Shown here piece by piece: positions 1 through 64,000 of a stretch of 64,000 nt of DNA; position 1 is the first letter of the stretch; every line of letters starts with the position of its first letter. Source of the DNA: Escherichia coli (GTDB lineage: Bacteria > Pseudomonadota > Gammaproteobacteria > Enterobacterales > Enterobacteriaceae); assembly GCF_001677475.2 (NCBI RefSeq), contig NZ_CP015229.1, one strand, 5' to 3'. Both the position numbers and the translations under genes were made by a program. The notes under the pieces were generated by a model. The model worked only from the letters and a program-made list of their open reading frames with translations. It had not been told where the DNA came from and made no database searches.

Positions 1-565
1 AGAAAGCGATGAAGATACCCTGGCCTTCACACGAGACGAGCGCCAGTTCAGCAACTTATTGTTGGTTGAACAACCAAACGGCAATTTTGCCGACACCATT
101 GCACGCCAGTATTTCATCGATGCATGGCATGTGGCGCTCTTTACCCGTCTGATGGAAAGCCGCGAGCTGCAACTGGCGGCGATTTCTGCCAAAGCAATTA
201 AAGAAGCGCGTTATCACCTGCGTTTTAGTCGTGGCTGGCTGGAGCGACTGGGCAATGGTACTGACGTATCAGGGCAAAAGATGCAGCAGGCCATCGACAA
301 GTTGTGGCGTTTTACTGCCGAACTGTTCGATGCCGACGAGATTGATATTGCACTGAGTGAAGAGGGTATTGCGGTTGATCCACGCACTTTACGCGCAGCG
401 TGGGAAGCCGAAGTTTTTGCCGGGATCAACGAAGCCACATTGAATGTTCCGCAAGAGCAGGCGTATCGCACTGGCGGTAAAAAAGGACTGCATACCGAAC
501 ACCTTGGGCCAATGCTGGCAGAAATGCAGTATCTCCAGCGTGTCTTGCCCGGTCAGCAGTGGTAA
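1..565 (+). CDS. paaC: Phenylacetate-CoA oxygenase subunit PaaC, 3' portion (5' end lies upstream of the window)
   Basis: Reading frame is open from the window start (frame 2) to the TAA at 563-565; translation matches remembered PaaC C-terminal sequence; followed by paaD-paaK in canonical order. Confidence 0.9.
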   Translation, partial: ESDEDTLAFTRDERQFSNLLLVEQPNGNFADTIARQYFIDAWHVALFTRLMESRELQLAAISAKAIKEARYHLRFSRGWLERLGNGTDVSGQKMQQAIDKLWRFTAELFDADEIDIALSEEGIAVDPRTLRAAWEAEVFAGINEATLNVPQEQAYRTGGKKGLHTEHLGPMLAEMQYLQRVLPGQQW

Positions 566-579
566 CAGAGGAGATGGGT

Positions 580-1077
580 ATGCAACGTCTGGCCACCATT
601 GCACCGCCACAGGTGCATGAGATATGGGCGCTACTCAGCCTGATCCCGGACCCGGAGATCCCGGTGCTGACCATTACCGATTTAGGCATGGTGCGTAATG
701 TGACACAGATGGGAGAAGGATGGGTGATCGGCTTTACGCCGACATATTCCGGTTGTCCGGCAACGGAACATTTGATTGGCGCGATACGTGAGGCAATGTC
801 AACCCACGGGTTTACCCCCGTTCAGGTTGTGCTGCAACTTGACCCGGCATGGACCACCGACTGGATGACCCCCGATGCCCGTGAGCGTCTGCGAGAGTAT
901 GGCATTAGCCCGCCCGCAGGACACAGTTGCCATGCCCATTTGCCGCCAGAAGTACGTTGCCCGCGCTGCGCCAGCGTCCATACCACACTTATCAGTGAAT
1001 TTGGTTCCACGGCCTGCAAAGCATTGTACCGCTGCGATAGTTGCCGCGAACCTTTCGATTATTTCAAATGTATTTGA
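580..1077 (+). CDS. paaD: Phenylacetate degradation protein PaaD (165 aa)
   Basis: Track ORF 559..1077; start placed at ATG 580 (MQRLATIAPP...) to give the remembered 165-aa product; Cys-rich C-terminus. Confidence 0.85.
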   Translation: MQRLATIAPPQVHEIWALLSLIPDPEIPVLTITDLGMVRNVTQMGEGWVIGFTPTYSGCPATEHLIGAIREAMSTHGFTPVQVVLQLDPAWTTDWMTPDARERLREYGISPPAGHSCHAHLPPEVRCPRCASVHTTLISEFGSTACKALYRCDSCREPFDYFKCI

Positions 1078-1084
1078 GGATGCC

Positions 1085-2155
1085 ATGACAACGTTTCATT
1101 CCTTAACGGTGGCAAAAGTCGAGCCGGAAACCCGTGATGCGGTGACCATTACCTTTGCGGTGCCCCAGCCTTTGCAGGAGGCGTATCGCTTTCGCCCCGG
1201 TCAACATTTGACCTTAAAAGCCAGCTTTGATGGTGAAGAATTACGCCGTTGTTACTCCATTTGCCGCAGCTACCTGCCTGGCGAAATTAGCGTGGCGGTG
1301 AAAGCCATTGAAGGCGGACGTTTCTCCCGCTATGCCCGCGAACACATCCGCCAGGGTATGACGCTGGAGGTCATGGTGCCGCAGGGTCATTTCGGCTATC
1401 AGCCGCAGGCCGAACGCCAGGGGCGCTATCTGGCTATTGCAGCAGGATCAGGTATTACGCCAATGCTGGCGATTATCGCCACCACTTTACAAACCGAGCC
1501 TGAAAGTCAGTTCACCCTGATCTATGGTAACCGTACCAGCCAGAGCATGATGTTTCGCCAGGCACTGGCAGACCTGAAAGACAAATATCCTCAGCGTTTA
1601 CAGTTGTTGTGCATTTTCAGTCAGGAAACCCTCGACAGCGATCTGCTTCACGGGCGTATTGACGGTGAAAAATTACAGTCACTTGGGGCCTCGCTCATTA
1701 ATTTTCGTCTTTATGATGAGGCATTTATTTGTGGTCCGGCGGCGATGATGGATGAGACGGAAGCCGCCTTCAAAGCACTGGGAATGTCAGATAAAACCAT
1801 TCATCTGGAGCGGTTTAATACACCTGGCACGCGCGTCAAACGTAACGTTAACGTGCAAAGTGACGGACAAAAAGTGACTGTACGTCAGGATGGGCGGGAT
1901 CGGGAAATCGTGCTTAATGCCGACGATGAAAGTATTCTCGATGCGGCATTGCGCCAGGGGGCGGATCTGCCCTATGCCTGCAAAGGCGGCGTGTGTGCGA
2001 CCTGCAAATGCAAAGTGCTGCGTGGCAAAGTGGCGATGGAAACCAATTACAGTCTGGAACCGGATGAACTGGCCGCAGGCTATGTGTTAAGTTGCCAGGC
2101 ACTGCCGCTGACCAGCGATGTGGTGGTTGACTTTGACGCGAAGGGGATGGCATGA
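1085..2155 (+). CDS. paaE: Phenylacetate-CoA oxygenase reductase subunit PaaE (356 aa)
   Basis: In-frame within track ORF 875..2155; start at ATG 1085 (MTTFHSLTVAK); C-terminal CxxxxCxxC plant-type ferredoxin motif (CKGGVCATCKC). Confidence 0.9.
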   Translation: MTTFHSLTVAKVEPETRDAVTITFAVPQPLQEAYRFRPGQHLTLKASFDGEELRRCYSICRSYLPGEISVAVKAIEGGRFSRYAREHIRQGMTLEVMVPQGHFGYQPQAERQGRYLAIAAGSGITPMLAIIATTLQTEPESQFTLIYGNRTSQSMMFRQALADLKDKYPQRLQLLCIFSQETLDSDLLHGRIDGEKLQSLGASLINFRLYDEAFICGPAAMMDETEAAFKALGMSDKTIHLERFNTPGTRVKRNVNVQSDGQKVTVRQDGRDREIVLNADDESILDAALRQGADLPYACKGGVCATCKCKVLRGKVAMETNYSLEPDELAAGYVLSCQALPLTSDVVVDFDAKGMA

Positions 2156-2919
2156 GCGAACTGATCGTCAGCCGTCAGCAACAAGTATTGTTACTGACCC
2201 TTAACCGTCCCGCCGCACGTAATGCACTGAATAATGCTCTGCTGACGCAACTGGTAAATGAACTGGAAGCTGCGGCTATCGATAGCAGTATTTCGGCCTG
2301 TGTGATTACCGGTAATGCACGCTTTTTTGCCGCCGGGGCCGATCTCAACGAAATGGCAGAAAAAGATCTTGCGGCCACCTTAAACGATACACGCCCGCAG
2401 CTATGGGCGCGATTGCAGGCCTTTAACAAACCACTCATCGCAGCCGTCAACGGTTACGCGCTTGGTGCAGGTTGCGAACTGGCATTGTTGTGCGATGTGG
2501 TGGTTGCCGGAGAGAACGCGCGTTTTGGTTTGCCGGAAATCACTCTCGGCATCATGCCTGGCGCAGGAGGAACGCAACGTTTAATCCGTAGTGTCGGTAA
2601 ATCGTTAGCCAGCAAAATGGTGCTGAGCGGAGAAAGCATCACCGCCCAGCAAGCACTGCAGGCCGGGCTGGTTAGCGACGTCTTCCCCAGCGATTTAACC
2701 CTCGAATACGCCTTACAGCTGGCGTCGAAAATGGCACGTCACTCGCCGCTGGCCTTACAAGCGGCAAAGCAAGCGCTGCGCCAGTCGCAGGAAGTGGGTT
2801 TGCAAGCCGGACTTGCCCAGGAGCGACAGTTATTCACCTTGCTGGCGGCAACAGAAGATCGTCATGAAGGCATCTCCGCTTTTTTACAAAAACGCACGCC
2901 CGACTTTAAAGGACGCTAA
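2152..2919 (+). CDS. paaF: 2,3-dehydroadipyl-CoA hydratase (enoyl-CoA hydratase family)
   Basis: Track ORF, 255 aa; crotonase fold sequence; 4-bp overlap with paaE stop. Confidence 0.9.
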   Translation: MSELIVSRQQQVLLLTLNRPAARNALNNALLTQLVNELEAAAIDSSISACVITGNARFFAAGADLNEMAEKDLAATLNDTRPQLWARLQAFNKPLIAAVNGYALGAGCELALLCDVVVAGENARFGLPEITLGIMPGAGGTQRLIRSVGKSLASKMVLSGESITAQQALQAGLVSDVFPSDLTLEYALQLASKMARHSPLALQAAKQALRQSQEVGLQAGLAQERQLFTLLAATEDRHEGISAFLQKRTPDFKGR

Positions 2920-3707
2920 TGATGGAATTCATCCTCAGTCATGTAGAAAAGGGCGTGATGACACTAACGCTCAACCGCCCGGAACGCCTGAACAGTTTTA
3001 ATGATGAGATGCACGCACAACTGGCAGAGTGCCTGAAACAGGTCGAGCGCGACGACACTATCCGTTGCCTGTTAATTACAGGTGCCGGGCGCGGATTTTG
3101 TGCTGGTCAGGATCTTAACGATCGTAACGTTGATCCCACTGGCCCCGCACCGGATTTAGGTATGTCAGTGGAGCGTTTCTATAACCCACTGGTACGTCGC
3201 CTGGCAAAACTGCCAAAACCAGTGATCTGTGCAGTCAATGGCGTGGCGGCAGGAGCTGGCGCAACACTGGCACTGGGGTGCGATATCGTTATTGCTGCCC
3301 GTTCAGCAAAATTCGTCATGGCGTTTAGTAAGTTAGGTTTGGTACCCGATTGCGGTGGTACCTGGTTACTGCCACGCGTTGCCGGACGAGCGCGCGCCCT
3401 GGGGCTGGCACTGCTGGGGAATCAACTGAGTGCTGAACAGGCGCACGAATGGGGGATGATCTGGCAGGTTGTTGATGATGAAACGCTGGCAGATACCGCG
3501 CAACAGCTGGCACGTCATCTGGCGACACAACCGACATTTGGTCTTGGACTTATCAAGCAAGCGATAAATAGCTCTGAAACCAATACGCTCGATACGCAAC
3601 TGGATCTGGAACGCGACTATCAGCGACTTGCCGGACGGAGCGCAGATTATCGTGAAGGCGTCAGTGCATTCCTGGCTAAACGCTCACCGCAGTTCACGGG
3701 GAAATAG
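2919..3707 (+). CDS. paaG: 1,2-epoxyphenylacetyl-CoA isomerase (crotonase family)
   Basis: Track ORF, 262 aa; crotonase-like; start overlaps paaF stop. Confidence 0.9.
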   Translation: MMEFILSHVEKGVMTLTLNRPERLNSFNDEMHAQLAECLKQVERDDTIRCLLITGAGRGFCAGQDLNDRNVDPTGPAPDLGMSVERFYNPLVRRLAKLPKPVICAVNGVAAGAGATLALGCDIVIAARSAKFVMAFSKLGLVPDCGGTWLLPRVAGRARALGLALLGNQLSAEQAHEWGMIWQVVDDETLADTAQQLARHLATQPTFGLGLIKQAINSSETNTLDTQLDLERDYQRLAGRSADYREGVSAFLAKRSPQFTGK

Positions 3708-3708
3708 C

Positions 3709-5136
3709 ATGATGATAAATGTGCAAACTGTGGCAGTGATTGGGAGCGGCACCATGGGGGCAGGCATTGCTGAAGTTGCCGCCAGTCATGGACGTCAGGT
3801 TTTACTGTATGACATTTCTGCTGAAGCGCTGACCCGCGCAATAGACGGAATACACGCGCGGCTGAATTCACGCGTGAAGCGGGGAAAACTGACCGCTGAA
3901 ACCTGTGAACGCACATTGAAACGCCTGATCCCGGTGACCGATATTCACGCGCTGGCAGCAGCGGACCTGGTCATTGAAGCGGCGTCTGAGCGTCTGGACG
4001 TCAAAAAAGCGCTCTTTGCACAGCTGGCGGAAGTTTGCCCGCCACAAACGCTATTGACCACTAACACTTCGTCAATCTCTATAACCGCGATTGCTGCGGA
4101 GGTGAAGAATCCTGAACGTGTTGCGGGGCTGCATTTTTTTAACCCGGCACCGGTGATGAAGTTGGTGGAGGTGGTCAGTGGGCTGGCAACGGCGGCGGAA
4201 GTTGTCGAGCAGCTGTGTGAACTGACATTGAGTTGGGGTAAGCAGCCGGTGCGCTGTCATTCGACTCCTGGATTTATCGTTAACCGTGTAGCGCGTCCTT
4301 ATTATTCCGAGGCCTGGCGGGCACTGGAAGAGCAGGTTGCTGCACCAGAAGTGATTGACGCTGCGCTACGCGATGGCGCTGGTTTCCCGATGGGGCCGCT
4401 GGAATTAACCGATCTGATTGGTCAGGACGTCAATTTTGCTGTCACCTGTTCGGTGTTTAACGCTTTCTGGCAGGAGCGTCGTTTTTTACCTTCGCTGGTG
4501 CAACAGGAACTGGTGATTGGTGGACGGTTGGGCAAAAAAAGTGGGCTTGGCGTGTACGACTGGCGCGCGGAACGTGAGGCAGTTGTTGGCCTGGAAGCGG
4601 TTAGCGACAGTTTTAGCCCAATGAAAGTAGAAAATAAAAGTGACGGTGTCACGGAAATTGACGATGTTTTATTGATTGAGACACAAGGCGAGACGGCACA
4701 GGCGCTGGCAACACGACTGGCGCGCCCGGTGGTAGTGATCGACAAAATGGCGGGCAAGGTGGTGACCATTGCTGCTGCAGCGGTGAACCCGGACTCAGCG
4801 ACCCGCAAGGCCATTTATTACCTGCAACAGCAGGGCAAAACAGTGCTGCAAATTGCAGATTACCCAGGAATGCTGATTTGGCGAACGGTAGCAATGATCA
4901 TCAATGAAGCCCTCGATGCGCTGCAAAAAGGCGTGGCTTCTGAGCAGGATATCGATACCGCCATGCGTCTTGGGGTGAATTATCCATATGGCCCGCTTGC
5001 ATGGGGAGCGCAACTTGGCTGGCAGCGAATATTAAGGCTCCTGGAAAACCTACAACATCACTATGGCGAAGAACGCTATCGCCCATGTTCATTGCTGCGC
5101 CAACGGGCGCTTCTGGAGAGCGGTTATGAGTCATAA
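3709..5136 (+). CDS. paaH: 3-hydroxyadipyl-CoA dehydrogenase (475 aa)
   Basis: Start at ATG 3709 immediately after paaG stop; N-terminal Rossmann motif VIGSGTMGAGIA; track ORF 3628..5136 includes an upstream extension that overlaps paaG. Confidence 0.9.
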   Translation: MMINVQTVAVIGSGTMGAGIAEVAASHGRQVLLYDISAEALTRAIDGIHARLNSRVKRGKLTAETCERTLKRLIPVTDIHALAAADLVIEAASERLDVKKALFAQLAEVCPPQTLLTTNTSSISITAIAAEVKNPERVAGLHFFNPAPVMKLVEVVSGLATAAEVVEQLCELTLSWGKQPVRCHSTPGFIVNRVARPYYSEAWRALEEQVAAPEVIDAALRDGAGFPMGPLELTDLIGQDVNFAVTCSVFNAFWQERRFLPSLVQQELVIGGRLGKKSGLGVYDWRAEREAVVGLEAVSDSFSPMKVENKSDGVTEIDDVLLIETQGETAQALATRLARPVVVIDKMAGKVVTIAAAAVNPDSATRKAIYYLQQQGKTVLQIADYPGMLIWRTVAMIINEALDALQKGVASEQDIDTAMRLGVNYPYGPLAWGAQLGWQRILRLLENLQHHYGEERYRPCSLLRQRALLESGYES

Positions 5137-5548
5137 GGCCTGGCAAAATGCCCATGCAATGTATGAGAACGATGCCTGCGCCAAAGCGCTTGGCATCGAC
5201 ATTATCTCAATGGATGAAGGCTTTGCTGTAGTGACCATGACCGTCACTGCACAAATGCTTAATGGTCATCAAAGTTGCCATGGTGGGCAGCTATTTTCAC
5301 TGGCTGATACTGCCTTTGCCTACGCCTGCAATAGCCAGGGGCTGGCAGCCGTCGCTTCTGGCTGCACGATTGATTTTTTACGTCCAGGCTTTGCCGGAGA
5401 CACCTTAACTGCGACTGCGCAGGTACGTCATCAGGGCAAGCAAACCGGTGTTTACGACATCGAAATTGTTAACCAACAACAAAAAACGGTTGCGCTGTTT
5501 CGCGGTAAATCTCACCGCATCGGCGGCACCATTACAGGAGAAGCCTGA
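5126..5548 (+). CDS. paaI: Hotdog-fold acyl-CoA thioesterase PaaI (140 aa)
   Basis: Start at ATG 5126 (MSHKAWQNAH) within track ORF 5063..5548; overlaps paaH 3' end. Confidence 0.85.
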   Translation: MSHKAWQNAHAMYENDACAKALGIDIISMDEGFAVVTMTVTAQMLNGHQSCHGGQLFSLADTAFAYACNSQGLAAVASGCTIDFLRPGFAGDTLTATAQVRHQGKQTGVYDIEIVNQQQKTVALFRGKSHRIGGTITGEA

Positions 5549-6753
5549 TGCGTGAAGCCTTTATATGTGACGGAATTCGTACACCAATTGGCCGCTACGG
5601 TGGGACATTATCAGGTGTTCGGGCTGACGATCTGGCAGCTATGCCTTTGCGGGAGTTGCTGGTGCGAAACCCGCGTCTCGATGCGGAGTGTATCGATGAT
5701 GTGATCCTTGGCTGTGCTAATCAGGCGGGAGAAGATAACCGTAACGTAGCACGGATGGCGACGTTACTGGCGGGGCTGCCGCAGAGTGTTTCCGGCACAA
5801 CCATTAACCGCTTGTGTGGTTCCGGGCTGGACGCGCTGGGGTTTGCTGCTCGGGCGATTAAAGCGGGCGATGGCGACTTGCTGATCGCCGGTGGTGTGGA
5901 ATCAATGTCACGGGCGCCGTTTGTTATGGGCAAGGCAACCAGTGCATTTTCTCGTCAGGCAGAGATGTTTGATACCACTATTGGCTGGCGATTTGTGAAC
6001 CCGCTCATGGCTCAGCAATTTGGAACTGACAGCATGCCGGAAACGGCAGAGAATGTAGCTGAACTGTTAAAAATCTCGCGAGAAGATCAAGATAGTTTTG
6101 CGCTACGCAGTCAGCAACGTACGGCAAAAGCGCAATCTTCAGGCATTTTAGCTGAAGAGATTGTTCCGGTTGTGTTGAAAAACAAAAAAGGTGTTGTAAC
6201 AGAAATACAACATGACGAGCATCTGCGCCCGGAAACGACGCTGGAACAGTTACGTGGACTAAAAGCACCATTTCGTGCCAATGGAGTGATCACCGCAGGC
6301 AATGCCTCCGGGGTGAATGATGGAGCCGCTGCGTTGATTATTGCCAGTGAACAGATGGCAGCAGCGCAAGGACTGACACCGCGGGCGCGTATCGTAGCCA
6401 TGGCAACCGCCGGGGTGGAACCGCGTCTGATGGGGCTTGGTCCGGTGCCTGCAACTCGCAGGGTGCTGGAACGCGCGGGGCTGAGTATTCACGATATGGA
6501 CGTGATTGAACTGAACGAAGCGTTCGCGGCCCAGGCGTTGGGTGTACTACGCGAATTGGGGCTGCCTGATGATGCCCCACATGTTAACCCCAACGGAGGC
6601 GCTATCGCCTTAGGCCATCCGTTGGGAATGAGTGGTACCCGCCTGGCACTGGCTGCCAGCCATGAGCTGCATCGGCGTAACGGTCGTTACGCATTGTGCA
6701 CCATGTGCATCGGTGTCGGTCAGGGCATCGCCATGATTCTGGAGCGTGTTTGA
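5548..6753 (+). CDS. paaJ: 3-oxoadipyl-CoA / 3-oxo-5,6-dehydrosuberyl-CoA thiolase
   Basis: Track ORF, 401 aa; thiolase signatures ([10 protein letters not shown]..., C-terminal CIGVGQG). Confidence 0.9.
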
Positions 6754-6779
6754 GCATATCAACCTGCGAGTACCCTACA

Positions 6780-8093
6780 ATGATAACCAATACAAAGCTT
6801 GACCCGATTGAAACCGCGTCTGTTGATGAGTTACAGGCGTTGCAAACACAGCGTCTGAAATGGACGCTCAAACACGCGTATGAAAATGTGCCGATGTATC
6901 GGCGCAAATTCGACGCAGCAGGCGTACATCCTGATGATTTCAGGGAACTTTCAGACCTGCGTAAATTTCCCTGTACCACCAAACAGGATCTGCGCGACAA
7001 CTATCCCTTCGACACCTTTGCCGTGCCGATGGAACAAGTGGTGCGCATTCATGCTTCTTCGGGAACCACAGGTAAACCGACAGTTGTCGGCTATACGCAA
7101 AACGATATTGATAACTGGGCCAATATTGTAGCGCGTTCCTTGCGTGCGGCAGGTGGCACGCCCAAAGACAAAATTCATGTTGCCTATGGTTACGGCCTGT
7201 TTACTGGTGGGCTGGGCGCGCACTATGGTGCCGAACGTCTGGGCGCTACGGTGATCCCGATGTCTGGCGGGCAGACGGAAAAACAAGCGCAACTGATCCG
7301 CGATTTTCAACCAGATATGATCATGGTTACGCCATCTTATTGCCTTAACCTGATTGAAGAGCTGGAGCGGCAGTTGGGCGGTGATGCCAGCGGTTGCTCG
7401 CTGCGAGTTGGAGTGTTTGGTGCTGAGCCGTGGACACAGGCCATGCGTAAAGAGATTGAGCGTCGCCTGGGGATCACCGCACTGGATATTTACGGCCTGT
7501 CAGAAGTGATGGGGCCGGGGGTGGCGATGGAGTGTCTGGAAACTACCGACGGCCCAACCATTTGGGAAGATCATTTCTATCCTGAAATTGTTAATCCTCA
7601 GGACGGCACACCACTTGCCGATGGCGAACATGGCGAACTGTTATTCACCACGCTGACCAAAGAAGCATTGCCGGTCATTCGTTACCGCACGCGTGATTTA
7701 ACCCGACTGTTACCAGGAACGGCGCGGACTATGCGCCGCATGGATCGCATCAGCGGACGCAGCGATGACATGTTGATCATTCGCGGTGTAAATGTATTCC
7801 CGTCACAATTGGAAGAAGAGATTGTCAAATTCGAACATTTATCGCCGCATTACCAACTGGAGGTGAACCGCCGGGGGCATCTTGATTCACTTTCTGTGAA
7901 AGTGGAGTTGAAAGAAAGTAGCCTGACATTGACGCATGAGCAGCGTTGCCAGGTGTGCCACCAGTTGCGCCATCGGATTAAGTCGATGGTGGGGATCTCT
8001 ACCGATGTGATGATCGTTAACTGTGGCAGTATCCCGCGTTCAGAAGGCAAGGCGTGTCGGGTGTTTGATCTGCGCAATATTGTTGGTGCCTGA
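6780..8093 (+). CDS. paaK: Phenylacetate-CoA ligase (437 aa)
   Basis: Start at ATG 6780 (MITNTKLDPIE) within track ORF 6696..8093; adenylate-forming enzyme motif SSGTTGKPT. Confidence 0.9.
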   Translation: MITNTKLDPIETASVDELQALQTQRLKWTLKHAYENVPMYRRKFDAAGVHPDDFRELSDLRKFPCTTKQDLRDNYPFDTFAVPMEQVVRIHASSGTTGKPTVVGYTQNDIDNWANIVARSLRAAGGTPKDKIHVAYGYGLFTGGLGAHYGAERLGATVIPMSGGQTEKQAQLIRDFQPDMIMVTPSYCLNLIEELERQLGGDASGCSLRVGVFGAEPWTQAMRKEIERRLGITALDIYGLSEVMGPGVAMECLETTDGPTIWEDHFYPEIVNPQDGTPLADGEHGELLFTTLTKEALPVIRYRTRDLTRLLPGTARTMRRMDRISGRSDDMLIIRGVNVFPSQLEEEIVKFEHLSPHYQLEVNRRGHLDSLSVKVELKESSLTLTHEQRCQVCHQLRHRIKSMVGISTDVMIVNCGSIPRSEGKACRVFDLRNIVGA

Positions 8094-8101
8094 CGTGTCG
8101 C

Positions 8102-8133
8102 CTGGCCCTGGTGAGGTAAAGCGCCAGGGCCAG
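8102..8133 (+). terminator. GC-rich hairpin after paaK (10-bp perfect stem CTGGCCCTGG/CCAGGGCCAG), no U-tract
   Basis: Inverted repeat read directly; lies 9 bp after paaK stop. Confidence 0.4.
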
Positions 8134-8193
8134 AAGTCGATACGACCTGTGCTATGATTCATAAATCACAACAATAACAACAGACTGAATCGA

Positions 8194-9144
8194 ATGAGTA
8201 AACTTGATACTTTTATCCAACATGCTGTCAACGCTGTTCCTGTCAGTGGCACATCTTTGATCTCCTCTCTGTATGGTGATTCGCTTTCCCATCGTGGTGG
8301 TGAAATCTGGCTGGGTAGTCTGGCTGCTTTGCTGGAAGGGCTGGGATTTGGTGAGCGTTTCGTCCGCACCGCTTTGTTTCGTCTTAATAAAGAAGGCTGG
8401 CTGGATGTTTCCCGCATCGGGCGACGCAGTTTCTATAGCCTCAGTGATAAAGGCTTGCGTCTGACGCGACGGGCAGAAAGTAAAATTTATCGCGCAGAGC
8501 AACCTGCATGGGATGGTAAATGGCTCCTGTTGCTCTCGGAAGGTTTAGATAAATCAACGCTGGCTGATGTCAAAAAGCAGTTGATCTGGCAAGGTTTTGG
8601 CGCACTGGCACCCAGCCTGATGGCATCGCCGTCGCAAAAACTGGCGGATGTACAGACACTTTTGCATGAAGCGGGTGTGGCGGATAACGTGATTTGTTTT
8701 GAAGCGCAAATACCACTGGCGCTTTCTCGTGCAGCACTGCGTGCCAGAGTGGAAGAGTGCTGGCATTTAACTGAACAAAATGCCATGTACGAAACCTTTA
8801 TTCAGTCATTCCGCCCGCTGGTGCCGCTGTTAAAAGAGACGGCAGACGAGTTAACCCCGGAGCGTGCATTTCATATTCAGCTTTTACTGATCCATTTTTA
8901 TCGCCGTGTCGTCCTTAAAGACCCATTATTGCCGGAGGAGTTGCTTCCGGCACACTGGGCAGGGCATACGGCGCGTCAGCTGTGTATCAACATTTATCAG
9001 CGCGTAGCGCCTGCTGCTTTAGCGTTCGTTAGTGAAAAAGGTGAAACCTCGGTCGGTGAACTGCCTTCGCCGGGTAGCCTGTATTTTCAACGTTTTGGCG
9101 GTTTGAATATTGAACAGGAGGCGTTATGCCAATTTATCAGATAG
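8194..9144 (+). CDS. paaX: Phenylacetyl-CoA-responsive transcriptional repressor of the paa operon
   Basis: Track ORF, 316 aa; matches remembered PaaX. Confidence 0.9.
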
Positions 9145-9716
9145 ACGGTCTGACTCCGGTTGTACCAGAAGAGAGTTTTGTTCATCCGACAGCGGTATTG
9201 ATCGGCGATGTTATTCTCGGCAAGGGCGTTTACGTTGGACCAAATGCCAGTCTGCGTGGCGATTTTGGTCGTATCGTGGTGAAAGATGGCGCGAACATTC
9301 AGGATAATTGCGTTATGCACGGTTTTCCCGAGCAGGATACTGTCGTTGAAGAAGATGGGCATATTGGTCATAGCGCTATCCTTCACGGCTGCATTATCCG
9401 CCGCAATGCATTAGTGGGAATGAACGCGGTCGTGATGGACGGTGCGGTGATTGGCGAGAATAGCATTGTTGGCGCATCCGCATTTGTGAAAGCCAAAGCA
9501 GAAATGCCTGCTAATTACCTGATTGTCGGCAGCCCGGCGAAACCGATTCGTGAACTCAGTGAGCAGGAGCTGGCATGGAAAAAGCAGGGCACGCATGAGT
9601 ATCAGGTGCTGGTGACACGTTGTAAGCAGACGTTGCATCAAGTCGAACCATTGCGGGAAGTTGAGGCTGGCAGGCAGCGTCTGGTATTTGATGAGAATCT
9701 GCGACCGAAACAGTAA
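9126..9716 (+). CDS. paaY: Hexapeptide-repeat thioesterase PaaY
   Basis: Track ORF, 196 aa; left-handed beta-helix hexapeptide repeats; overlaps paaX 3' end. Confidence 0.9.
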
Positions 9717-9759
9717 CGTCCTGATGCTGGACGTTCTAATTTTTAGCATGTGATACCTA

Positions 9760-9793
9760 AACCGCAACGCTGATACAGGTTGCGGTTTTTTTA
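9760..9793 (+). terminator. Rho-independent terminator downstream of paaY
   Basis: Stem AACCGCAAC/GTTGCGGTT followed by T7 run. Confidence 0.7.
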
Positions 9794-9947
9794 TTGCCGA
9801 ATGCGGCGCTTTACGCGTTTTGTTTTGGTGTCTTTCAGGACAATAGAGCAACTCATCCAGTAATCTTGTTTACGCCTTCGCATTATTTATCTCTTTTCGT
9901 TTCTATACTGATTTTTCTCAATCCGTTTTATTACAGGGCAGGGTGCG

Positions 9948-10808
9948 ATGAGCAGCAATACATTTACTCTCGGTACTAAATCCGTTAACCGTCTTGGTTA
10001 TGGCGCGATGCAACTGGCAGGTCCTGGGGTTTTTGGCCCCCCAAGAGATCGCCACGTCGCTATAACCGTGCTGCGTGAGGCGCTGGCATTGGGCGTCAAT
10101 CACATTGATACCAGCGACTTTTATGGTCCGCACGTCACCAATCAGATTATCCGCGAAGCGCTTTATCCTTACTCTGACGACCTGACAATTGTCACTAAAA
10201 TTGGTGCGCGGCGTGGAGAGGACGCTTCCTGGTTGCCCGCCTTTTCTCCGTCAGAGCTGCAAAAAGCGGTGCACGATAATCTACGTAATCTCGGGCTGGA
10301 CGTACTGGATGTGGTTAACTTGCGCATTATGATGGGGGATGGTCATGGCCCAGCGGAAGGCTCGATTGAGGCCAGCCTGACCGTGCTGGCAGAGATGCAA
10401 CAACAAGGCCTGGTAAAACATATTGGCCTGAGCAACGTCACACCGACGCAGGTTGCAGAGGCGCGCAAGATTGCCGAAATTGTCTGTGTGCAAAACGAAT
10501 ACAACATCGCGCACCGTGCTGATGATGCAATGATTGATGCTTTGGCCCACGATGGCATTGCCTACGTGCCGTTCTTCCCGCTCGGGGGCTTTACACCGCT
10601 GCAATCCTCTACGCTGTCGGATGTTGCTGCGAGCCTGGGTGCAACACCCATGCAGGTGGCGCTGGCGTGGCTGTTACAACGTTCACCGAATATTTTGCTG
10701 ATCCCAGGGACGTCTTCTGTTGCTCATTTACGGGAGAATATGGCTGCTGAAAAATTGCATCTTTCTGAGGAAGTGTTGTCTACGTTGGATGGTATTTCGC
10801 GAGAATAA
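9948..10808 (+). CDS. ydbC: Aldo-keto reductase family oxidoreductase
   Basis: Track ORF, 286 aa; AKR-type sequence (IDTSDFYGP); matches remembered YdbC. Confidence 0.85.
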   Translation: MSSNTFTLGTKSVNRLGYGAMQLAGPGVFGPPRDRHVAITVLREALALGVNHIDTSDFYGPHVTNQIIREALYPYSDDLTIVTKIGARRGEDASWLPAFSPSELQKAVHDNLRNLGLDVLDVVNLRIMMGDGHGPAEGSIEASLTVLAEMQQQGLVKHIGLSNVTPTQVAEARKIAEIVCVQNEYNIAHRADDAMIDALAHDGIAYVPFFPLGGFTPLQSSTLSDVAASLGATPMQVALAWLLQRSPNILLIPGTSSVAHLRENMAAEKLHLSEEVLSTLDGISRE

Positions 10809-10870
10809 CGAATATACAAAAGGGAAAGATGCATTTCCCTTTTTTTCTTTTTTAATGGCATGGAGTGCAT

Positions 10871-13177
10871 ATGTTTAAGGCCAGGAATTGCAGCTGGATA
10901 GGTTTACTTCCCCTGTTTATGCTGAGTCTTCCAGTACAGGCGGAACTTCGATGTGTTGCAAATGCAGTTGATATTGAACCATTTTTTTCTGCGGCTACCG
11001 CTGAAGATAAACAACAAGTTGAACAAGCTATCAACAGTAGCGTGAATCTTGTCCCCGTCGGTTTATCTGCACCGGACTGGAAAGTGCATCGTGGCAATTT
11101 AGTGGTGGAAGGTAATATAGAGAGTAATGAAAAATTGATTGTTCTTGGCAATTTGACAGTCAAAGGAAATATTTCCACTTTCTCTCTTTCTAATCCATGG
11201 GTTATTCTCGGTGATGTGACGGCAACGAATATATTTACGGATTCACCACTGTTAATTACCGGTTCGATAGATGCAAGTGGACTGGTATTTATCGACTCAT
11301 ATTACGATAATCCGTCTACGATTAAGGGAAGTATTAATGCGCGCGGGATATTTATCAATGACATAATTGCACCTGTTGTTGTGTCTTCGATAAATAGCGA
11401 ATTCATGGTCCGTGCGGGAGACAAAAATGACACTGAAAATGTCAAAAAAGCACTGACGATAATAAATCCTGATGCATATTATTGGGGCCTAATAAATGAT
11501 GAAGATGCTCTGAAAGAAATTTTTAAGCGAAGCAATATTCGCATGGCAGGGAATGTCTGTAATCAGATGAAAAAAGAAGCGCTGTTTCGCCCTAAGCCTT
11601 CTCCTGAGTTAGTGCAGGAATTGCAAATGCTGGATGAAGGCAAAGTTGCTGCATTTGAAGGACGAGACATTGCGACATTTGATCTTGCCGTAATGCGAAC
11701 TCTCCCAAGGCTTAAAGGAATTTCAGCTAACCTACGCAAACAACTTATTAATAGCAATGATGAACAAACGATTGAAAGTATGGCGAGATATATGCCCGAC
11801 AATGAGATTCTGGAGTTGACCGATCAGCAATTGGGTTACCAGCCTGTGGTTCTGGGGTTGCTCAACCGTGAACCGCTCTCTGTCGAAATAATGACGCGAA
11901 TGAGTCGTCTACCTAATGGTGTCGGTCCGTTGAATCTTGCGCTACGTGAAGATCTCCCTCTGGATATCGTCATGACTCTGGCGAAAAGAGATTGGGATAT
12001 GATCATTCAGGAGCTTTATAAAGATGCGTGGTTATTGCCCGAATCCATTATTGATGGCTATATCCGCAGTGATGATTCCTCTATTCGTCAGGTCGGTGCT
12101 GGAGGACAACTCACCTACAATCAGGCAATGCAGTTGGCGAACGATTCATCAAACAATGTTGTCACAAGCTTAGCGTTCAAGCTGGCAGAGATGAAGCACC
12201 ATGGTCAATTGTTGCGGATGACGCCACAAGAGAGTGACAAAGTTGCAGGCTATTTATACCAAAAATTCGAGAATGACGATGATCTAATACGTGTGTTATT
12301 TTTAGCATTGCCAGATAACTTACAGTTTAATTTTGTTAAAAGGATGGAGAAAAAATCCCCGGCCTACTTTTGCTGTCGGGATATGCAGGTAATTCACTCT
12401 GACGCTGCTTTACAACGGTTATTGACACGTTTCAACGATCCTGAGGGGTGGAGTAATCTGGCGAAAAATCAGTATCTGAGTACGGCGAAGAAACAAAAAA
12501 TTTGGCATCGCGCTTTATCGCATCGAAAAAATAATCCGAAAGCAGATTCAGCTGCATATGAAACCAGCGCTGATATGATTTTGTCTGAGCTTATCAGCCA
12601 CGGTGAAGTTGATGACCAGATGCTATTAAATGCCACCGCCCTGATACGTTTGGAAGACTGGGACTTTTTAGAGAGTGCATTAGTTAGTTGGGATAATTTA
12701 CCCGCTGTTGTCCTCAAGGAATTACAGCAAAATACGCCACGCAATGATATTTGGGCGAAGTTTTTTCTGAGGCAGGAAAACAGCTCCCGTGCGCAGGTTG
12801 ATGAAGCATTACGCGTCTATTATGCACTCGACCCCGGTGCGTTAGCACAACTGGATGTACTGGCAAAACAACCGGATCGTATATGGTGGAGTACACTGGC
12901 GAAAAGCAATCTCACATTTTTCAAGTTCGGCGCACTTAACAACCGCCACACACCGCCTGCAGTACTGGCGGCAGAAATTGATCCCGAGTGGTGGATTGTG
13001 GCGATGAATAATCCCCGTTTTCCAGTTGATGTATTAAAGGCGAGGCTGAAACGTGATCCTTTGCTGGCGTTAGAGCTTGTTAACCCTGAACTGGATTTAG
13101 TCCGCCAGCTGGCGCTTAACGGTAAGACGCGCGCAATACGGGAACAAGCGATGAAAAAACTTGATGAGTTGTATTGA
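10871..13177 (+). CDS. ydbD: Secreted protein YdbD: signal peptide, beta-helix-like N-terminal region, repeat-rich C-terminal region
   Basis: Track ORF 10865..13177; hydrophobic signal peptide ending VQA-ELR; start could be ATG 10865 or 10871. Confidence 0.85.
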   Translation: MFKARNCSWIGLLPLFMLSLPVQAELRCVANAVDIEPFFSAATAEDKQQVEQAINSSVNLVPVGLSAPDWKVHRGNLVVEGNIESNEKLIVLGNLTVKGNISTFSLSNPWVILGDVTATNIFTDSPLLITGSIDASGLVFIDSYYDNPSTIKGSINARGIFINDIIAPVVVSSINSEFMVRAGDKNDTENVKKALTIINPDAYYWGLINDEDALKEIFKRSNIRMAGNVCNQMKKEALFRPKPSPELVQELQMLDEGKVAAFEGRDIATFDLAVMRTLPRLKGISANLRKQLINSNDEQTIESMARYMPDNEILELTDQQLGYQPVVLGLLNREPLSVEIMTRMSRLPNGVGPLNLALREDLPLDIVMTLAKRDWDMIIQELYKDAWLLPESIIDGYIRSDDSSIRQVGAGGQLTYNQAMQLANDSSNNVVTSLAFKLAEMKHHGQLLRMTPQESDKVAGYLYQKFENDDDLIRVLFLALPDNLQFNFVKRMEKKSPAYFCCRDMQVIHSDAALQRLLTRFNDPEGWSNLAKNQYLSTAKKQKIWHRALSHRKNNPKADSAAYETSADMILSELISHGEVDDQMLLNATALIRLEDWDFLESALVSWDNLPAVVLKELQQNTPRNDIWAKFFLRQENSSRAQVDEALRVYYALDPGALAQLDVLAKQPDRIWWSTLAKSNLTFFKFGALNNRHTPPAVLAAEIDPEWWIVAMNNPRFPVDVLKARLKRDPLLALELVNPELDLVRQLALNGKTRAIREQAMKKLDELY

Positions 13178-13346
13178 TCCACAACGTAATATTTCTTAAC
13201 TATTTGATTAATTGGGATAATCATTCCTGACAGTGAGTCCCCAATACCTTGATATATTCTGAATTTTTAATGAAGCGGCGTGTTGCGATATCTCCGTCAG
13301 GGGAATTGATGCACCATAACGCAAACCGAATTATCAAGGATTGATA

Positions 13347-13952
13347 ATGACGCTCTACCAGATAAAACCGCTCTTTCAGTCGCTGTTAAGGCCGACGATG
13401 TTTTGGCTTTATAAGCACCACGTTACAGCGAATCACATCACTCTTGCTGCACTGGCGCTTTCTCTTCTTACCGGTTTGCTGTTGATGTTGGTGTCACAAC
13501 CCATCCTCTTTATGCTATTGCCCATCGTGCTTTTTGTCCGTATGGCGCTTAACGCGCTGGATGGTATGCTTGCGCGTGAGTGCAATCAGCAAACACGGCT
13601 TGGGGCAATTTTGAATGAGACTGGCGATGTTATTTCCGATATTGCTCTCTATTTACCGTTTTTATTTTTACCGGAAAGTAACGCATCACTCGTGATACTC
13701 ATGTTATTTTGCACCATATTGACCGAGTTTTGCGGTTTACTCGTGCAGACGATTAACGGTGTTCGCAATTATGCCGGTCCATTTGGCAAAAGCGATCGCG
13801 CGTTAATATTTGGTCTGTGGGGGCTAGCCGTTGCCATTTATCCACAGTGGATGCAATGGAATAATCTTTTATGGAGCATTGCTTCAATTCTGCTTCTCTG
13901 GACTGCGATTAATCGTTGTCGGAGTGTGCTCCTGATGAGCGCTGAAAGATAA
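13347..13952 (+). CDS. ynbA: CDP-alcohol phosphatidyltransferase family membrane protein
   Basis: Track ORF 13341..13952; CAPT-like motif DGMLAR...G...D...D; multiple TM segments. Confidence 0.85.
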   Translation: MTLYQIKPLFQSLLRPTMFWLYKHHVTANHITLAALALSLLTGLLLMLVSQPILFMLLPIVLFVRMALNALDGMLARECNQQTRLGAILNETGDVISDIALYLPFLFLPESNASLVILMLFCTILTEFCGLLVQTINGVRNYAGPFGKSDRALIFGLWGLAVAIYPQWMQWNNLLWSIASILLLWTAINRCRSVLLMSAER

Positions 13953-14848
13953 TGCTGGAAAAATCTCTGGCAACACTTTTCGCGTTGTTAATTTTAGCAA
14001 CGCTGATAAACCGTTTTCTGGTATGGCGGTTACCGGAGAGAAAAGAGGATGAAGTTACATTACGTATTCGTACCTGGTGGGGCATCGTCATTTGTTTTTC
14101 ACTGGTGATTTCAGGTCCACGCTGGATGACGTTGACGTTTTTTACGCTGATAAGTTTTCTGGCATTGAAAGAATATTGTACGCTTATATCCGTACATTTT
14201 CCGCGTTGGTTATATTGGGTTATTCCTCTTAACTATTTGCTTATCGGTTTTAATTGCTTTGAGCTGTTTCTGTTATTTATACCTTTGACTGGGTTTCTGA
14301 TATTAGCCACCTGGCGAGTTTTTGTGGGTGACCCCTCCGGTTTTCTGCATACCGTGAGCGCCATTTTTTGGGGCTGGATAATGACCGTTTTTGCCTTGAG
14401 TCATGCCGCCTGGCTATTAATGTTGCCAACCATAAATATCCAGGGCGGGGCGTTACTGGTGTTATTTCTTTTGGCGTTAACCGAGTCAAACGATATTGCA
14501 CAGTATTTATGGGGGAAATCCTGCGGCAGAAGAAAAGTGGTCCCCAAAGTCAGCCCAGGAAAAACGCTGGAAGGTCTGGTGGGGGGCGTAATCACCACCA
14601 TGATTGCGTCACTGATTATTGGACCGTTGCTGACACCGCTAAATACATTACAGGCATTATTAGCGGGTTTGTTAATTGGTATTAGTGGTTTTTGCGGCGA
14701 TGTAGTGATGTCAGCCATCAAACGAGATATTGGTGTTAAAGATAGTGGAAAACTATTACCAGGACATGGCGGACTCCTTGACAGGATTGACTCATTAATT
14801 TTCACCGCTCCGGTATTTTTTTATTTTATTCGCTACTGCTGTTACTGA
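13952..14848 (+). CDS. ynbB: Phosphatidate cytidylyltransferase (CdsA)-like membrane protein
   Basis: Track ORF, 298 aa; C-terminal CDS signature SAIKRDIGVKDSGKLLPGHGGLLDRIDS; start overlaps ynbA stop. Confidence 0.85.
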   Translation: MLEKSLATLFALLILATLINRFLVWRLPERKEDEVTLRIRTWWGIVICFSLVISGPRWMTLTFFTLISFLALKEYCTLISVHFPRWLYWVIPLNYLLIGFNCFELFLLFIPLTGFLILATWRVFVGDPSGFLHTVSAIFWGWIMTVFALSHAAWLLMLPTINIQGGALLVLFLLALTESNDIAQYLWGKSCGRRKVVPKVSPGKTLEGLVGGVITTMIASLIIGPLLTPLNTLQALLAGLLIGISGFCGDVVMSAIKRDIGVKDSGKLLPGHGGLLDRIDSLIFTAPVFFYFIRYCCY

Positions 14849-14863
14849 AGGAAAATAGAGAAA

Positions 14864-17927
<3,064 letters not shown>

Positions 17928-17977
17928 GTGGATTGAGATGTGGACTGAACTACAGTCCACATCAAGATCGTATCCGG

Positions 17978-18592
<615 letters not shown>

Positions 18593-18783
18593 TTATAGAT
18601 GTTTGAATGGGCGATGCCCCGTTGCTTGTTGACACTTTATTCACAATCCTGCCACAGAGATAGCGCAATAAATCGAAGCCTATGTTCGAATTTATTGAAC
18701 AACGCATAGAAAGCCGCGATGTGGTACTCTATATCTATCATTTAAAAGAAAATTAATCAGGCAGACTACTGCCCACTAACGTT

Positions 18784-21700
18784 ATGACAGAACAACAAAA
18801 ATTGACCTTTACTGCTTTGCAACAGCGGCTGGATTCGCTGATGCTGCGCGACAGACTGCGTTTTTCTCGCCGTCTGCACGGTGTTAAGAAGGTTAAAAAT
18901 CCTGATGCACAACAGGCCATTTTCCAGGAAATGGCGAAAGAGATTGACCAGGCGGCAGGGAAAGTCCTGCTGCGTGAAGCGGCACGACCGGAAATCACTT
19001 ATCCGGACAATTTGCCAGTTAGTCAGAAAAAGCAGGACATACTCGAAGCGATTCGCGATCACCAGGTGGTGATCGTCGCCGGGGAAACGGGTTCTGGTAA
19101 AACGACTCAGTTACCGAAAATCTGTATGGAGCTGGGGCGCGGGATTAAAGGGCTGATCGGCCATACCCAGCCGCGTCGCCTGGCGGCAAGAACGGTGGCG
19201 AACCGTATTGCGGAAGAGCTGAAAACGGAGCCGGGCGGTTGCATCGGTTACAAAGTGCGTTTCAACGATCACGTAAGTGATAACACGATGGTCAAGCTGA
19301 TGACCGACGGTATCCTGTTGGCGGAGATCCAACAAGACCGCCTGCTAATGCAGTACGACACCATCATTATTGACGAGGCGCACGAACGCAGCCTGAATAT
19401 CGATTTTCTGCTCGGCTATTTGAAAGAGTTGCTGCCGCGGCGTCCTGACCTAAAAATCATTATCACTTCCGCGACTATCGACCCGGAACGCTTTTCGCGC
19501 CACTTTAATAATGCGCCGATTATTGAAGTCTCCGGTCGGACTTATCCGGTGGAAGTGCGCTATCGCCCGATAGTTGAAGATGCGGATGACACTGAGCGCG
19601 ACCAGTTGCAGGCGATTTTTGACGCCGTGGATGAACTGGGGCGTGAAAGTGCCGGCGACATTCTGATCTTTATGAGCGGCGAGCGGGAAATTCGCGATAC
19701 CGCCGATGCGCTGAACAAGCTGAATCTGCGTCATACGGAAATTTTACCGCTTTATGCGCGGCTTTCGAATAGCGAACAGAACCGCGTGTTCCAGTCGCAC
19801 AGCGGACGGCGTATTGTGCTGGCGACCAACGTCGCGGAAACCTCGCTGACCGTACCGGGGATTAAATACGTTATCGACCCCGGTACGGCGCGTATCAGCC
19901 GCTACAGCTATCGCACCAAAGTGCAGCGTTTGCCGATTGAACCCATTTCACAGGCGTCTGCCAATCAGCGTAAAGGCCGTTGTGGTCGTGTGTCCGAAGG
20001 GATCTGTATTCGTCTCTATTCCGAAGACGATTTCCTCTCGCGCCCGGAGTTTACCGATCCAGAGATTCTGCGTACCAACCTGGCCTCGGTTATTTTGCAG
20101 ATGACCGCGCTGGGGCTGGGCGATATCGCTGCGTTCCCGTTTGTCGAAGCACCGGATAAACGCAATATCCAGGATGGCGTGCGTCTGCTCGAAGAGCTGG
20201 GCGCGATCACCACTGATGAACAGGCCAGCGCCTATAAACTGACGCCGCTCGGTCGTCAGCTCTCGCAGTTGCCTGTCGACCCACGTCTGGCGCGTATGGT
20301 GCTGGAAGCGCAAAAACATGGCTGCGTGCGTGAGGCGATGATTATCACGTCCGCGCTCTCCATTCAGGATCCGCGCGAACGTCCGATGGACAAACAGCAG
20401 GCATCGGACGAAAAACATCGTCGCTTCCACGACAAAGAGTCTGACTTCCTGGCGTTTGTGAATCTGTGGAATTATCTTGGCGAGCAGCAAAAGGCGCTTT
20501 CTTCAAACGCCTTCCGTCGCCTGTGTCGTACCGATTATCTCAACTATCTGCGTGTGCGCGAATGGCAGGATATCTACACCCAGTTGCGTCAGGTGGTGAA
20601 AGAACTTGGCATTCCGGTCAACAGCGAACCGGCGGAGTATCGCGAAATTCACATCGCCTTACTGACCGGTTTGCTTTCCCATATCGGCATGAAAGATGCC
20701 GATAAACAGGAATATACCGGTGCACGTAACGCGCGTTTCTCCATCTTCCCCGGTTCTGGTTTATTCAAAAAGCCGCCGAAATGGGTAATGGTGGCGGAAT
20801 TGGTAGAAACCAGCCGCCTGTGGGGGCGCATTGCTGCGCGTATCGATCCAGAATGGGTGGAACCCGTTGCGCAGCATTTGATTAAACGCACCTACAGCGA
20901 ACCGCACTGGGAACGGGCGCAGGGCGCGGTGATGGCAACGGAAAAAGTCACTGTGTATGGATTGCCGATTGTTGCCGCGCGCAAGGTCAACTACAGCCAG
21001 ATTGATCCGGCGTTATGTCGTGAACTCTTTATTCGCCACGCGCTGGTGGAAGGTGACTGGCAGACGCGTCACGCATTCTTCCGTGAAAACCTGAAACTGC
21101 GGGCCGAAGTGGAAGAACTGGAACACAAATCACGTCGCCGCGATATTCTGGTTGATGACGAAACGTTGTTTGAGTTTTATGACCAGCGCATCAGCCACGA
21201 TGTAATCTCCGCTCGTCACTTCGACAGCTGGTGGAAAAAAGTCAGCCGCGAAACGCCTGATTTGCTGAACTTTGAAAAGAGCATGTTGATCAAAGAAGGG
21301 GCGGAAAAAATCAGCAAGCTGGATTACCCGAACTTCTGGCATCAGGGCAATCTCAAGCTGCGTTTGAGCTATCAGTTTGAGCCCGGCGCGGATGCTGACG
21401 GTGTGACGGTACATATCCCGCTGCCGTTACTTAATCAGGTTGAGGAGAGTGGGTTTGAGTGGCAGATCCCCGGCCTGCGCCGCGAACTGATCATCGCGCT
21501 GATTAAATCGTTGCCGAAACCGGTACGGCGTAATTTTGTACCCGCGCCAAACTACGCCGAAGCGTTCTTAGGCCGCGTCACGCCACTGGAGCTGCCGTTG
21601 CTCGACAGCCTTGAGCGCGAGCTACGTAGGATGACCGGCGTTACCGTTGACCGCGAGGACTGGCACTGGGATCAGGTGCCCGATCACCTGAAAATCACCT

Positions 21701-22686
21701 TCCGCGTGGTGGATGACAAAAACAAGAAGCTAAAAGAAGGGCGCTCGCTACAAGATCTGAAAGACGCGCTGAAAGGCAAAGTGCAGGAAACGCTGTCTGC
21801 GGTGGCGGATGACGGTATCGAGCAGAGCGGCTTACATATCTGGAGCTTTGGGCAACTGCCGGAAAGCTATGAGCAGAAGCGCGGCAACTACAAAGTGAAG
21901 GCGTGGCCAGCGTTGGTGGATGAACGCGACAGCGTAGCGATCAAACTGTTTGATAATCCGCTGGAACAGAAGCAAGCGATGTGGAACGGTCTTCGCCGTT
22001 TGCTACTGCTGAATATTCCATCGCCGATCAAGTACTTGCATGAAAAGTTACCAAACAAAGCCAAGTTAGGGCTGTACTTTAACCCGTATGGCAAAGTGCT
22101 GGATCTTATCGACGACTGTATCTCCTGCGGTGTGGATAAATTGATCGATGCCAACGGTGGCCCTGTCTGGACGGAAGAATGCTTTGCTGCGCTGCATGAA
22201 AAAGTGCGTGCCGAACTGAACGATACGGTGGTGGATATTGCGAAGCAGGTCGAGCAAATCCTCACAGCGGTGTTCAATATCAATAAACGCCTTAAAGGGC
22301 GCGTTGATATGACGATGGCGCTGGGACTTTCAGATATCAAAGCGCAGATGGGCGGGCTGGTATATCGCGGTTTTGTCACCGGTAACGGTTTCAAACGTCT
22401 GGGTGACACGCTGCGTTATTTGCAGGCGATTGAAAAACGACTGGAAAAACTGGCGGTTGACCCGCATCGTGACCGTGCACAGATGCTCAAAGTCGAGAAC
22501 GTCCAGCAGGCGTGGCAGCAGTGGATCAACAAACTGCCGCCAGCACGTCGTGAGGATGAAGACGTGAAAGAGATTCGTTGGATGATAGAGGAGTTGCGCG
22601 TCAGTTACTTCGCTCAACAACTTGGTACGCCTTATCCTATTTCTGACAAGCGTATTTTGCAGGCGATGGAGCAGATTAGCGGATAA
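18784..22686 (+). CDS. hrpA: ATP-dependent RNA helicase HrpA (DEAH-box)
   Basis: Track ORF, 1300 aa; Walker A GETGSGKTTQ, DEAH motif IIIDEAHERS. Confidence 0.95.
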   Translation: MTEQQKLTFTALQQRLDSLMLRDRLRFSRRLHGVKKVKNPDAQQAIFQEMAKEIDQAAGKVLLREAARPEITYPDNLPVSQKKQDILEAIRDHQVVIVAGETGSGKTTQLPKICMELGRGIKGLIGHTQPRRLAARTVANRIAEELKTEPGGCIGYKVRFNDHVSDNTMVKLMTDGILLAEIQQDRLLMQYDTIIIDEAHERSLNIDFLLGYLKELLPRRPDLKIIITSATIDPERFSRHFNNAPIIEVSGRTYPVEVRYRPIVEDADDTERDQLQAIFDAVDELGRESAGDILIFMSGEREIRDTADALNKLNLRHTEILPLYARLSNSEQNRVFQSHSGRRIVLATNVAETSLTVPGIKYVIDPGTARISRYSYRTKVQRLPIEPISQASANQRKGRCGRVSEGICIRLYSEDDFLSRPEFTDPEILRTNLASVILQMTALGLGDIAAFPFVEAPDKRNIQDGVRLLEELGAITTDEQASAYKLTPLGRQLSQLPVDPRLARMVLEAQKHGCVREAMIITSALSIQDPRERPMDKQQASDEKHRRFHDKESDFLAFVNLWNYLGEQQKALSSNAFRRLCRTDYLNYLRVREWQDIYTQLRQVVKELGIPVNSEPAEYREIHIALLTGLLSHIGMKDADKQEYTGARNARFSIFPGSGLFKKPPKWVMVAELVETSRLWGRIAARIDPEWVEPVAQHLIKRTYSEPHWERAQGAVMATEKVTVYGLPIVAARKVNYSQIDPALCRELFIRHALVEGDWQTRHAFFRENLKLRAEVEELEHKSRRRDILVDDETLFEFYDQRISHDVISARHFDSWWKKVSRETPDLLNFEKSMLIKEGAEKISKLDYPNFWHQGNLKLRLSYQFEPGADADGVTVHIPLPLLNQVEESGFEWQIPGLRRELIIALIKSLPKPVRRNFVPAPNYAEAFLGRVTPLELPLLDSLERELRRMTGVTVDREDWHWDQVPDHLKITFRVVDDKNKKLKEGRSLQDLKDALKGKVQETLSAVADDGIEQSGLHIWSFGQLPESYEQKRGNYKVKAWPALVDERDSVAIKLFDNPLEQKQAMWNGLRRLLLLNIPSPIKYLHEKLPNKAKLGLYFNPYGKVLDLIDDCISCGVDKLIDANGGPVWTEECFAALHEKVRAELNDTVVDIAKQVEQILTAVFNINKRLKGRVDMTMALGLSDIKAQMGGLVYRGFVTGNGFKRLGDTLRYLQAIEKRLEKLAVDPHRDRAQMLKVENVQQAWQQWINKLPPARREDEDVKEIRWMIEELRVSYFAQQLGTPYPISDKRILQAMEQISG

Positions 22687-22710
22687 CGCTGCAATCTGGT
22701 TGATAAATCT

Positions 22711-22745
22711 AAAACCCGGTAAGCATTTAGCGCCGGGTTTTTTAT
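22711..22745 (+). terminator. Rho-independent terminator after hrpA
   Basis: 9-bp stem AAAACCCGG/CCGGGTTTT with 13-nt loop, then T-run. Confidence 0.6.
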
Positions 22746-22958
22746 TAATTCTAAAAACGGTAAGGGAAAAAATTCAGGAGTTCAGAAAAATACAATTCTC
22801 TGCTGCAAGATGAATAATGTTTATCTACAGCATTTCCTTAAAAGATATGTCAGGCTTGCGGAGTGGCGGTTAAGGAAATACGACTTCCTCCTTTCAGAGT
22901 GCTCCGCTTCTCACTATTATCTCACGCAGTATTCTTAAGGGAACGATAAGGAGGAACC

Positions 22959-23759
22959 ATGAACATTACCCCGTTTCCGACGCTTTCGCCGGCAACCATA
23001 GATGCTATAAATGTTATCGGACAGTGGCTGGCGCAGGATGATTTCTCCGGTGAGGTGCCGTATCAGGCCGATTGCGTGATCCTTGCAGGCAATGCGGTTA
23101 TGCCGACTATCGACGCGGCATGTAAGATTGCCCGCGATCAGCAAATTCCTTTACTGATTAGTGGTGGTATCGGTCACTCGACAACTTTTTTGTATAGCGC
23201 CATCGCACAACATCCGCATTACAACACTATCCGCACCACTGGCAGAGCAGAAGCTACCATCCTGGCGGATATCGCTCATCAGTTCTGGCATATTCCGCAT
23301 GAAAAAATCTGGATTGAAGACCAGTCAACAAACTGCGGTGAAAACGCACGCTTTAGCATCGCGCTATTGAATCAGGCCGTAGAACGAGTTCATACGGCTA
23401 TCGTTGTTCAAGACCCCACCATGCAGCGGCGCACGATGGCGACGTTCCGCCGTATGACCGGGGACAATCCCGATGCACCACGTTGGTTAAGTTATCCCGG
23501 ATTCGTTCCTCAGTTAGGAAATAACGCAGACAGTGTAATCTTTGTTAATCCGTTGCAAGGATTATGGCCGGTTGAGCGTTATCTATCACTACTCACTGGC
23601 GAGCTGCCGCGTTTACGCGATGATAGCGATGGCTACGGTCCCCGCGGGCGAGATTTTATCGTTCACGTTGATTTTCCGGCAGAAGTCATTCAGGCATGGC
23701 AAACGCTGAAACATGATGCGGTGCTCATCGAGGCGATGGAAAGTCGCTCGTTACGTTAA
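22959..23759 (+). CDS. ydcF: DUF218-family protein YdcF
   Basis: Track ORF, 266 aa; strong RBS AAGGAGG upstream; matches remembered YdcF. Confidence 0.85.
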
Positions 23760-23955
23760 AAATTGCCCGTTTGTGAACCACTTGTTTGCAAACGGGCATG
23801 ACTCCTGACTTTTATTTCTGCCTTTTATTCCTTTTACACTTGTTTTTATGAAGCCCTTCACAGAATTGTCCTTTCACGATGCCGTCTCTATGATGATTGA
23901 TGTTAATTAACAATGCATTTACCAAAAACAAACATATAAATCACAGGAGTCGCCC

Positions 23956-25395
23956 ATGTCAGTACCCGTTCAACATCCTATGTATATTGATGGACAGTTT
24001 GTTACCTGGCGTGGAGACGCATGGATTGATGTGGTAAACCCTGCTACTGAGGCTGTCATTTCCCGCATTCCCGATGGTCAGGCCGAGGATGCCCGTAAGG
24101 CAATCGATGCAGCAGAACGTGCACAACCAGAATGGGAAGCGTTGCCTGCTATTGAACGCGCCAGTTGGTTGCGCAAAATCTCCGCCGGGATCCGGGAACG
24201 TGCCAGTGAAATCAGTGCGCTGATTGTCGAAGAAGGGGGCAAGATCCAGCAGCTGGCTGAAGTTGAAGTGGCTTTTACTGCGGACTATATCGATTATATG
24301 GCGGAGTGGGCACGCCGTTATGAAGGCGAGATTATTCAAAGCGATCGTCCAGGAGAAAATATTCTTCTGTTTAAACGTGCGCTTGGCGTGACTACCGGCA
24401 TTCTGCCGTGGAACTTCCCGTTCTTCCTCATTGCACGCAAAATGGCTCCCGCTCTTTTGACCGGTAATACCATCGTCATTAAACCCAGTGAATTTACGCC
24501 AAACAATGCGATTGCATTCGCCAAAATCGTCGATGAAATAGGCCTTCCGCGCGGCGTGTTTAACCTTGTACTGGGGCGTGGTGAAACCGTTGGGCAAGAA
24601 CTGGCGGGTAACCCAAAGGTCGCAATGGTCAGTATGACAGGCAGCGTCTCTGCAGGTGAGAAGATCATGGCGACTGCGGCGAAAAACATCACCAAAGTGT
24701 GTCTGGAATTGGGTGGTAAAGCACCGGCTATCGTAATGGACGATGCCGATCTTGAACTGGCAGTCAAAGCCATCGTTGATTCACGCGTCATTAATAGTGG
24801 GCAAGTGTGTAACTGTGCAGAACGTGTTTATGTACAGAAAGGCATTTATGATCAGTTCGTCAATCGTCTGGGTGAAGCGATGCAGGCGGTTCAATTTGGT
24901 AACCCCGCTGAACGCAACGACATTGCGATGGGGCCGTTGATTAACGCCGCGGCGCTGGAAAGGGTTGAGCAAAAAGTAGCGCGCGCAGTAGAAGAAGGGG
25001 CGAGAGTGGGGTTGGGTGGCAAAGCGGTAGAGGGGAAAGGATATTATTATCCGCCGACATTGCTGTTGGATGTTCGCCAGGAAATGTCGATTATGCATGA
25101 GGAAACCTTTGGCCCGGTTCTGCCGGTGGTCGCATTTGACACGCTGGAAGATGCTATCTCAATGGCGAATGACAGTGATTACGGCCTGACCTCATCAATC
25201 TATACCCAAAATCTGAACGTCGCGATGAAAGCCATTAAAGGGCTGAAGTTTGGTGAAACTTACATCAACCGTGAAAACTTCGAAGCTATGCAAGGCTTCC
25301 ACGCCGGATGGCGTAAATCCGGTATTGGCGGCGCAGATGGTAAACATGGCCTGCATGAATATCTGCAGACCCAGGTGGTTTATTTACAGTCGTAA
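23956..25395 (+). CDS. aldA: Lactaldehyde dehydrogenase (NAD-dependent aldehyde dehydrogenase)
   Basis: Track ORF, 479 aa; ALDH catalytic motifs ELGGKAP and VCNCAERVY. Confidence 0.95.
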   Translation: MSVPVQHPMYIDGQFVTWRGDAWIDVVNPATEAVISRIPDGQAEDARKAIDAAERAQPEWEALPAIERASWLRKISAGIRERASEISALIVEEGGKIQQLAEVEVAFTADYIDYMAEWARRYEGEIIQSDRPGENILLFKRALGVTTGILPWNFPFFLIARKMAPALLTGNTIVIKPSEFTPNNAIAFAKIVDEIGLPRGVFNLVLGRGETVGQELAGNPKVAMVSMTGSVSAGEKIMATAAKNITKVCLELGGKAPAIVMDDADLELAVKAIVDSRVINSGQVCNCAERVYVQKGIYDQFVNRLGEAMQAVQFGNPAERNDIAMGPLINAAALERVEQKVARAVEEGARVGLGGKAVEGKGYYYPPTLLLDVRQEMSIMHEETFGPVLPVVAFDTLEDAISMANDSDYGLTSSIYTQNLNVAMKAIKGLKFGETYINRENFEAMQGFHAGWRKSGIGGADGKHGLHEYLQTQVVYLQS

Positions 25396-25405
25396 TGAGT
25401 GGAAG

Positions 25406-25429
25406 AGGCGGAGGTTTTTTCCTCCGCCT
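25406..25429. terminator. Bidirectional terminator between convergent aldA and gapC
   Basis: Stem AGGCGGAGG/CCTCCGCCT with T6 loop. Confidence 0.7.
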
Positions 25430-25436
25430 GTGTGCG

Positions 25437-26438
25437 TCAGAGTTTAGCGAATTTTTCGAGGGTGCGAATGAGCTGTGTGACGAAGCCATATTCGTTATCG
25501 TACCAGGCGACCGTTTTCACCAGTTGTAAATCGCCCACGGCGGTAATTTCCGTTTGCGTGGCATCAAACACCGAACCGAAATGGCTGCCAATGATATCGG
25601 AAGAGACTATTTCTTCATCGGTATAACCAAATGACTCGTTATTGTTTGTCGCCTTTTTAAGCGCGTTGTTCACCTCTTCGGCAGTCACTTTTTTTCCGAG
25701 AATCGACACCAGTTCAGTGACCGAACCTGTTTTCACCGGCACGCGTTGCGCATGACCTTTCAGTTTGCCGCTCAGTTCCGGGATCACCAGACCAATGGCT
25801 TTTGCCGCCCCCGTAGTGTGGGGAATGATATTTTCTGCCGCTGCGCGTGAAGCACGTAAATCTTTACCACGCGGGCCATCAACCAGTGACTGGGTGCCAG
25901 TGTAGGCATGAATGGTCGTCATCGTGCCGACTTCTATCCCGAAACTGTCATGCAAGGCTTTGGCCATCGGCGCAAGGCAGTTAGTGGTGCATGACGCCAC
26001 GGAAACAATAGTGTCGTTGCCATCCAGAGTGTCGTCATTGACGTTATAAACGATGGTTTTCATTTCACCGGCAGGGGCGGAAATCAACACCTTCTTCGCG
26101 CCAGCATCAAGATGTGCCTGCGATTTCTCGGCGGAGGTATAAAAGCCAGTACATTCGACAATGATTTCTGCACCTTTCGCTTTCCACGGAATATTTTTAG
26201 CCTCTTTTTCGGCGTAAACCGCGATGCTTTTTCCATCAACGATAAGTGAATCTTCCGTAAAATCAACGCTCCAGGGGAACGGTCCGTAGTTTGAATCATG
26301 TTTCAGCAGGTAGGCGAGAATTTTTGGGGAAGTGAGATCATTAATAGCGACAATGTCTATGTTGCTTTTGACTTCAAGTAATCGACGCAACACCAGTCGA
26401 CCGATACGACCAAAACCGTTAATACCAACTTTACTCAT
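25437..26438 (-). CDS. gapC: Glyceraldehyde-3-phosphate dehydrogenase (GapC-type), intact ORF
   Basis: Track ORF, 333 aa uninterrupted; GAPDH motifs INGFGRIGR and active-site SCTTNCLAP. Confidence 0.9.
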
Positions 26439-26626
26439 GGTCTTCTCCTGTCAGGAACGTTCGGATGAAAATTGATCCTTTCCAGGCTTAGACCAGGATG
26501 GCGGGATGGGCAATCTACATTCTTGCCGTGAAACGTAACGTACTGAAAATGGGTGAACAATATTTAATGAAATTTTAAGAAAAGCTCGTTATGTTAACAG
26601 CAAATTGTTTTAAAGCAGGAAATGTT

Positions 26627-27157
26627 ATGGAAAATAAATACTCTAGGTTACAAATCAGCATTCACTGGCTGGTCTTTTTGCTGGTTATCGCAGCGTATTG
26701 CGCAATGGAGTTTCGTGGTTTCTTCCCACGTAGCGATCGGCCGCTCATCAACATGATTCATGTTTCCTGTGGCATCACAATTCTCGTGCTGATGATGGTT
26801 CGTCTTTTGTTAAGGCTGAAATACCCAACCCCGCCGATTATACCTAAGCCAAAACCGATGATGACGGGACTGGCGCATTTGGGACATTTGGTGATCTATC
26901 TCCTGTTTATTGCGCTGCCAGTGATTGGTTTGGTGATGATGTATAACCGGGGTAACCCGTGGTTTGCGTTTGGTATAACGATGCCTTATGCATCAGAGGC
27001 CAATTTCGAACGGGTTGATAGCTTAAAGTCGTGGCATGAAACGCTGGCGAATCTGGGATACTTTGTCATCGGGTTGCACGCTGCGGCTGCACTGGCACAC
27101 CACTATTTCTGGAAGGACAACACACTTCTACGCATGATGCCGCGTAAACGTTCCTGA
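26627..27157 (+). CDS. cybB: Cytochrome b561
   Basis: Start at ATG 26627 (MENKYSRLQISIHW) with AGGA RBS, inside track ORF 26591..27157; 176 aa; membrane haem protein. Confidence 0.9.
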   Translation: MENKYSRLQISIHWLVFLLVIAAYCAMEFRGFFPRSDRPLINMIHVSCGITILVLMMVRLLLRLKYPTPPIIPKPKPMMTGLAHLGHLVIYLLFIALPVIGLVMMYNRGNPWFAFGITMPYASEANFERVDSLKSWHETLANLGYFVIGLHAAAALAHHYFWKDNTLLRMMPRKRS

Positions 27158-27166
27158 AGGATATTT

Positions 27167-27231
27167 AAAGAAAACGCCTGTACTAAAACCGACCCGTGGT
27201 ACAGGCGAAGAATACGGGCCTACATCGGAAG
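27167..27231 (-). ncRNA. rydC: Small regulatory RNA RydC
   Basis: Minus-strand sequence CTTCCGATGTAGGCCCGTATTCTTCGCCTGTACCACGGGTCGGTTTTAGTACAGGCGTTTTCTTT matches remembered RydC; in the cybB-ydcA intergenic region; terminator hairpin plus U-tract. Confidence 0.75.
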
Positions 27232-27401
27232 CGCCTATTATATTTATTTGTATGACAAATAAAACCATAATCCTTGTCCATACGTCCATCTGGCTTATCT
27301 TTAATCAATTCACCCGATCTTTGATCTCATCAACGGTATCAAAATAAACCAGCGTATAACGTTAAAATCAAACATAAGATTCGATAAATCATGGAGGTTA
27401 T

Positions 27402-27575
27402 ATGAAAAAACTGGCATTTATCTTGGTTATGGGAACGCTTGTTTCCTTTTATGCCGATGCCGGGCGCAAACCCTGTTCTGGTTCGAAAGGGGGGATCTCA
27501 CACTGTACGGCAGGCGGCAAATTTGTTTGTAATGATGGTTCTATTAGTGCATCGAAAAAAACATGCACTAACTGA
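27402..27575 (+). CDS. ydcA: Small secreted protein YdcA (57 aa)
   Basis: Not in ORF track (under 60 aa); ATG 27402 with GGAGG RBS; translated by hand: [57 protein letters not shown]. Confidence 0.8.
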
Positions 27576-27646
27576 AGTGTAAAAGGGGTGCCATGAGAAA
27601 ATGAATCCGCTAGTCAGATGCGCGGGGAAAATTCCCGCGCTTGCCC

Positions 27647-27843
<197 letters not shown>

Positions 27844-27854
<11 letters not shown>

Positions 27855-27900
27855 TCGTTGGCCTCGGTTGATAGAAATATCGGTCGGGGCCTTCGTCTTT
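27844..27900 (+). ncRNA. sokB: Predicted SokB antisense RNA (antitoxin of hokB); boundaries approximate
   Basis: Plus-strand promoter-like TTGCCG (27808-27813), 17-bp spacer, TAAGAT (27831-27836) inside mokB, transcribing antisense across the mokB start; imperfect hairpin then U-rich tract near 27859-27900. Confidence 0.4.
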
Positions 27901-28128
27901 CTGATTCCCGGTTAGCCTGAAAACAGAAAGTCTCAGGCACCCGTGAGCATCCTATGTGGTTTCCTTAGGGACGAAAATAATCACCTGACGAAATTGCGTG
28001 CTGTTTTCCAGAATTTTTCGTTATTCGGTTTAGCCAGTTTAATCATTCGTTACTCTCTTCATTCCAATGGCATTAATCTTCTCTGCAATAATTGTTGTAA
28101 AAATGTGACGCAAAGAGGTTTTTGGTCG

Positions 28129-28155
28129 TAAGTAATTACCGTCAAGTGCCGATGA
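28129..28155 (+). promoter_or_regulatory. Candidate sigma-28 (FliA) promoter for trg
   Basis: TAAGTAAT, 11-nt spacer, GCCGATGA; the -10 matches the sigma-28 consensus GCCGATAA at 7/8, the -35 is weak; about 40 bp upstream of trg. Confidence 0.4.
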
Positions 28156-28194
28156 CTTTCTATCAGGAGTAAACCTGGAAGAGAGACAACGGTA

Positions 28195-29835
28195 ATGAAT
28201 ACAACTCCCTCACAGCGATTAGGTTTTTTGCATCACATCAGGCTGGTTCCGTTATTTGCCTGCATTCTTGGCGGTATCTTAGTTCTATTCGCATTAAGTT
28301 CAGCCCTGGCCGGCTATTTCCTTTGGCAGGCCGATCGCGATCAGCGTGATGTTACTGCGGAGATTGAGATTCGGACCGGGTTAGCGAACAGTTCAGATTT
28401 TTTGCGTTCAGCCCGGATCAATATGATTCAGGCCGGTGCTGCGAGTCGTATTGCGGAAATGGAAGCAATGAAGCGAAATATTGCGCAAGCCGAATCGGAG
28501 ATTAAACAGTCGCAGCAAGGTTATCGTGCTTATCAGAAGAGGTCGGTGAAAACACCTGCTGATGAAGCCCTCGACACTGAATTAAATCAACGCTTCCAGG
28601 CTTATATCACGGGTATGCAACCTATGTTGAAATATGCCAAAAATGGCATGTTTGAAGCGATTATCAATCATGAAAGTGAGCAGATCCGACCGCTGGATAA
28701 TGCTTATACCGATATTTTGAACAAAGCCGTTAAGATACGTAGCACCAGAGCCAACCAACTGGCGGAACTGGCCCATCAGCGCACCCGCCTGGGTGGGATG
28801 TTCATGATTGGCGCGTTTGTGCTTGCCCTGGTCATGACGCTGATAACATTTATAGTGCTACGTCGGATCGTCATTCGTCCACTGCAACATGCCGCACAAC
28901 GGATTGAAAAAATCGCCAGTGGCGATTTGACGATGAATGATGAACCGGCGGGTCGTAATGAAATCGGTCGCTTAAGTCGTCATTTACAGCAAATGCAGCA
29001 TTCATTGGGGATGACAGTAGGGACCGTTCGACAGGGCGCGGAAGAGATTTATCGTGGCACCAGCGAAATTTCCGCTGGCAATGCGGACCTGTCATCTCGC
29101 ACCGAAGAACAAGCGTCGGCAATTGAACAAACTGCCGCCAGCATGGAGCAACTCACTGCGACGGTGAAACAGAATGCGGATAACGCGCATCATGCCAGCC
29201 AACTGGCGCAAAAGGCTTCTATTAAAGCCAACGATGGCGGGCAGACGGTTTCCGGTGTAGTAAAAACGATGGGGGCTATCTCCACGAGTTCGAAGAAAAT
29301 TTCTGAGATCACCGCCGTCATCAACAGTATTGCTTTCCAGACGAATATTCTGGCACTGAATGCTGCCGTTGAAGCCGCGCGAGCGGGTGAGCAAGGGCGT
29401 GGATTTGCCGTTGTCGCCAGCGAAGTACGGACACTCGCAAGCCGCAGCGCCCAGGCGGCGAAAGAGATTGAAGGCTTGATCAGTGAATCAGTTAGGTTAA
29501 TTGACCTGGGGTCGGATGAGGTGGCAACGGCAGGGAAAACCATGAGCACTATTGTTGATGCCGTCGCGAGTGTCACACATATCATGCAGGAAATCGCCGC
29601 CGCCTCGGATGAACAAAGCAGAGGCATAACACAGATTAGCCAGGCGATTTCTGAAATGGATAAGGTGACGCAACAGAATGCTTCTCTGGTAGAAGAGGCC
29701 TCAGCGGCGGCGGTGTCCCTTGAAGAACAGGCGGCACGATTAACTGAGGCGGTGGACGTATTCCGTCTGAACAAACATTCTGTGTCGGCAGATCCTCGCG
29801 GAGCTGGTGAACCAGTTAGTTTCGCTACGGTGTGA
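28195..29835 (+). CDS. trg: Methyl-accepting chemotaxis protein III (ribose/galactose sensor)
   Basis: Track ORF, 546 aa; two TM segments, HAMP, and the conserved MCP signalling domain. Confidence 0.95.
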
Positions 29836-29872
29836 AAATGTTAAAGGGGGGATCGACAGATCCCTTCACCTT

Positions 29873-30796
29873 TCAGAACGGCATTGATTTTCGAATAGCG
29901 TTAATCATCAACTGGCAACCAGAAGAGAACGTCGCATCTACGCGGGTCAGTATTCCAATCGGTTCGCCTGCACCATGTCCCGGAACAGGCAGGGCCACCA
30001 GAGTGGCATGACGCAGGTCGTCTTTTACAGCGCCAGAAGGGACAAACCACACGTAGTCGTATTCAACCGTAAGTTGACGAGATAGCGAAGCAGACAGCGT
30101 TTCGATACAACCCGAAGGAATTTTACATCCCTGGCTCTGCACTAATGCATCTGAATGCTGGCGTGGCGCAGTGCCTTCTGGTGATACAACGACCGGCCAT
30201 TCCAGCACCCGGCTTAGCGTTACGTTCTCCTGAAGTAGCGGGTGATTAGGGCGGACAACCAGCTTCAGCGATTCAAGAAACAGCAGTTCGTAATTAAGCC
30301 CGGTCATCAGTTCAGGATCTGACATCCGACCAATGCCGATATCGATTTCCCCGGTTTTTAAACCCGCCAGAATCATAGGGTTACTCATTGTCGCAACTTG
30401 CAAGGTCGTCTCTTTTTGTTGCTGATGAAACTGACCTATAACCGAAGGTAATATCCCCAGTGCCGCAGTAGGTAGTGCACCAACCCTGACGACATCATTA
30501 TTAAGACCTTCTTTACGATGAAGCGACTGTCCGGCAGTGTTGATGGCGTCAAGAACTCTGACTGCATGCGTTAAAAATTGCTCGCCGGGTAAGGTAAGTT
30601 GCGCCCCCTGACGACCACGCTCAAACAAGCGAGCGCCCGTCAGCTGCTCCAGTTCATTCAATGTCTTAGAGAGCGCAGGTTGACTCAAATTAAGGGTTTC
30701 AGCCGCGCGCCCCAAAGTTCCTTGTTGTGCGACAGCTACGAATGTATGAAGGTGGCGCAAACGGATGCGCTGACTAAACAGACTATTTTTTTCCAT
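29873..30796 (-). CDS. ydcI: LysR-family transcriptional regulator (307 aa)
   Basis: Start at ATG 30796 (MEKNSLFSQRIRLRHLHTFVAVAQQG) inside track ORF 29873..30937; N-terminal HTH. Confidence 0.85.
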   Translation of the reverse strand: MEKNSLFSQRIRLRHLHTFVAVAQQGTLGRAAETLNLSQPALSKTLNELEQLTGARLFERGRQGAQLTLPGEQFLTHAVRVLDAINTAGQSLHRKEGLNNDVVRVGALPTAALGILPSVIGQFHQQQKETTLQVATMSNPMILAGLKTGEIDIGIGRMSDPELMTGLNYELLFLESLKLVVRPNHPLLQENVTLSRVLEWPVVVSPEGTAPRQHSDALVQSQGCKIPSGCIETLSASLSRQLTVEYDYVWFVPSGAVKDDLRHATLVALPVPGHGAGEPIGILTRVDATFSSGCQLMINAIRKSMPF

Positions 30797-31012
30797 AAGC
30801 GATGTTAAAAACGAAGCGGTGTCGCTGACAAGTGAAGTTGTTTGATTATGATAACTTGATTGCAAAATATTATTAACAATTAAAGCAATCATGTTACAAC
30901 AAAATGGATAATATTGATGTTTTCGCGGCGAGATCACAGTTTGTAAATTCTTCCCGCCGGAGTGAATGCGGTTACCTACACTCCAGATTACTGACCACTG
31001 GAGGCAGATACT

Positions 31013-32356
31013 ATGGCGAACAGCATCACGGCGGATGAGATTCGGGAACAGTTTTCGCAGGTAATGTCAGCCATGTACCAGCAAGAAGTTCCGCAGTACG
31101 GCACGCTGCTGGAACTGGTAGCTGATGTGAATCTGGCTGTGCTGGAAAACAATCCTCAACTGCACGAAAAAATGGTAAATGCAGACGAGCTGGCGCGACT
31201 GAATGTTGAACGTCATGGGGCGATTCGCGTTGGGACTGCACAAGAGCTTGCTACTCTTCGGCGGATGTTTGCCATTATGGGGATGTACCCGGTGAGCTAT
31301 TACGATCTCTCGCAGGCGGGGGTGCCGGTACATTCGACAGCATTTCGGCCTATTGATGATGCTTCTCTGGCGCGTAATCCCTTCCGCGTTTTTACTTCAT
31401 TACTCCGACTTGAGCTTATCGAGAACGAAATTTTGCGCCAGAAAGCGGCGGAGATTCTGCGTCAGCGCGATATCTTCACCCCACGTTGTCGACAACTGTT
31501 AGAGGAATATGAGCAGCGGGGCGGTTTTAACGAAACACAGGCACAGGAGTTTGTGCAGGAAGCCCTGGAAACGTTTCGCTGGCACCAGTCAGCAACGGTA
31601 GATGAAGAAACCTATCGCGCCTTGCACAACGAACATCGGTTGATTGCTGATGTGGTCTGTTTTCCTGGATGCCATATCAACCACCTGACGCCACGTACGC
31701 TGGATATTGACCGGGTGCAGTCGATGATGCCTGAATGCGGAATTGAACCCAAAATTCTGATCGAGGGGCCGCCGCGCCGCGAGGTGCCGATTTTACTACG
31801 CCAGACCAGCTTTAAAGCACTGGAAGAGACGGTGTTGTTTGCGGGGCAGAAACAGGGCACGCATACCGCGCGCTTTGGTGAAATAGAGCAGCGTGGCGTG
31901 GCATTAACGCCGAAAGGGCGACAACTGTATGATGATCTTCTGTGTAACGCTGGAACCGGGCAGGATAATCTCACTCACCAAATGCATTTACAGGAAACCT
32001 TCCGCACTTTTCCTGACAGTGAGTTTTTAATGCGTCAGCAAGGGCTGGCATGGTTCCGGTACCGTCTGACGCCTTCGGGTGAGGCGCATCGTCAGGCGAT
32101 TCATCCTGGAGACGATCCACAGCCCTTAATTGAACGTGGTTGGGTAGTGGCGCAACCCATCACCTATGAAGATTTCTTGCCCGTTAGCGCGGCGGGGATC
32201 TTCCAGTCAAATCTGGGTAATGAAACGCAGACACGCAGTCACGGTAATGCCAGTCGCGAAGCATTTGAGCAGGCGTTGGGTTGTCCGGTTTTGAATGAGT
32301 TCCAGCTTTATCAGGAAGCGGAAGAACGCAGTAAACGTCGCTGTGGTTTGCTTTAA
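31013..32356 (+). CDS. ydcJ: DUF1338-family protein YdcJ
   Basis: Track ORF, 447 aa; matches remembered YdcJ; divergent from ydcI. Confidence 0.85.
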   Translation: MANSITADEIREQFSQVMSAMYQQEVPQYGTLLELVADVNLAVLENNPQLHEKMVNADELARLNVERHGAIRVGTAQELATLRRMFAIMGMYPVSYYDLSQAGVPVHSTAFRPIDDASLARNPFRVFTSLLRLELIENEILRQKAAEILRQRDIFTPRCRQLLEEYEQRGGFNETQAQEFVQEALETFRWHQSATVDEETYRALHNEHRLIADVVCFPGCHINHLTPRTLDIDRVQSMMPECGIEPKILIEGPPRREVPILLRQTSFKALEETVLFAGQKQGTHTARFGEIEQRGVALTPKGRQLYDDLLCNAGTGQDNLTHQMHLQETFRTFPDSEFLMRQQGLAWFRYRLTPSGEAHRQAIHPGDDPQPLIERGWVVAQPITYEDFLPVSAAGIFQSNLGNETQTRSHGNASREAFEQALGCPVLNEFQLYQEAEERSKRRCGLL

Positions 32357-32580
32357 ATTCTGACCATCCGCCTTTGCAAAAATTTGCCTGATTTTACAAT
32401 CGAATCAGGCTCATCCCATCGACATAAAAAAATTGCCAATTTATGCATATTCTCTGAGTTCAACAATTGGATTATTAATAAATATTGTCTAGAGTGAGCG
32501 GTCATAAATAAGCACTTTCTTGCCGCTGAAAACGACCAGCGCGGGACCATTCACAACACCAGAAGGACTCACTTTCAGGT

Positions 32581-34236
32581 ATGGATCGTAGACGATTTAT
32601 TAAAGGTTCAATGGCTATGGCCGCCGTGTGCGGTACCAGCGGCATTGCTTCTCTTTTTTCTCAGGCGGCATTCGCGGCAGATTCTGATATTGCCGACGGG
32701 CAAACTCAGCGTTTTGACTTCTCCATTCTACAGTCAATGGCGCACGACTTAGCGCAAACAGCGTGGCGTGGTGCGCCGCGTCCGTTACCTGACACGCTGG
32801 CGACAATGACGCCGCAGGCTTATAACAGTATTCAATACGACGCCGAAAAATCGCTCTGGCATAACGTTGAGATCCGTCAACTGGACGCTCAGTTCTTCCA
32901 TATGGGAATGGGATTCCGTCGCCGCGTTCGTATGTTTTCTGTTGATCCAGCAACACATCTGGCGCGTGAAATTCACTTTCGCCCGGAGTTGTTCAAATAC
33001 AACGATGCAGGTGTTGATACCAAACAATTAGAAGGGCAAAGCGATCTCGGCTTTGCCGGTTTTCGCGTGTTTAAAGCCCCCGAACTGGCGCGCCGTGATG
33101 TAGTATCATTCCTCGGCGCGAGTTATTTCCGCGCCGTTGATGATACATATCAATACGGTTTGTCCGCCCGCGGCCTGGCGATCGACACTTACACCGACAG
33201 TAAAGAAGAGTTCCCCGACTTTACCGCCTTCTGGTTTGATACGGTAAAACCGGGGGCAACCACCTTTACCGTTTATGCGTTGCTCGATAGCGCCAGCATT
33301 ACTGGTGCCTATAAGTTCACTATCCATTGTGAGAAAAGTCAGGTGATTATGGATGTGGAAAATCACCTGTATGCGCGCAAAGACATTAAACAGCTGGGCA
33401 TTGCGCCGATGACCAGCATGTTCAGCTGCGGTACTAATGAACGTCGGATGTGCGATACAATTCATCCGCAAATTCATGACTCTGATCGTCTGTCCATGTG
33501 GCGGGGCAACGGCGAGTGGATTTGCCGTCCGCTGAATAATCCGCAAAAATTGCAGTTCAATGCTTACACCGACAACAACCCGAAAGGGTTTGGTTTATTG
33601 CAACTGGATCGTGATTTCTCCCATTATCAGGACATTATGGGCTGGTATAACAAACGCCCAAGTCTGTGGGTGGAACCGCGTAACAAGTGGGGTAAGGGCA
33701 CCATCGGCCTGATGGAAATCCCAACAACGGGCGAAACGCTGGATAACATTGTCTGCTTCTGGCAGCCAGAAAAAGCTGTAAAAGCGGGTGATGAGTTTGC
33801 ATTCCAGTATCGTCTGTACTGGAGTGCGCAACCGCCTGTTCATTGCCCATTAGCGCGCGTTATGGCAACGCGTACCGGCATGGGCGGTTTCCCGGAAGGT
33901 TGGGCGCCAGGTGAACACTATCCCGAAAAATGGGCGCGTCGTTTTGCCGTCGATTTCGTTGGTGGTGATCTGAAAGCTGCCGCACCAAAAGGCATTGAGC
34001 CGGTGATTACGCTTTCCAGTGGGGAAGCGAAGCAAATCGAAATTCTCTATATTGAACCCATTGATGGTTATCGTATTCAGTTTGACTGGTATCCGACGTC
34101 GGACTCCACTGATCCGGTCGATATGCGGATGTATCTGCGTTGTCAGGGCGACGCTATCAGTGAAACATGGCTGTATCAGTATTTCCCGCCAGCGCCGGAT
34201 AAACGTCAGTATGTTGACGACCGCGTGATGAGTTAA
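32581..34236 (+). CDS. opgD: Glucans biosynthesis protein D (periplasmic, Tat signal)
   Basis: Track ORF, 551 aa; N-terminal twin-arginine motif [10 protein letters not shown]. Confidence 0.9.
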
Positions 34237-34375
34237 TTGTTTTTTCTTCGGCACCTTCTTCGGGAGGTGCTGTCTGGTTAAACACGATCCCGCTCGCATT
34301 TTTCCCTAAGTTAAATGAGTAATCTGATGGTGTGTATTTCAGATACAACTTGTCAGCCACTAACAGGGAGTGCGT

Positions 34376-34600
34376 ATGTTTCCAGAATACCGAGATTTAA
34401 TATCCCGTCTGAAAAACGAAAATCCTCGCTTTATGTCCTTGTTCGATAAACACAATAAACTTGATCATGAAATTGCCAGAAAGGAAGGTTCCGACGGTCG
34501 AGGTTACAATGCGGAAGTGGTCCGCATGAAAAAACAAAAGCTACAGTTAAAAGATGAGATGCTCAAAATCCTGCAGCAGGAGAGCGTCAAAGAGGTGTAA
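34376..34600 (+). CDS. ydcH: DUF465-family small protein YdcH (74 aa)
   Basis: Track ORF 34370..34600; start at ATG 34376 (MFPEYRDLISRLK). Confidence 0.8.
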   Translation: MFPEYRDLISRLKNENPRFMSLFDKHNKLDHEIARKEGSDGRGYNAEVVRMKKQKLQLKDEMLKILQQESVKEV

Positions 34601-34608
34601 ACTTTCCT

Positions 34609-34633
34609 AAGCCGCCAGCCAGGCGGCTTTTTT
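34609..34633 (+). terminator. Rho-independent terminator after ydcH
   Basis: Stem AAGCCGCC/GGCGGCTT with loop AGCC, then T6. Confidence 0.75.
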
Positions 34634-34662
34634 AACAACTGCATGGATTGACTGGAGATAAG

Positions 34663-35202
34663 ATGACTGAAACGATAAAAGTAAGCGAATCACTTGAATT
34701 ACATGCTGTTGCGGAAAGTCATGTCACACCTCTTTATCAGTTAATCTGTAAAAATAAAACCTGGTTACAGCAGTCGCTAAACTGGCCGCAGTTCGTTCAG
34801 AGTGAAGAGGACACGCGAAAAACGGTGCAGGGTAATGTGATGTTGCATCAACGCGGCTATGCCAAAATGTTCATGATTTTCAAAGAAGATGAACTTATCG
34901 GCGTTATCTCGTTTAATCGAATTGAACCACTGAATAAAACCGCTGAAATCGGCTACTGGCTGGACGAATCTCATCAGGGGCAGGGGATCATTTCTCAGGC
35001 GTTGCAGGCACTGATTCATCATTACGCCCAGTCTGGTGAACTTAGACGCTTCGTGATCAAATGTCGGGTGGACAATCCGCAAAGCAACCAGGTCGCTTTG
35101 CGCAATGGTTTTATTCTTGAAGGTTGCCTGAAACAGGCTGAGTTCCTGAATGATGCCTATGATGATGTGAACTTATACGCGCGTATTATCGATTCACAAT
35201 AA
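34663..35202 (+). CDS. rimL: Ribosomal-protein-L7/L12 serine acetyltransferase (GNAT)
   Basis: Start at ATG 34663 ([14 protein letters not shown]) inside track ORF 34648..35202; 179 aa. Confidence 0.85.
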
Positions 35203-36174
35203 CCCTGCCAGCGGCGTTCGCGTAATGCGCTCCTCGCCGTTAATGACTTTTGGACCACGGACATGAACCGTGTCGCCATCAAAGGCTTCAACGACGGCGT
35301 GGTCGGTTAACTCCACATGGTTTTCAATTATCACCGCATCTGTAATACGGCTCTTACCTTGTATTACAACGTGCTCGTCGAGCAGAATCGGTCCGCCACG
35401 TACCACGGCATTTCCGCCAATCAAGACATGATGTTTTAACACACAATTACCTTCCACAATGGCATATTCCGCCACCTGCGAACTGTAATGAATCGTCGGA
35501 ATGGCATCTTCTTCTATGCCAGCTTTCACCTGCGCGTGACCGTAGACTTTAGCGCAATCGCATAGCCATACGTTGTTCTCTTCATTACCTTCAACACTGG
35601 CAAAATCAAAAACTTCGGCGCGATGTTCAATAAAAGCATACCGGACGACGGCATCGCCATAAATTTGTGCCTGGTGGACAATACGCGAGGCGCTAACCCT
35701 CGCGCGATCATAAATTTGTAGCAGGAGTTGATGGTCGGGCGTTAAGCCTTGTGCGGCGACGATCATAGAATGTTGATCAATTAAGGCGTGACCAAATATT
35801 CTACATTGACCGCAAACTAATGAGTCACGAATGGTGACGCTGTCACTTATATATGCACCCTGGCTGATTTCACTATTATCGATCCAGACATTATCCGTTG
35901 CGTATACCTCTCCCCACAGCACGCTTATGCCGGTGATACGCGTATTCCCGGAAATCACCGCTCCGCCGAACGCAATAGCATTCTGGTCGTAAATCCAGCA
36001 ATTTCCTTCCTGTGCTAACACCGTTTCGCAATCGATCCAGCCGCCAGCGGTTCCTGCTATCACATCGTTAAAATCGCTCATGGCGATAATCTGCCGTAAT
36101 AACACACTTTTTTTAGTGCCATCATCCTGATAACTAAAGGCTCGCTGTTCTTCACTTAGACGATATTTGCGCAT
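35194..36174 (-). CDS. ydcK: Hexapeptide-repeat (left-handed beta-helix) protein YdcK
   Basis: Track ORF, 326 aa; 3' end overlaps rimL by 9 bp (convergent). Confidence 0.85.
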
Positions 36175-36297
36175 AGCGTTTTCCCACAGGTGACTTACTA
36201 TAACCGTAGCAAATTCTGCGGCTCTGGCTATGCTCGAGAAAATTCCATAAAATGCATTTCAAATATACTTTATAAATTAAACAAAATGAGTAAGAAG

Positions 36298-37290
36298 ATG
36301 CAGAGCGATAAAGTGCTCAATTTGCCGGCAGGCTACTTTGGTATTGTGTTGGGGACGATAGGGATGGGATTTGCCTGGCGCTATGCCAGCCAGGTTTGGC
36401 AGGTCAGCCACTGGTTAGGGGATGGGCTGGTGATTCTGGCGATGATCATCTGGGGATTATTAACTAGCGCATTTATTACCCGACTCATACGCTTTCCGCA
36501 TAGCGTGCTGGCAGAAGTGCGCCATCCAGTGATGAGCAGTTTTGTGAGTTTGTTTCCGGCAACGACGATGCTGGTGGCGATTGGTTTTGTTCCGTGGTTT
36601 CGCCCACTGGCGGTGTGCCTGTTCAGTTTTGGTGTCGTGGTTCAGTTGGCTTATGCCGCCTGGCAAACTGCGGGATTATGGCGCGGATCTCACCCTGAAG
36701 AAGCTACCACGCCTGGACTGTATCTGCCGACAGTTGCCAACAACTTTATCAGCGCAATGGCCTGTGGTGCGTTGGGCTACACCGACGCCGGTCTGGTGTT
36801 TTTAGGCGCAGGCGTTTTCTCATGGCTAAGCCTTGAACCGGTGATCTTGCAGCGTCTGCGCAGTTCGGGAGAATTACCCACGGCACTGCGGACATCACTC
36901 GGCATTCAGCTCGCTCCTGCGCTGGTGGCCTGTAGTGCCTGGCTGAGCGTCAACGGCGGCGAGGGTGACACGCTGGCGAAAATGCTTTTCGGTTATGGAC
37001 TGCTGCAACTGCTGTTTATGCTACGTCTGATGCCATGGTATCTCTCCCAGCCATTTAATGCTTCATTCTGGAGTTTCTCGTTCGGCGTATCTGCACTGGC
37101 AACCACCGGTTTGCATCTGGGGAGTGGCAGCGATAATGGATTTTTCCATACGCTGGCGGTGCCGCTGTTTATCTTTACCAATTTTATTATTGCAATACTG
37201 CTCATCCGTACTTTTGCGCTTCTGATGCAGGGAAAATTGTTAGTCAGAACCGAGCGCGCCGTTTTAATGAAAGCAGAGGACAAAGAATGA
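36298..37290 (+). CDS. tehA: Tellurite resistance protein TehA (C4-dicarboxylate transporter/SLAC1 family)
   Basis: Start at ATG 36298 ([19 protein letters not shown]) inside track ORF 36190..37290; 330 aa; polytopic membrane protein. Confidence 0.9.
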
Positions 37291-37880
37291 TCATTCGTGA
37301 CGAAAACTATTTTACTGATAAATATGAATTAACCCGTACACACTCTGAAGTACTGGAAGCGGTGAAAGTGGTTAAACCGGGTAAAACGCTGGATCTGGGC
37401 TGTGGCAATGGTCGTAACAGTCTTTACCTGGCAGCCAATGGTTATGATGTTGACGCATGGGATAAAAATGCCATGAGTATCGCCAACGTCGAGCGCATTA
37501 AATCCATTGAAAATCTGGATAATTTACACACCCGGGTCGTTGATCTGAATAACCTCACATTTGATGGACAGTACGATTTTATTCTTTCGACTGTGGTGCT
37601 GATGTTCCTTGAGGCTAAAACCATCCCAGGGCTGATTGCCAATATGCAACGTTGCACGAAACCTGGCGGTTACAACCTGATTGTGGCGGCGATGGATACC
37701 GCCGATTATCCATGTACCGTCGGCTTCCCGTTTGCCTTCAAAGAGGGAGAATTACGTCGATATTACGAAGGCTGGGAGAGGGTGAAATACAATGAAGACG
37801 TCGGCGAGCTGCACCGCACCGACGCCAACGGTAATCGTATTAAACTGCGTTTCGCCACGATGCTGGCACGTAAAAAATGA
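37287..37880 (+). CDS. tehB: Tellurite methyltransferase TehB (SAM-dependent)
   Basis: Track ORF, 197 aa; methyltransferase motif [11 protein letters not shown]; overlaps tehA stop. Confidence 0.9.
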
Positions 37881-38182
37881 TCCGGTAAGAACAAAGCGCG
37901 TGAAAATTCCCCACGCTGAGATGGTTTACTGTTCTTCTTTTCGGTAAGCATATTTTTTATTGAAGGGATGTGAAATTAATCACAGTAGTCGAAGTTTTTT
38001 AGCAGCTTAACATACTGAAATTTAACTACTGATGATTGACTTAGCCCCTTTTTCGGCATTGACTATATCGTCTGAAAAGGGGCTAAAAAATTTATTTTCA
38101 CCAACACTTTTTTTGCCACAACACGAAGCGGCGCTTTTTGCTATAACTTAAAAAGTAATATAATCATCTCAGGAAACTATTC

Positions 38183-38851
38183 ATGCGTACCACATCATTT
38201 GCGAAAGTTGCAGCTTTATGCGGCTTGTTGGCTCTGTCTGGTTGTGCCTCTAAAATCACCCAGCCAGATAAATATTCTGGTTTTTTAAACAATTACTCTG
38301 ATTTAAAAGAAACAACCTCAGCAACAGGTAAACCTGTTTTACGTTGGGTAGACCCGAGTTTTGATCAAAGCAAATATGACAGCATTGTCTGGAACCCAAT
38401 CACTTATTATCCGGTACCAAAACCTTCTACCCAGGTAGGGCAGAAAGTTCTGGATAAAATTTTGAACTATACAAACACCGAAATGAAAGAAGCGATAGCG
38501 CAGCGTAAACCACTGGTTACCACCGCTGGGCCGCGTAGTCTGATTTTCCGTGGGGCCATTACCGGTGTAGATACCAGCAAAGAAGGGCTGCAATTCTATG
38601 AAGTGGTTCCTGTTGCATTAGTGGTTGCAGGGACGCAAATGGCTACAGGCCACCGTACCATGGATACTCGCCTCTATTTTGAAGGTGAACTGATTGATGC
38701 AGCGACGAATAAACCGGTTATCAAAGTCGTTCGTCAGGGCGAAGGTAAAGACCTGAATAACGAAAGTACGCCAATGGCTTTCGAAAATATTAAACAAGTT
38801 ATTGATGACATGGCGACCGATGCCACCATGTTTGACGTTAACAAAAAGTAG
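38183..38851 (+). CDS. ydcL: Lipoprotein YdcL
   Basis: Track ORF, 222 aa; lipobox LALSG-C. Confidence 0.85.
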   Translation: MRTTSFAKVAALCGLLALSGCASKITQPDKYSGFLNNYSDLKETTSATGKPVLRWVDPSFDQSKYDSIVWNPITYYPVPKPSTQVGQKVLDKILNYTNTEMKEAIAQRKPLVTTAGPRSLIFRGAITGVDTSKEGLQFYEVVPVALVVAGTQMATGHRTMDTRLYFEGELIDAATNKPVIKVVRQGEGKDLNNESTPMAFENIKQVIDDMATDATMFDVNKK

Positions 38852-38859
38852 TTCCAGAC

Positions 38860-38887
38860 GCGCCGTCGTTAGATGGCGCTTTTTATT
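38860..38887. terminator. Bidirectional terminator between convergent ydcL and ydcO
   Basis: 8-bp stem GCGCCGTC/GATGGCGC (one G-U pair) then T-run. Confidence 0.55.
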
Positions 38888-40058
38888 ATCGGTTTCTGTC
38901 AGCGATTAAATTCAACACCACGTAACAAACGCCTCCGGCAATTAAACCCCAAAACGCAGAACCAATCCCGACCAGTGTCAATCCACTTGCCGTTACCAGA
39001 AATGCCACCACCGCCGCGTCGCGCTCACGCTCATTATGCAGCGCCTGATACAAACTGCCGCCAATGGTACTTAACAGCGCCAGACCTGCCAGCATCTGGA
39101 TCCAACTTACGGGCAGGGCAGCCATCATCCCGGTAATGGCACTACCAAACAGACCTGCGAGCAAATAGAAAATGCCGGCAACGGCAGCTGCCAGCCAACG
39201 TTGATCTTTATCCGGATGCGCTTCCGGGCTTTGGCAAATAGCCGCGGTGATTGCCGCAATACCGACGGAATAAACGCCGAAAGGGGAAAAAACCAGTGCC
39301 AGCAATCCAGTAAATACAATTAATGGCGAAACAGGAGCTGAATATCCGGCTGCTTTCATTGCTGCGATACCCGGTGCGTTTTGCGATGCCATCGTCACCA
39401 GAAAAAGGGGGAGTGCAACGCTCAGGCTGTGAGCAAACGAAAAATCAGGGGTAATATAAGTGGGGAGAACGGGTTTAAAGACAATATCAGTTGTGACAAC
39501 GTCACCTTGCGCGATAACGATCACGATCCCAATAATCATCGCGGCAATTACCGCATAGCGCGGCGCAACGGCCCTGGTTGCCAGCCATACCAGCAACATA
39601 CTGCCACACAACGTAAATTGACCATCCAGACTGGCAAACGCCTGTAAACCAAAGCGTAATAAAATCCCGGCAAGCATTGCCGCCGCAAGCGAGTGTGGAA
39701 TAATGCGCATCAGACGAGCAAAGAGTCCCGTTATGCCGCAGAGGACTATTAACGCGTTGGTGACAATAAAAACGCCGATGGCTTCGTTAAGTGTTAGTCC
39801 CTGCAATCCGGTGACCAACAAAGCCGCGCCAGGCGTTGACCATGCGGTGAGAACAGGTACGCGATACCATAATGTCAGAGTCAGCGTACTGACGCCCATT
39901 GCCAGCCCCAGCGCCGTCATCCAGCCAGAGATTTGTGCAGTGGTGGCTCCGGCGACAATCGCTGCTTGCCAGATTATTGCCGCTGAACTGGCGTAGCCAA
40001 TTAATACCGCCAGAAACCCCGCCAGTAGCGTGGGTGGAGGAATAGAAAACAGACGCAT
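38886..40058 (-). CDS. ydcO: BenE-family inner-membrane transporter YdcO
   Basis: Start at ATG 40058 (MRLFSIPPPTLLAGF) inside track ORF 38886..40319; about 390 aa; highly hydrophobic. Confidence 0.8.
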   Translation of the reverse strand: MRLFSIPPPTLLAGFLAVLIGYASSAAIIWQAAIVAGATTAQISGWMTALGLAMGVSTLTLTLWYRVPVLTAWSTPGAALLVTGLQGLTLNEAIGVFIVTNALIVLCGITGLFARLMRIIPHSLAAAMLAGILLRFGLQAFASLDGQFTLCGSMLLVWLATRAVAPRYAVIAAMIIGIVIVIAQGDVVTTDIVFKPVLPTYITPDFSFAHSLSVALPLFLVTMASQNAPGIAAMKAAGYSAPVSPLIVFTGLLALVFSPFGVYSVGIAAITAAICQSPEAHPDKDQRWLAAAVAGIFYLLAGLFGSAITGMMAALPVSWIQMLAGLALLSTIGGSLYQALHNERERDAAVVAFLVTASGLTLVGIGSAFWGLIAGGVCYVVLNLIADRNR

Positions 40059-40149
40059 AGTCACCTCGTGCGTTATAACGTACAGGTACCGTAGCATTTG
40101 TCCGTTATAACGCACAAGTGATAAACTTCCGTTTTGCCGGAGGAGTCGC

Positions 40150-40686
40150 ATGGAAAATCTCGCTCGCTTTTTATCCACCACACTTAAACAACTACGCCAG
40201 CAGCGCGGCTGGAGTCTTTCGCGATTGGCAGAAGCGACGGGCGTTTCTAAAGCGATGTTAGGGCAGATTGAGCGTAATGAATCCAGCCCGACGGTCGCGA
40301 CATTATGGAAAATTGCCACCGGGTTGAATGTGCCATTTTCGACATTTATTTCTCCGCCGCAGTCCGCAACGCCTTCAGTTTATGATCCACAACAGCAGGC
40401 GATGGTGATCACTTCGCTGTTTCCTTATGATCCACAACTCTGCTTTGAACACTTCTCGATTCAGATGGCATCTGGTGCAATAAGCGAATCGACGCCCCAT
40501 GAGAAGGGGGTAATCGAACATGTCGTCGTCATTGATGGACAACTTGATCTGTGCGTTGATGGTGAATGGCAGAGCCTTAATTGTGGGGAAGGCGCTCGAT
40601 TTGCTGCAGACGCCACGCATGTCTATCGTAATCGTGGGGAGCAAATCGTACATTTTCATTCCCTCATCCATTACCCGCGCAGTTAA
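40150..40686 (+). CDS. ydcN: XRE-family HTH regulator with C-terminal cupin domain
   Basis: Track ORF, 178 aa; HTH region LSRLAEATGVSKAMLGQIERNE; divergent from ydcO. Confidence 0.85.
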   Translation: MENLARFLSTTLKQLRQQRGWSLSRLAEATGVSKAMLGQIERNESSPTVATLWKIATGLNVPFSTFISPPQSATPSVYDPQQQAMVITSLFPYDPQLCFEHFSIQMASGAISESTPHEKGVIEHVVVIDGQLDLCVDGEWQSLNCGEGARFAADATHVYRNRGEQIVHFHSLIHYPRS

Positions 40687-40758
40687 GCGGGAAAACTATT
40701 TCGCAACGTCGCGCTTGTGGCTAAAATAGCCGCCATTTTTCAGCTACTGGATAAGAAT

Positions 40759-42720
40759 GTGACCGTATCTTCTCATCGACTTGAACTGTTAAGCCCGGCA
40801 CGCGATGCCGCCATTGCCCGCGAAGCTATTTTGCACGGTGCCGATGCTGTTTATATCGGCGGCCCTGGTTTTGGTGCCCGTCATAATGCCAGTAATAGCC
40901 TGAAAGATATTGCCGAGCTGGTGCCGTTTGCCCATCGTTATGGTGCAAAAATTTTCGTCACGCTTAACACCATTCTGCATGATGATGAGCTTGAACCCGC
41001 GCAACGGCTGATTACCGACCTCTACCAGACCGGCGTCGATGCGCTGATTGTTCAGGATATGGGGATTCTGGAACTTGATATTCCGCCGATTGAACTGCAC
41101 GCCAGTACGCAGTGCGACATTCGCACGGTAGAGAAAGCGAAGTTCCTTTCTGATGTTGGCTTCACGCAGATTGTGCTGGCACGAGAGCTGAATCTTGAGC
41201 AGATCCGCGCGATTCACCAGGCCACGGACGCGACCATTGAATTCTTTATTCATGGCGCACTGTGCGTGGCCTATTCGGGTCAGTGCTACATTTCTCATGC
41301 GCAAACAGGGCGTAGCGCCAACCGTGGCGATTGCTCGCAGGCGTGCCGTTTGCCATACACATTGAAAGACGATCAGGGGCGGGTGGTTTCCTATGAAAAA
41401 CATCTGCTGTCGATGAAAGATAACGATCAGACTGCCAACCTCGGCGCGCTGATTGATGCTGGCGTACGCTCCTTCAAGATTGAAGGGCGTTACAAAGATA
41501 TGAGCTACGTGAAGAATATCACCGCCCATTATCGCCAGATGCTGGATGCCATTATTGAAGAACGTAGCGATTTGGCGCGAGCTTCATCCGGTCGTACTGA
41601 GCACTTCTTCGTACCGTCGACGGAAAAAACCTTCCATCGTGGCAGCACCGACTACTTTGTTAACGCGCGTAAAGGCGATATTGGCGCATTCGATTCACCG
41701 AAATTTATCGGCCTGCCGGTGGGTGAAGTATTGAAAGTGGCGAAAGATCATCTTGATGTTGAGGTTACCGAACCGCTGGCTAACGGCGATGGACTGAACG
41801 TAATGATTAAGCGTGAAGTCGTCGGCTTTCGTGCCAACACGGTAGAGAAAACTGGGGAAAATCAGTACCGCGTCTGGCCAAATGAGATGCCAGTGGAGCT
41901 GCACAAAATTCGCCCGCACCATCCGCTTAATCGCAACCTCGACCATAACTGGCAGCAGGCGTTGACCAAAACCTCCAGCGAACGTCGGGTGGCGGTAGAC
42001 ATTGAACTGGGCGGCTGGCAGGAACAACTGATTCTGACTCTGACCAGCGAAGAGGGCGTCAGTATCACTCATACGCTGGACGGGCAGTTCGACGAAGCGA
42101 ATAACGCCGAAAAAGCACTCCTCAATCTGAAAGAGGGATTGTCGAAGCTTGGGCAAACCCTCTATTACGCCCGCGATGTGCAAATTAATTTGCCGGGGGC
42201 GCTGTTTGTACCAAACAGTCTGTTAAACCAGTTCCGCCGTGAAGCTGCCGACATGCTGGATGCTGCACGTCTTGCCAGTTACCAGCGGGGCAGCCGTAAA
42301 CCGGTTGCTGATCCTGCGCCGGTTTATCCGCAAACGCATCTGAGTTTCCTCGCGAACGTATACAACCAGAAAGCGCGTGAATTTTATCATCGCTATGGTG
42401 TGCAGCTGATTGACGCGGCGTATGAGGCACATGAAGAGAAGGGCGAAGTCCCGGTGATGATCACCAAGCATTGTCTGCGCTTTGCCTTTAATCTGTGCCC
42501 GAAACAGGCGAAAGGCAATATCAAAAGCTGGAAGGCGACGCCAATGCAACTGGTTAACGGCGATGAAGTGTTAACGCTGAAATTTGATTGCCGCCCATGC
42601 GAGATGCACGTCATTGGCAAAATCAAAAATCACATACTGAAAATGCCGTTACCGGGAAGCGTAGTGGCATCCGTAAGTCCGGATGAGCTGCTGAAAACAT
42701 TGCCGAAGCGAAAAGGGTAA
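40759..42720 (+). CDS. rlhA: Peptidase U32-family protein (YdcP/RlhA)
   Basis: Track ORF 40717..42720; start placed at GTG 40759 to match remembered 653 aa (ATG 40717 is the alternative); Cys-rich C-terminus. Confidence 0.8.
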   Translation: MTVSSHRLELLSPARDAAIAREAILHGADAVYIGGPGFGARHNASNSLKDIAELVPFAHRYGAKIFVTLNTILHDDELEPAQRLITDLYQTGVDALIVQDMGILELDIPPIELHASTQCDIRTVEKAKFLSDVGFTQIVLARELNLEQIRAIHQATDATIEFFIHGALCVAYSGQCYISHAQTGRSANRGDCSQACRLPYTLKDDQGRVVSYEKHLLSMKDNDQTANLGALIDAGVRSFKIEGRYKDMSYVKNITAHYRQMLDAIIEERSDLARASSGRTEHFFVPSTEKTFHRGSTDYFVNARKGDIGAFDSPKFIGLPVGEVLKVAKDHLDVEVTEPLANGDGLNVMIKREVVGFRANTVEKTGENQYRVWPNEMPVELHKIRPHHPLNRNLDHNWQQALTKTSSERRVAVDIELGGWQEQLILTLTSEEGVSITHTLDGQFDEANNAEKALLNLKEGLSKLGQTLYYARDVQINLPGALFVPNSLLNQFRREAADMLDAARLASYQRGSRKPVADPAPVYPQTHLSFLANVYNQKAREFYHRYGVQLIDAAYEAHEEKGEVPVMITKHCLRFAFNLCPKQAKGNIKSWKATPMQLVNGDEVLTLKFDCRPCEMHVIGKIKNHILKMPLPGSVVASVSPDELLKTLPKRKG

Positions 42721-42768
42721 AACGCCAGTTTTCTGGTTACTCACCACTCATTGAATCTGCATGATATT

Positions 42769-42804
42769 GCCTGCCGGGTAAGGCGTCATGCCGCATCCGG
42801 CATC
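42769..42804. repeat. REP (repetitive extragenic palindromic) element
   Basis: Reverse complement GCCGGATGCGGCATGACGCCTTACCCGGCAGG resembles the remembered REP consensus; between ydcP and yncJ. Confidence 0.6.
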
Positions 42805-42811
42805 AAACGAC

Positions 42812-43042
42812 TCAACGTTGTCCTGCTTCTGGTTTGCGCGATTTTTGCCAGTAAAAATGCTCGCGCAAACCTTCCGCCGACTCTTCCGCCACAGCACGCA
42901 ATTCATCGCTGTCCGCTTCATGACGTAGCTGATGATCCACATTCTTTACCCACATAAATTCATGTCCTTTGTGCCCTGCCATGAGTTGTCCTGAGAACAG
43001 CGCACACGTTAATAAGACAACCGATAACGCCTTCGTAAACAT
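42812..43042 (-). CDS. yncJ: Small secreted protein YncJ (DUF2554)
   Basis: Track ORF, 76 aa; N-terminal signal peptide. Confidence 0.8.
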   Translation of the reverse strand: MFTKALSVVLLTCALFSGQLMAGHKGHEFMWVKNVDHQLRHEADSDELRAVAEESAEGLREHFYWQKSRKPEAGQR

Positions 43043-43263
43043 CCCGCCACCTTTTTCTCACCTTTTGCCGCTATGATGCCGATCGTTTCTTGAGGTTCTT
43101 ATTCAGTTTTGCAAATTAGCGCAAAGAAATTCTGGAATCTTCCTTCCTGATTTTGCATTGCATTCTGCCGTTGCGGCGATTAAGTGCTATTTTCGAGCAA
43201 ATTACACACGGAGGTAAACACTAATGTTTACTTTGTTGATATACTCAGCGGCAGGGAGGCGAT

Positions 43264-43440
43264 GTGAAACAAAGCGAGTTCAGACGTTGGCTCGAATCTC
43301 AGGGCGTCGATGTAGCGAATGGCAGCAACCATTTAAAACTAAGGTTTCACGGGAGGCGCAGTGTCATGCCGCGTCACCCCAGCGAAGAGATTAAAGAATC
43401 ATTGCGTCAAGCCATTCTGAAACTACTCAGTTTGAGTTAA
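43264..43440 (+). CDS. hicA: Type II toxin HicA (mRNA interferase), 58 aa
   Basis: Not in ORF track; GTG start 43264, hand-translated (M)KQSEFRRWLESQGVDVANGSNHLKLRFHGRRSVMPRHPSEEIKESLRQAILKLLSLS. Confidence 0.8.
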   Translation: MKQSEFRRWLESQGVDVANGSNHLKLRFHGRRSVMPRHPSEEIKESLRQAILKLLSLS

Positions 43441-43464
43441 TCGCCCATTAAAAAGGTTAATGAC

Positions 43465-43902
<438 letters not shown>

Positions 43903-43980
43903 TAACAGTTAATGAAAAGTTGTCATTTTTAACAACTGATATAGACTGCCGAATCACCTGCACATAATAACGATTCGATA

Positions 43981-45387
43981 ATGAAAAAATACCAGCAGCT
44001 TGCAGAACAATTACGCGAGCAGATTGCGTCGGGTATCTGGCAACCCGGCGATCGTTTGCCTTCGTTGCGTGACCAGGTGGCGCTTTCTGGCATGAGCTTT
44101 ATGACTGTCAGCCATGCCTATCAGTTGCTCGAAAGTCAGGGATATATTATCGCGCGACCGCAGTCGGGTTATTACGTTGCGCCACAGGCAATAAAAATGC
44201 CGAAAGCGCCAGTCATTCCAGTCACTCGAGATGAAGCAGTCGATATCAACACCTATATTTTTGATATGTTGCAGGCCAGTCGCGATCCGTCGGTCGTTCC
44301 GTTTGCCTCGGCCTTTCCCGACCCGCGACTTTTCCCCCTCCAACAACTCAACCGCTCGCTGGCGCAGGTAAGCAAAACCGCCACGGCGATGAGCGTGATT
44401 GAAAATTTACCGCCAGGAAACGCAGAACTGCGTCAGGCTATTGCTCGTCGCTATGCCTTACAGGGCATCACTATTTCTCCTGATGAAATTGTCATTACCG
44501 CCGGGGCGTTAGAGGCATTAAACCTCAGTTTACAAGCGGTAACGGAACCAGGCGATTGGGTGATAGTAGAGAATCCTTGTTTCTACGGCGCGTTGCAGGC
44601 GCTGGAGCGGTTACGGCTGAAGGCGTTATCGGTGGCGACGGACGTTAACGAAGGGATTGATCTCAAGGCGCTGGAACTGGCGTTGCAGGAGTATCCGGTG
44701 AAAGCGTGCTGGCTGATGACTAATAGCCAGAATCCACTCGGATTTACCTTGACGCCGCAGAAAAAAGCGAGGCTGGTAGCGTTGCTCAATCAGTACAACG
44801 TAACGCTGATTGAAGATGATGTTTACAGCGAACTTTATTTTGGACGGGAAAAACCGCTGCCTGCGAAAGCGTGGGATCGCCACGATGGCGTTTTGCATTG
44901 CTCTTCGTTTTCGAAATGTCTGGTGCCTGGTTTTCGTATTGGTTGGGTCGCCGCCGGAAAACATGCACGTAAAATTCAACGCTTGCAGTTGATGAGTACG
45001 CTTTCCACCAGCTCACCGATGCAGCTTGCGCTGGTGGATTACCTTTCCACGCGCCGATACGACGCCCATCTTCGTCGCCTGCGTCGCCAGCTTGCGGAAC
45101 GTAAACAACGTGCCTGGCAGGCACTGCTGCGTTATCTGCCTGCGGAAGTTAAAATTCATCATAATGACAGCGGTTATTTTCTCTGGCTGGAGCTCCCCGA
45201 GCCGTTAGATGCCGGCGAATTAAGCCTGGCGGCACTGACGCATCATATCAGTATTGCGCCGGGTAAAATGTTTTCTACCGGTGAAAACTGGTCACGTTTT
45301 TTTCGTTTTAATACCGCGTGGCAGTGGGGAGAACGTGAAGAACAGGCGGTAAAACAATTAGGCAAACTTATTCAAGAACGGCTGTAA
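43981..45387 (+). CDS. ydcR: MocR-type regulator (GntR HTH fused to PLP-aminotransferase-like domain)
   Basis: Track ORF, 468 aa; N-terminal HTH then aminotransferase fold. Confidence 0.85.
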   Translation: MKKYQQLAEQLREQIASGIWQPGDRLPSLRDQVALSGMSFMTVSHAYQLLESQGYIIARPQSGYYVAPQAIKMPKAPVIPVTRDEAVDINTYIFDMLQASRDPSVVPFASAFPDPRLFPLQQLNRSLAQVSKTATAMSVIENLPPGNAELRQAIARRYALQGITISPDEIVITAGALEALNLSLQAVTEPGDWVIVENPCFYGALQALERLRLKALSVATDVNEGIDLKALELALQEYPVKACWLMTNSQNPLGFTLTPQKKARLVALLNQYNVTLIEDDVYSELYFGREKPLPAKAWDRHDGVLHCSSFSKCLVPGFRIGWVAAGKHARKIQRLQLMSTLSTSSPMQLALVDYLSTRRYDAHLRRLRRQLAERKQRAWQALLRYLPAEVKIHHNDSGYFLWLELPEPLDAGELSLAALTHHISIAPGKMFSTGENWSRFFRFNTAWQWGEREEQAVKQLGKLIQERL

Positions 45388-45631
45388 TAGCGTTTAATTT
45401 AATTCCTCTTAGATTAGGTAATATGAATTTCGAATAGCAGTCATATTTCCTAACTCCTTGTCTATACTCCAGAAGATAACCTTACAGACGGCATAATGCG
45501 CGGTAGCTCACAACCTGATTAAATTTTCTCAGGGGCGAAGGTGTGCCTGCTAGCCGCCGTCTATGGTTAAACAAGGAGATATTTTTACGGCACGGCGGCT
45601 GAACAATTAATTACGACAGGAGTAAGACTTT

Positions 45632-46777
45632 ATGAGCAAGACATTTGCCCGCAGCAGCCTGTGTGCGCTCACCATGACAATAATGACCGCTCACGCCGCC
45701 GAACCGCCTACCAATTTAGATAAACCGGAAGGGCGACTGGATATTATCGCCTGGCCGGGATACATCGAACGCGGACAAACTGATAAACAATACGACTGGG
45801 TAACGCAGTTCGAAAAAGAGACAGGCTGCGCGGTGAATGTTAAAACCGCCGCGACTTCCGATGAAATGGTCAGTCTGATGGCCAAAGGGGGTTACGATCT
45901 GGTTACGGCATCCGGCGATGCCTCGCTGCGTTTGATTATGGGCAAACGCGTGCAGCCGATTAATACCGCCTTGATTCCCAACTGGAAAACGCTCGATCCG
46001 CGCGTGGTTAAAGGCGACTGGTTTAACGTTGGCGGCAAAGTTTACGGCACACCTTACCAATGGGGGCCGAACCTGCTGATGTACAACACTAAAACCTTCC
46101 CGACGCCGCCGGATAGCTGGCAAGTGGTTTTTGTTGAGCAAAATCTGCAGGACGGCAAGAGCAATAAAGGCCGCGTTCAGGCTTATGATGGCCCTATCTA
46201 CATTGCGGACGCTGCGTTGTTCGTTAAAGCCACTCAGCCGCAGTTGGGCATCAGCGATCCGTATCAACTCACCGAAGAACAGTATCAGGCGGTGCTGAAA
46301 GTGCTGCGCGATCAACATAGTTTGATCCATCGCTACTGGCATGACACTACCGTGCAAATGAGCGATTTCAAAAACGAGGGTGTGGTCGCTTCCAGTGCCT
46401 GGCCCTATCAGGCCAACGCCTTGAAAGCCGAAGGTCAGCCTGTCGCTACCGTTTTCCCGAAGGAGGGCGTTACCGGTTGGGCTGACACCACTATGCTACA
46501 TAGCGAAGCGAAACATCCGATTTGCGCCTACAAATGGATGAACTGGTCATTAACGCCAAAAGTGCAGGGCGATGTGGCGGCCTGGTTTGGTTCGTTACCA
46601 GTCGTGCCGGAAGGGTGTAAAGCCAGTTCGTTATTAGGCGAGAAAGGTTGTGAAACAAACGGTTTTAACTATTTCGATAAAATAGCCTTCTGGAAAACGC
46701 CTATAGCAGAAGGGGGCAAGTTTGTTCCCTACAGTCGCTGGACGCAGGATTACATTGCCATTATGGGCGGTCGCTAA
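45632..46777 (+). CDS. ydcS: ABC transporter periplasmic substrate-binding protein (polyamine-type)
   Basis: Track ORF, 381 aa; signal peptide; first gene of ydcSTUV. Confidence 0.85.
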   Translation: MSKTFARSSLCALTMTIMTAHAAEPPTNLDKPEGRLDIIAWPGYIERGQTDKQYDWVTQFEKETGCAVNVKTAATSDEMVSLMAKGGYDLVTASGDASLRLIMGKRVQPINTALIPNWKTLDPRVVKGDWFNVGGKVYGTPYQWGPNLLMYNTKTFPTPPDSWQVVFVEQNLQDGKSNKGRVQAYDGPIYIADAALFVKATQPQLGISDPYQLTEEQYQAVLKVLRDQHSLIHRYWHDTTVQMSDFKNEGVVASSAWPYQANALKAEGQPVATVFPKEGVTGWADTTMLHSEAKHPICAYKWMNWSLTPKVQGDVAAWFGSLPVVPEGCKASSLLGEKGCETNGFNYFDKIAFWKTPIAEGGKFVPYSRWTQDYIAIMGGR

Positions 46778-46794
46778 CTTCGCTGGGGTGCTTT

Positions 46795-47808
46795 ATGACG
46801 TACGCAGTGGAGTTTGACAACGTCTCGCGGTTGTACGGTGACGTGCGCGCAGTAGATGGCGTCAGTATTGCGATAAAAGATGGTGAGTTCTTCTCTATGC
46901 TGGGGCCGTCCGGCTCCGGCAAAACCACCTGCCTGCGCCTGATTGCTGGATTCGAACAGCTTTCCGGCGGGGCTATCTCTATCTTTGGTAAACCCGCCAG
47001 CAATCTGCCACCGTGGGAGCGGGATGTTAATACCGTTTTCCAGGACTATGCGCTGTTTCCCCATATGTCGATTCTCGATAACGTGGCCTACGGGTTAATG
47101 GTCAAAGGTGTGGAGAAAAAAAAGCGTTACATCATGGCGCAAGAGGCGCTGGAAAAAGTGGCGCTGGGTTTTGTTCAGCAACGTAAACCGTCACAACTTT
47201 CTGGTGGTCAGCGCCAGCGGGTTGCTATCGCCAGAGCATTAGTAAATGAACCGCGCGTATTATTGCTGGATGAACCACTCGGCGCGCTGGATCTCAAGTT
47301 GCGTGAGCAGATGCAGCTGGAACTGAAAAAGCTGCAACAGTCTCTCGGTATCACTTTTATCTTCGTTACCCACGATCAGGGCGAAGCGTTATCGATGTCC
47401 AATCGTGTGGCGGTTTTCAATAATGGACGCATTGAGCAGGTCGATTCCCCGCGCGATCTCTATATGCGCCCGCGCACGCCGTTTGTTGCCGGGTTCGTTG
47501 GTACATCGAATGTTTTTGATGGACTGATGGCAGAGAAACTTTGTGGCATGACGGGAAGCTTCGCCCTGCGACCGGAACATATCCGCCTCAACACCCCTGG
47601 TGAACTGCAGGCCAATGGCACGATCCAGGCGGTGCAATATCAGGGCGCGGCGACCCGTTTTGAACTGACACTGAGCGGCGGTGAAAAACTGCTGGTTAGT
47701 CAGGCCAATATGACGGGGGAAGAACTCCCCGCTACGCTTACTCCAGGGCAACAAGTGATGGTTTCCTGGGCGCGCGATGTGATGGTGCCACTGGTTGAGG
47801 AGAGGTGA
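46795..47808 (+). CDS. ydcT: ABC transporter ATP-binding protein
   Basis: Track ORF, 337 aa; Walker A GPSGSGKTT, signature LSGGQRQR, Walker B LLLDEP. Confidence 0.9.
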   Translation: MTYAVEFDNVSRLYGDVRAVDGVSIAIKDGEFFSMLGPSGSGKTTCLRLIAGFEQLSGGAISIFGKPASNLPPWERDVNTVFQDYALFPHMSILDNVAYGLMVKGVEKKKRYIMAQEALEKVALGFVQQRKPSQLSGGQRQRVAIARALVNEPRVLLLDEPLGALDLKLREQMQLELKKLQQSLGITFIFVTHDQGEALSMSNRVAVFNNGRIEQVDSPRDLYMRPRTPFVAGFVGTSNVFDGLMAEKLCGMTGSFALRPEHIRLNTPGELQANGTIQAVQYQGAATRFELTLSGGEKLLVSQANMTGEELPATLTPGQQVMVSWARDVMVPLVEER

Positions 47809-48750
47809 ATGGCGATGAACGTATTGCAATCACCTTCACGTCCGGGTGTTGGGAAAATATCAGGTTTTTTCTGGCGGAATCCGGGGCTGGGGCTGTTTTT
47901 GCTGCTGCTTGGCCCGCTAATGTGGTTTGGCATTGTCTATTTCGGCTCGCTGCTGACACTGTTATGGCAGGGATTTTATACCTTTGACGATTTCACCATG
48001 TCGGTAACGCCGGAACTGACGCTGGCGAATATCCGTGCGCTGTTTAATCCGGCGAATTACGACATCATTCTCCGCACGCTGACTATGGCTGTGGCAGTCA
48101 CTATCGCCAGCGCCATTCTGGCTTTTCCAATGGCGTGGTATATGGCGCGCTATACCAGCGGGAAAATGAAAGCGTTTTTTTATATTGCGGTAATGTTGCC
48201 GATGTGGGCGAGCTACATTGTTAAAGCCTATGCCTGGACGTTATTGCTGGCAAAAGATGGCGTGGCTCAGTGGTTTTTACAACATCTTGGGCTGGAACCA
48301 CTGCTGACTGCGTTCCTTACATTACCTGCGGTGGGCGGCAATACGCTGTCAACTTCCGGGCTGGGGCGCTTTCTGGTGTTTCTCTATATCTGGCTGCCGT
48401 TCATGATCCTGCCCGTGCAGGCGGCGCTTGAGCGTTTGCCGCCGTCATTGTTGCAGGCGTCAGCTGATCTCGGCGCACGTCCACGACAAACCTTTCGCTA
48501 TGTGGTGCTGCCGCTGGCGATCCCGGGTATTGCCGCTGGCTCTATCTTTACCTTCTCACTCACACTGGGCGATTTTATCGTCCCGCAGCTGGTTGGCCCG
48601 CCAGGATATTTTATCGGCAATATGGTTTATTCCCAGCAGGGGGCGATTGGCAATATGCCGATGGCGGCGGCATTCACCCTGGTGCCGATTGTTCTCATCG
48701 CACTGTACCTGGCGTTCGTGAAACGTCTGGGAGCGTTCGATGCACTCTGA
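47809..48750 (+). CDS. ydcU: ABC transporter permease
   Basis: Track ORF, 313 aa; hydrophobic; starts immediately after ydcT stop. Confidence 0.85.
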
Positions 48751-49534
48751 ACGCGCACCGTTTTTCCTCAAACTGGCGGCCTGGGGCGGCGTTGTTTTCC
48801 TACATTTTCCCATCCTGATAATCGCCGCCTATGCGTTTAACACTGAAGATGCGGCGTTTAGTTTTCCACCGCAGGGCCTGACGCTGCGCTGGTTTAGCGT
48901 GGCAGCACAGCGTAGTGATATTCTTGATGCCGTGACACTGTCACTTAAAGTGGCGGCGCTGGCGACATTAATGGCGCTGGTGTTAGGGACGCTGGCAGCT
49001 GCCGCGCTGTGGCGACGAGACTTTTTCGGCAAAAACGCCATTTCGCTGTTACTGCTGCTGCCCATTGCGCTGCCGGGCATTGTCACTGGTCTGGCGTTAT
49101 TAACCGCCTTTAAAACCATCAATCTGGAGCCGGGATTTTTCACCATCGTGGTCGGTCATGCGACTTTTTGTGTAGTTGTGGTGTTTAACAATGTCATCGC
49201 CCGTTTTCGCCGCACCTCGTGGAGTCTGGTTGAGGCGTCAATGGATCTTGGGGCCAATGGCTGGCAAACCTTCCGCTACGTAGTGTTGCCGAATCTTAGT
49301 TCGGCGTTACTGGCAGGAGGAATGCTGGCGTTTGCCTTGTCGTTCGATGAAATCATCGTTACGACTTTTACGGCAGGTCATGAACGAACGTTACCGTTGT
49401 GGTTGCTCAATCAGCTTGGGCGACCGCGTGATGTACCGGTAACCAACGTGGTGGCACTGCTGGTTATGTTGGTAACAACCTTGCCGATCCTGGGGGCCTG
49501 GTGGCTAACCCGCGAAGGCGACAATGGTCAATAA
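48740..49534 (+). CDS. ydcV: ABC transporter permease
   Basis: Track ORF, 264 aa; overlaps ydcU 3' end. Confidence 0.85.
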
Positions 49535-49555
49535 CCACTGATACAGGAATATGCT

Positions 49556-50980
49556 ATGCAACATAAGTTACTGATTAACGGAGAACTGGTCAGCGGCGAA
49601 GGGGAAAAACAGCCTGTCTATAATCCGGCAACGGGGGACGTTTTACTGGAGATTGCCGAGGCATCCGCAGAGCAGGTCGATGCTGCTGTGCGCGCGGCAG
49701 ATGCAGCATTTGCCGAATGGGGGCAAACCACGCCGAAAGTGCGTGCGGAATGCCTGCTGAAACTGGCTGATGTTATCGAAGAAAATGGTCAGGTTTTTGC
49801 CGAACTGGAGTCCCGTAATTGTGGCAAACCGCTGCATAGTGCGTTCAATGATGAAATTCCGGCGATTGTCGATGTCTTTCGCTTTTTCGCCGGAGCAGCT
49901 CGCTGCCTGCATGGTCTGGCGGCAGGTGAATATCTTGAAGGTCATACTTCGATGATCCGTCGCGATCCGTTGGGGGTCGTGGCTTCTATCGCACCGTGGA
50001 ATTATCCGCTGATGATGGCTGCGTGGAAACTGGCTCCGGCGCTGGCGGCAGGGAACTGCGTAGTGCTCAAACCATCAGAAATTACCCCGCTGACCGCGTT
50101 GAAGTTGGCAGAGCTGGCGAAAGATATCTTCCCGGCAGGCGTGATTAACGTACTGTTTGGCAGAGGCAAAACGGTGGGAGATCCGCTGACCGGACATCCC
50201 AAAGTGCGGATGGTGTCGCTGACGGGCTCTATCGCCACTGGCGAGCACATCATCAGCCATACCGCGCCGTCCATAAAGCGTACTCATATGGAACTTGGAG
50301 GCAAAGCGCCAGTGATAGTTTTTGATGATGCGGATATTGAAGCGGTGGTCGAAGGTGTACGTACTTTTGGCTATTACAATGCCGGACAGGATTGTACAGC
50401 GGCTTGTCGGATCTATGCGCAAAAAGCCATTTACGATACGCTGGTGGAAAAACTTGGTGCTGCAGTGGCAACGTTAAAATCGGGTGCACCGGATGACGAG
50501 TCTACGGAGCTTGGACCTTTAAGCTCGCTGGCGCATCTCGAACGCGTCAGCAAAGCGGTAGAAGAGGCGAAAGCGACAGGGCACATCAAAGTGATCACTG
50601 GCGGTGAAAAGCGCAAGGGTAATGGCTATTACTATGCGCCGACGCTACTGGCTGGCGCATTACAGGACGATGCCATCGTGCAAAAAGAGGTATTTGGTCC
50701 GGTAGTGAGTGTTACCCTCTTCGACAACGAAGAACAGGTGGTGAACTGGGCAAATGACAGCCAGTACGGACTTGCATCCTCGGTATGGACGAAAGATGTG
50801 GGCAGGGCGCATCGCGTCAGCTCGCGGCTGCAATATGGTTGTACCTGGGTCAATACCCATTTCATGCTGGTAAGTGAAATGCCGCACGGTGGGCAGAAAC
50901 TTTCTGGTTACGGCAAGGATATGTCACTTTATGGGCTGGAGGATTACACCGTCGTCCGCCACGTCATGGTTAAACATTAA
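49556..50980 (+). CDS. patD: Gamma-aminobutyraldehyde dehydrogenase (ALDH family)
   Basis: Track ORF, 474 aa; ALDH motifs ELGGKAP and catalytic Cys region. Confidence 0.9.
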
Positions 50981-51019
50981 GGATAATATTGCAGATCGTA
51001 AGAGTATGAGAAGATCTTG

Positions 51020-51054
51020 CGTACTGTCAGAGAGTTGATTTCTCTGACAGTACG
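51020..51054. terminator. Large hairpin between convergent patD and yncL (14-bp perfect stem)
   Basis: CGTACTGTCAGAGA / TCTCTGACAGTACG with 7-nt loop. Confidence 0.5.
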
Positions 51055-51076
51055 TGTTGCGTGCAAAATCACTACA

Positions 51077-51172
51077 TCAAATAAACCAGCCAAATCTCAT
51101 AGAGATAAGAGTAAACAAACCAACAGCAGCAAAGACATTTATCAGTACTACAGTTCTACTGGAAACATTCAT
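51077..51172 (-). CDS. yncL: Small membrane protein YncL (31 aa)
   Basis: Not in ORF track; hand-translated minus strand MNVSSRTVVLINVFAAVGLFTLISMRFGWFI. Confidence 0.7.
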   Translation of the reverse strand: MNVSSRTVVLINVFAAVGLFTLISMRFGWFI

Positions 51173-51366
51173 TTTTGCCACCTTTTATCATTGCCCCTAT
51201 GTGTATAGTACGGGTTAAGAAAATCCGCAATAATACTCATTCTGAAGATGGATAAGGGCAAGTTGCTGTTTGATGATTTTTTCTCAAACCGGTTAAAAAA
51301 CTTGATGTACATCAAAAAATGACGCATATTTGCGCGCGTTTTATTCATCTGGCTGGACGCCCGTAC

Positions 51367-51540
51367 ATGTCTTTCTATCAACACATGCTTGTTTTTTATG
51401 CGGTTATGGCAGCAATCGCATTTCTTATCACCTGGTTTCTTTCTCACGATAAGAAACGCATCCGTTTCTTAAGCGCCTTTCTGGTGGGGGCAACATGGCC
51501 GATGAGTTTCCCGGTGGCGCTGTTGTTTTCACTGTTTTAA
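51367..51540 (+). CDS. ortT: Orphan membrane toxin OrtT (YdcX), 57 aa
   Basis: In-frame within track ORF 51319..51540; start at ATG 51367 (MSFYQHMLVFYAVMAAIAFLITWFL...). Confidence 0.8.
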   Translation: MSFYQHMLVFYAVMAAIAFLITWFLSHDKKRIRFLSAFLVGATWPMSFPVALLFSLF

Positions 51541-51625
51541 ATCTTATGCATTGGCTTGACGGCACCACGCAGACTTATATCATTTGGATGAATCGATAAA
51601 TTTCACAAGTGGCTAAGGAGAAAGT

Positions 51626-51859
51626 ATGTCGCATCTGGATGAAGTCATCGCGCGCGTGGATGCCGCGATTGAAGAGAGCGTCATTGCCCATATGAACGAA
51701 TTATTAATCGCCCTGAGCGATGACGCGGAGTTAAGTCGGGAAGATCGCTACACCCAGCAGCAGCGTTTGCGCACCGCTATTGCTCATCACGGTCGCAAGC
51801 ATAAAGAAGATATGGAAGCGCGCCACGAACAGTTAACCAAAGGCGGCACCATCCTCTGA
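51626..51859 (+). CDS. ydcY: Small protein YdcY
   Basis: Track ORF, 77 aa; matches remembered YdcY. Confidence 0.8.
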   Translation: MSHLDEVIARVDAAIEESVIAHMNELLIALSDDAELSREDRYTQQQRLRTAIAHHGRKHKEDMEARHEQLTKGGTIL

Positions 51860-52309
51860 TTAAAATGAGCGTCTGGCCACCAACCAGGCGCCAACCACAA
51901 GTAAAATTGCGCCACAAATTGGTCCGAACAACGCCCGTAGTGGTACGCCATGACTGCGGAAGATATCCAGAACCAGACCGCCAATCAGCTGGCTGGCGAC
52001 CAGTACTGCAATAGTTGTCGCCGCTCCCACATTCTGATATCCGCTGATACTAGCGAAGACAAAAAACGAACCCAGCAAGCCAGGTATAAGTGTCCACCAG
52101 CGCACGCTGGACACCAGTTCGCCAAACCCCGCCATGCCTTGTTTAAACCATAAAATAGAAACAAAGAGCACAATCCCCACCAGTGAGTTCAGCAACATGG
52201 CGATGAGAATGGTAGAGGAGGTCTGGGTGATGCGCACCATAAGCGTGTTCTGGATTACCAGACCAATTCCGGCGGCAATCAAAAAAGCAAGGGTGAGCGA
52301 CTGATTCAT
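51860..52309 (-). CDS. ydcZ: DMT-superfamily inner-membrane protein YdcZ
   Basis: Track ORF, 149 aa; hydrophobic. Confidence 0.85.
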   Translation of the reverse strand: MNQSLTLAFLIAAGIGLVIQNTLMVRITQTSSTILIAMLLNSLVGIVLFVSILWFKQGMAGFGELVSSVRWWTLIPGLLGSFFVFASISGYQNVGAATTIAVLVASQLIGGLVLDIFRSHGVPLRALFGPICGAILLVVGAWLVARRSF

Positions 52310-52824
52310 CCAATCGTGTCCGGTTCAGTGCGCTCGTCGAGTTGCAACTGCATAAATGTCAGATCCAGCCAACGACCAAATTTAGTGCCTACCTGCGGCA
52401 TTTGTGCGGTGACGACAAATCCCAGCGACTGGTGCAGATGCAGCGAGGCCTGATTTTGCGATTCGATCCCGGCGATCATGACATGCTTCCCGCAATCTCG
52501 CGCTTCATCAATCAATCGGCTTAACAATTTACGCCCCAGGCCTTTGCCCTGATGATCGGGATGGACATAAACCGAATGCTCCACGGTATGGCGAAAACCA
52601 TCGAAACTACGCCAGTCGCCAAATGAGGCATATCCCGTCACTACGCCATCTTCTTCACTTACCAGCACCGGATAACCTGCTATGGTCCGCGCTTCAAACC
52701 AGGCAATGCGGTTATCTGCATCCACCGTTTGGTCATTCCAGATAGCCGCCGTATACAACACGGCGTGGTTATAAATTTCCGCAATGGCAGCACAGTCGGC
52801 TTTGCGGGCAAAACGGATGGACAT
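52306..52824 (-). CDS. mnaT: L-amino acid N-acyltransferase (GNAT), 172 aa
   Basis: Start at ATG 52824 (MSIRFARKADCAAIAEIYNH) inside track ORF 52306..53058; 4-bp overlap with ydcZ. Confidence 0.85.
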   Translation of the reverse strand: MSIRFARKADCAAIAEIYNHAVLYTAAIWNDQTVDADNRIAWFEARTIAGYPVLVSEEDGVVTGYASFGDWRSFDGFRHTVEHSVYVHPDHQGKGLGRKLLSRLIDEARDCGKHVMIAGIESQNQASLHLHQSLGFVVTAQMPQVGTKFGRWLDLTFMQLQLDERTEPDTIG

Positions 52825-53004
52825 GTCTGGCCTCAATAAAATAATGATGATGATGTTATCAATACTATCGAAAACAGCCCGAAGCAACGGATTCCTCGAT
52901 GAAATTATTGCGTGTTGCAGAGGGGATGTGACGGCTACAAACAAAACCAATCCCGTGAGCCTGCTACTATTGATGGATTCATGCCAAAAGCACAGGAGAG
53001 CATT

Positions 53005-54042
53005 ATGGGGCAACAAAAGCAGCGTAATCGACGTTGGGTTCTGGCCTCGCGTCCACATGGCGCACCGGTTCCGGAGAATTTCCGTCTTGAAGAAGATGAT
53101 GTCGCCACACCGGGTGAAGGACAGGTGTTACTGCGCACAGTTTATTTGTCCCTGGACCCGTATATGCGTGGACGTATGAGCGATGAGCCATCTTATTCAC
53201 CGCCGGTTGATATTGGCGGCGTGATGGTCGGCGGTACGGTGAGCCGTGTCGTGGAGTCGAATCATCCTGATTATCAGCCTGGCGACTGGGTGCTGGGCTA
53301 CAGTGGATGGCAGGACTATGACATATCCAGTGGTGATGATCTGATGAAACTTGGCGATCATCCGCAAAATCCATCGTGGTCGCTGGGTGTGCTGGGGATG
53401 CCAGGCTTTACCGCTTATATGGGGCTGCTGGATATCGGTCAACCTAAAGAGGGCGAAACATTGGTGGTTGCTGCGGCAACCGGCCCAGTGGGAGCAACGG
53501 TGGGGCAAATCGGCAAACTTAAAGGTTGCAGGGTGGTGGGTGTTGCCGGTGGCGCGGAAAAATGCCGCCATGCTACCGAGGTGTTAGGCTTTGATGTTTG
53601 TCTTGACCATCACGCGGATGATTTTGCCGAACAACTGGCGAAAGCGTGCCCAAAAGGTATTGATATCTATTATGAAAACGTGGGCGGTAAGGTATTCGAT
53701 GCGGTGCTACCGTTACTTAATACATCTGCGCGCATTCCCGTTTGTGGCTTAGTGAGCAGCTATAACGCTACAGAGCTACCACCCGGTCCGGATCGATTAC
53801 CTTTGTTGATGGCTACGGTGCTGAAAAAACGTATTCGCTTGCAAGGATTTATTATCGCTCAGGATTATGGTCACCGCATCCATGAGTTTCAGAAGGAGAT
53901 GGGGCAATGGGTGAAAGAGGATAAAATCCACTACCGCGAAGAAATTACTGACGGTTTAGAGAATGCGCCACAGACGTTTATCGGCCTTCTGAAGGGTAAA
54001 AACTTCGGCAAAGTGGTGATCCGCGTGGCGGATGATGATTAA
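53005..54042 (+). CDS. curA: NADPH-dependent curcumin/dihydrocurcumin reductase (MDR family)
   Basis: Start at ATG 53005 (MGQQKQRNRRWVLASRPHG) inside track ORF 52912..54042; 345 aa. Confidence 0.85.
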   Translation: MGQQKQRNRRWVLASRPHGAPVPENFRLEEDDVATPGEGQVLLRTVYLSLDPYMRGRMSDEPSYSPPVDIGGVMVGGTVSRVVESNHPDYQPGDWVLGYSGWQDYDISSGDDLMKLGDHPQNPSWSLGVLGMPGFTAYMGLLDIGQPKEGETLVVAAATGPVGATVGQIGKLKGCRVVGVAGGAEKCRHATEVLGFDVCLDHHADDFAEQLAKACPKGIDIYYENVGGKVFDAVLPLLNTSARIPVCGLVSSYNATELPPGPDRLPLLMATVLKKRIRLQGFIIAQDYGHRIHEFQKEMGQWVKEDKIHYREEITDGLENAPQTFIGLLKGKNFGKVVIRVADDD

Positions 54043-54048
54043 AGTTTC

Positions 54049-54068
54049 AACGGCGGCGTAAGCCGCCA
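54049..54068 (+). terminator. Candidate terminator after curA
   Basis: Stem GGCGGC/GCCGCC with loop GTAA, then A/T-rich tract. Confidence 0.45.
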
Positions 54069-54239
54069 TAAAAATCCAGGCAAAAAGCTTATTTTCAGCT
54101 TTAATTAACTAACCACGTCATTGTTCTGCTGCTAATAACAACAAAGGTGAGTGGTTTATGATTATTCACTTTAATACACCAGGTGAACTCCTTCTGCCAT
54201 GCAGGCAGGGTTGGGCAGAAAACACGCGAAGGAATTAAA

Positions 54240-54905
54240 ATGCCTGGAACGGGAAAAATGAAACATGTCAGTTTGACTCTGCAGGTTGAGAACGACCTGA
54301 AACATCAGCTTAGTATTGGCGCATTAAAACCTGGCGCACGCCTGATTACTAAAAATCTGGCGGAGCAATTAGGTATGAGTATTACACCTGTGCGTGAAGC
54401 ATTATTACGTCTGGTTTCGGTGAATGCGCTTTCTGTCGCACCAGCGCAAGCATTTACAGTTCCGGAAGTGGGAAAACGTCAATTAGACGAAATCAATCGG
54501 ATCCGCTATGAACTGGAATTAATGGCAGTTACTCTGGCTGTTGAACACCTCACCCCGCAAGACCTGGCGGAACTCCAGGTATTACTCGAGAAATTACAGC
54601 AGGCGCAAGAAAAGGGCGACATGGAACAAATCATTAATGCGAACAGGCTATTTCGCTTAGCGATTTATCATCGCTCAAATATGCCCATCCTGTGTGAGAT
54701 GATTGAGCAACTGTGGGTCAGGATGGGACCTGGTTTACATTATCTTTATGAAGCGATTAATCCAGCGGAATTACGGGAGCGTATAGAAAACTATCATCTA
54801 TTACTCGCCGCGTTAAAAGCAAAAGACAAAGAGGGATGCAGGCATTGTCTTGCTGAAATTATGCAACAAAATATTGCTATTTTATACCAGCAATACAATC
54901 GTTAA
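54240..54905 (+). CDS. mcbR: GntR-family transcriptional regulator McbR (YncC)
   Basis: Start at ATG 54240 (MPGTGKMKHVSL...) inside track ORF 54183..54905; 221 aa. Confidence 0.85.
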   Translation: MPGTGKMKHVSLTLQVENDLKHQLSIGALKPGARLITKNLAEQLGMSITPVREALLRLVSVNALSVAPAQAFTVPEVGKRQLDEINRIRYELELMAVTLAVEHLTPQDLAELQVLLEKLQQAQEKGDMEQIINANRLFRLAIYHRSNMPILCEMIEQLWVRMGPGLHYLYEAINPAELRERIENYHLLLAALKAKDKEGCRHCLAEIMQQNIAILYQQYNR

Positions 54906-54912
54906 ATTAAAT

Positions 54913-54930
54913 GCCCGGCAAATACCGGGC
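54913..54930. terminator. Hairpin between convergent mcbR and yncD
   Basis: Stem GCCCGG/CCGGGC with loop CAAATA. Confidence 0.45.
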
Positions 54931-54940
54931 ATCAAGGTAA

Positions 54941-57031
54941 TTACTCAAATCGCCACGCAATATTCATGCCGACACCATAATTTCGTCCGGGCGCAGGTTC
55001 GTAATATCGCCCGTTTGACTCATTGACAATGACAGAACCAACGTATTCTTTATCGAATAAATTATCGACACGACCAAATAAATCCACGGTTAAATTGTGG
55101 TAATTGTATTTATACCCGGTGAATAAGCCGACGAGAGTATAAGACGGCGCTTTTGCCGTATTTTCATCATCTGCCATAATATCGCCCATATAACGCGCTT
55201 CCGTGCCTGCATACCAGCCATCTTCCGGTACATAACCTATCGACGCAAAGCCCATATTACGGGCGATCCCTGGCATCCGATTACCGTTACAATCCTGTTC
55301 GTTGCAAACATTGCTGCGATAGGTCGCATCAAGCCAGGTCCAGGACGCGTTTACGCGAAAATCTCCCGCGAAACGTTGATCCCATGCCAGTTCAGCGCCT
55401 TGACGACGGGTCTTTCCGGCATTTTTGTAAGTCGTACGCCCACCGCTACTGCTATCGACAACAATTTCATCATCGGTGTCGGTCTGGAACAATGCGAGAC
55501 TAAGCAGCCCATCACCAATACGCGTTTTACTGCCGATCTCAATTGTATCGTTGGTGGATGGTTTTAAACCAAAGTTCATACCGCTTTGCCCATCAGCGCG
55601 ATAAGACAGTTCATTAATCGTCGGCGTTTCAAAACCTCGCCCGGCTGCCAGATAGATATTCCAGGCATCGGTCATTGCATATTTTAACGAACCGGCAGGT
55701 AGCCATTTATGATAACTGTCATCGCCGTTACCCGGAGTAACGTAATGGTCGTTGGAATCAAACCACACGGAGCTGTAGCGCACGCCAGCATCCAGCGACA
55801 GTTTTTCGCTCAGCTGCCACTGCGTCTGTAAATAGGGATCGACGTTCCACATCAGATTGCGTTCGTCGCGACGCAACTCACCTTTTTGCCCGTATTCCGG
55901 CACGCCGCTATTCAGGCGGAAGTTATTGTAGCCCTTGCGGTTTTCACTCATGTTTTCGTAGTTCAGGCCGGTAGTGAACGTGACCGGAACGCCCAGTTCA
56001 CCACGGTGTGTCCAGCGGCTGTCTATTCCCTGGTAATGGCGTTGCAGGGTAATCACGCCGCCCGCATGTGACGGGTTAAGTTGTGGTGCCATGGGTATTG
56101 ACTGGTACTGGGTCGTTTCTCGCTCTCCGGCATACATCATCACACTCATATCATCCCGCGAACTCAGGCTACGTTCATAGCGCAACCCAGCCTGAGTTTG
56201 CTTGATGGTTTTTCGCGTGTCGTACTGTTCTGCACGAGGCGCTTGTTGTGGATTCGCCTTCCATTCTGCTTTTGTTAGACCACCTGGGTCATCTGCTTTG
56301 ATATCCACACTATTGAAAATCAGGCTTAATTTGCTGGCTTCATCAATGCGCACGCCCAGTTTGGCATTGGCTAAATTTTTCTGTGCGCCACTATGGTTAC
56401 GATAACCGTGGGTCGTAAAACGCGTGGTTGAGACGGTGTAATCGACATCGCCAGGCTGTGTGCCGTCGCCCGTTACACCCGTTGCTTTCAGCCCATAGCG
56501 CCAGCTGCCAAAACTGCCGTAGTAACTACTGGCTTCAATAGTTGGTGGCAGTTGTCCGGTCTGGGTGGTGACATTCATTACCCCACCAGACGCGTTGCCA
56601 TACAGGGCAGAGAAGGGGCCACGCAGCACTTCCACATTTTGCACACTGCTTAAATCGATGTTGGATGTTTGCCCTTGCCCGTCGGGCATGGTGGCGGGAA
56701 TACCGTCCACATACAGGCGAATACCGCGAATTCCGTAAGTGGAACGGGAGCCAAATCCGCGAATCGACAGCTGTAAATCTTGCGCATAGTTCTGCCGGTT
56801 TTGTACCTGCAAACCAGGCACGCCGGTCAGTGATTCGGACAAGTTAATGCGCGGTGTTGCCAGGCGCATCTCCTTGCCATCCACCACGCTCACGGCTGCA
56901 GGGGTATCCAGTTCTGAAACCACCTGCGGCGCGGCACTGACAATCATGGTCTGTTCATCAGCGGCAAAAACAACGGGGGAAAGAACAAGCAGTGCGGGCA
57001 AAACGGTCTGTCGAACGAAAACAATCTTCAT
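54941..57031 (-). CDS. yncD: TonB-dependent outer-membrane receptor YncD
   Basis: Track ORF, 696 aa; signal peptide; C-terminal aromatic residue (…AWRFE). Confidence 0.9.
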   Translation of the reverse strand: MKIVFVRQTVLPALLVLSPVVFAADEQTMIVSAAPQVVSELDTPAAVSVVDGKEMRLATPRINLSESLTGVPGLQVQNRQNYAQDLQLSIRGFGSRSTYGIRGIRLYVDGIPATMPDGQGQTSNIDLSSVQNVEVLRGPFSALYGNASGGVMNVTTQTGQLPPTIEASSYYGSFGSWRYGLKATGVTGDGTQPGDVDYTVSTTRFTTHGYRNHSGAQKNLANAKLGVRIDEASKLSLIFNSVDIKADDPGGLTKAEWKANPQQAPRAEQYDTRKTIKQTQAGLRYERSLSSRDDMSVMMYAGERETTQYQSIPMAPQLNPSHAGGVITLQRHYQGIDSRWTHRGELGVPVTFTTGLNYENMSENRKGYNNFRLNSGVPEYGQKGELRRDERNLMWNVDPYLQTQWQLSEKLSLDAGVRYSSVWFDSNDHYVTPGNGDDSYHKWLPAGSLKYAMTDAWNIYLAAGRGFETPTINELSYRADGQSGMNFGLKPSTNDTIEIGSKTRIGDGLLSLALFQTDTDDEIVVDSSSGGRTTYKNAGKTRRQGAELAWDQRFAGDFRVNASWTWLDATYRSNVCNEQDCNGNRMPGIARNMGFASIGYVPEDGWYAGTEARYMGDIMADDENTAKAPSYTLVGLFTGYKYNYHNLTVDLFGRVDNLFDKEYVGSVIVNESNGRYYEPAPGRNYGVGMNIAWRFE

Positions 57032-57170
57032 GAAAAAAGCCAGGTTAAGAATGGGAAAACACCGTCATGGTAATAAAATTGTAAATTTATGGAAAACGAA
57101 ACGGCACGATACGTTAAGTAATTGAGAAAATTGTAGTCGTAACGGCAAGAAATGCTCCACATTTGAGAAA

Positions 57171-57185
57171 ATAATGATTACCATT
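57171..57185. promoter_or_regulatory. Candidate Fur box in the yncD/yncE divergent promoter region
   Basis: ATAATGATTACCATT resembles the Fur consensus core ATAATGATAATCATT; about 90 bp upstream of yncE. Confidence 0.4.
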
Positions 57186-57271
57186 CCCATTTATAACAAG
57201 AGCGTAACGATGATTACGCTTAGCGAAGCATTGTGAAGCAGCAAAAATATCGGTCATCAAAGGGAGTCGTC

Positions 57272-58333
57272 ATGCATTTACGTCATCTGTTTTCATCGCG
57301 CCTGCGTGGTTCATTACTGTTAGGTTCATTGCTTGTTGCTTCATCATTCAGTACGCAGGCCGCAGAAGAAATGCTGCGTAAAGCGGTAGGTAAAGGTGCC
57401 TACGAAATGGCTTATAGCCAGCAAGAAAACGCGCTGTGGCTCGCCACTTCGCAAAGCCGCAAACTGGATAAAGGCGGCGTGGTTTATCGTCTTGATCCGG
57501 TTACTCTGGAAGTGACCCAGGCGATCCATAACGATCTCAAGCCGTTTGGTGCCACCATCAATAACACGACTCAGACGTTGTGGTTTGGTAACACCGTAAA
57601 CAGCGCGGTCACGGCGATAGATGCCAAAACTGGCGAGGTGAAAGGCCGTCTGGTGCTGGATGATCGTAAGCGCACGGAAGAGGTGCGCCCGCTGCAACCG
57701 CGTGAGCTGGTGGCAGACGATGCCACGAACACCGTTTACATCAGTGGTATTGGTAAAGAGAGCGTGATTTGGGTCGTTGATGGCGAGAATATCAAACTGA
57801 AAACCGCCATCCAGAATACCGGTAAAATGAGTACCGGTCTGGCGCTGGATAGCAAAGGCAAACGTCTTTACACCACTAACGCTGACGGCGAATTGATTAC
57901 CATCGACAGCGCCGACAATAAAATCCTCAGCCGTAAAAAGCTGCTGGATGACGGCAAAGAGCACTTCTTTATCAACATCAGCCTTGATACGGCCAATCAG
58001 CGTGCATTTATCACCGATTCTAAAGCGGCAGAAGTGTTAGTGGTCGATACCCGTAATGGCAATATTCTGGCGAAGGTTGCGGCACCGGAATCACTGGCTG
58101 TGCTGTTTAACCCAGCACGTAATGAAGCCTACGTAACGCATCGTCAGGCAGGTAAAGTCAGTGTGATTGACGCGAAAAGCTATAAAGTGGTGAAAACGTT
58201 CGATACGCCGACTCATCCGAACAGCCTGGCGCTGTCTGCCGATGGTAAAACGCTGTATGTCAGTGTGAAACAAAAATCCACTAAACAGCAGGAAGCAACC
58301 CAGCCGGATGATGTGATTCGTATTACGCTGTAA
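57272..58333 (+). CDS. yncE: Periplasmic beta-propeller protein YncE
   Basis: Start at ATG 57272 (MHLRHLFSSRLRGSLLLGSL...) inside track ORF 57233..58333; 353 aa; signal peptide. Confidence 0.85.
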   Translation: MHLRHLFSSRLRGSLLLGSLLVASSFSTQAAEEMLRKAVGKGAYEMAYSQQENALWLATSQSRKLDKGGVVYRLDPVTLEVTQAIHNDLKPFGATINNTTQTLWFGNTVNSAVTAIDAKTGEVKGRLVLDDRKRTEEVRPLQPRELVADDATNTVYISGIGKESVIWVVDGENIKLKTAIQNTGKMSTGLALDSKGKRLYTTNADGELITIDSADNKILSRKKLLDDGKEHFFINISLDTANQRAFITDSKAAEVLVVDTRNGNILAKVAAPESLAVLFNPARNEAYVTHRQAGKVSVIDAKSYKVVKTFDTPTHPNSLALSADGKTLYVSVKQKSTKQQEATQPDDVIRITL

Positions 58334-58413
58334 TAGATATGGCGAGGGTGAAAACTGAGAGACGTGCCTGACTTTTATCACGCCGTATCCGGCACCTTCG
58401 TCAGTAATTTGAA

Positions 58414-58441
58414 TTTGCCCGGCACGTAGCCGGGCAATTTT
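58414..58441. terminator. Bidirectional terminator between convergent yncE and ansP
   Basis: Stem TTGCCCGGC/GCCGGGCAA, then TTTT. Confidence 0.65.
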
Positions 58442-58445
58442 GCAA

Positions 58446-59945
58446 TTAACTCGCCGTTTCAGGTTTAAACACAATTTCCTGTTTTTCTTCATCTTCCTCG
58501 ACGACTGGCGCAGTGCTGTGAATTTCAGCAACGCGTTTGCGCACACCAAACCAGCCTATAACCAGCAGAATACCGATAATCGGCAGCGCCGCGATGGTAT
58601 AAGTCCCGTTCGGGTAATCGAATGCCATCAGCACCAGGACACTCAGTAAAAACAGTAATGTCAGCCAGGAAGTGAAGGGCGCGCCAGGCAGTTTAAAACT
58701 GACATCCGCTGCTTTGCCTTCTTTAATCGCTTTACGCAGGCGCATCTGGCACACGATGATAAACGCCCATGAAGCGATGATTCCCAGCGACGCGAAGTTC
58801 AACACAATCTCAAATACGCGCGACGGCACCAGATAGTTGAGGAATACGCCGACGACATAAACGACCAGTGTCGCCAGAATCCCGGCATACGGCACATGCT
58901 GACGGCTCATTTTCGCCATAAAACTCGGTGCGGAACCGCCCATCGCCATCGAGCGTAGAATACGTCCGGTGCAGTACAGACCTGAGTTCAGGCTGGAGAG
59001 GGCAGCGGTCAGCACCACAATGTTCATAATGCTGCCGATGTACGGCACACCCAGTTTAGAGAAAAACGTCACGAACGGACTTTGCCCAGCCTGATACGCG
59101 CTCCACGGCAATAACATAACCAGCAACACCACGGAGCCGACGTAAAACAGGCCAATACGCCAAATCACACTGTTAATCGCTTTAGGCACCATGGTCTGCG
59201 GATCTTTACATTCTCCGGCAGCTGTACCCACCATTTCAATGGAGGCAAAAGCAAACACTACGCCCTGAATCAACACCAGAGCAGGAAGCAAACCGTGGGG
59301 GAAGAAGCCGCCATTATCGGTGATTAAATGAAAGCCAGTGGTGTTGCCATCCAGCGGCTGACCACTACCGAGGAACACTGTACCCACGACCAAAAAGGTC
59401 ACAATGGCGAGCACTTTAATAAGCGCAAACCAGAACTCCATCTCCGCAAACCATTTCACACCAATCATATTCATGGTGCCAACGATGGTAAGTGCAGCGA
59501 GCGCAAAGACCCACTGCGGCACGCCGCCAAACGCCCCCCAGTAATGCATATACAGCGCTACAGCGGTGATATCGACAATCCCCGTCATCGCCCAGTTAAT
59601 GAAGTACATCCAGCCTGCAACGTAAGCGGCTTTCTCTCCTAAAAACTCACGGGCATAAGAGACAAAGCTGCCACTGGAAGGGCGATGTAACACCAGCTCA
59701 CCCAATGCACGCAGAATAAAAAACGAAAACAGGCCACATATTAAATAAACCAGTGCCAGCGCAGGACCCGCCATTTGCAGTCGGGCTCCTGCACCTAAAA
59801 ACAAGCCGGTGCCAATCGCGCCGCCAATGGCGATCATCTGCACCTGGCGATTGCCCATCGCTTTGTGATACCCCTCTTCGTGGGCATTAAGCCAGCGGCG
59901 TTTCGCGGCGTGTTGATCTGGAGTGTCGGTGTCGTGTTTACTCAT
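58446..59945 (-). CDS. ansP: L-asparagine permease (APC family)
   Basis: Start at ATG 59945 (MSKHDTDTPDQHAAKRRWLNAHEEGYHKAM) inside track ORF 58446..59996; 499 aa. Confidence 0.9.
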   Translation of the reverse strand: MSKHDTDTPDQHAAKRRWLNAHEEGYHKAMGNRQVQMIAIGGAIGTGLFLGAGARLQMAGPALALVYLICGLFSFFILRALGELVLHRPSSGSFVSYAREFLGEKAAYVAGWMYFINWAMTGIVDITAVALYMHYWGAFGGVPQWVFALAALTIVGTMNMIGVKWFAEMEFWFALIKVLAIVTFLVVGTVFLGSGQPLDGNTTGFHLITDNGGFFPHGLLPALVLIQGVVFAFASIEMVGTAAGECKDPQTMVPKAINSVIWRIGLFYVGSVVLLVMLLPWSAYQAGQSPFVTFFSKLGVPYIGSIMNIVVLTAALSSLNSGLYCTGRILRSMAMGGSAPSFMAKMSRQHVPYAGILATLVVYVVGVFLNYLVPSRVFEIVLNFASLGIIASWAFIIVCQMRLRKAIKEGKAADVSFKLPGAPFTSWLTLLFLLSVLVLMAFDYPNGTYTIAALPIIGILLVIGWFGVRKRVAEIHSTAPVVEEDEEKQEIVFKPETAS

Positions 59946-60295
59946 TGCTCTCCCTGATTGCTTTAATGAAAAAGTCATATAAGTTGCCATGAACAATGTT
60001 TATTCATCCTGGCGATGACAAGATTCACCATTATTCTTTATGGGTATAACTGTCGGCGCAGAATCCTACCTTTTATCGTGTAACGATGCAAAATAATCCC
60101 GCTATAAATATGAGGGGATAAAGGCGGCCGGCAACAAAATAGCAACCTGATGAAATTTTGACGGAAACAACCACTATTGGTTTGATGATGCCCGACGGCA
60201 GTCCTACTCTTGCGCCACTCGTTCGTCGCTCTGAACGCCAGTGGTTGCAGTGGACACTGGCGTGGTTGGCTCATTGAATAGTGAGGTGCTAGCAC

Positions 60296-60472
60296 ATGAC
60301 GGGTTTCAGGGGTAATACACCAAATACCAATACAATTGCTGATTATATGAGCCAATTGCCGATGTTACAGAAAAGGCTAAAAAATGTAAGAGGCATGCAG
60401 GATGATAAACGCGCTATTGCCCAACAGGGGTTTCTGGAATTAGTCCTGTTCCATGGTCATTACAACTCTTAA
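60296..60472 (+). CDS. Hypothetical small protein (58 aa); identity not recognised
   Basis: ATG 60296 preceded by GAGGTG; hand translation MTGFRGNTPNTNTIADYMSQLPMLQKRLKNVRGMQDDKRAIAQQGFLELVLFHGHYNS; not in ORF track. Confidence 0.25.
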   Translation: MTGFRGNTPNTNTIADYMSQLPMLQKRLKNVRGMQDDKRAIAQQGFLELVLFHGHYNS

Positions 60473-60882
60473 AACATTACTTCAATATAATTAATGTGTA
60501 TATCATTCCCGATATTAATTTATGAAGTGAATTTGATATATTCCGAATTCTTAATTTACATTACTAATGTATGGGGCATAACGTTAAGATTGCTATGTGC
60601 AGATTAACATATCAGGGTGGGGCGGTAGCGTTTACAGATATTAATCAATTGATGAGAATTATGTTAACTGCGTAATCATTTGCATCGATTATTGATATTG
60701 AAGATAGATTAATAAAAATGCTGAGAATTAATGTTAAAAAATCATAACGGGAAACGTTGATAACTTGCTTTGATTTCATTTTCTATGAAGATGATGTCAT
60801 CAATACTGTATAAAGTGGAAATGTTGAACATCAAAGAGCGTTTGTGTTTTATCTGAAAGATATTATTTCCAGGGGGAAGGAT

Positions 60883-61013
60883 ATGTCATTAAGGAGAATG
60901 ACATCTGGTGAATTAACATTGGCCAGATCGATTTTTGAGAATACAATTGATTATAGCAAGGTATGGATCCACAATGAAAAATATTTGCCTGGTCAAGGGG
61001 AAAGAACAGCGAT
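60883..61013 (+). pseudogene. 5' fragment of a host ORF interrupted by the prophage insertion
   Basis: ATG 60883 with GGAAGGA RBS; MSLRRMTSGELTLARSIFENTIDYSKVWIHNEKYLPGQGERTAI then reads straight into the Mu-type end at 61014 (track ORF 60844..61083 is the chimera). Confidence 0.4.
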
Positions 61014-61190
61014 TGTATTGATTCACTTGAAGTACGAAAAAAACCGGGAGGACATTGGATTATTCGGGATTTGGCGGGATTAGATTTAGTGGGGCTTGCA
61101 AGCCTGTAGGACAGATTTTAGCCGTTACATCTTGAAACGCGAAAGATTGTTGGAAACAGCTTTTGATTCATTAAAGACACGAAAAGCAAT
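61014..61190 (+). repeat. Prophage attL with transposase end-binding sites L1, L2 and L3
   Basis: L1 about 61019-61040 (TGATTCACTTGAAGTACGAAAA), L2 about 61128-61147 (CTTGAAACGCGAAAGA), L3 about 61164-61186 (TGATTCATTAAAGACACGAAAAG); terminal 5'-TG. Confidence 0.8.
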
Positions 61191-61352
61191 TACTTCACGC
61201 ATCATTTCAAGTACAGCTTCAAAAATGCTTCAAAAACGGTAACAACCAGGCTTTCGGCAAGTGATGTGTGTCAAAAACAATCATCACTGTTTGGGTATCT
61301 TACATATGTAATTACCTAGAGTGAAGTTTATGTCTTAGCTATTACCTGGTTG

Positions 61353-61877
61353 TTATACAGCTTTCTTTACATCGTTTTCTCTTACAGGGAAATTATGTTC
61401 TTTGCCTTCATACTGAGACAAAATCTCTCTCACTTTTTCAGGTGGTAATGCCTGAAGAGTTTGCAGGGTTTTCTGTTGATCCACAGTAATCCCTAATGCC
61501 TCTAATGCCTTATCTTTACTGACAATTGTAGGCATAAGTCCTTTAATCCCTGCTACACGAATGATCTCCACAGCTGCGGCCTGCTCATCTGGTGTTAAGA
61601 AGCTCATTGCATAAATTAGCCTCTCATCAACTGTATGGGCGATTGATGTATGCACTGGTTTATCAGAAAGTGAGGCTCCTTTAATGGCCCTACGTGTTTC
61701 TTCTGGCAGACTGTTGATGTGATACTCATAAGCGACACCTTTCCCACCGTGACGCTGACGTTTTACCCAATCTTCCGCCACAGCTTTCCTGGTAATGTTA
61801 GTCGCCAACTTTGGTACACCAGGCATCCCTTCCAGCTCTTTCGCATTAAACCATTCTTTGATTTCAAAAGACATCAT
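61353..61877 (-). CDS. c: Mu-type lysogeny repressor (174 aa)
   Basis: Track ORF; C-terminus ...NDVKKAV resembles Mu repressor ...QEVKKAV; N-terminal region resembles the transposase N-terminus; leftward orientation as in Mu. Confidence 0.85.
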   Translation of the reverse strand: MMSFEIKEWFNAKELEGMPGVPKLATNITRKAVAEDWVKRQRHGGKGVAYEYHINSLPEETRRAIKGASLSDKPVHTSIAHTVDERLIYAMSFLTPDEQAAAVEIIRVAGIKGLMPTIVSKDKALEALGITVDQQKTLQTLQALPPEKVREILSQYEGKEHNFPVRENDVKKAV

Positions 61878-62057
61878 TTAAAATCCTAGCGATTTCAATA
61901 GAGACAAAATAAATTCATATAAAAATCATGCCGTTATATGAAATCATGGTAAATACTTTCAAATCTCTATTGATTTGAAAATGATTCCACACTACATTGC
62001 ACGATATGCCGTGAGCTACTTTATAGCGTAGCTCACGGGGGAATCTGAAAGGATTAC
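61878..62057. promoter_or_regulatory. Prophage early control region (operators, divergent promoters, transposition enhancer) by position
   Basis: Intergenic AT-rich region between divergent repressor and ner; individual operators not resolved by eye. Confidence 0.5.
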
Positions 62058-62062
62058 ATGAA

Positions 62063-62284
62063 ATGCATATGAATAAAAGAACTAACCGCCAAGATTGGCA
62101 CAGAGCTGACATCGTTGCAGAGCTACGAAAACGCAATATGTCACTAGCTGAATTGGGAAGATCTAATCATCTTTCGTCTTCAACATTAAAAAATGCTTTG
62201 GATAAGAGATATCCGAAAGCGGAGAAAATCATTGCAGATGCACTGGGAATGACACCGCAAGATATTTGGCCGTCTCGATACTAG
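62063..62284 (+). CDS. ner: Ner-like DNA-binding regulator of early transcription (73 aa)
   Basis: Track ORF; [33 protein letters not shown]... resembles Mu Ner (...DWHRADVIAGLKKRKLSLSALSR...); AAGGA RBS. Confidence 0.85.
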
Positions 62285-62291
62285 GTGCGCT

Positions 62292-64000
62292 ATGAAAGAA
62301 TGGTATACAGCAAAAGAGTTGCTCGGTTTGGCAGGTTTACCAAAGCAAGCCACTAACATTACACGTAAGGCACAAAGAGAAGGCTGGGAGTTCAGGCAGG
62401 TTGCAGGGACTAAAGGTGTATCATTTGAATTCAATATCAAATCATTCCCTGTCGCATTACGTGCTGAAATTCTGTTGCAACAAGGGAGAATTGAAACAAG
62501 CCAGGGGTATTTTGAAATCGCCCGCCCCACGCTGGAAGCCCACGATTACGATCGCGGGGCACTGTGGAGCAAATGGGATAAAGCCAGCGATTCCCAGCGC
62601 AGACTTGCTGAAAAATGGTTGCCTGCAGTTCAGGCCGCAGACGAAATGCTGAACCAGGGGATTTCAACAAAAACGGCTTTTGCGACCGTTGCAGGACATT
62701 ACCAGGTCAGCGCATCCACTTTGCGAGACAAGTATTACCAGGTACAGAAGTTTGCGAAGCCTGACTGGGCGGCTGCACTTGTTGATGGACGTGGTGCATC
62801 TCGTCGCAATGTTCACAAAAGTGAATTTGACGAGGATGCCTGGCAGTTTCTGATTGCAGATTATCTGCGACCGGAAAAACCCGCCTTCCGCAAATGTTAT
62901 GAGCGTCTGGAACTGGCAGCCCGCGAGCATGGCTGGAGTATTCCCTCCCGTGCCACGGCCTTTCGCCGGATTCAGCAACTGGACGAGGCAATGGTTGTTG
63001 CCTGTCGTGAAGGTGAACATGCACTGATGCATCTGATACCGGCACAGCAGCGAACTGTGGAACACCTGGACGCCATGCAGTGGATCAACGGCGACGGTTA
63101 TCTGCATAACGTCTTTGTACGCTGGTTTAACGGTGATGTGATCCGCCCGAAAACATGGTTCTGGCAGGATGTGAAAACCCGAAAAATTCTGGGCTGGCGC
63201 TGCGATGTGAGCGAGAACATTGATTCAATTCGCCTCTCGTTCATGGATGTGGTGACACGCTACGGCATCCCGGAAGATTTTCACATCACCATTGATAACA
63301 CCCGTGGGGCAGCGAATAAATGGCTGACGGGGGGCGCGCCCAATCGTTACCGCTTTAAGGTGAAAGAGGACGATCCAAAGGGACTGTTTTTACTGATGGG
63401 CGCGAAAATGCACTGGACAAGCGTTGTTGCCGGTAAAGGCTGGGGCCAGGCAAAACCTGTTGAACGTGCTTTCGGTGTTGGTGGGCTTGAGGAATACGTT
63501 GATAAGCATCCGGCACTGGCTGGCGCATATACGGGGCCAAATCCGCAGGCAAAACCTGATAACTATGGCGACCGTGCTGTTGATGCAGAGCTGTTTCTGA
63601 AAACCCTTGCTGAAGGTGTGGCGATGTTCAATGCCAGAACAGGCCGTGAAACAGAAATGTGCGGGGGCAAACTCTCGTTTGATGATGTTTTCGAGCGTGA
63701 ATACGCCAGAACGATTGTGCGTAAGCCAACCGAAGAACAAAAACGGATGCTGTTACTGCCTGCCGAAGCGGTGAACGTTTCACGCAAAGGCGAGTTTACG
63801 CTTAAAGTTGGCGGCTCCCTTAAAGGCGCGAAAAACGTTTATTACAACATGGCGTTAATGAATGCAGGCGTGAAAAAAGTTGTGGTCAGGTTTGATCCGC
63901 AGCAGCTACACAGCACAGTTTATTGCTACACCCTGGACGGTCGGTTTATCTGTGAAGCGGAATGTCTGGCACCTGTTGCATTTAATGATGCTGCGGCAGG
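62292..64000 (+). CDS. A: MuA-type DDE transposase, N-terminal ~569 codons (3' end outside window)
   Basis: Not in ORF track because there is no stop before the window end; hand translation [32 protein letters not shown]... with DDE residues at codons 268 (INGDGY), 335 (ITIDNTRG) and 391 (PVERAF). Confidence 0.9.

Follow-up and report, generated by a model that had tools for sequence, protein, structure and literature searches.

An ops/JUMPStart-like element in the AT-rich leader of an accessory T6SS operon near ansP in Escherichia coli

Introduction

The ops element is a site on the non-template strand that loads the NusG paralogue RfaH onto paused RNA polymerase, and the leaders that carry it are untranslated and head long horizontally acquired operons (PMC2871177; PMC5995543; PMC6358824). 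Its individual bases have been studied by substitution: changes at C3, G4, G5, T6, A7 and G8 abolish or reduce RfaH recruitment, and the G12C exchange loses the pause at U11 but keeps RfaH recruitment in vitro (PMC5995543). All of the classical validated RfaH targets of E. coli have TG at ops positions 11-12 (PMC5995543). In CFT073, the kpsM ops GGCGGTAGCATA is bound by RfaH (PMC9765446); thus, a base other than G at position 12 is tolerated in vivo. Sites reading GGCGGTAGCGTT gave no RfaH signal in CFT073, and those sites lie within coding regions (PMC9765446).

Two described systems bring ops elements close to T6SS genes. Hustmyer et al. (2022) reported eight RfaH loci in CFT073, one of which is c1882-c1889 (PMC9765446). 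The c1882 ops, GGCGGTAGCGTA, occupies 1715753-1715764 and is followed 313 nt later by the first gene (PMC9765446), and an RfaH ChIP peak of 7.5 kb (1715707-1723246), beginning 46 bp before the ops, was recorded in an hns stpA double mutant (PMC9765446, Data set S2). At c1882 RfaH is only weakly enriched (1.7-fold), and this signal is seen only when H-NS and StpA are removed; the leader is bound by H-NS in the wild type, and an upstream sigma70 peak appears only in the double mutant (PMC9765446). In EAEC, a T6SS cluster is under demonstrated RfaH/ops control, and a minimal or degenerate ops with GGTAGNNT is functional (10.1101/2025.02.08.637259).

For the orphan vgrG/Rhs islands of E. coli, recent papers describe the mode of regulation as unknown (PMC13141884). 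In EHEC, the cusS-linked island has a transcriptionally silent promoter (PMC7618764), and a promoter swap at EHEC vgrG1 gave neither VgrG1 nor RhsF (PMC13141884). In K-12, the spacer between yncH and rhsE contains a genomic-SELEX site for the RpoD holoenzyme and for H-NS (PMC3946193) and has been flagged as H-NS-bound by ChIP-seq (PMC10294691); a promoter was predicted for this spacer by Shimada et al., at a location downstream of the ops.

Here, we describe an AT-rich tract in a 64-kb stretch of E. coli DNA (64,000 nucleotides, hereafter the window). The tract is not mere compositional noise: its first ~180 bp are under purifying selection and contain an RfaH ops/JUMPStart-like element. We consider it probable that the tract serves as untranslated 5' leader, and likely also as promoter region, of an acquired, H-NS-silenced and RfaH-gated T6SS operon at the ansP/RhsE locus.

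Results

Composition and position of the tract

A first-pass annotation of the window had pointed to an AT-rich tract before an interrupted reading frame, and a sliding GC calculation bears this out. The GC content of positions 60473-60843 (371 bp) is 29.1%, compared with 49.7% for the whole window, and this is the lowest-GC stretch of its length in the 64 kb; equally low values occur in 0.05% of all 371-bp windows, across which the standard deviation of GC is 4.9%. The sole region below 34% GC in the window is 60311-61075, and the remaining intergenic stretches have 35-50% GC. TpA steps reach 0.111 per base in 60473-60843 against 0.046 window-wide. The AT-rich run quoted as an example, TTAATTTATGAAGTGAATTTGATATATTCC, is present once, at 60515-60544.

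The position of the tract is corrected in three respects. It does lie upstream of the interrupted gene, but the start of that gene is the ATG at 60883 and not the GTG at 60844; since the annotated start in intact relatives corresponds to this ATG, the non-coding leader extends over 60473-60882. No open reading frame longer than 44 aa is found in this interval in the ORF list, and the leader stands directly upstream of the effector gene in AR_0077, LI60C3 and Escherichia sp. E1V33, the three intact relatives used here. The tract had been placed immediately upstream of the insertion site, but the prophage joins the host sequence at 61013/61014, which is 170 bp past the tract as it was then delimited. 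Nor is it downstream of ansP, which is encoded on the minus strand, so that the tract lies on the ansP 5' side. The features of the locus are collected in Table 1.

Table 1. Features of the ansP-proximal part of the window, with coordinates in the window
Feature	Position	Strand	Remarks
ansP upstream region, start of the divergent (non-K-12) haplotype	59946-60122		177 bp, 86-88% identity to K-12
Decayed yncG remnant (glutathione S-transferase family)	60123-60472	+	GC 46.9%
AT-rich non-coding 5' leader of T6SS accessory operon	60473-60882	+	GC 29.8%, TpA 0.107 per base
Conserved leader module common to vgrG/PAAR/Rhs islands	60487-60650	+	74-76% identity to cusS- and yncH-locus leaders
Conserved near-palindrome GAATTTGATATATTC; candidate operator or -35 region	60529-60543		Conserved in ansP-, yncH- and cusS-type Escherichia leaders
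Best sigma70-like match before ops, TTGATA-18-TACATT; hypothetical promoter	60533-60562	+	Not conserved in paralogous leaders
JUMPStart-like element ATGTGCAGATTAACATATCAGGGTGG-GGCGGTAGCGTT	60595-60632	+	Layout like CFT073 wzx, wza, kpsM and rfaQ
ops element GGCGGTAGCGTT, putative RfaH recruitment and pause site	60621-60632	+	11/12 match to GGCGGTAGCGTG
Start (131 nt, 43 codons) of a T6SS effector gene for a 176-aa HExxH metallopeptidase	60883-61013	+	Cut by prophage
Mu-like prophage, left end TGTATTGATTCAC / TGTATTGATTCACTTGAAGTACG	61014-64000	+	Continues beyond the window
Prophage repressor gene (presumed)	61353-61877	-	By phage Mu gene order
Prophage ner-like gene (presumed)	62063-62284	+	By phage Mu gene order
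Prophage transposase gene (presumed)	from 62294	+	By phage Mu gene order

On the ansP side, yncD/pqqU, yncE and ansP are 97-99% identical to their K-12 counterparts, and the ansP start codon is the exact point at which this identity falls to 86%. The cryptic-clade genome Escherichia sp. E1V33 shows 94% identity to 59946-60122, with no break at ansP. The following yncG remnant has 68.6% nucleotide identity to K-12 yncG; one of its reading frames (60158-60277) is 55% identical to YncG residues 64-101 and another (60296-60472) matches residues 175-200. The yncH gene is absent from this locus. An FlhDC SELEX peak in the K-12 spacer maps, after coordinate conversion, several hundred bp ahead of the module, at a resolution too low to be of use.

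The tract has the high AT content and the accessory distribution of H-NS-bound xenogeneic DNA. It shares with H-NS-silenced xenogeneic DNA in general a GC content ~20 points under the genome average, richness in TpA, an accessory distribution and dense promoter-like hexamers, of which there are nine sites in the tract compared with 4.9 +/- 2.2 in shuffled sequences. The high-affinity H-NS motif TCGATAAATT, allowing up to two mismatches, occurs at three sites; composition-matched shuffles yield 1.3 +/- 1.1 (p=0.14), so that its frequency is no higher than expected from base composition. Nevertheless, the tract differs from such DNA in that part of it is under strong constraint, and the constrained part bears a specific elongation-factor signal.

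The truncated gene, the intact island and the prophage

In intact relatives a T6SS accessory (vgrG/Rhs) island lies downstream of the leader, of which the window holds only the 43 effector codons. The order of the island is metallopeptidase effector, lipoprotein immunity protein, vgrG, DcrB/Eag and Rhs (1,555 aa). In AR_0077 the intact effector gene (locus coordinates 9938-10468) encodes an HEMMH motif, and its product matches the effector domain of VgrG2b (PDB 6H56, E=1.2e-18); the next gene encodes a 118-aa protein that matches the T6SS immunity lipoprotein model NF045617 at E=2.3e-7, which is under the curated cut-off. Of the remaining genes, vgrG is supported by its Pfam domains, DcrB by a match and Rhs by annotation.

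The co-directional genes of AR_0077 (9938-18226) span ~8.3 kb, or ~8.9 kb including the next reading frame (to 18807), with GC contents from 30 to 62%. The leader, effector gene, immunity gene and pre-vgrG spacer form a 1.5-kb block of 30-38% GC, vgrG has 49% GC and the Rhs core 62%, which is the pattern of a typical mosaic. The proposal that the AT-rich tract is horizontally acquired thus agrees with its place at the head of a mosaic-GC T6SS island in intact relatives.

The element that cuts the effector gene is a Mu-like prophage; it and its putative repressor, ner-like and transposase genes are assigned by the left-end sequence and gene order of phage Mu. The 5 bp flanking it, GCGAT, agree with NYSRN, the Mu target consensus. 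The junction was found in none of the 5,426 complete E. coli genomes. The Mu-like prophage landed in accessory DNA and inactivated the T6SS metallopeptidase effector gene. That the prophage sits in an accessory patch and not in core sequence had been suggested from the AT content and is corroborated by the genome comparison, as the full tract is present in 214 of the 5,426 genomes and similarity to K-12 ends at the ansP start codon. Neither a normal GC content nor an identical sequence in all strains, which the first-pass annotation had named as counter-evidence, was found.

The ops/JUMPStart-like element

The sequence GGCGGTAGCGTT is the sole match to the ops with at most one mismatch in the window. 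A match of this quality arises by chance in ~25% of shuffled windows; since the motif alone is not significant, the case for an ops rests on its strand, its position in the leader, its conservation and the experiments on its homologues. The motif stands on the plus strand, which also encodes the effector fragment (60883-61013) and every island gene of the intact relatives; it thus lies on the non-template strand. It stands in an untranslated leader: the 34-aa reading frame that overlaps it lacks a conserved start codon, and no CDS is annotated there in the relatives. A long horizontally acquired operon follows downstream in the relatives and is cut at 61014 in the window.

Over eight leader variants, ops positions 2-9 and 11 are invariant and only positions 1, 10 and 12 vary. 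The RfaH-essential contact and hairpin bases C3, G4, G5, T6, A7 and G8, together with T11, are therefore all among the invariant ones. The pause-inducing TG at positions 11-12 is incomplete in the window: T11 is present and position 12 is a T. The missing G12 weakens the case for RfaH without excluding function.

The classical JUMPStart layout, as seen upstream of CFT073 wzx, wza, kpsM and rfaQ, consists of a CAGTG box, ~22-27 nt, CCAGG and the ops. In the window the arrangement is ATGTGC, 20 nt, CAGGGTGG and the ops, with the central GGTAGCTGTTAAGCC absent; CFT073 c1882 has CAGTGC in place of the first box.

Upstream of the ops, the near-palindrome GAATTTGATATATTC overlaps the predicted -35 hexamer TTGATA. 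It reads GAATTTgatAAATTC in cusS-type leaders and GAATTTaatAAATTC in K-12, and is degenerate in the CFT073 leader. Among the leader variants, no sigma70 promoter with a conserved register was found. Sites for sigma54, Fur, CRP, FNR, IHF, marbox, PhoP, RcsAB and CsrA were sought by comparing consensus sequences by eye, and none was convincing.

Conservation and distribution of the leader module

Between-species conservation divides the tract into two parts. The module (60440-60650 in this comparison) is 95.3% and 93.4% identical to its counterparts in two other Escherichia species, while the yncG remnant reaches 79.6% and 78.6% in the same two comparisons (Fisher p ~1e-7 and ~2e-6 against the module). 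The first ~180 bp of the tract are therefore not neutral DNA, as their identity between species is far above that of the pseudogene remnant. The ansP coding sequence is ~91% identical between these species, and the distal tract (60651-60882) 63-84%. An AT-rich leader that looks like junk can thus exceed a neighbouring coding gene in conservation between species.

Within the module, the 22-nt core TATCAGGGTGGGGCGGTAGCGT (60610-60631) varies little or not at all among the copies, including that of Superficieibacter electus, where 8 nt are inserted between the core and the conserved GTGCAGAT block. A scan of the whole collection for the 20-mer core returned only three loci, in two Escherichia species and in Superficieibacter electus; the genes downstream of the Superficieibacter copy belong to no recognisable family.

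Of the 5,426 complete E. coli genomes, 214 contain the whole tract and 229 the entire 59946-61014 stretch. Approximately 570 further genomes retain just the first 145 bp of the tract; in these the left end of ISEc1 (ISAs1 family) abuts and the island is missing. Another 3,831 genomes carry only a ~74% paralogue of 60487-60634, located upstream of other vgrG genes, and ~800 have no match to the tract at all. The plasmid search returned only mislabelled chromosomes.

The paralogous matches sit 350-480 bp upstream of vgrG, in islands by cusS and by yncH, the latter being the classical RhsE locus. At cusS, genomes free of the island end at the cusS stop codon and the module is within the island, so the module belongs to the island and not to the chromosomal backbone. 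In K-12, a copy persists in the interval from yncH to the rhsE pseudogene. What the leaders share is only ~150 bp; their other 5' sequence does not align, and the VgrG proteins behind them are only 33-34% identical. Counting the K-12 rhsE relic, the ops-bearing module stands before four versions of cargo, at two loci.

Comparison with known leaders

The closest relative with experimental data is the c1882-c1889 leader. The c1882 region of CFT073 is the same chromosomal locus, with the order pqqU-yncE-ansP-yncG pseudogene-[ops]-PAAR-vgrG-DUF4123, and its leader aligns with the module of the window. Common to both are the locus, the JUMPStart-like core and, in an AT-rich leader, a non-template-strand ops. 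Nevertheless, there are clear differences between them. Outside the core, identity is only ~50%. The ops lies 262 nt from the first gene here and 313 nt in CFT073, and ends in T (GGCGGTAGCGTT) rather than A (GGCGGTAGCGTA). The cargo in intact relatives of the window is a metallopeptidase effector, an immunity protein, vgrG, Eag and Rhs, whereas CFT073 has PAAR, vgrG, DUF4123 and others. Finally, a remnant of an ISAs1 end directly follows the ops in CFT073, whereas here the operon is severed by the prophage.

The K-12 yncH-rhsE spacer is the positional counterpart and likewise contains the module and an ops, GGCGGTAGCGTA (10621-10632 in the K-12 locus sequence). It is ~68-76% identical to the tract, and yncG and yncH are intact in K-12. 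The K-12 leader is a relic, since vgrG is deleted and rhsE is a pseudogene.

With the classical JUMPStart/ops leaders (rfaQ/waaQ, rfb/wzx, wza, kps and hly), the tract shares a 12-nt ops, an untranslated leader and a long acquired operon covered by H-NS (PMC2871177; PMC6358824), as well as CAGG before the ops and a (C/A)(A/T)GTGC box ~20-27 nt upstream. It departs from them in the T that replaces G12 and in the middle GGTAGCTGTTAAGCC, which is not conserved in the window. The cargo is also of another kind: an interbacterial weapon here, but envelope polysaccharide or haemolysin behind the classical leaders. With ops1 and ops2 of the EAEC Sci1 cluster, the likeness is RfaH/ops elongation control of T6SS genes through a non-consensus functional ops with GGTAGNNT (10.1101/2025.02.08.637259), which we propose for the window as well. 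However, the Sci1 sites are intergenic and inside the main T6SS cluster, whereas the ops of the window stands before an orphan effector/vgrG/Rhs island. The combination of a final T in the ops with an island that begins with a metallopeptidase effector is a new allele of an element type that is already understood.

Discussion

The conservation of the module could be explained by functions other than RfaH recruitment. It may be a promoter with an operator for conventional transcription factors or an anti-silencer, in which case the ops-like 12-mer would be vestigial or coincidental and T12 would abolish the pause needed for RfaH loading. The conserved 15-bp near-palindrome and the conserved blocks 5' of the ops fit this reading, as do the excess of promoter-like sites over shuffled sequences, the loss of the U11 pause on substitution of G12 (PMC5995543) and the chance level of the motif on its own. 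We nevertheless regard it as unlikely, because it is exactly the ops positions required by RfaH that are invariant among leaders that otherwise differ by 25-50%, the CFT073 site at the same locus loads RfaH with an A at position 12 (PMC9765446) and G12C kept recruitment in vitro (PMC5995543). It is very unlikely that the tract is a functionless AT-rich spacer or decaying foreign DNA whose composition reflects foreign origin and mutational bias. The extremely low GC content, the adjoining pseudogene remnant and the fast divergence of the distal half (60651-60882) are what such DNA would show, but the 93-95% identity of the first ~180 bp between species, against ~79% for the yncG remnant, and the retention of the module at ~75% identity before unrelated islands are not.

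The same conservation could reflect a product of the module, either RNA or protein. A structured RNA, such as a 5'-UTR riboregulator or an sRNA acting as an ops-containing decoy like RirA from the waaQ leader, has a precedent in RirA itself (PMC6358824), and a hairpin loop drawn by RNAalifold accommodates the 8-nt Superficieibacter insertion. This reading appears highly improbable to us: an Rfam scan of 59900-61100 gave only sub-threshold matches to eukaryotic snoRNAs, which are typical of AT-rich DNA, folding z-scores range from -1.3 to +0.7 with another minimum-energy fold for each variant, and RNAalifold found no compensatory changes and the module no terminator-like site. With matches at chance level, no covariation and inconsistent folds, a known Rfam RNA or a stable, covarying structure was rejected. 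A small protein or leader peptide (MCRLTYQGGAVAF, with its ATG at 60595 in the frame 60571-60675) is barely credible as the product of the core. All variants keep this frame open and both substitutions of the H6/EHEC core are synonymous in it, but E. whittamii has AGG for the ATG, the C-terminus and the length (23-39 aa) differ among variants, one codon alternates among T, R, K and C, a good Shine-Dalgarno sequence is absent, and in Superficieibacter the upstream nucleotides are conserved in another reading frame. Loss of the start codon, variable length and non-synonymous variation led us to discard this candidate. The core might finally be the terminus of a mobile element or a recombination site, for example an ISAs1-related end, given that left ends of this family abut or follow it in three independent lineages. 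Its likeness to the ISAs1 inverted repeat CAGGGAAAGATCACG (ISEc1) does not go beyond CAGGG, however, and a second copy is absent from both the 18-kb locus of K-12 and the 64-kb window, which makes this origin exceedingly unlikely.

We therefore return to the reading of the tract as the leader of a silenced, RfaH-gated operon. According to this model, the extreme AT-richness would promote H-NS/StpA filaments on the tract and thereby keep initiation off, as has been shown for the K-12 and CFT073 homologues. When a promoter upstream of 60621 fires, the JUMPStart-like element would be transcribed and GGCGGTAGCGTT would be exposed on the non-template strand; the putative source of such transcripts is either the candidate start TTGATA-18-TACATT or read-through from the old yncG promoter. 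RfaH would then bind the ops and replace NusG, and the modified polymerase would resist pausing, Rho termination and H-NS roadblocks, enabling it to cross the ~9-kb operon of mixed composition. We infer RfaH loading at this ops from the 11/12 match, the correct strand, the leader position and the conservation across species; for the CFT073 leader at the same locus it has been shown by ChIP. The main caveats of the RfaH model are T12, a promoter that is a prediction only and the 1.7-fold RfaH signal at c1882. The lack of RfaH signal at the GGCGGTAGCGTT sites in CFT073 coding regions, the location of the promoter predicted for K-12 after the ops and the unenriched H-NS motif also count against it.

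With the prophage lying 131 nt inside the first gene, the leader has lost its link to at least the remainder of the operon. It is thus a disconnected head in this genome, and any read-through from it would enter the left end of the phage. The model predicts dependence on rfaH and on the ops, and de-repression in hns stpA mutants.

The finding may also bear on orphan islands in general. Tentatively, the ~150-bp JUMPStart/ops module may be a portable and selectively maintained head of Escherichia orphan T6SS islands, in which RfaH and H-NS form a shared gate and unrelated cargo is swapped behind it. If this is true, the portable head would cover the ansP-type, K-12/RhsE-type and CFT073 PAAR-type islands and the EHEC cusS-linked vgrG1-rhsF/G type, with a relative in Superficieibacter, and ISAs1 elements would repeatedly land in this common head. 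The EHEC leader carries AGCGGTAGCATA; the failure of the promoter swap at EHEC vgrG1 (PMC13141884) might then come from loss or bypass of the leader with its ops. The ops-bearing leaders described here, with their invariant RfaH-contact bases, extend the single observation at CFT073 c1882 to a family.

Interrupted effector gene and prophage junction

Judged by its sequence, the gene interrupted by the prophage codes for a stand-alone protein homologous to the C-terminal HExxH metallopeptidase effector domain of VgrG2b; in RefSeq it goes under 'hypothetical' or 'type IV secretion protein Rhs'. Pantoea, Rahnella, Erwinia and Cronobacter have homologues with about 45% identity, and the gene is paired with a neighbouring gene predicted to encode a periplasmic lipoprotein immunity protein. 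The left end of the Mu-like prophage lies at position 61014 (region 61009-61036 onwards), and the pentamer GCGAT that flanks the prophage agrees with NYSRN. This junction is unique among the 5,426 complete E. coli genomes compared. The leader and the AT-rich operator region of the phage itself now form an unbroken block of about 2 kb with 38% GC (60300-62300). Transcription out of the ops leader would run antisense to the prophage repressor gene and sense through ner, A and B of the prophage.

Features in and around the AT-rich leader (window coordinates unless a locus is named; L001, AR_0077 with the intact island; L003, a genome with ISEc1 and without the island; L009 and L015, further loci with module copies)
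Feature	Position	Remark
Interrupted gene	60883-61013; with neighbouring immunity gene, L001 9938-10821	VgrG2b C-terminal homologue
Small ORF, ...MCRLTYQGGAVAF...	60571-60675; internal ATG 60595	overlaps ops core
Prophage repressor gene	61353-61877	minus strand
ISAs1-family left end	L003 9668-9690	window about 60613-60617
ISAs1-family left end	L015 about 6772-6900	just after window 60632
ISAs1-family left end	L009 about 10545-10700	window about 60755
Decayed yncG (GST-family) remnant	60123-60472	between ansP and AT-rich tract

The ansP flank

The yncG remnant consists of two short ORFs (60158-60277 and 60296-60472), one of which is annotated in RefSeq relatives as a 39-aa 'hypothetical protein'; yncH is absent between ansP and the tract. 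A sharp haplotype boundary coincides with the ansP start codon at 59946. To its left the identity to K-12 is 97-99%, whereas directly to its right it falls to 86%, and a cryptic-clade Escherichia genome matches there at 94%. Such a switch points to an old breakpoint, left by recombination or introgression, with the ansP promoter region included. A separate local dip, in the yncE-ansP intergenic region (58341-58540; 84% identity to K-12 amid 97-99%, and 68% to the cryptic-clade genome E1V33), probably reflects a terminator or intergenic stretch rich in indels.

The ops module and its copies

The small ORF across the ops core is an open frame in all variants. Neither its start codon nor its length is conserved among the leader variants compared, and a coding role is therefore improbable.

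In three independent lineages, left ends of ISAs1-family (H-repeat/ISEc1-like) elements, CAGGGAAAGATCACG..., lie within the ops module or just behind it, all pointing the same way. In about 570 genomes the ISEc1 junction, which overlaps the CAGGG of the core, has removed ops and the whole island. At the cusS locus of strain LR-46 (L014 about 2230-3470), an IS3-family element about 30 bp behind the module truncates the cusS-linked vgrG island, a further example of a leader of this kind being cut by a mobile element shortly after the module.

In K-12 the ops/JUMPStart-like module that lies between yncH and the rhsE pseudogene is still intact (ops, L004 10621-10632). The locus behind it is dead, with vgrG deleted and rhsE lacking its N-terminus; the promoter of this spacer predicted by genomic SELEX, TTGACT-17-TATTAC (L004 10718-10746), lies downstream of ops. 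Superficieibacter electus also carries the core (L008 3858-3915), here with the ops sequence GGCGGTAGCGTA, in AT-rich intergenic DNA behind ynbABCD-like genes. This core is directed towards four co-directional AT-rich ORFs that belong to no recognisable family; outside Escherichia, these ORFs may constitute a so far uncharacterised cluster dependent on RfaH.

Follow-up and report, generated by a model that had tools for sequence, protein, structure and literature searches.

The left end of a D108-type Mu-family prophage near ansP in an E. coli-like chromosome

What is the DNA that takes over from the core chromosome at position 61014 of this Escherichia coli sequence, and how did it come to lie there? 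The window, by which we mean the whole 64,000-nucleotide stretch that was analysed, is colinear E. coli core chromosome from 1 to 61013 (paa, hrpA, ydb, ydc, ansP), and the sequence from 61014 to the window end is that of a phage. Among 5,426 complete E. coli genomes, the best match to the backbone reaches 97.3–98.2% identity, and because its core genes are no closer than this to any of them, the host is taken to be a divergent Escherichia lineage. We conclude, with a probability of roughly 0.93, that we see here the left (c) end of a Muvirus mu prophage of the D108 immunity type, and that MuA-mediated transposition brought it into a divergent E. coli-like host. It is a known phage, the D108 variant of Mu, at a previously unrecorded site.

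Comparison of positions 61014–64000 with 50,697 phage records by megablast aligned them with bases 1–2987 of phage D108 (GQ357916 / NC_013594) at 97.8% identity and 100% coverage (E=0), in a single ungapped piece with 66 mismatches in 2987 nt. The match opens at the first base of the phage genome; position 61014 is D108 base 1 (TGTATTGATTCAC...), and the string TGTATTGATTCACTTGAAGTACGAAAAAAACCGGGAGG begins there. A first-pass annotation made from the sequence had placed a Mu-type left end at this position, and the alignment bears it out. Of the two phages that it had named for comparison, D108 covers the whole query, whereas Mu records (NC_000929) match only query positions 1467–2987. The gene order (leftward c, then ner, A and B), the offsets of the L1–L3 sites and the ner gene itself are all the same in D108 as here. 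The c and A proteins of D108 each differ from those of the prophage by 3 amino acids, its B protein is 312 aa where a 319-aa variant is found here (in the Logan contig described below), and its chromosomal site is not that of the window prophage.

Segment by segment, identity to D108 is 99.1% in attL, 98.7% in c and 96.8% in the operator region; identity to Mu is 80% in attL and 68% (heavily gapped) in c, and the operator region does not align with Mu. The ner gene is 100% identical to D108 and 61% to Mu, and the 5′ end of A 100% and 60%, respectively, although the remainder of A is 96.7% identical to D108 and 97.9% to Mu. Judged by these identities, this is the classical D108-versus-Mu pattern, in which the immunity module and the N-terminal operator/enhancer-binding domain of A differ and the remainder is near-identical. 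The first-pass annotation had called the element Mu/D108-like; the D108 part of that label stands and the Mu part does not, the immunity region being 60–68% identical to Mu. Its remark that the left-end DNA is similar but not identical to Mu agrees with the attL values and with the D108-type c, ner and 5′ end of A.

The relationships to the two type phages are nonetheless not uniform along the element. Mu shares the transposable-phage architecture and mechanism, has an identical L1 site at its terminus, and is 97.9% identical in A downstream of about codon 63, including the catalytic core represented by PDB 4fcy and 1bco; its immunity module is unlike that of the prophage, with c, the operators, ner and the A N-terminal domain 60–71% identical or unalignable. 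The 3′ two-thirds of A here are thus slightly nearer to Mu than to D108, a pattern that suggests the usual mosaic exchange within Muvirus. The left end of the Shigella phage SfMu (KP010268) is also D108-type and aligns with 95% of the query at 92.2% identity, but SfMu is further from the prophage than D108 is and its alignment splits into two pieces. The c and Ner proteins of SfMu are 89% and 98% identical to those of D108, and 24% and 47% to those of Mu (PMC4406740).

The attL segment (61014..61352, plus strand) starts 5′-TG. When the MuA-site consensus given in the D108 record, YMYNWRAARYRCGAAAR, was scored along the first 400 nt, three sites were found on the plus strand, in keeping with the three transposase-binding repeats reported at first. 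L1 (CACTTGAAGTACGAAAA, 61024..61040) matches the consensus at 17/17 positions, L2 (ATCTTGAAACGCGAAAG, 61129..61145) at 15/17 and L3 (CATTAAAGACACGAAAA, 61169..61185) at 16/17. Their offsets from the terminus, 11–27, 116–132 and 156–172, are those of Mu and D108; the D108 annotation places L1 and L3 at these same offsets, and the L2 offset is common to both phages. L1 is spaced from L2–L3, and L3 forms a direct repeat with L1.

Inward of attL lies the immunity region. The c gene (61353..61877, minus strand) encodes a D108-type lysogeny repressor of 174 aa (phrog_7148 transcriptional repressor, E=1.9e-88) that departs from D108 c by three substitutions, Y50N, A80V and D133E. It diverges from rightward ner and A, and B comes next in the identical Logan contig. 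The ner gene (62063..62284, plus strand) encodes a 73-aa early-transcription repressor (phrog_769, E=1.2e-34) that is 100% identical to that of D108 in both protein and DNA; its best NCBIfam match is of the SfsB/Nlp type and falls below the cutoff. A leftward repressor followed by a Ner homologue is what the first reading of the sequence had described. The divergent regulatory DNA between the two genes (61878..62062) comprises the putative operators and early promoter. At 62009–62038 lies a perfect inverted repeat, two 11-nt arms around an 8-nt spacer (CCGTGAGCTAC-N8-GTAGCTCACGG), the putative D108 Ner operator. A literature search for this operator gave nothing usable, and a scan of 60500–62400 for sigma-70 promoters and terminators showed nothing above shuffled background in the c–ner region; the operator and Ner-site assignments are putative, and draw on identity to D108 and on the background literature on that phage. 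Given that its c, its ner and the enhancer/operator-binding N-terminus of its A are all of D108 type, the prophage is predicted to be heteroimmune to Mu proper, and a lysogen should be immune to D108-type phages and not to Mu.

The transposase gene A (62292..64000, plus strand) is cut by the window end after the first 569 of 662 codons. Its product carries the Pfam domains HTH_Tnp_Mu_1, HTH_Tnp_Mu_2, DDE_2 (2.4e-136) and Mu-transpos_C (PF02316, PF09039, PF02914 and PF09299), is near-identical over residues 76–569 to the MuA transpososome chain of PDB 4fcy, and also matches 1bco. Its catalytic triad, D268, D335 and E391, lines up with D269, D336 and E392 of Mu in identical local context, and is encoded at 63093–63095, 63294–63296 and 63462–63464. 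The claim of a MuA-type transposase with an intact DDE triad is thereby upheld.

The point of insertion can be fixed to the base. Alignment with two E. coli genomes in which the site is empty, AR_0077 and MEI003, puts the switch from host to phage exactly at 61013/61014. Identity between the window and both empty sites runs to ...AACAGCGAT (also written ...GGGGAAAGAACAGCGAT); past the breakpoint the empty sites read (A/G)ACCCCAAACGGGG, whereas the window reads D108 from base 1 onward, such that the 5′-TG terminus of the element stands precisely where the host sequence stops. The host pentamer abutting the phage end, GCGAT (61009..61013), is present as a single copy in the empty sites and is presumed to be the left copy of a 5-bp target-site duplication. 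It fits the target preference of Mu, N-Y-(G/C)-R-N. The element had been described as lying downstream of ansP; that gene is on the minus strand (58446–59996), and the prophage is instead about 1 kb upstream of it.

The insertion falls in accessory DNA, in that 80% or more of 59900–61013 is covered in only 229 of the 5,426 complete genomes. Empty-site loci and their annotation identify 60884..61013 (plus strand) as the 5′ fragment of an interrupted host ORF, comprising 43 codons plus 1 nt. In the empty-site genomes this ORF is 531 bp and encodes 176 aa with an HEMMH (HExxH) motif; RefSeq names its product 'type IV secretion protein Rhs' or 'hypothetical', and it has no family match in Pfam or NCBIfam. 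The interrupted gene is the first of an accessory vgrG/DcrB/Rhs type VI cluster; next in order come a gene for 118 aa, vgrG, a DcrB-related gene and an Rhs core gene. The 118-aa neighbour weakly matches NF045617, 'putative T6SS immunity periplasmic lipoprotein', at 30.9 bits, below the cutoff of 43.

On the RefSeq 176-aa model the phage is inserted after codon 43. Other gene callers start the protein at M50, giving 127 aa, and the phage end then lies 16 nt upstream of the start codon. The insertion either splits the 176-aa ORF or separates the gene from its promoter and upstream region; under both gene models the gene is cut off from that upstream region. A 66-aa chimeric ORF crosses the junction (60884–61083). 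A 79-aa chimera with a GTG start had no exact-protein record. We considered the 127-aa 3′ fragment, which occurs in two allelic forms, as a marker of the right junction, and rejected it on finding that it is a normal gene call in intact loci.

The 66-aa chimeric product is on record exactly in a second assembly, Logan contig ERR10434734_269 (10,771 bp, reported for 3 samples). Over the flank and the whole 2,987 bases of phage sequence, the DNA of this contig matches the window without a difference, and it runs on through a full-length A of 662 aa and a MuB-type protein of 319 aa. With this contig the visible part of the element grows to about 4.3 kb, compared with about 3 kb in the window.

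Close relatives of the prophage are found elsewhere in E. coli. The D108-type prophages of STEC1575 (NZ_CP116044), E24377A (NC_009801) and UMNF18 are 98–99% identical over the 3 kb, and that of STEC1575 reaches 99.8% over the immunity region. The prophage thus has closer counterparts among E. coli prophages (98–99.8%) than the host backbone has among complete E. coli genomes, a relation that fits recent horizontal acquisition of the prophage by a divergent lineage. A D108-type immunity region occurs in 47 of the 5,426 complete genomes, and in 39 of these the match spans 80% or more of the query; at about 0.9%, this immunity type is uncommon. The identical c protein is found in 187 collection blocks. 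Ten loci shown with this c occupy nine other host sites (two loci share one flank), all abutting the TGTATTG... terminus, and such varied host flanks fit what is expected of near-random transposition. Likewise each D108-type prophage in E. coli has a site of its own (pduA, potE, yehR, ssuA, nrdE and others). The closest complete relative, that of STEC1575, lies just upstream of pduA, is 33,972 bp long, has TG...CA termini and is flanked by a 5-bp duplication, TTGCA. It is shortened, with a tail-fibre pseudogene and no annotation of gin. The ends and duplication in STEC1575, together with the varied sites, are hallmarks of Mu-type transposition at near-random positions.

The D108 genome is 37,235 bp, and we expect an element of 34–37 kb here, of which the first 3–4.3 kb or so are the basis for the assignments. 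A complete transposition product would have its right end, ...TTTTCGTGCGCCGCTTCA-3′ (GCG(Y)TTTTCGTGCGCCGCTTCA), about 33–39 kb on, past the window end together with the second GCGAT copy, and an intact right junction would read GCGAT(A/G)ACCCCAAACGG (also given as GCGAT(A/G)ACCCCAAACGGGGAAATG). A 23-mer probe of TTTTCGTGCGCCGCTTCA+GCGAT gave only chance Rhodobacteraceae matches in genome and metagenome collections that may or may not include the source genome; the chance match is in a uracil-DNA-glycosylase-like CDS (FFVRRFSDMDW). A 29-mer of the left junction had no match among the viral contigs of IMG/VR.

Could the element be phage Mu proper, with Mu-type immunity? We give this next to no chance. 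Identity to Mu is about 98% in the outermost 27 nt, which include L1, and in A beyond codon 63 or so, but across c, the operators, ner and the start of A the sequence is 97–100% identical to D108 and either 60–71% identical to Mu or unalignable with it; this reading was rejected on the partial Mu coverage in megablast and on the D108-type segment identities. It is also very improbable that the junction is an assembly chimera of a Mu-family contig end and the ansP region. The window does end inside the prophage, and the insertion junction is absent from all 5,426 complete RefSeq E. coli genomes; against this, the break coincides with the first base of the phage and with one defined position in the empty-site sequence, and the same junction was assembled separately in the Logan contig from 3 samples, albeit not fully independently if these include the window's own reads.

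A defective remnant, with an intact left end and intact early genes in an element that is truncated, internally deleted or otherwise unable to yield phage, is unlikely as well, albeit well short of negligible. Decay does occur among D108-type relatives, as seen in the shortened STEC1575 prophage with its pseudogene and missing gin annotation and in a further relative, L023, whose lysozyme, Mor and Gam gene calls are split; the visible sequence, moreover, stops after gene B. All the ORFs visible in the window are, however, full length and less than 1–2% from functional D108, the c allele is shared exactly by the 187 collection blocks, and the Logan contig has both A and B at full length.

If the D108-type prophage behaves as its near-identity to Mu and D108 leads us to infer, its mechanism would be the one established for those phages. 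In the lysogen, the c repressor would bind operators between c and ner and keep the early promoter off, and upon derepression Ner, A and B would be made. MuA would bind L1–L3 and the R1–R3 sites of the right end to form the transpososome, nick at the terminal ...CA-3′ and join the ends to targets captured by MuB with a 5-bp stagger, and the phage would replicate by repeated transposition.

A more specific reading, which we put forward tentatively and regard as possible though on balance doubtful, is that the insertion knocks out, or by polarity silences, the first gene of the accessory vgrG/Rhs T6SS cluster, in a host that is a divergent Escherichia lineage and a recent acquirer of an apparently active D108-type phage. 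If true, this would be a natural effector knock-out, with immunity left dependent on read-through from the phage end. We note that the gene concerned encodes an unclassified HExxH protein and sits beside the T6SS-immunity-like lipoprotein gene.

The value of the finding is mainly one of annotation, and it raises no new question on the biology of Mu. It marks the boundary of a mobile element of 34–37 kb, most of which would lie beyond the window. The strain is likely to be a lysogen of a D108-type phage, that is, of a mutator phage heteroimmune to Mu, and the T6SS cluster near ansP, in which a small head gene is interrupted, may be affected.

Insertion of the D108-type Mu prophage into an accessory vgrG/Rhs type VI cluster creates a chimeric open reading frame of 66 amino acids at the host/phage junction (60884–61083), consisting of 43 host codons, one codon that spans the junction, and 22 codons from the Mu left end. 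The exact 66-residue product is recorded in Logan contig ERR10434734_269. The host codons belong to an interrupted gene (60884–61013) whose uninterrupted counterpart is seen within 6984–7867 of locus L002, from an E. coli genome with an empty target site, where it encodes a 176-residue protein with an HEMMH motif. This protein has no matches in Pfam or NCBIfam and is unclassified, and there seems to be no basis for its RefSeq designation as a 'type IV secretion protein Rhs'. In L002 it is followed by a gene for a 118-residue protein and then by vgrG, a DcrB-like gene, and Rhs. The 118-residue protein weakly resembles the type VI secretion immunity lipoprotein NF045617 (30.9 bits, below the cutoff), and the two adjacent products may constitute an uncharacterised effector/immunity pair.

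The start of the interrupted gene is ambiguous, with products of either 176 or 127 residues being predicted. A copy of the target locus in Logan contig ERR10498172_524 (L011) is intact except for a one-nucleotide deletion (GGGG to GGG, within 2270–2300) in the 5′ part of the 176-residue frame, and the 5′ 49 codons may therefore be dispensable or non-coding.

The segment between ansP and the insertion point (59900–61013) is itself accessory: among complete E. coli genomes, 80% or more of it is covered in only 229 of 5,426. The first-pass annotation, in which the prophage was the sole non-core element of the window, is thus not quite right.

Within the prophage, the putative D108 Ner-binding site just upstream of ner is an inverted repeat whose two 11-nt arms match perfectly and are separated by 8 nt (62009–62038; CCGTGAGCTAC/GTAGCTCACGG). 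The closest complete relative, in E. coli STEC1575 (L026; NZ_CP116044.1, 3046000–3085400), is located immediately upstream of pduA and is only 33,972 bp long. One of its tail-fibre genes is a pseudogene and gin is not annotated, so part of the invertible G region is missing. The 23-mer right-junction probe matched a conserved 473-residue Rhodobacteraceae coding sequence (L008, L009 and L027; peptide FFVRRFSDMDW) with a uracil-DNA-glycosylase-like C-terminal part; we rejected this match as a coincidence, the gene being unrelated to Mu.

The host sequence (1–61013) is E. coli core in colinear order (paa, hrpA, ydb, ydc, ansP). Its identity to the complete E. coli genomes in RefSeq (5,426 in all) reaches just 97.3–98.2% at best. 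The prophage is closer to E. coli than is its own host backbone, with 98–99.8% identity to E. coli prophages. The low backbone identity suggests that the source strain represents a divergent Escherichia lineage that is under-represented among complete genomes.

Follow-up and report, generated by a model that had tools for sequence, protein, structure and literature searches.

A D108-type immunity module at the predicted left end of a Mu-family prophage in Escherichia coli

Features at the locus

The window, which is the whole 64,000-nucleotide stretch of DNA that was analysed (assembly GCF_001677475.2, contig NZ_CP015229.1), ends in phage-related sequence in which a leftward repressor gene, c, is separated by a short control region from two rightward genes, ner and the transposase gene A (Table 1). 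The reading frames of 174 and 73 amino acids named in the original prediction were both found as described. That prediction had placed the feature at 61353-62700, and all the elements it listed lie at the coordinates given; its right-hand limit, however, is an arbitrary point inside A; the module boundary lies at about 62480, and the element itself begins at 61014. The A reading frame begins at 62292 and is cut short at codon 569 by the end of the window.

Table 1. Features of the prophage left end and its junction with host DNA
Feature	Coordinates	Strand	Remarks
Host target pentamer GCGAT	61009..61013	.	Directly left of prophage end; candidate duplicated target site if right end intact
Phage left end (attL), begins TGTATTGATTCAC	61014..61185	+	Transposase end-binding sites L1, L2 and L3
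L1	61024-61040		No mismatches to consensus YMYNWRAARYRCGAAAR (D108 annotation)
L2	about 61129-61145		Placed by eye; 2 mismatches to consensus
L3	61169-61185		1 mismatch to consensus YMYNWRAARYRCGAAAR
Inverted repeat TAACAACCAGG / CCTGGTTGTTA around 94-nt hypervariable segment	61240..61355	-	Just 3' of c stop codon
Immunity repressor gene c, 174 aa, D108 type	61353..61877	-	98.3% identical to D108 c
Divergent c/ner control region, ~185 bp	61878..62062	.	96.9% identical to D108; ~40% to Mu, effectively unalignable
Perfect 11-bp inverted repeat CCGTGAGCTAC-N8-GTAGCTCACGG	62009..62038	.	Presumed D108-type Ner operator
ner, D108 type, 73 aa; Cro-like, negatively regulates early and repressor transcription	62063..62284	+	D108 match
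A codons 1-66, D108-type I-alpha winged-helix domain	62292..62489	+	Paralogous to c N-terminus
A body, codons 67-569: I-beta and I-gamma end-binding domains, DDE core, start of C-terminal domain	62490..64000	+	Cut by window end

The repressor has an N-terminal winged-helix DNA-binding domain at approximately residues 6-65, which is recognised as Pfam HTH_Tnp_Mu_1 (E = 7.5e-51) and whose sequence matches the PDB entries 1TNS, the I-alpha domain of MuA (E = 6.8e-8), and 1G4D, a Mu repressor domain (E = 5.9e-4); its C-terminus, ...VKKAV, is common to Mu c. Ner is recognised as HTH_35 (E = 1.4e-28); in the PDB its sequence matches EnrR (7F9H, E = 1.5e-22) as well as Mu Ner (1NEQ, E = 1.7e-18). The visible part of A contains HTH_Tnp_Mu_1 (E = 1.8e-40), HTH_Tnp_Mu_2, DDE_2 (E = 2.4e-136) and Mu-transpos_C. 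The HTH_Tnp_Mu_1 domain is thus present in both c and A, as it is in phage Mu.

Immediately beyond the c stop codon, a conserved stem with the arms TAACAACC...GGTTGTTA, of which 11 nt pair perfectly, encloses the hypervariable segment. These arms recur in D108, SfMu, Mu, PhiR68_1 and vB_YpM_3, and the 88-102 nt between them vary. On the c strand the region folds at -32.7 kcal/mol (z = -3.3), the stem being followed by CCGUUUUU, and it is a candidate for a terminator, or another structure, at the 3' end of the c transcript. Searching the prophage sequence against Rfam gave no RNA family.

Left end and insertion site

Host sequence matching uninterrupted E. coli alleles ends at 61013, and the match to D108 begins at the next base, 61014, where base 1 of the D108 record aligns and which is the phage left end and the start of the element. 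The intact host allele reads ...AACAGCGAT|AACCCC. A phage end with three transposase-binding sites therefore abuts host DNA exactly at phage base 1, as in a Mu-like prophage, and the first 99 bases of this end are 99% identical to D108 and 94% to Mu. Mu prefers target sites of the form N-Y-(G/C)-R-N, and we take the pentamer GCGAT to agree with that preference.

The insertion breaks a small gene encoding an HExxH protein that adjoins a vgrG, and the remainder of the interrupted gene, beyond the prophage, would begin AACCCCAAACGGGG. Loss of the HExxH gene beside vgrG could bear on the type VI secretion locus of this strain. The insertion site is new: the identical prophage/host junction was found in no complete E. 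coli genome. The host DNA itself reaches no more than 97.3% identity to complete E. coli genomes, which indicates a divergent Escherichia host.

The stretch might instead be a dead remnant, that is, a left-end fragment produced by a deletion or an assembly join, in which the immunity region no longer works. The end of the window inside A at codon 569 would fit such a fragment, as would the lack of the same junction in complete E. coli genomes. Unique insertion sites are, however, the rule for these prophages, and the left end lies at precisely D108 base 1 beside a pentamer that fits the Mu preference. Moreover, c, ner and A (over its 569 visible codons) are uninterrupted and differ from a plaque-forming phage by only 0-3 substitutions each. 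We consequently regard a dead remnant as very unlikely.

Relationship to D108 and Mu

Positions 61014-64000 are almost certainly the left end of a transposable prophage of the Mu family (genus Muvirus) with D108-type immunity, as judged from sequence comparison. Over all 2,987 bases, the identity to D108 DNA is 97.8%, with 66 substitutions and no insertions or deletions, and Mu_3F6 also matches over the full length, likewise at 97.8%. The records of D108 (GQ357916 / NC_013594) and Mu_3F6 (LR595867) have the gene order, gene lengths and coordinates from base 1 seen here; unlike these, the present copy is integrated as a prophage, and its chromosomal site is new. Nothing contradicts its identification as a D108-type Muvirus left end.

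The comparisons with D108 and Mu divide this sequence into two parts. The original prediction proposed a combination of D108-type immunity with a transposase body of the Mu type, and pairwise alignments to both phages gave exactly that. The segment comprising c, the operator region, ner and A codons 1-62 is 97-100% identical to D108, whereas its DNA is 40-52% identical to Mu; from about 62480 on, the sequence is about equally near Mu and D108, at 97-99%. In c, 171 of the 174 residues are shared with D108, 172 (98.9%) with Mu_3F6 and only 54 (31%) with Mu, and D108 and Mu_3F6 rank first in a tblastn search. The three changes relative to D108 c are Y50, A80 and D133; residue 50 is N in the D108 record and Y here and in four other D108-type copies. 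Ner is identical to that of D108 at 73/73 residues, compared with 35/71 (49%) for Mu. The first 62 residues of A are likewise those of D108 (62/62), with 25/62 (40%) shared with Mu. Beyond this domain the relationship to Mu is close, as had been predicted: residues 63-569 match D108 at 504/507 positions (99.4%) and Mu at 502/507 (99.0%), so that 566 of 569 A residues overall are those of D108.

An ordinary Mu prophage with Mu-type immunity, whose proteins had been wrongly judged to differ from those of Mu, would account for the transposase body and for the Mu-like first bases of the left end. Such a prophage is incompatible with the values for c, Ner and the A N-terminus given above and with a control region that cannot be aligned to Mu; in addition, no megablast match to Mu begins before window position 62480 (query base 1481), and the match is confined to the last 51% of the query. 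This reading is already refuted and retains practically no chance of being correct. In agreement with the original prediction, the alignments showed neither near-identity to Mu nor a lack of relationship to both phages. The immunity proteins and operators are not those of the Mu type.

We are similarly confident of a composition in which a D108-type module, consisting of c, operators, ner and approximately the first 65 residues of A, appears joined to a Mu-like transposase body. This mosaic is already known and has been described since 1986, and it is an ordinary feature of these phages; as far as the citation in PMC3820752 goes, it is the D108/Mu relationship published by Mizuuchi, Weisberg and Mizuuchi in that year. 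Phage Mu (AF083977; O1-O3 enhancer) has the same architecture, and the present prophage is nearly identical to it in the end sites and in the A protein from residue ~67 on. The Mu cassette, however, is heterologous, with a c of 196 aa compared with 174 aa here.

Two further phages place the module among its relatives. SfMu (KP010268) carries a cassette of the D108 family, with c 90% and Ner 98.6% identical to those described here and residues 1-62 of A 95% identical; its control region (76%) and attL-to-c segment (56%) mark it as a more diverged subtype. SfMu c and Ner were reported to be 89% and 98% identical to those of D108, and 24% and 47% to those of Mu (PMC4406740). PhiR68_1 (PV340575) represents a third Muvirus immunity type, which has the same cassette boundaries as here and a c that is only ~41% identical overall.

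Module boundary in the transposase gene

From these alignments the immunity cassette appears to end at A codons 63-66, where the I-alpha domain finishes, at what would be a recombination joint. Mu-specific differences form their last cluster at 62478-62490, which corresponds to those codons, and window position 62480 is where the megablast match begins for Mu, for the Yersinia Mu-like phages and for PhiR68_1 alike. The A body that follows is common to Mu, D108, SfMu and PhiR68_1, with DNA identities of 97-99% to all four. A junction with the Mu-like body at about residue 60-70, preceded by c, Ner and an A N-terminal domain of the D108 kind, is the arrangement that characterises D108-type phages.

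Within the A body, positions 63581-63997 differ from Mu at 5 sites and from D108 at 23. The prophage is not clonal with the laboratory phage D108: towards its 3' end, the visible part of A is nearer Mu. The same segment points to some exchange of A segments among Muvirus lineages, and might be taken to mean that the prophage is a recent new recombinant of a D108-type and a Mu-type phage, with a mosaic peculiar to this strain and distinct from the classical arrangement of D108. We consider this decidedly unlikely, given that the junction of c, operators, ner and A(1-62) is the same in D108, Mu_3F6, SfMu and 39 E. coli prophages. The difference between Mu and D108 in distal A amounts to a few per cent and consists mostly of silent changes, because A departs from the D108 protein at only 3 of its 569 visible residues; it resembles a population-level patchwork and not a new joining of modules.

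Control region and proposed mode of action

The control region carries six substitutions relative to D108, all within 61890-61977, and should hold the repressor operators together with the early and repressor promoters, by analogy with Mu. This operator/enhancer role is taken from PMC3362531 and from the legend to Figure 6 of PMC3820752, where the corresponding element of Mu is labelled 'O/E, operator/enhancer'. A promoter and terminator scan of 61014-62400 yielded one weak hit within c and no sigma-70 match at the scanner threshold in the control region. By eye, TTGATT (61970-61975) and TACATT (61993-61998), separated by a 17-base spacer just upstream of the Ner repeat, form an early-promoter candidate with 8/12 matches, which we do not claim. 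The strict IHF consensus WATCAANNNNTTR had no match in the control region, and no IHF site was assigned.

The inverted repeat CCGTGAGCTAC-N8-GTAGCTCACGG is the sole match to its pattern in the 64 kb when three mismatches are allowed, against 0.01 expected by chance. The repeat and its 8-bp spacer are identical in D108 and Mu_3F6; SfMu has the same arms and differs in the spacer only, and the repeat is absent from Mu. We take it to be the site known from the D108 Ner footprinting literature. An exact-pattern scan for this Ner-type repeat gave no matches in 100,044 species-representative genomes, and in IMG/VR the same pattern was found in three prophage contigs, which are 98.9%, 97.8% and 92.6% identical to the window sequence and lie at other insertion sites. 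A study of the D108 Ner-operator complex is listed as reference 21 of PMC10434027.

As had also been predicted, the repressor and transposase N-termini are related: BLASTP of c against A residues 1-120 gave 33/60 identities (E = 3e-20), far above chance. The 20-letter motif originally given as shared is not wholly common, since one position differs (AG in the transposase, PG in the repressor), and the common string has 19 letters. The recognition segment ATNITRKA occurs in both proteins, compared with AGVIYVA (A) and AGVHYRA (c) in Mu. Mizuuchi, Weisberg and Mizuuchi (1986; reference 52 of PMC3820752) state in their title that the two N-termini resemble each other in both D108 and Mu. For Mu, binding of the same operator/enhancer is the established explanation of the shared N-terminus, and subdomain I-alpha of MuA binds the transpositional enhancer, which lies at the operator, in the account given in PMC3362531 (its references 49 and 50).

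By analogy, the mechanism in this prophage would be that of Mu. The N-terminal winged helix of the repressor would bind operators in the control region and turn off the early promoter. The paralogous I-alpha domain of the transposase, having the same recognition segment, may bind the same DNA, which would then act as the transpositional enhancer, so the repressor could block both early transcription and transpososome assembly. Ner would bind the inverted repeat and lower transcription from both promoters once lytic growth begins. Repressor, operators and transposase N-terminus would travel together as a single exchangeable module, because all three must match one another.

Possible origin of the shared DNA-binding domain

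The pairing of c and A raises the question of how new Muvirus immunity specificities arise. In three types, the N-terminal domain of A is at least as near to its own repressor as to the orthologous domain in the A protein of another type (56% and 47% for D108, 66% across the domain and 47% for PhiR68_1, 41% and 41% for Mu). Such a pattern may suggest that the DNA-binding domain is re-copied between c and A of one genome by duplication or gene conversion, rather than that the two diverge slowly in parallel; this idea is speculative and, on balance, unlikely. Bootstrap support for the cognate pairing is uneven (0.86 for D108, 0.99 for PhiR68_1 and 0.38 for Mu), and we therefore do not present a closer relationship of cognate pairs than of orthologues as a firm result. 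Selection for a common operator specificity would produce the same pattern. A recent conversion between c and A was ruled out: the domain DNA is 59% identical and the longest common run is 11 bases, so any conversion must be old.

Occurrence in E. coli

Among the Mu-like prophages of 5,426 complete E. coli genomes, the D108 type is the commonest of three immunity types, being found in 39 genomes, compared with 25 for the Mu type, a count inflated by laboratory and W-derived strains, and 15 for the PhiR68_1 type, which was counted as full-length. Each of the 39 D108-type cassettes adjoins different host genes, as expected of a transposing phage. One genome, 22KM0354, carries a D108-type and a PhiR68_1-type cassette together, and this coexistence of heterologous cassettes gives indirect support to a possible heteroimmunity, in which a lysogen would resist D108 and stay sensitive to Mu. 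In related genomes, RefSeq labels the three genes 'MerR family transcriptional regulator', 'helix-turn-helix domain-containing protein' and 'transposase domain-containing protein'; these are c, ner and A, respectively. The value of the present analysis lies mainly in such correct annotation, with the last 3 kb of the window read as a Mu-family prophage bearing a D108 immunity module.

Left End of a Mu-Family Prophage

When window positions 61000-64000 were searched by megablast against 50,697 phage records, D108 (GQ357916) matched the entire query at 97.8% identity, with base 1 of its genome aligned to window position 61014, and Escherichia virus Mu_3F6 equaled it (whole query, 97.8%). SfMu covered 94% of the query at 92.2% identity; Mu, two Yersinia Mu-like phages, and PhiR68_1 matched only from query base 1481 (window position 62480) to the end, at 96.6-97.8%. 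From these matches between 61014 and the window end, the final 2,987 bases are identified, on sequence grounds, as the left end of a Mu-family prophage. The interval addressed by the original prediction falls within it. The phage left-end sequence TGTATTGATTCACTTGAAGTACGAAAAAAACCGG starts at 61014, upstream of the open reading frames (ORFs) for the immunity repressor (c), the Cro-like regulator (Ner), and the transposase (A). Inside the A gene, CCTTAAAGGCGCGAAAA at 63818-63834 has one mismatch to the MuA end-site consensus; this match is probably fortuitous, because chance alone would give about 0.8 matches of this kind over the window.

Features at the prophage left end (L1-L3, transposase end-binding sites)
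Feature	Position	Strand	Remarks
Interrupted host gene, start and interrupted part	60884-61013		
L1	61024-61040		0 mismatches to end-site consensus of D108 annotation
L2	about 61129-61145		Read by eye
L3	61169-61185		1 mismatch to end-site consensus of D108 annotation
c ORF	61353-61877	-	174 aa; ORF list
ner ORF	62063-62284	+	73 aa; ORF list
A ORF	62292-window end	+	Long; ATG at 62292; runs past window end; ORF list

D108-Type Immunity Cassette and Mu-Type Transposase Body

The window proteins were compared with those at the annotated coordinates of the D108, Mu, Mu_3F6, and SfMu records. The original prediction was that the repressor and Ner differ clearly from those of Mu, whereas the transposase past its N-terminal domain is close to MuA, as in a D108-type mosaic. 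This observation was confirmed, and its interpretation is supported by the near identity of c, Ner, and A residues 1-62 to D108 and by alignment of the c-ner control region. The final cluster of Mu-specific differences in the alignment lies at 62478-62490, i.e., A codons 63-66. The arrangement is already known: it corresponds to the relationship published for D108 and Mu, of which the window holds one more natural copy. The same D108-versus-Mu contrast was reported for SfMu, whose c shares 89% identity with D108 c versus 24% with Mu c, and whose Ner shares 98% with D108 Ner versus 47% with Mu Ner (PMC4406740).

Identity of the window sequence to reference phages (DNA values for D108 and Mu from the per-region mismatch table)
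Region	D108	Mu_3F6	SfMu	Mu
c protein (174 aa)	171/174	172/174	90%	54/174 (31%; Mu c, 196 aa)
Ner protein (73 aa)	73/73	73/73	72/73	35/71 (49%)
A residues 1-62	62/62	62/62	95%	25/62 (40%)
A residues 63-569	504/507	504/507	502/507	502/507
c DNA	98.9%			41.9%
c-ner control region DNA	96.9%			40.2%
ner DNA	100%			51.4%
A codons 1-62 DNA	100%			51.9%
A DNA from 62501 onward	94.5-97.8%		97.3-97.6%	97.3-98.8%

Across the 2,987 aligned bases, the window differs from D108 by 66 substitutions and 0 indels, four further entries in the difference list being alignment-end overhangs. Six of the 66 are in the control region, all within 61890-61977. Three amino-acid changes occur in c. At codon 50 (61728-61730), the GenBank D108 record has N50, and the window, Mu_3F6, and two IMG/VR prophages have Y50; we speculate that N50 may be a laboratory allele, e.g., a temperature-sensitive one. 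D133 was found only in the window among the copies compared. Within 63581-63997, there are 5 mismatches to Mu versus 23 to D108, a pattern showing swapping of small A-gene segments among Muvirus lineages, whatever their immunity type. Judging from these counts, the prophage is a D108-immunity Muvirus with a patchwork of its own, not the laboratory phage.

Shared Domains and Proposed Mechanism

A motif common to the N-termini of c and A had also been proposed. The similarity is real (33/60 identities with A residues 1-120, ungapped, E = 3e-20 by BLASTP), but the spelling given was slightly off, since at one place the transposase has AG and the repressor PG. By Pfam, both proteins carry HTH_Tnp_Mu_1 ("Mu DNA-binding domain"; E = 7.5e-51 in c and 1.8e-40 in A), A further carries HTH_Tnp_Mu_2 (I-gamma domain), DDE_2 (E = 2.4e-136), and Mu-transpos_C, and Ner is assigned to HTH_35. 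In sequence matches to known structures, the c N-terminus matched the I-alpha domain of MuA (1TNS, E = 6.8e-8) and, at E = 5.9e-4, the DNA-binding domain of the Mu repressor (1G4D), and Ner matched EnrR (7F9H) and Mu Ner (1NEQ). The segment ATNITRKA is common to the window c and A, with the Mu counterparts AGVHYRA and AGVIYVA; this sharing fits a DNA specificity that differs between phages and that c and A of a given phage have in common. Recent gene conversion between the c and A domains was ruled out, because their DNA is 59% identical and the longest common run is 11 bases. Bootstrap values for cognate c/A pairs being closer than A orthologues were uneven (0.86, 0.99, and 0.38).

In a passage of PMC3362531 referring to Harshey et al. 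1985 and Mizuuchi, Weisberg and Mizuuchi 1986, MuA subdomain I-alpha is described as having a winged helix-turn-helix fold and binding the transpositional enhancer. By analogy with Mu, the repressor would block the early promoter and also sit on the enhancer needed by the transposase, and Ner would lower the activity of both promoters from an inverted repeat at 62009-62038. Because repressor, operators, and transposase N-terminus must match one another, c, the operators, and the A N-terminus would form a single exchangeable cassette, its right joint lying where the I-alpha domain ends.

Inverted Repeats

The repeat at 62009-62038, within the control region, is perfect (CCGTGAGCTAC-N8-GTAGCTCACGG), and we take it to be the D108 Ner operator. 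It is the sole match in the window with ≤3 mismatches, 0.01 being expected by chance. D108 and Mu_3F6 carry an identical copy, and SfMu keeps the arms, whereas Mu lacks the repeat in the alignment. The repeat had 0 matches among the species-representative genomes of a 100,044-species set and was found in three IMG/VR contigs, each at another insertion site. A spectroscopic study of D108 Ner and a 61-bp operator appears as reference 21 of PMC10434027.

On the minus-strand transcript, perfect 11-nt arms TAACAACC...GGTTGTTA (TAACAACCAGG / CCTGGTTGTTA) at 61240-61250 and 61345-61355 flank a 94-nt segment just 3' to the stop codon of c. Both arms are kept in D108, SfMu, Mu, PhiR68_1, and vB_YpM_3, i.e., in all immunity types, and their interior (88-102 nt) is hypervariable across these types. 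The c-strand RNA of 61240-61355 folds at -32.7 kcal/mol (z = -3.3), with a U run after it. This repeat may be a terminator or stabilising 3' structure of c mRNA, or may mark the left boundary of the module.

Distribution and a Third Immunity Type

Among 5,426 complete E. coli genomes, 82 carry the Mu-type A body, 39 a full-length D108-type cassette, 25 the Mu-type cassette (many being K-12 or W derivatives), and 15 a full-length PhiR68_1-type cassette. Every D108-type copy adjoins different host genes, and E. coli 22KM0354 (NZ_CP151071.1) has D108-type and PhiR68_1-type cassettes in one strain. PhiR68_1 (phage bases 1-1480) has the same boundary inside A as the D108 type (match to the window from 62480), but its c is only about 41% identical to D108-type c; within PhiR68_1 itself, the N-termini of c and A share 66% identity. 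PhiR68_1 represents a third Muvirus immunity type.

Insertion Site and Host Chromosome

The host flank matches E. coli chromosomes as far as 61013 and no further, and the prophage-host junction was absent from all 5,426 complete E. coli genomes. In an uninterrupted allele (CP026755, gene 3384-3914 of the extracted locus), the insertion falls after the first 131 nt of a 531-nt gene that carries the annotation "type IV secretion protein Rhs" and encodes a 176-aa product with an HEMMH motif (zinc-peptidase-like); this gene sits between ansP and a type VI secretion vgrG. The target pentamer GCGAT adjoins the phage end on the left. The 25-kb host core left of the prophage (36000-60900, including pqqU, rlhA, ansP, patD, and ydcR) shares no more than 97.3% identity with any of the 5,426 genomes. 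Such a maximum is low for E. coli sensu stricto and suggests that the host belongs to a divergent or cryptic lineage of Escherichia. Elsewhere in the window, Rfam searches detected the sRNA RydC (90.5 bits, 27168-27231, minus strand) and sok antitoxin RNA (109.7 bits, 27791-27942, minus strand); the latter implies that a hok/sok locus is present on the chromosome.
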